A DNA stretch of 17,417 nt from an uncultured Nitrososphaeraceae archaeon (GCA_963825865.1 CAWGVG010000039.1:1-17417); one strand, 5' to 3'; counted from the first letter of the stretch, positions 1-17,417 are shown. Translations and numbers: made by a program. Notes: generated by a model not told the origin, from the sequence alone.

Positions 1-267
1 CATTACTTTATCAGTCGATAAAATTTTCGAGGCGTTCTTTTCGATGATGTTAACAGGTTTACTTGCACGTATTTCGTTAACAACATATCCACACAAGACT
101 ACAAGTGCCTCATTTGTATTAATTTTCAAATTCCTTGCAAGTTTTTCTTTAATTATTTCTACTGATGCATAGAATATTCCTTCATCAGATTTGTCCTTAT
201 AGTCAAAAATTTGAGTAAAGGGCGGGGTATCTCGTTCCCCTTTTACTATTACTTTAACAGAAATCAT
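1..267 (-). CDS. Divergent urease gamma subunit (UreA)-like protein, 3' end runs off the window
   Basis: Not in ORF track. Manual translation from ATG 267-265: MISVKVIVKGERDTPPFTQIFDYKDKSDEGIFYASVEIIKEKLARNLKINTNEALVVLCGYVVNEIRASKPVNIIEKNASKILSTDKVM, open to window edge. KLARNLKINTNEA...NEIRASKPV...KILSTDKVM parallels the UreA pattern (R.ARGLKLN.PEA...E.AR.GK.V...IL..DDVM). Start overlaps the upstream stop (ATGA). Confidence 0.75.
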   Translation of the reverse strand, partial: MISVKVIVKGERDTPPFTQIFDYKDKSDEGIFYASVEIIKEKLARNLKINTNEALVVLCGYVVNEIRASKPVNIIEKNASKILSTDKVM

Positions 268-1389
268 TTGCCTCTTCGTTTAGGAGGTTTAGCCTTGGGC
301 GCTTTTCCAAAATCATATGTGTGTCCTGTTCCATGATAAAATTTTGGTCTCACTGGATTGCCTTCGATTTGGCCTTTCTTTGTCAAAGCCAATCCTGCTA
401 AAAGCTCCACGATTAACCTGTTGGCTAGTCCTGATGTAATACCCCCATTATAGGAATTCTGATCGCTAACATCATAATTGGGCGCAACTTCTACGAGATC
501 AAATGCAAATTTATCTGGATCAAAAGAAGTAGACAATAATCGCATCAATCTCATCCCTTCCCTAGAAGTTAATCCATTTGGCTCAGGCTCACCTGTTCCA
601 GGAGCATATGCTGGATCAAAGGTATCTATGTCCCAGCTGATATAAACAGCATCAACATTATCATTAGCCCTATCTGCTGCCTCCTTTGCAATCTGATCTA
701 TTCCCATCTCTTCTACATCCAACATGGTAAACCATTGAAAGTCCTGATCTGCCATCCATTTGTAAATCTCTGGTCCAGGCCAATAGCCTCTAGGACCGAT
801 CAATGTATAATTCTTCCCTTTAAGGCATCCTAATTCCATAATTCTACGTATGTGTGCTCCATGATCATACTTGAAACCACATAATCCCTTGGGGAGCACA
901 GTCTGCATGAGTATCGATATGAATCATGCCAATATTTTTGTATTTTTTGGCAAATGCTCTAACATTTGCAAAAGTAATGGAATGGTCTCCGCCAAGCATG
1001 ACTGGAATTCCGTCAATATCTAATACTTCTTTTACCTTGTCGGTCATTCTCTTATGTGATTCAATTACATCACCAGGGGATACAATTACGTCACCATAAT
1101 CTGCTGCTTTAAATACTCCAAATGGATCCACACCTGTTTCGATGTTAAAGTGCTCATATGGTGGAGATGGCACGGTTGAGGCAGCACGAATAGCCCTTGG
1201 ACCATACCTGGCACCGGGACGGATAGTTGTACCAAAATCGAATGGTTCTCCAATAATAGCTACATCTGGTTTAACTTTATTTAATTCCTCGCGGTTTCTA
1301 AGCCAAGGTAATTTCAGAAATGTAGGAATTCCCACAAAAATTGGCTCGTCATTACCCTTGTATGAATCGCCATAAAATTCCATTCCCAT
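264..1389 (-). CDS. Ureohydrolase (agmatinase/arginase family), ~374 aa once one extra base at 891-894 is removed; frameshifted as read
   Basis: ORFs 865..1389 and 264..908 carry consecutive halves: GEPFDFG, RPGARYGPRAIR, GGDHSIT, HIDTHAD | DHG, SWDIDTFDPAYAPGTG, DLVEVAP. Sense strand reads GAC TGT GCT CCC [C] AAG GGA TTA; deleting one C joins them. Confidence 0.92.
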
Positions 1390-1415
1390 AATAATCTTTC
1401 ATTTATTACTACGGG

Positions 1416-1439
1416 GTATTTTTAAGCATTGCTAAGCAA
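1416..1439 (-). promoter_or_regulatory. Putative TATA box and adjacent short palindrome upstream of ureohydrolase
   Basis: Minus strand reads TTAAAAATA about 30 nt before ATG 1389; TTGCT-A-AGCAA inverted repeat at 1429-1439. Confidence 0.35.
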
Positions 1440-1917
1440 CTAACCACCTTTTAGATTTAGTTCTATAGTCAAATGTTTTCTTCAAGATCTGTCAAGTTCA
1501 ACGAGGATAAGATAACCAAGGGTAGTTAGCCACGATGAAGTTTTTAATTTTGCTATTACTTTATAATGTAATTACTCTGAGACATGCCACGACTAAAACT
1601 TCTTTCCAGTCAATTTCTAAATGTTTCACTATCATTGCACATGTTTTGTGGAATAAGAAGAAAAGATATGAGAGTCACTTAATTAAGAAGATCTTCTACT
1701 ACTTAGGTACCATTAGGACCTTTCATCAACCAAACAAAACTAACACGCAACTTACAATACTCGAGTATGTTGTTATATTAGATATCTTGATCTCACCATG
1801 TAACTTTTTTACCGCCTATCCATTATTATCTAATCCAAAAAATGGACTAGCTAAAGAAAATTTATAAGATGCATCTAGCCCTATAAATTTAAATATATTG
1901 GTAATAAACCCAAATTC

Positions 1918-2052
1918 ATGGATATTTCAGGTGTTATTGGGATGTTTGCTGCAATACTGGTCGCAAGCGGTATCCTCTTATATATCGGAACAATTGGTTT
2001 GAAAAGAGATAAAAAAGAAGATCGACTAAAAGATGACCGCCTTCAAAAATAA
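1918..2052 (+). CDS. Small single-pass membrane protein (44 aa), unknown function
   Basis: Below ORF-track cutoff. MDISGVIGMFAAILVASGILLYIGTIGLKRDKKEDRLKDDRLQK*: one hydrophobic helix then charged tail; TTTAAATA at 1888-1895 sits at TATA spacing. Confidence 0.65.
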   Translation: MDISGVIGMFAAILVASGILLYIGTIGLKRDKKEDRLKDDRLQK

Positions 2053-2241
2053 GAAAGATTTTTGCGTAGATACTCATAATGCCTATAAATCCACATCTTT
2101 GATTTGGAGGTAACTTAACCTCCAACCAAAGTATATTTATGTTCCTAAAATTTATTGTATTATATGATATTTGGCTGGCGATTAAAGAAACATGGCCCTA
2201 GTAATGAAAATTAAGTACAAGAAAACTACAAGAAAAGAGCT

Positions 2242-2676
2242 TTGGATGAGTGGGTAAAATATGGTGAAGACATGACAAATGCAAATAAACTCGATGAAGC
2301 CCTAAAATGTTTTGATAATGCTCTACAGATATATCCACAGAACGATTTTGCTTGGGGTGATAAAGGGTTGATTTTAGATAAGCAGGACAAGAATGAAGAA
2401 GCTTTGGCGGCTTTTTCAAAAGCGATTGTAATTAACCCAAACAATGCCATTACATGGCATAATAAAGGATTGACTTTAATTAGGTCAAAAAAGTTAAGAG
2501 AATCAATCGAATGTTTTGATAAGGCTATAGAAATTAGAGAAGATTATGCTAAAGCATGGTACAACAAGGGTAGAGCTTTATCTATGCTTGGTGAAATTGA
2601 TATATCTCAGAATTGTTTTAACAAAGCAAGAAAATTAGATCCGTTTCTATATACGAAATTAAAGAAAATGCGATAA
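2242..2676 (+). CDS. Tetratricopeptide repeat protein
   Basis: Repeating AW.NKG..L......EA...FDKA..I.P pattern, about 4 TPR units. Start uncertain (TTG 2242; in-frame ATG at 2164 is cut by TAA 2212-2214). Confidence 0.9.
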   Translation: MDEWVKYGEDMTNANKLDEALKCFDNALQIYPQNDFAWGDKGLILDKQDKNEEALAAFSKAIVINPNNAITWHNKGLTLIRSKKLRESIECFDKAIEIREDYAKAWYNKGRALSMLGEIDISQNCFNKARKLDPFLYTKLKKMR

Positions 2677-2771
2677 TAATTCATATTATCATGACTAATA
2701 TGCAACCGGATAAAAAGGCTATTTGTTTAAGCCAAACATTAAATAAAAATTGATGATCTAGCATAAAGTTC

Positions 2772-2954
2772 TTGTTCGGCAAAAAATATGGATGCGGAGG
2801 TTGTGGTACCACTTTCAAAGATAGAGAGGAACTCTTTAAACATGCTCAGGAAATGCATGATAAAAAAACTACCTATTTATGCATAACTTGCGATGAATCA
2901 TTTAGCACCGAATCGTCATTCAAATTGCACATGGCTAGAGATCATATAATATGA
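2772..2954 (+). CDS. Small protein with two C2H2-type zinc fingers
   Basis: Y-x-CxxC-xxx-F-x5-L-xx-H-x4-H (YGCGGCGTTFKDREELFKHAQEMH) and YLCITCDESFSTESSFKLHMARDH; TTAAATA at 2739-2745 upstream of the TTG start. Confidence 0.85.
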   Translation: MFGKKYGCGGCGTTFKDREELFKHAQEMHDKKTTYLCITCDESFSTESSFKLHMARDHII

Positions 2955-3088
2955 GCCACGAGAAACTAATTATTGCTTTTTTTGTATTTCTATTTTTTAA
3001 GTCAACCTGATGTTTTTGTTTAATATAATTTATAATTCTAAACAAAAGTTATTATGAAATTAAGGATAGATTCTGTGGGACAACTATC

Positions 3089-3096
3089 TTTATATA
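3089..3096 (+). promoter_or_regulatory. Putative TATA box of SSS-USP unit
   Basis: TTTATATA about 25 nt upstream of GTG 3121, fitting a leaderless archaeal transcript. Confidence 0.45.
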
Positions 3097-3120
3097 TTTA
3101 AATAAAGGTTTACTAATTTC

Positions 3121-4686
3121 GTGAGCGAAATTCCTATAAGTTATCCAATCGCAGTTTTAGCATTTGTGGCTGCAACTGCTGTTATAGGAGTTTTAGCAGT
3201 CAAATTTGTCAAGAAAAGTAGCAAGCGCTATATCGTAGCTGGCAAAAGTTTGCCATTGTTCTTCATCGGTACTATGTTGGTTTCTGAAGCAGTTGATGGT
3301 AACGCATCATTAGGAAATGTATCTTTAACATTTACCAGCGGGTTTTGGTCTGGTGCAGCGATTCCTCTTGGTTTAAGTATATGTCTAGTCTTAACAGGGG
3401 CCTTTTTTGGCAGAATATTTAACAGAATGAACATGATTACCCTTGCAGACTTTTACTTCAGACGATACGGAAACGTTAGTGAAATTATGTCAGGAACGAT
3501 AATGTCCATAAGCTTCATAGTCCTTGTGGCAGGCAACCTTGCTGCAAGCGGTTACATATTGTCTGTAGTATTAAGTATACCATTAATTTATGCAATGTTA
3601 ATTTCCACTGCAGTAGTCTTATTGTATACATATTTTGGCGGGCTATTTTCATGTGCTTATACGGATATATTCCATATATACCTAGCAGTAGTAGGATTCT
3701 GGGCAGGATTCATCTATTTCATTGGTCCTTGGTCACCGATTCCTGGTGGATTGGAGACAATAGTGGCAAATGTCCCTGGCAATTTCATGGACATGTCTGG
3801 CCTATTTAATCCTGGTAATGGTGCACTACTTAATTGGGCTACCATCTTGTCATTAGGATTAGGAGATATAGTGGCATTGGACTTTATGGAAAGGGTATTT
3901 GCAGCAGATGGTGGCCGAACGGCCGCAAAGAGTTGCTATATGGCAGCAGGCTTGACTTTGCTAATACTAATTCCCACAACAATGATTGGCATAATTGGGC
4001 ACACATTGGAACCTAATATCAGTGATGCATTTACGCTCTATCCCCTCATGGCGATAAAGCATGTGCCAGAAGTAATAGGTATCTTGATGCTCGTAAGCAC
4101 AGTAAGTTGTGGAATGTCTACTGCAAATGGTGGGACTTTGGCTATTGCTAGCGTTCTGTCTAGAAACATACTTCAACGCAACATACTAAGAAAACTAAAG
4201 GTAAAAGGACGAGGCTTAACTGATAGGCAGCTATTGATAGCAACAAGACTTTTGATAATCCCTATGTTCTTTACTGCTTTCTCACTTGGGGCGATTATTC
4301 CAAGGCCAGGCATTTATTTGGTACTTGCGTTTGACATTGTGCTTGCGGGCTGTCTTGTACCATTAATTTTAGGTACATATTGGAGGAAATCTACGGCAGC
4401 AGGTGCCGTAGCATCAATTGCTGTAGGCTCCGCATTAAGACTGGTATTATATTTTGTCATAACTACCGCGACACCAGGCAGTCCATATTTTGCCTACGCA
4501 GGATTAGATACAATGATCCCGCCATTAGTGTCTCTTGTAGTATTCGTATCTGTAAGCTTAGCAACACAAAAGAAAACTCCTCCTAGACACGATGTTATAT
4601 ACCTTGTTCCATCCGATGAGGATGTGGTTAGCGGAGCTGATGTGTCAGAATGGATAAAACCTATTGATGTAAGACAGGTTAGGTAA
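3121..4686 (+). CDS. Sodium:solute symporter (SLC5/SSS family), substrate unknown
   Basis: ~13 hydrophobic segments; Y.VAGKSLP, TLADFYFRRYG, LYTYFGGLFSCAYTD, ERVFAA, GMSTANG, LGTYWRKSTAAGA motifs typical of SSS transporters. Confidence 0.93.
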   Translation: MSEIPISYPIAVLAFVAATAVIGVLAVKFVKKSSKRYIVAGKSLPLFFIGTMLVSEAVDGNASLGNVSLTFTSGFWSGAAIPLGLSICLVLTGAFFGRIFNRMNMITLADFYFRRYGNVSEIMSGTIMSISFIVLVAGNLAASGYILSVVLSIPLIYAMLISTAVVLLYTYFGGLFSCAYTDIFHIYLAVVGFWAGFIYFIGPWSPIPGGLETIVANVPGNFMDMSGLFNPGNGALLNWATILSLGLGDIVALDFMERVFAADGGRTAAKSCYMAAGLTLLILIPTTMIGIIGHTLEPNISDAFTLYPLMAIKHVPEVIGILMLVSTVSCGMSTANGGTLAIASVLSRNILQRNILRKLKVKGRGLTDRQLLIATRLLIIPMFFTAFSLGAIIPRPGIYLVLAFDIVLAGCLVPLILGTYWRKSTAAGAVASIAVGSALRLVLYFVITTATPGSPYFAYAGLDTMIPPLVSLVVFVSVSLATQKKTPPRHDVIYLVPSDEDVVSGADVSEWIKPIDVRQVR

Positions 4687-4689
4687 AAG

Positions 4690-5208
4690 GTGACAAATAC
4701 GACAGAGGCCAAGCAAGTAATAAATGAAAAAAATGACCTGATACATGATCAGCAGCCAACAGTAAAAAAAATACTCGTGGCTATTGATAAATCAGGGTAT
4801 AAAGATAAAATTACAGTTTATGCAGTGATGTTAGCAAAAGTGTTAGGAGCAGATGTAACAGCCATACATGTTCTTGACAAATCTTCTTTGGGCTTTGTAG
4901 GGGGTCTATTGTCGTATTATAGAGGAGGCAAAATAGAAGTCTATGTAGATGCGTTAAAAAAACAAGCTGAAGAATTACTTGCTGAAGCTGAGGTTTTAGG
5001 AAAAAAAGAAGGTGTCAGGATGAATGTAGAAGTCTTGATGCACTCGCCTTCAATTGCAGAAGGAATAATTGATTATGCCAAAAGGAATGATATGGATCTT
5101 ATTGTGGTCGGCACCAAAGGTCTTACTGGAGTTGAAAAATTTCTCATAGGGAGTGTTGCAAGTAATGTCATTGCACATGCGCACTGTCCGGTAATGGCCA
5201 TTAGATGA
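4690..5208 (+). CDS. Universal stress protein (UspA family)
   Basis: KILVAIDKS N-terminal strand; DLIVVGTKGLTGVEKFLIGSVASNVIAHAHCPVMAIR ATP-binding USP signature; 3 nt after SSS stop. Confidence 0.95.
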   Translation: MTNTTEAKQVINEKNDLIHDQQPTVKKILVAIDKSGYKDKITVYAVMLAKVLGADVTAIHVLDKSSLGFVGGLLSYYRGGKIEVYVDALKKQAEELLAEAEVLGKKEGVRMNVEVLMHSPSIAEGIIDYAKRNDMDLIVVGTKGLTGVEKFLIGSVASNVIAHAHCPVMAIR

Positions 5209-5473
5209 CTATAATGAATTCTAATAATGTGATAGATTAATGTGTAGGTTACGTATCTTATGCTAACAATTGGTTGCGGTTTCCTTACTCATGATATTAT
5301 AAAGAGAGGATGATCGAGGATAACAGGTAATAGCTCTTCCTTAAATTGTCAGAAAAGAGATCATATTTAATCACTAAATAGATTATTAGTTAGATGTAAT
5401 CCTTATATTTTCAAATAAGGAAGTTTTTTTAGTTCAAGGTGATGAAAGTTAGTATAGATCTGTCTAACTACTT

Positions 5474-6352
5474 ATGACATTGACGCTTGAGGATAAGATA
5501 ATTTCTATTGTAGAAAAGTCTCCTTCTGATCAATATTTCTTATACCGACAACTAGGCACGGTAAAAATATCAGAAATAACAAAGGTAATCACTGAGCTTC
5601 AAAGAAGAAATATAATTCATGTTATAAAACATCGTAAAAATTACCGGACAGGATTAATGATTCCGGTTTATTCCTTATCGATAGAATCTCCTGGGAGAAA
5701 TAAATTGGATATTGACGGTTTGCTTGCAGGCGTTATTTCTGAAAGATTAGTTGAATATCCTTTCCTAACGAGAAATTTGATATCTCCGGACACTAAGGCC
5801 AGAATACTTGATATTGGTTCTGCGAATTCTCCCTTAACAAAAGCAATTAGCAAGTTTGGAAATAAGAAATGGCAGGTAATTGGGATAGACATAGCGACAG
5901 TATCAGAAAAATTCGATTCTCTATCATTAACAAGAATGGATGCCAGACTGTTGGGATTTCGTGATGAAGTATTCGATCAGATAATTTGTATAAGCACTAT
6001 TGAACATATTGGAATTCCTTCCGATTATTACAATATTAGGCAAAGTGATGAGCTAGGAGATATGCGGGCAATTTCAGAGATTTATCGCGTGTTAAAGAAA
6101 GGTGGCTCTGTTATTGCAACATTGCCATACGGTAACAAAATAAAAAAACAAGATCATAGAATTTACAGTAAATCTAGCCTTGACAATATAACACTGGTTT
6201 TTTCTGTAATCAGAAAAGAGTTTTATCGATATGATGATGGCAAGTGGAAAAAATGCAAAAACCAGTCAATTGCAGACAAAATATCCAATACAAAAGGAAT
6301 TCCTCCATATTTCCATAGTCGTGTATGTGCTTGTCTGCTTCTTGGGAAATAA
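5474..6352 (+). CDS. Class I SAM-dependent methyltransferase with N-terminal winged-helix-like extension
   Basis: ILDIGS motif I, IGID, DAR..F....FDQIICISTIEHIG, EIYRVLKKGG; SERLVEYPF precedes motif I; first ~70 aa look like three helices plus a beta hairpin. Confidence 0.88.
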   Translation: MTLTLEDKIISIVEKSPSDQYFLYRQLGTVKISEITKVITELQRRNIIHVIKHRKNYRTGLMIPVYSLSIESPGRNKLDIDGLLAGVISERLVEYPFLTRNLISPDTKARILDIGSANSPLTKAISKFGNKKWQVIGIDIATVSEKFDSLSLTRMDARLLGFRDEVFDQIICISTIEHIGIPSDYYNIRQSDELGDMRAISEIYRVLKKGGSVIATLPYGNKIKKQDHRIYSKSSLDNITLVFSVIRKEFYRYDDGKWKKCKNQSIADKISNTKGIPPYFHSRVCACLLLGK

Positions 6353-6364
6353 TATTGAATAGAA

Positions 6365-6716
6365 TTTTTAGAAGCAAGTGTGGGGACCTGGATAATAATA
6401 TATGCAGATATATCATTTATCGTTGCAAGACTTATACGGCTAAAATCATTTATAGGCGGTAGTATATCTTATTTTTTTGTGTTTGTATTACATGTTCCAT
6501 TCGCTACATCATCTAGCAGGTTCAATGGCCGATGCTGCTAAGTATGTGTCGCCATATGCAACTGGTTTGGTTGGATTTGCTGGAGGATTGATTACTGCAA
6601 CGTTCGGAAAAACTGCGACTCCGAAGACAGAGTCAGTAAATCTTAAGGCATACCATAAACAAATAGATACTCGTTTAATAGATGCCTCCGTTCTTAATCT
6701 TTGTTTCATTAGGTAG
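6365..6716 (+). pseudogene. Possible degraded membrane-protein gene remnant
   Basis: Two overlapping frames give protein-like hydrophobic stretches (LEASVGTWIIIYADISFIVARL... and MADAAKYVSPYATGLVGFAGGLITATFGK...), ending where the GC-rich segment begins. No family recognised. Confidence 0.2.
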
Positions 6717-6740
6717 GTCGGCTACTAGAGGAGGAATGTT

Positions 6741-7259
6741 ATGACAAGCCGCTCTCCAGACGCCGCCGCAAACAAGCCCCCAGTCCTCAGTTCCAACGAG
6801 ATCGACGAGCTCCTTTCGATGACGCTCATCGCTAACCTGGCCACGCTCGACGACGACGGGAGTATCCATCTCCTGCCCATGTGGTTCCTGCGGGTCGACA
6901 AAGACATCTGCATTCCGACCTCTCGCTACACACACAAGTATCGGAACCTCCGGAAGAGACCACGCGCCTCCGTGATGATCGACGTTTCGCGTGCGGGCCT
7001 GAACCTTAAAGGGGTGCTGATCAGAGGTCGGGTGGAACTCGTGGATGGAGAGAAGGCGCGGCGGATCAATCGTTCGATCCATCTGAAGTATGTGACGCAG
7101 GAAGCGCTGAGCGACCCCAGCGTCGCCTCTTATCTCTCGGAAGGCGACGATGTAACCGTGAAGGTCCACATAGATGACTTGATCAGCTGGAACCTGGCTG
7201 GCTCGAAGGCGGGGAAGGCCCTGCATGTGTGCGGTTGGTTCCGCACACTCGATGGATAG
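6741..7259 (+). CDS. Pyridoxamine 5'-phosphate oxidase-like split-barrel protein (PPOX class, probable F420/flavin-dependent)
   Basis: IANLATLDDDGSIHLLPMWF, T.....KYRNLRKRPRASVMID, GVLIRGRVELV, SW motifs; GAGGAGG Shine-Dalgarno-like element just upstream; GC far above flanks. Confidence 0.9.
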   Translation: MTSRSPDAAANKPPVLSSNEIDELLSMTLIANLATLDDDGSIHLLPMWFLRVDKDICIPTSRYTHKYRNLRKRPRASVMIDVSRAGLNLKGVLIRGRVELVDGEKARRINRSIHLKYVTQEALSDPSVASYLSEGDDVTVKVHIDDLISWNLAGSKAGKALHVCGWFRTLDG

Positions 7260-7795
7260 GGAAGCAACAGGAAGGAGACACATACCCAAACGTTATGTCA
7301 CCGAGATAAGATGATCAGGCACCATGGTCACGAGTTTTTCAGGCATGATTTATTGTTATTATAATATGTACGTCTGTTTATCTTTTAGCTTGGTAGAGTT
7401 TTTGACTAATAATAAGAGGGTGTGGTATGATTTATAACACATATGTTGAAAATTATTGCTATATAATATTTGTATTTTGAACTCTGTATTCCTATTTTTG
7501 CCTCCTACTCAGCCAGTTTTTCTGATACAATAAGACAGATTTGTCAATGCACGATCTTTTCCCTCATCGAGATGACAAGTTTGAGTTTCCTTTTATTCTT
7601 AATTATTCATCTCCTCCAATTCCTAAAACTCAATATTGCCACTGTTGATAGTGATTAATCCACTAATACCTGTAAACACCCACCGACTACACCTTATATC
7701 CATTCATCCATTCATAGAGAAGAGATAATAGCCGATCAATCAAAGGCAATATTACGCACACTATTAAATTAGGGTAATCATTTATTTTCAGATCA

Positions 7796-8526
7796 CTAAG
7801 TTTCGTTAATTATAAAATGAGTGAATCCTTTGATCGGTCTTTTAGATGTATCGAAAAGCCGAGAACGGGATTGCTTCGCAAGCATTTCCAGCAGCCGTTT
7901 GCCAGCCTTCATTTTTTCCTTTTTCAATCCTATATTTTTTACAAGTTCTTTTGAATATTTACCAATATTATCACCCAATTCCATACCTATGAGCACAATT
8001 TCTTTAGCCCCGAATTCCTCGGCCAAAAAAACACATCTGTCACCGTCAGTAAAACCCCCAAAATTATAGACGTTTTTAACAGGCATCACTTGTGTAGATC
8101 CAATAAGGTGTCTGAATTTTGGCACAAGCTTTTTCAACATGTGGGCATTATCTCCGTGGGCATGAACTACCATGATTGCTCCCATCTTCTCTGCCTTTTG
8201 TAAAAATGACGGATCCCCGTCCAAATCCGTAACAACGATATCTGGTTTGATCTTTCCTTCAATTAGAACTTTGGCTGCGCCATTTGCGACAATCTTGACA
8301 AATTTGTTATTTATTTTTATAAATCTAATATTCTTTTCTAAGCTAGGGCCGGCTCCTATAACCATTACCTGTTTTCCTGCGATTTTCTTTTGAAGTAATT
8401 TTGTATCAAGAGCTTTTCTCTTTATCATCCTAGAAAGCATATCCGCTCATCCTGATCCTTCTCTGTACTATATCCGAATTGCTGTCTAATATTCTGATAA
8501 TAAGGGAACCAATCTACGAACTTCAC
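7796..8526 (-). CDS. mptE: 6-hydroxymethyl-7,8-dihydropterin pyrophosphokinase MptE; frameshifted as read (one base missing near 8447)
   Basis: GAGPSL, VTDLDG, HAHGDN, NFGGFTDGDR motifs. N-terminus (GTG 8526: MKFVDWFPYYQNIRQQFGYSTEKDQD) is in ORF 8425..8622 and joins 7796..8440 if one base is added at GAT GA GCG GAT ATG. Confidence 0.88.
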
Positions 8527-8576
8527 TCTTGAAATTACATAGAAGTTCTTAATAGAGTATTTCTTTAATACTGGCC

Positions 8577-8714
8577 ATGCCAAGAAAAACGATATACGGT
8601 AAATGTCCAAAGTGTAAAACAAAAAGTGAGCTTGAGGTAATCTCTGGCAATCCTGGAAGAGAGAAGTTTAAGTGTAATCAATGCTATCACCAGTTTGGTA
8701 TGGATGAGATTTGA
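8577..8714 (+). CDS. Small zinc-ribbon (CPxC...CxxC) protein, 45 aa
   Basis: Below ORF-track cutoff. MPRKTIYGKCPKCKTKSELEVISGNPGREKFKCNQCYHQFGMDEI*; two CxxC knuckles, with aromatic residues around the second. Confidence 0.8.
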   Translation: MPRKTIYGKCPKCKTKSELEVISGNPGREKFKCNQCYHQFGMDEI

Positions 8715-8809
8715 TCGCTTTATATAGAATCATGATAAAGTAAAACTGCTACATCACAGAGTATTATAGATAAAATCATCGATTCTATTCTTGTACAACT
8801 TTTTAAAAG

Positions 8810-8817
8810 AAAAAAAA
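8810..8817 (-). terminator. Putative oligo-T terminator of thermosome gene
   Basis: T8 run on the minus strand about 30 nt past the stop, preceded by pyrimidine-rich sequence. Confidence 0.4.
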
Positions 8818-8847
8818 TGGAAAAGAATGAAGAGAGACGTTAGTCTT

Positions 8848-10557
8848 TTACTCCATGTCCATTCCGCCCATTCCGCCCATTCCGCCCATTCCGCCCATTC
8901 CGCCCATTCCGCCCATTCCGCCACCACCTCCTGGAGGCATAGGGGGCGTTTTTGATTTGCTTGAGGCGATTACATCGTCTATTCTCAAGAGCATACAAGC
9001 CGCTTCAGTAGCAGATTTGATAATTTGTTCCTTAACAAGGACCGGCTCTAGCACGTTCTGTTTGAACATATCGGCAACCACAGTGTTTCTGACGTCAATA
9101 CCCGTCCATTTCGCACCCTTGCTTTGTTTTGCTCTTAAATCTGTCATAGTATCTATTGGATCCATACCTGCGTTTTGTGCAAGAGCCAATGGAATCGAAT
9201 CAAGCGCATCTGCATATTTTAGAAGTGCTAACTGTGCTCGTCCTTCTAGGTTGCTTGACCATTGCCTTAGTTCATTTGCAATATATGCTTCGGGAGCACC
9301 GCCGCCTGCAACTATTTCAGGTTTTTCAAGGACATCCTTTGTTACCATTAAAGCATCATGTATAGAGCGATCAGCTTCATCGACTATTCTCTGTGATCCG
9401 CCTCTTATTAGAATTGTAACTGCTTTTGGATTCTTGCATCCTTCAATAAATACCCACTTGTCTGTCTCGACTTTGCGTTCTTCTACTAAATCAGCAGTGC
9501 CGAGGTCCTTATCTGTCATGTCATCAAGATTATTTACTATTCTGGCGCCGGTTGCCTTCGTTAGTTTGAACATATCACTCTCCTTTACACGTCTTACTGC
9601 GAGAACGCCTGCCTTTGCGAGATAATGTTGTGCGATATCGTCAATGCCTTTCTGACACAATACTACGTTAGCACCTGCATTCTTTATCTTGTCAACCATA
9701 GATTTGAGCATCTTGTTCTCTTCTTCAAGAAACATGTGCATCTGTTGTGGTTCATTAATACGTATTTCAGCGCTCATTTCGGTCTTTTCAATCTCAAGAG
9801 CAGAATTGACCAATGCGATCTTAGCATTTTCAACGGTCTTTGGCATACCTGCATGAACAACTTCCTTGTCAAGAACGATACCTTTGATCAATTTAGTATC
9901 ACCTATAGATCCACCTGCTTTCTTTTCGACCTTTATATTATCCAGATCTACTTTCAGGCCGTCAGCATCTTCGGCTTTTTCAGATACCTGTTTTGTCGCA
10001 TCAACAACAATTTGACTTAAAGTCGGGCTGTCGTCAGAAACTAGTTTTGAATCCATGCTGGTTCTAGCAATCTTAAGTAAACGCTCCTTATCATTTACTT
10101 CTACTTTAACTGCAATCTTTTGCAATAATTTCAGTGCCTGTTCAGATGCAGCTGTGTAACCATCTACAATTACCGACGGATGGACATCCTTGTTAATCAA
10201 CTCTTCAGCTTTTTCTATCAACGCACCTGCAAAAACTACTGAAGAGGTTGTTCCGTCACCGACTTCATTGTCTACAGACTTAGCAACCTCAACCATCATC
10301 TTCGCTGCTGGATGCTGAACGTCAATTTCTTTCAAAATTGTTGCACCGTCATTTGTAATTGTTACGTCTCCCAGAGTATCAACAAGCATCTTGTCCATGC
10401 CACGTGGACCTAGGCTGCTCTTCACGATCTCTGCGACCAGTTTAGCAGCAGTAATGTTGTTTCTCTGTGCCTCCTTGCCCTTGTTTTGTTTAGTTCCTTC
10501 CTTTAAAATTAAGACTGGCATTCCGCCAGCGGTAGTTTGAACTGATGCCATTTGCAT
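8848..10557 (-). CDS. thsB: Thermosome subunit (group II chaperonin)
   Basis: [38 protein letters not shown] motifs and GGM tail. Alpha/beta assignment is tentative; start may be 10551. Confidence 0.97.
8859..8922. repeat. Perfect 9-bp tandem repeat (CCATTCCGC) x ~7 encoding (GGM)7
   Basis: Read directly; encodes the thermosome C-terminal Gly-Gly-Met tail. Confidence 0.95.
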
Positions 10558-10616
10558 TTATCACCTAGTAGAATAATAGATGTTTTATTATCCTCTTTTA
10601 TAGTTTTACACTTATT

Positions 10617-11027
10617 TTATATTCTTAGTTGTTTTTTCTTATCGTTGAATTTAGTTCTAAATTTATTTATATTGATTATAAATCTTTCATGTTCTCCTTC
10701 TCCAATTCTTTCTATGCTATCGGATGCCTCAACATCAAACATAACTCGTCTCTCATTTACTGAAATTACTTTGGCTTTGAAAAGTACCTCGGCTCCTACT
10801 GGAGTAGCAGCCAAGTGCTTAATTCCCACAAATGCCCCTACAGAATCCCACTCCATATCATGAATAAACTGCTCTTTGAGAAGTAGTCTACAAGTTTCTT
10901 CCATCTCAGATATCATTGAAGGTGTTGAAAGAACATTCTCACCTTCCCAAAGAAAACTTGTAGATTGATTTGATTTAATCTTTATCTTTCTCTCTCTGGT
11001 AGCACCAACTTTAACTGTCAGACTCAT
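10617..11027 (-). CDS. Hot-dog fold thioesterase (fluoroacetyl-CoA thioesterase FlK-like)
   Basis: VLSTPSMISEME, SVG..V.IKHLAATPVG, IGEGEHERFII: Thr/Glu/His triad pattern. ATG 11027 (MSLTVKVG) preferred over track start 11072. Confidence 0.9.
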   Translation of the reverse strand: MSLTVKVGATRERKIKIKSNQSTSFLWEGENVLSTPSMISEMEETCRLLLKEQFIHDMEWDSVGAFVGIKHLAATPVGAEVLFKAKVISVNERRVMFDVEASDSIERIGEGEHERFIININKFRTKFNDKKKQLRI

Positions 11028-11256
11028 GTACCTATTATAAATAAAGAAGTTGTTTTTAGATTTTCTCATCATAACAGAGATCTTTCAGTTAAATTAGAGA
11101 TTAAAGCATCTATCTTAGTTTGGTTATCAGATTGCTATCCGACTTTAATATAAGCATGTGTTTCTTCATGGCGTATTTTAGAAAGTAGGCGAGAATACAA
11201 ATTTGAAATATGTCAAAACCTTTCATTGAAATGCATATTATTATTGTCTATTAACA

Positions 11257-11264
11257 TTTTATAA
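11257..11264 (+). promoter_or_regulatory. Putative TATA box of tRNA-Pro
   Basis: TTTTATAA about 33 nt upstream of the mature tRNA 5' end. Confidence 0.45.
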
Positions 11265-11297
11265 TGCGGAATCATTCACACAATTCAAATTAGTATG

Positions 11298-11371
11298 GGG
11301 GTCGTTGTCTAGCTTGGTATGATGCCAGCCTCGGGCGCTGGAGATCGTCGGTTCAAATCCGACCGGCCCCA
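11298..11371 (+). tRNA. tRNA-Pro(CGG), no intron, CCA not encoded
   Basis: Acceptor GGGGTCG/CGGCCCC + A discriminator; anticodon arm CCAGC-CTCGGGC-GCTGG; T arm GTCGG-TTCAAAT-CCGAC. Confidence 0.96.
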
Positions 11372-11643
11372 TTTGCTGAAACTGCGCGACTTAATTAGCT
11401 TTATTCAGTATTTAATCGAATTATTAGTACAAATTTCTATGTTTTATTTGAATCTTATTTGCTTCTAAAATAAGAGTCAGGAGACTTTTGATATTTAAGT
11501 TGACATTTATATCTATTATAAAGCTTTACAAATAGCAAATAATATTATGATTAAGTAGACATAGATAGAAATGCGCAGAAGGTTATTACTTGCTGTTTGA
11601 CCATCTTCTAGATTTAAATTATCCTAAAGCAATTACCAGTCAT

Positions 11644-11964
11644 ATGTCGGAAGCACAACCACAACAGAATCAACAAGTACAAAAAGGAGGAACTCATGAC
11701 GCAATATACATAGGAAAGAAACCTCTGATGGCATATGTTACATCTACACTAATTCAACTGGCTAACCAGCCGTCAGTGACAATTAAGGCAAGAGGTTTGA
11801 GCATAGGAAGAGCAGTAGACGTTTCGCAAATCATCCTAAAGAGAATGGAGAATGCAGGATACAAGATAGACGATGTAAGAATTGGCTCCGAAACCGTTCA
11901 GTCAGAGGATGGCAGAACACGGAACGTTTCTACGATTGAAATCGAAATAAAGAGGGGCTCATAA
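11644..11964 (+). CDS. albA: DNA/RNA-binding chromatin protein Alba
   Basis: IYIGKKPLMAYV, IKARGLSIGRAVDV, IGSE, NVSTIEI. ATG 11644 preferred over TTG 11590; TTTAAAT lies ~25-30 nt upstream. Confidence 0.95.
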   Translation: MSEAQPQQNQQVQKGGTHDAIYIGKKPLMAYVTSTLIQLANQPSVTIKARGLSIGRAVDVSQIILKRMENAGYKIDDVRIGSETVQSEDGRTRNVSTIEIEIKRGS

Positions 11965-12001
11965 GGGCTCTCCTTCGATACTTTTTGTTATTTATATCCC
12001 A

Positions 12002-12663
12002 TCACTTTCTACTTTAACCAATGGGAAGACTCGCTCCATTTATCTTGCGCATTTAAATCCATTAACAAAGGCCCACGAGAATGTCACTCTCTTTTCTAGC
12101 AAAGGATTACAATGTGTATGTTTTCCCTGTAAGATTTTTTAAAAGTGGTAAAGAGATCAACACAAGAAGCTTCCCGTTTTCTTATAAAATTAGAAAAGCA
12201 ATGGTAGAATCAGTTTTTAGTAACAATAATAACATCACAATCTTGCCACATTACACAATCTTTTCTCCATTCATAAAATATTTACCACCTCTAATCTCTC
12301 CATATTCTTGGATGTTACGAAACCAAATAGTCAGAAGTGTTAGAGAAGAAAAATTTATCTCTTACACTGGTGATAGAACAGAGAGAATTGTATTAAAGTC
12401 ATACAAGCTTCATCCAATTAGAGCTAAACGACTACGAAATCTCTTCGCATGCTGTGAAAGAATTGCTTTATCATCAGGCTATTGAAGGAAGAGGAGGACT
12501 AGAAGAAGGTAGAGTAGAAAAAGCCTCATGGCACGATAAAGTGCCGGAAAAAGTTATCGATTTGATTAAGGATAACTGGAGAATTGTAGAAGAGTTTGCA
12601 AAATCTCCCGATTTGACTTTGAGAATAATGGGAATGAAATTTCCCAAAGATGGTTTTATTTAG
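12002..12663 (+). CDS. HIGH-superfamily nucleotidyltransferase (cytidylyltransferase/NMNAT-like); two +1 frameshifts as read, start codon unresolved
   Basis: Three frames join: KTRSIYLAHLNPLTKAHENV | (extra base 12086-12087) SFLAKDYNVYVFPV...SFPFSYKIRKAMV...RAKRL | (extra C 12435) EISSHAVKELLY...WHDKVPEKV...GMKFPKDGFI*. Motifs parallel (T/H)xGH, PF...R..M, ISS and W...VP..V of this fold. Start coordinate approximate. Confidence 0.75.
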
Positions 12664-12673
12664 TTTAGAAGAT

Positions 12674-12681
12674 TTTTATAA
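12674..12681 (+). promoter_or_regulatory. Putative TATA box of ilvE operon
   Basis: TTTTATAA ending about 24 nt before ATG 12705. Confidence 0.45.
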
Positions 12682-12704
12682 TCCACAAAGCGATTTGCTT
12701 TTAA

Positions 12705-13622
12705 ATGAAAACGAAAGGTGCGGAATTCATTTGGTTTGATGGTAAATTAGTAAAATGGGAAGAAGCAACCATTCCTGTCATGAGTCATGCTTTACATTAT
12801 GGTACATCAGTTTTCGAGGGTATCCGTGCATACCCTACAAAAAATAACCTCTATATATTTAGACTGAAAGAACATATGGAAAGACTTCACCGTTCTGCAA
12901 GAGTATATTCCCTATCTATAAATTATTCTGCAAAGGAATTATGCGATGCTACAATAGAGTTACTGAAAAGGATCAGTATTAAAGAATCATTATACATAAG
13001 ACCATTGACATTTGTGGGTATGCACGGTATTGATCTTAATATTACAAGAGATTCTCCAACTCATACGGTAATCATAATTTTTCCATTTGCCAAGTACTTC
13101 AATGGAGAAGGAATCAAAGCATGTGTTTCTTCATGGCGTAGGAATCATGACAGTTCCACCCCACCGATGGCAAAGGCTGCAGGAAATTATCTTAATTCAA
13201 TACTCGCAATACAAGAGAGCAAACGTAATGGATATGATGAATCAGTTTTGCTCGATCTGGAAGGCAATGTTAGCGAGGCCTCTGGAGAAAATATTTTTAT
13301 AATTAGAAATGACAAGATTTACACGCCGTATAGTGCAAATTCCGTGTTAGAAGGAATTACACGTGATACTGCAATAACTATTGCAAGAGATATGGGATAT
13401 GAATTTGCGGAACGCCCTATTTCCAGGACTGAATTGTATATGTCAGATGAATTATTTCTGACAGGGACTGCTGCCGAAATTATTGCTGTCACAAACATTG
13501 ATGGTCATCAGATAGGTAATGGAAGAGAAGGACCAGTAACAAAAAATATTCGTGAAATGTATACGAAACTTGTATCCGCAGGAGTTAAAAAGTATATGGA
13601 CTGGTTAACGCCCGTATGGTAG
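12705..13622 (+). CDS. ilvE: Branched-chain amino acid aminotransferase (PLP fold type IV)
   Basis: IWFDG, HALHYGTSVFEGIR, YIRP, AKAAGNYLNS (catalytic Lys), EASGENIF, LEGITR, ELFLTGTAAEI. Confidence 0.96.
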   Translation: MKTKGAEFIWFDGKLVKWEEATIPVMSHALHYGTSVFEGIRAYPTKNNLYIFRLKEHMERLHRSARVYSLSINYSAKELCDATIELLKRISIKESLYIRPLTFVGMHGIDLNITRDSPTHTVIIIFPFAKYFNGEGIKACVSSWRRNHDSSTPPMAKAAGNYLNSILAIQESKRNGYDESVLLDLEGNVSEASGENIFIIRNDKIYTPYSANSVLEGITRDTAITIARDMGYEFAERPISRTELYMSDELFLTGTAAEIIAVTNIDGHQIGNGREGPVTKNIREMYTKLVSAGVKKYMDWLTPVW

Positions 13623-14582
13623 CAATAGAAGACAAGCTCAGACTAGCTATAATAGGTGTGGGCGGATGGGGTAAGAATCATGCTAGAGTTCTTAATGATT
13701 TGGGTGTTCTGGCAGCTATCTGCGATATGGATGCACAGCGTGCTAAAGAAATAGCTGACAGATATAATACAAAATCATACCATTCCCTTGATGAAATGCT
13801 CTACAAAGAAACAAAATTGGATGCCTGCCTTGTCTGTACTCCTACTAAAACTCATTTTGCGGTTGCAAAAAAAATAATGGAAAGAGGAATTAATGTTTTT
13901 GTTGAAAAGCCACTCTCGTTTTCTTCTAAAGAATGTGAAGAAATGATAGAAATATCTGAAAAGAAAAAATTGATTTTGACATCAGGTTATATCGAACGGT
14001 TCAATCCTGCAGTTCAAGATGTTAAGCGGCTTATCGATGGCAAGATGTTTGGGGATTTATTAATGATAGAATTTCATAGAGAAAATAGGATGCCATTGCA
14101 TATCAAGGATGTTGGCATAATTTATGACACTTCTGTTCATGATATTGATACTGCAATGTTTCTATTTAATTGCAGACCACATGTTATTTTCGCACGCGCT
14201 GGCAAAAAATTCCATTTGTATGAAGACTTCGCTACAATTATGCTTGGGTTTAATGATCAGAAAGTGGCAATTATCGCATCAAACTGGATTACTCCAAAGA
14301 AAATCAGAAGGTTTACTGCTGTATGTACTGATGGAATAATTACAGGAGATTTTATCACTCAAGAAATTAAAATTGACCATGGGGAAGCTACTATAATCCC
14401 TCGCCGGCAACAATTTCAGGAACCTCTTACGTTAGAATTGAAAAGTCTCCTAGATGCAATAGATGGGAAGATTAGCAAACCAGTAGTATCAGCAATTGAT
14501 GCCACTAATGTTACTAAAGTGGCAGAAGGCAGCACTATTGTCCAGTAATACAGGATCTCCAATTTATCTGGATCTGAAATAA
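13616..14582 (+). CDS. Gfo/Idh/MocA oxidoreductase (WbpB/WlbA-like nucleotide-sugar 3-dehydrogenase); extra G at 14528-14529 alters the C-terminus as read
   Basis: GVGGWG, VFVEKP, GYIERFNP, DTSVHDID. Track ORF stops at 14548; removing one G gives a natural end VAEAALLSSNTGSPIYLDLK* at 14582, 4 nt before the next ATG. Confidence 0.9.
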
Positions 14583-14586
14583 ACAT

Positions 14587-14872
14587 ATGCGAAAATCAAT
14601 GCTTGACCTGCTTGCATGTCCTATAGATAAACACTATCCATTAGAGTTATTTGAAATTAATACAAAAGAGGATAAGGATAATGATATTATAATAATCTGA
14701 CGGTATTTTGTTTTGTACCCAATGTTACCGTTTCTATCCAATCATTGATGAGATACCAGTATTACTACCAGATGAACTTCGTGAAAAGAAAAAAGATATT
14801 GAATTTTTACAAAAATGGCATGATAAAATCCCCACTAAAGTTATAAATCAAGGGAATCCATGGCATCTATAG
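14587..14872 (+). CDS. Trm112 family methyltransferase activator; frameshifted as read (extra A near 14695)
   Basis: Missing from ORF track. MRKSMLDLLACPIDKHYPLELFE...DIII | SDGILFCTQCYRFYPIIDEIPVLLPDELR...GNPWHL*: LACP and G.L.C..C.R.YPI.D.IP.LL signatures. Confidence 0.9.
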
Positions 14873-14885
14873 AGAATGTACAACA

Positions 14886-15398
14886 ATGGAACACCAAAAA
14901 AGTCATTCTAACCCTAGTATGGTAACAAATTATATTTCAAAAACTGCAAAAATTGGTGAAAATGTAAAGATATGGCATTTTGCCTACGTTGGAAATGAAA
15001 CTGAAATTGAAGACAATGTGATGATTGGGTCCTTAACACATATAGACTATAAAGTAAAAATTGGTGAAAATACAAGGATAGAAGGCTCTGTGTATATTCC
15101 TCCATTAACAACAATAGGTAAAAATGTTTTTATTGGTCCGGGTGCGACTTTTACCAATGATCCATATCCTATGAGTCCAAAAATGATTGGAGTTATAGTA
15201 GAAGATGGAGCCATCATCGGCAGTAGGGCAGTAATAAGACCAGGAGTGACAATTGGAAAAAACAGTGTTGTCGCAATGGCCGCAGTAGTAACGAAGGATG
15301 TTCCTCCTAACGTCGTTGTAATGGGGCATCCTGCGAGAATAAAGTACTCTAGAACTGAATATAATAGGAAACAAACAGAATGGAGTTTACATACATAG
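14886..15398 (+). CDS. Hexapeptide-repeat N-acetyltransferase (WbpD/WlbB-like)
   Basis: Left-handed beta-helix repeats (IGENVKIWHF, IGKNVFIGPG), FTNDPYP, VVTKDVPP...GHPAR. Start may be ATG 14919. Confidence 0.92.
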   Translation: MEHQKSHSNPSMVTNYISKTAKIGENVKIWHFAYVGNETEIEDNVMIGSLTHIDYKVKIGENTRIEGSVYIPPLTTIGKNVFIGPGATFTNDPYPMSPKMIGVIVEDGAIIGSRAVIRPGVTIGKNSVVAMAAVVTKDVPPNVVVMGHPARIKYSRTEYNRKQTEWSLHT

Positions 15399-15467
15399 AA
15401 AAATCAATATACGCAGACAGAACAAATACGATTTAATAATCTTTTATGTCATTCACCATCCTGTAAA

Positions 15468-16658
15468 TTAACCAATAGTTTCGCAGACAGGATTTGCCTT
15501 CATTAAGATCAAGTCCATGATTTGTTTATTCTTGGATATAACCTTAGTGAAATCGTTCTTAGTACATGCTATAACTATCATAGTTTTATCACTAGGATAA
15601 AGGTCAAAACTTGGGCCTTGTTGTAGTTCAACATCTCCAATGTAATCCTTTAGCTTTGTTTCAAGTGAAGATAGCAACTCTATTTTATCGCCTCTCATTT
15701 CATTAGGATCCAATGTCCATGCAATTGCCACTTTTGTTCTGCTTGCCTTCAAGTCTCGTTTCCTTAACATATCCCGGATTTTGTCTATCAGATGTTTAAT
15801 ATAGCCTTCTATACCCTTGATGGTTCCATTAACAAGATACATCAAAGGACCTGCTCCACTAAGCGAAGAGCCGATAGCTCTGAGATCATACAAGCCATTT
15901 GCTACATCGTCTATGTAAACATCGCTGAACGTCCCGCGCATCAATTCGCTGCTTACACCAATATCCTGAACACGTTTGCAGATTTCTAGTACACTTGCCA
16001 TGCCAGTATAATTTCCTAGGATTTTGATAGCATGTACAAATTCTGCAGATATAATATCGACAAAATTAAGTTTACGACGGACATCGGGATCATAGAGCAT
16101 TTTTGACATCTGTTCATCCTGTTTTGACTTTAAAGAGCCTACTAGAATTTCAGAGATAGAGACATCATCAGTGCTACTAATTGGCATATAATAATAGAAA
16201 ATATCTTTGCCAACTGACAAACCTGTCATGTGCTCTATTAATGCAATATTTTCATTATTGCCTCCAATGCCAGTAGGCAGAGTATAAATTACAGAGGCAT
16301 CTCTCTTCAAAGATCTAATTGCGTCTCGAAACTTGGATGTAACATCACTCTTTACATCTTGTCCAACCTTCCTAATCCTTGGTGCAAAAAAGACATACGA
16401 GGCATCATTAATTGCGACATCAATAGGCTCAAGAGCAAGCAATGGCTCGTCTTCTATTAGGGAACTAACGTTAGGATACGTCCGTGCAATATCCGGCTTT
16501 AGTCTTATGGCCATTCGAGCAGATTCATCAATCAATGAAACCTTTGAACCTTTGACTGCGATAGCGGATGCAATGCGATAACCTTCTGTGCTTAATCCAT
16601 AGACAGCTGCATCTAAAGTTGTTGTTGATGGTAAAGAGGATGATGATCCAGCACTCAA
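15468..16658 (-). CDS. Degenerate nucleotide-sugar dehydrogenase-like protein
   Basis: Overall layout of UDP-glucose/GDP-mannose dehydrogenases (N-terminal AAVYGLSTEG Rossmann-like, GLSVGKDIF, central SAE helix, C-terminal KVAI...PNEMR) but no GGxC catalytic motif. Confidence 0.65.
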   Translation of the reverse strand: MSAGSSSSLPSTTTLDAAVYGLSTEGYRIASAIAVKGSKVSLIDESARMAIRLKPDIARTYPNVSSLIEDEPLLALEPIDVAINDASYVFFAPRIRKVGQDVKSDVTSKFRDAIRSLKRDASVIYTLPTGIGGNNENIALIEHMTGLSVGKDIFYYYMPISSTDDVSISEILVGSLKSKQDEQMSKMLYDPDVRRKLNFVDIISAEFVHAIKILGNYTGMASVLEICKRVQDIGVSSELMRGTFSDVYIDDVANGLYDLRAIGSSLSGAGPLMYLVNGTIKGIEGYIKHLIDKIRDMLRKRDLKASRTKVAIAWTLDPNEMRGDKIELLSSLETKLKDYIGDVELQQGPSFDLYPSDKTMIVIACTKNDFTKVISKNKQIMDLILMKANPVCETIG

Positions 16659-16767
16659 AGTCTGTATCGATCCTCCCTCCCAAGCGTCTTTATAATCATC
16701 CGCAAGCTAATCTAAAAGGGGGTTAAAGAAAAGTTTTTTCCATCATAATCTACCTATTTAATTATAT

Positions 16768-17417
16768 TTGAAAATCTGGTTTGACATTTTGACACCAAAA
16801 CAGGTGATGTTTTTTAAACCTGTTGTGGATCTGCTTCGCGAAGCTGATAATGAATTACTTTGCACATCCCGAGACTATAGAGAAACAATAGAACTTGCAA
16901 GTATAAAGCACCTTGATCTCAAAGTTGTTGGAAGACATGGGGGAGCTGGAAGATATGAAAAGCTATGTGAAAGCGCGAATAGAATATTTGAATTGGCAGA
17001 TATAATAAAGCACTTTGAACCCGATACTGCCATAACATTTTCATCGCCTGAAGGGGCTAGAGTTGCATTCGGACTTGGAATAAAACACATAGGATTGAAT
17101 GATTCCCCTCATGCAGTATCTGTCGCAAAACTTACAATTCCTCTAATGAATCACCTATTCTGTCCTTGGGTTATACCATATTCTGCCTGGCTTAACTTTG
17201 GAATTTCAAAGAATAATATAACAAGATATCGAGCATTGGATCCTGCAGCATGGCTCAAACGACATCCAATATCGTTACCATTACCATCTGCTATGATAGA
17301 TAATTTCAACTTTGACACACAGAAAAAGACCATTTTAATAAGACCGGAGGAAACAAAAGCTTCCTATATTGCAGATAAAAAGATCAGTAACAGAATTTCC
17401 ATGATCGATGCGGTTGT
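16768..17417 (+). CDS. DUF354 family protein (GT-B fold-like), runs off the window
   Basis: Not in ORF track. From TTG 16768: MKIWFDILTPKQVMFFKP...TSRDYRE...VVGRHGG...FSSPEGARVAFGLGIKHIGLNDSPHA...ILIRPEETKASY, open to the edge. Confidence 0.9.
   Translation, partial: MKIWFDILTPKQVMFFKPVVDLLREADNELLCTSRDYRETIELASIKHLDLKVVGRHGGAGRYEKLCESANRIFELADIIKHFEPDTAITFSSPEGARVAFGLGIKHIGLNDSPHAVSVAKLTIPLMNHLFCPWVIPYSAWLNFGISKNNITRYRALDPAAWLKRHPISLPLPSAMIDNFNFDTQKKTILIRPEETKASYIADKKISNRISMIDAV

Follow-up and report, generated by a model that had tools for sequence, protein, structure and literature searches.

A conserved ureohydrolase and sodium:solute symporter module in urease-positive archaea with a possible role in the use of guanidino compounds

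Guanidinases of the ureohydrolase family, encoded together with a permease, feed urease in comammox Nitrospira and cyanobacteria. The residues that mark guanidine specificity are T97 and W305 in the Synechocystis enzyme and T105 and W313 in that of N. inopinata. The metformin/dimethylguanidine hydrolase MefH/DmgH is a heteromeric, nickel-dependent ureohydrolase; the available part of PMC11399263 describes a second, non-catalytic subunit that is required, nickel-handling genes in the same operon, and nickel chaperones together with a nickel transporter in the operons of known nickel-dependent ureohydrolases. Ammonia-oxidising archaea (AOA) are listed without guanidine-degradation genes in one survey (PMC11410670) and in the accessible portion of another (PMC12625717), and the text available of Bei et al. 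2024 (PMC11131427) calls the AOA hydrolase SpeB.

A ureohydrolase locus in a soil ammonia-oxidising archaeon

The window analysed here is an entire contig of 17,417 nucleotides. The preliminary description had attributed it to a probable AOA, which is confirmed by the archaeal amoA (383 bits) and the canonical ureABC on contig C14 of the source genome (G000). On balance, we regard the window as holding one half of an accessory module conserved in urease-positive archaea, the remainder of which lies outside the window on contig C58. The genes under study are arranged as follows.

1–267, minus strand: UreA-like gene (urease gamma paralog, PF00547), first 89 codons, truncated at the end of the contig
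264–1389, minus strand: ureohydrolase of the arginase family, 'GEPEP' subfamily, in two frames (865–1389 and 264–908)
886–892, minus strand: single-base insertion at about 889, an additional G in a coding-strand G run (GG to GGG), from a codon alignment with 12 orthologs
1390–2241, no strand: intergenic region separating the hydrolase operon from the divergently oriented TPR, zinc-finger, SSS and USP genes, including ORF 1535–1867
2242–2676, plus strand: TPR protein (Pfam TPR_1, 106.3 bits)
2772–2954, plus strand: small C2H2 zinc-finger protein of 60 aa (Pfam zf-C2H2, 39.5 bits)
3121–4686, plus strand: transporter of the SSS (sodium:solute symporter) family (Pfam SSF), the proposed importer
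4690–5208, plus strand: universal stress protein (USP), starting 4 nt past the SSS stop

All four genes named previously (ureohydrolase, UreA-like, SSS and USP) are found at these positions. The hydrolase and UreA-like genes diverge from the TPR, C2H2, SSS and USP genes (2242–5208), and the distance from hydrolase start to SSS start is 1.73 kb, in line with the roughly 1.7 kb on the opposite strand given earlier. The N-terminal (865–1389) and C-terminal (264–908) halves of the hydrolase score 119.7 and 135.6 bits against Pfam Arginase (PF00491, cut-off 22), which places the protein in this superfamily. The His, Asp, His, Asp, Asp and Asp ligands of a binuclear metal site are present across both halves and unchanged in all of 22 orthologs; the aligned residues are H182, D207, H209, D211, D299 and D301 in 9FEK, as numbered in PMC11410670, and H136, D159, H161, D163, D253 and D255 in the G016 protein. 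Intact orthologs in relatives have 367–417 aa and are 78–94% identical. No signal peptide is apparent by eye in the N-terminus of the hydrolase; the enzyme is therefore taken to be cytoplasmic and an importer to be needed. The symporter matches Pfam SSF (PF00474) over its full length (85.4 bits vs. 22.8, model positions 1–406), and the USP scores 105.5 bits against Pfam Usp (PF00582, cut-off 24).

The ATG of the UreA-like gene overlaps the hydrolase TGA by 4 nt, which bears out the coupling of the two genes proposed before and recurs in 14 of the 20 relatives having UreA-like. The reading frame resumes on the end of contig C58. Even the truncated copy reaches 26.6 bits against Pfam Urease_gamma (PF00547, cut-off 23.9; 36.9–39.4 bits for intact orthologs of 125–144 aa), and, for the G016 ortholog, an AF2 model (pLDDT 87.3) has the urease gamma chains 2FVH, 4FUR and 2KAU as top Foldseek matches with a probability of 1.00 and target-normalised TM scores of 0.78–0.80.

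Between the two halves of the locus, three small genes had been assumed. The TPR and C2H2 genes are real and conserved, while ORF 1535–1867 is probably not a gene, because it matches no Pfam or NCBIfam family and gives no tblastn or blastp match in the loci of 13 relatives. No Rfam family was matched in 1390–2241. The 5' end of the TPR gene probably lies further out, the proteins of relatives having 168–176 aa. Single-base indels occur at 2207 and 2237 near this end among related contigs. Contigs of the soil metatranscriptome X15 span the UreA-like, hydrolase and SSS genes, with 1417–3009 uncovered, and are weak evidence of transcription.

The additional G splits the hydrolase into two frames. 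A further in-frame stop (TAA) is found in the UreA-like continuation on C58, and ureC, ureG and ureD of the urease cluster on C14 are broken as well, as would be expected if the operon were a decaying pseudogene and the module idle in this organism. However, such breaks are spread over the genome, as 15 of 48 sampled genes of the assembly need two or more frames to be aligned with relatives, nine of them unrelated to urea, which fits an error-prone assembly. Moreover, contigs of about 99% identity from the runs X1, X3 and X15 (soil DNA for two of the runs, RNA for one) are each one base short at 889. Because of these two observations, an assembly error is most likely. The remainder of the hydrolase is 90–94% identical to intact orthologs and free of a second lesion, and the TAA is located four codons short of the contig end; decay of the operon is thus very improbable. 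The preliminary description had spoken of a repaired enzyme; the lesion to mend is now located, and its probable origin in the assembly had been missed.

Distribution and gene order among relatives

In a single order-wide sample of 121 genomes (ortholog cut-offs E ≤ 1e-20 for SSS and E ≤ 1e-40 for the hydrolase), orthologs of both proteins occur in the identical 17 genomes and in no others, and in 16 of these 17 they are encoded on one contig at most 8 kb apart. The transporter and the hydrolase hence co-occur and co-locate in relatives, as the preliminary description had anticipated. Fifteen of the 75 genomes with at least 90% completeness carry both, and the distribution is patchy even within genera (g2 2/6, g30 2/3, g40 1/2). 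Urease alpha is present in 30 genomes, among them all 17 carriers; the other 13 urease-positive genomes encode neither hydrolase nor SSS. In four genomes (G060, G111, G088 and G105) urease is more than 400 kb distant and the hydrolase, UreA-like, SSS and chaperonin paralog genes are still together, joined by the NicO gene in G060 and G111. The linkage of the two halves of the locus, left open earlier, is therefore supported.

The loci of 24 relatives, which are related genomes and not independent samples, contain SSS in 22 cases, the TPR gene in 21, UreA-like beside the hydrolase in 20, the chaperonin paralog in 18, a NicO-like gene in 13, USP beside SSS in 12 and the C2H2 gene in 11. Because it recurs in these relatives, the gene arrangement is not due to chance. 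The link to USP is weaker, since G000 has many USP paralogs. In four of the 24 relatives, and in the fetched haloarchaeal loci, no UreA-like gene was found beside the hydrolase; UreA-like is hence not essential to the enzyme. The earlier outline of the module named the genes in the window correctly and missed several things: the NicO permease and the dedicated chaperonin paralog that often accompany the hydrolase and lie beyond the window, and the urease operon that the module usually abuts in relatives. Urease genes share the locus in 9–11 of the 24 relatives (ureC in 11 of the 24 fetched loci).

Outside the order, hydrolase homologs are 50–62% identical and also carry the Glu motif. The loci fetched were almost exclusively from Halobacteria; 44 of these 55 have an SSS homolog (34–42% identity) within 8 kb of the hydrolase homolog. 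Urease was found elsewhere in the genome in all five haloarchaeal genomes tested. In an Aquificaceae MAG, the hydrolase is part of the urease cluster and adjoins an SsuA-family ABC transporter.

These distributions bear on the role of the symporter, for which the label 'urea transporter' is a live rival. The available parts of PMC11131427 (Bei et al.), PMC5797428 (Abby et al. 2018) and PMC12625717 label the same protein as the AOA 'SSS/DUR3 urea transporter', it is named dur3 in PMC10753782 and in what is accessible of PMC12625717, and Abby et al. mark, in the part of their article available, an 'SSS-type urea transporter' within urease loci. With ureC in the same locus in 11 of the 24 relatives, SSS could serve urease directly. 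The module might then be a urea-supply regulon, in which SSS imports urea, an agmatinase-like hydrolase derives urea from the turnover of internal arginine or agmatine, and the two are linked only via urease, as the presence of urease in all 17 carriers would also permit. However, a urea importer should track urease, whereas SSS is missing from 13 of 30 urease-positive genomes and matches the hydrolase in 17 of 17, and in the four genomes where urease is distant its neighbour is still the hydrolase. A separate paralog on contig C27 is the agmatinase candidate. 'DUR3' is also reported, in the accessible text of PMC12625717, for nine UBA8639 MAGs that lack urease. Database names for SSS are generic and none mentions urea, the cut-offs of the NCBIfam equivalogs are not reached (panF 68 vs. 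328, PutP 50 vs. 515), and the solved structures nearest to it are those of choline transporters (E 1e-16). The DUR3 label derives from the literature, and the distribution of SSS follows the hydrolase; we consider a urea-supply regulon rather doubtful.

The UreA-like, NicO and chaperonin genes could alternatively encode a urease subunit and urease maturation factors, the hydrolase and SSS being mere neighbours in a urease island. UreA-like shares fold and family with urease gamma, the gene order in family f4 is hydrolase, UreA-like, NicO-like, ureA, ureB, ureC, and the chaperonin was proposed for urease by Abby et al. 2018 (PMC5797428, in the part available). Urease could instead be the enzyme that NicO and the chaperonin serve. 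Against this stand G060 and G111, which keep UreA-like and NicO with the hydrolase far from urease, and the stop/start overlap described above. Furthermore, the urease operon of G000 has its own ureA (145 bits) and a different chaperonin-like fragment beside ureC. We therefore judge this explanation to be quite unlikely.

Proposed function of the module

We favour, with some reserve, a function in which a cationic guanidino compound is imported, hydrolysed to urea and then passed to urease. The joint occurrence of these genes, confined to genomes with urease, suggests that archaeal nitrifiers feed on an organic nitrogen source not recognised so far. SSS would take up a small, probably cationic guanidino compound, with guanidine, an alkylguanidine or agmatine as candidates; we infer substrate class and transport direction from context. 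The cytoplasmic ureohydrolase would convert the compound to urea, probably with nickel, and canonical urease would release ammonia for ammonia monooxygenase. The translationally coupled UreA-like protein may assist the hydrolase as an accessory or structural partner, a role suggested by its genomic context. NicO, as a nickel permease, and the dedicated group II chaperonin paralog might serve maturation of the hydrolase, and the TPR, zinc-finger and USP proteins may be regulatory or assembly accessories. Nickel use is likewise read from context: hints are the company of NicO, which stays with the hydrolase where urease is distant, the His-rich C-terminal tail of the hydrolase orthologs in family f4 and the analogous operons of nickel-dependent ureohydrolases. 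Of the import and conversion to urea put forward in the preliminary description, co-occurrence, co-location and the distinctness of the enzyme from the housekeeping agmatinase have held, while the chemistry is drawn from context and faces the rival urea label.

A bolder version, which we think unlikely, would see in AOA and Halobacteria an unrecognised nickel-dependent guanidine or alkylguanidine hydrolase, with SSS/DUR3 as guanidinium-type importer, UreA-like as a new ureohydrolase subunit and the chaperonin assembling the complex. UreA-like might then cap the three-fold axis of the enzyme or tether urease and pass urea on directly. If true, guanidino compounds could be an energy source for a large fraction of the AOA in soils and in the sea.

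Comparison with described enzymes

The window hydrolase is distinct from the housekeeping agmatinase and from the GdmH-type guanidinase. It belongs to the same superfamily as the agmatinase SpeB, and 'agmatinase' is also the database name of the AOA protein. An intact ortholog stays below the cut-offs for agmatinase in NCBIfam TIGR01230 (150.6 vs. 174.3) and PRK02190 (198.4 vs. 302), whereas the C27 paralog of G000 just passes the former (174.7). Among 13 genomes sampled from the family, 12 have the C27 type and five the window type. The low score and the patchy spread (17/121) set the window enzyme apart from the housekeeping agmatinase.

Among solved structures, the guanidinobutyrase GbuA is the top sequence match (E 4e-49). 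The group of GbuA, GpuA and proclavaminate amidinohydrolase (PDB 3NIO, 3NIP, 1GQ6) has the metal-ligand motifs and the arginase fold family in common with the window hydrolase, which in contrast has further loops and, at its C-terminus, a conserved tail of about 60 aa. The context is amino-acid catabolism there, and urease and nickel here. Near the metal site, a marker Glu in the window protein replaces the Thr of guanidinobutyrase and the Trp of guanidinases; judged by these residues, the hydrolase would belong to an uncharacterised subfamily. Sequence matches to the MefH/DmgH chains 8SNF and 8RYI have E values of 1e-32 to 1e-31. In MefH/DmgH, a degenerate ureohydrolase acts as second subunit, whereas the candidate partner here has a urease-gamma fold, and unlike there no hypA or hypB was found in the locus.

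UreA-like resembles urease gamma in Pfam family and fold, and its few invariant residues fall in the Pfam-aligned stretches. Unlike UreA, it has an additional beta hairpin at the N-terminus and a tail at the C-terminus, and its gene accompanies that of a ureohydrolase instead of ureB and ureC. It coexists in G000 with a separate canonical ureA and lies far below the NCBIfam equivalog cut-off (PRK13241, 25.7 vs. 123 for the truncated copy).

The guanidinase chains 9FEK and 7ESR in the PDB rank with the top sequence matches of the window hydrolase (E 1.7e-48 and 2.5e-48), with an identity of about 35–40%. The Thr of the specificity pair is kept and the Trp (W313/W305) is an invariant Glu, which sets the enzyme apart from GdmH-type guanidinases; no guanidine riboswitch was found at the window locus with Rfam. 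Published surveys left the window-type hydrolase uncounted as a guanidinase. The importer is of the SSS type here and of the APC or ABC type there, and this module adds the UreA-like partner and the chaperonin paralog. On the other hand, the equivalents of T105, H222 and E344 (Thr, His and Glu) are kept, and an association with nickel is common to both, through chaperones and a transporter in the known operons and through NicO in this module. As in comammox Nitrospira, a urease-bearing nitrifier has the gene of a ureohydrolase-family enzyme next to that of a secondary-active importer.

Genes of the module and quality of their assembly

The genome (G000; 62 contigs, 81.8% complete) encodes an archaeal amoA (383 bits), and its contig C14 carries a canonical urease cluster; the organism was therefore correctly labelled an ammonia-oxidising archaeon (AOA) in the preliminary description. 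The window, all 17,417 bases of contig C39, carries the following genes in its first part.

Genes of the module in the window (coordinates, strand, product and evidence)
1-267, minus: urease-gamma-like gene (UreA-like), truncated where the contig stops; PF00547 at 26.6 bits (cut-off 23.9)
264-1389, minus: arginase-family ureohydrolase (hydrolase) in two frames, 865-1389 and 264-908; 119.7 and 135.6 bits
2242-2676, plus: TPR protein; Pfam TPR_1
2772-2954, plus: C2H2 zinc-finger protein of 60 aa; Pfam zf-C2H2
3121-4686, plus: sodium:solute symporter (SSS); 85.4 bits
4690-5208, plus: universal stress protein (USP); 105.5 bits

The coupling of the ureohydrolase to a urease-gamma-like gene, with an SSS and USP pair on the opposite strand, was borne out; the stop of the hydrolase and the start of the UreA-like gene overlap by 4 nt (ATGA). 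Three small genes had been counted between the two halves. The TPR and zinc-finger genes stand, whereas the third, ORF 1535-1867, is not counted as a gene because it matches no Pfam or NCBIfam family and has no counterpart in relatives. Beyond 1-5208 the window is housekeeping and unrelated to the module. A canonical thermosome gene lies at 8848-10557, and two sizeable ORFs lack a Pfam match (12081-12485, 134 aa; 15468-16658, 396 aa). The sole match of an Rfam scan of the entire window (E ≤ 1) was a tRNA at 11298-11371, with no riboswitch near the module.

The hydrolase frame is broken by one extra G in a run of G, across which 12 orthologs share the same 21 codons, and one base at 889 is missing from all contigs of about 99% identity, whose source is soil (DNA in two runs, RNA in one). 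It is possible that this frameshift is a private mutation of the organism. Aligned with ORFs of relatives, 15 of 48 sampled G000 genes fall into two or three frames; nine of these are unrelated to urea, and the broken genes include ureC (C14:157999-159775), ureG, ureD and a chaperonin on contig C58 (C58:16056-17758), a further example being C27:84887-87546. We conclude that the hydrolase break most likely stems from error-prone assembly and that the gene is probably not a pseudogene. Frameshifts may also lower the completeness estimate of 81.8% at 4.98 Mb. Assembly errors have probably also damaged the TPR gene at its 5' end, because single-base indels at 2207 and 2237, just 5' of its start, separate the window from close contigs and the TPR proteins of relatives are longer by 24-32 residues.

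C58 and C39 abut: read as its reverse complement, the tail of C58 (about 17760-18160) extends the UreA-like frame with no residue missing, and the continuation is followed by a convergent chaperonin gene. Four codons from the end of C58 this frame contains an in-frame TAA where orthologs have Glu.

Soil metatranscriptome contigs span the hydrolase, UreA-like and SSS genes and leave 1.6 kb between them uncovered, a weak sign of module transcription. One contig over the hydrolase from the RNA library X15 (window 455-1375) holds two pieces in swapped order, with a joint that goes back by 921, probably an assembly artefact from a contig that is circularised or repeated. Coverage by run X2 is confined to 4780-5300 and is uninformative on the module.

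Distribution and gene order in relatives

A single sample of 121 genomes from the order was searched for orthologs of the SSS (E ≤ 1e-20) and the hydrolase (E ≤ 1e-40) and for urease alpha. The SSS occurs in 17 genomes and the hydrolase in the same 17; both thresholds are placed where the score distributions are empty over a wide range. The two genes lie on one contig at most 8 kb apart in 16 of the 17 carriers. Thus, the transporter and hydrolase that had been proposed to belong together do co-occur and co-locate in relatives. Of the 75 genomes with a completeness of at least 90%, 15 carry both genes. Related genomes are not independent samples; even so, carriers are patchy inside genera (two of six, two of three and one of two genomes), which implies repeated joint gain or loss of the pair.

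Urease alpha was found in 30 of the 121 genomes, namely in all 17 carriers and in 13 genomes with neither gene. The main rival to import of a guanidino compound is that the SSS imports urea, and the AOA literature names it an SSS or DUR3 urea transporter. This reading does not account for the absence of the SSS from 13 urease-positive genomes alongside the exact match of SSS and hydrolase. In four carriers (G060, G111, G088 and G105) more than 400 kb separate urease from the module, and hydrolase, UreA-like gene, SSS and chaperonin are still together, in two of the four with a NicO nickel permease retained beside the hydrolase.

The hydrolase locus was fetched from 24 relatives in three families.

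Genes at the hydrolase locus of 24 relatives
SSS: 22 loci; both misses are short contigs, one of which breaks off after 30 residues of the SSS
TPR protein: 21 loci
UreA-like gene directly downstream of the hydrolase: 20 loci, with the 4-nt overlap in 14
Cpn60/TCP-1 chaperonin paralog: 18 loci
NicO-like permease: 13 loci; two reach the PF03824 cut-off and one scores only weakly, to DsbD_2
USP: 12 loci
Zinc finger: 11 loci
ureC: 11 loci

The C58 chaperonin (C58:16056-17758) is 65-69% identical to the hydrolase-neighbouring paralog of relatives, and a chaperonin fragment beside ureC (C14:159838-160698) is only about 29% identical to that paralog. G000 thus has two distinct chaperonin paralogs linked to urease or the hydrolase, where the literature describes one Hsp60 homolog at the urease locus. 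The module of genome G117 (locus L044), which is assigned to family f13, is of the type of family f1: identity to the window is 90% for the hydrolase and 81% for the SSS, and TPR and zinc-finger genes lie between them; in other f13 genomes these identities are 78% and about 52%. Either the module was transferred as a whole or the taxonomic placement is odd.

Outside the order, 55 loci were fetched with a haloarchaeal alignment, including short contigs and two distant bacterial matches. An SSS homolog (34-42% identity) lies within 8 kb of the hydrolase in 44 of the 55, and urease genes in seven. The haloarchaeal loci (L056-L108, e.g. L060:4936-9110) keep the pair, and a conserved gene (about 345 aa) usually lies between the two; its product has no NCBIfam match, and its N-terminus, judged by eye, presumably resembles AbrB-type regulators. 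Urease is encoded elsewhere in all five haloarchaeal genomes tested. In an Aquificaceae MAG (L101:7198-13826) the hydrolase ortholog (about 55% identity) lies inside a urease cluster, between ureA and an SsuA-family ABC transporter and ahead of ureG and ureD. The ABC binding protein scores above the SsuA-family cut-off and matches second best a model ("putative urea ABC transporter") that is linked to operons for urea/guanidine carboxylase. The ureA beside this hydrolase was considered as a second, UreA-like paralog and rejected, as it is the sole ureA of that genome, with ureC 12 kb away.

Hydrolase, UreA-like protein and transporter

The best solved relatives of the hydrolase are guanidinobutyrase 3NIO (4e-49) and the guanidinases 9FEK and 7ESR (about 2e-48), followed by proclavaminate amidinohydrolase and guanidinopropionase; agmatinases rank later. 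The possibility that the enzyme is the housekeeping agmatinase, raised in the preliminary description, does not hold: the hydrolase meets no NCBIfam equivalog cut-off, while a separate G000 paralog on contig C27 reaches that for agmatinase, and the C27 type (52-68% identity) is present in 12 of the 13 genomes sampled from the family, compared with five of the same 13 for the window type (88-92% identity). All six metal ligands are invariant, and conservation is extreme, with a mean column identity of 80% over three families. Where guanidinases carry the Trp for guanidine specificity (PMC11410670) the hydrolase has an invariant Glu; guanidinobutyrase has Thr at this position. The Glu-bearing clade (support 96/97) also holds haloarchaeal proteins (52-54% identity), one Aquificaceae protein and some of unknown origin, and the AOA proteins within it are monophyletic (98/99). 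Orthologs of family f4 (L039, L051 and L052) have a histidine-rich C-terminal extension of about 45 residues. Such tails are of the kind found on nickel-handling proteins.

Database names of the module SSS are generic, and its closest solved relatives are choline transporters (1e-16). Its clustering with an "agmatinase" was, in the literature searched, remarked only by Bei et al. 2024. G000 has a second SSS-family gene (C48:33938-35455), whose type occurs in 12 of the 121 genomes (one of them, G126, unpublished), mostly in families f7 and f10, where no urease was found in this sample. As a paralog serving urease it was discarded, given its unrelated distribution and the absence of BLASTP similarity to the window SSS (E 0.93).

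Full-length UreA-like orthologs exceed the Pfam cut-off and are named "urease gamma subunit" in public databases (346 matches). The canonical UreA of G000 is encoded separately on C14, and the UreA-like protein is a different one. Its AF2 model (pLDDT 87.3) best matches urease gamma chains (TM 0.78-0.80), to which it adds an N-terminal beta hairpin and a variable tail. Complex prediction for the hydrolase and UreA-like pair of one relative (G016), with custom alignments, scored 0.00 in both runs; as the controls were not folded, this score speaks neither for nor against an interaction. Partnership between a ureohydrolase and a protein of urease-gamma fold would be without precedent.

Reading of the module and comparison with known systems

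AOA are among the most abundant nitrifiers of soils and oceans; the substrates recognised for them are ammonia and urea, plus cyanate in one case. The simplest account of the module is substrate import and hydrolysis that feed urease. Because of the Glu near the metal site and the choline-transporter kinship of the SSS, the cargo is likely to be cationic. The hydrolase would use nickel, since it is linked to NicO, has orthologs with His-rich tails and finds a precedent in the GdmH, MefH and DmgH operons (PMC11399263).

Growth of comammox Nitrospira on guanidine was demonstrated in 2024, and that paper gives guanidine-degradation genes as absent from AOA (PMC11410670), as does a second paper. 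The organisms tested by Palatinszky et al. were five AOB strains together with N. inopinata, and a text search for six AOA names in that paper found none. In the literature searched, we found no proposal of a guanidino-compound route or guanidino hydrolase in AOA. If our reading is correct, a route from a guanidino compound via urea to ammonia would exist in about one seventh of the sampled genomes of the order (17/121), based on an uncharacterised, very strongly conserved hydrolase subfamily that AOA have in common with Halobacteria and with one Aquificaceae MAG. A transporter routinely counted in surveys as evidence of urea uptake would then have to be reinterpreted.
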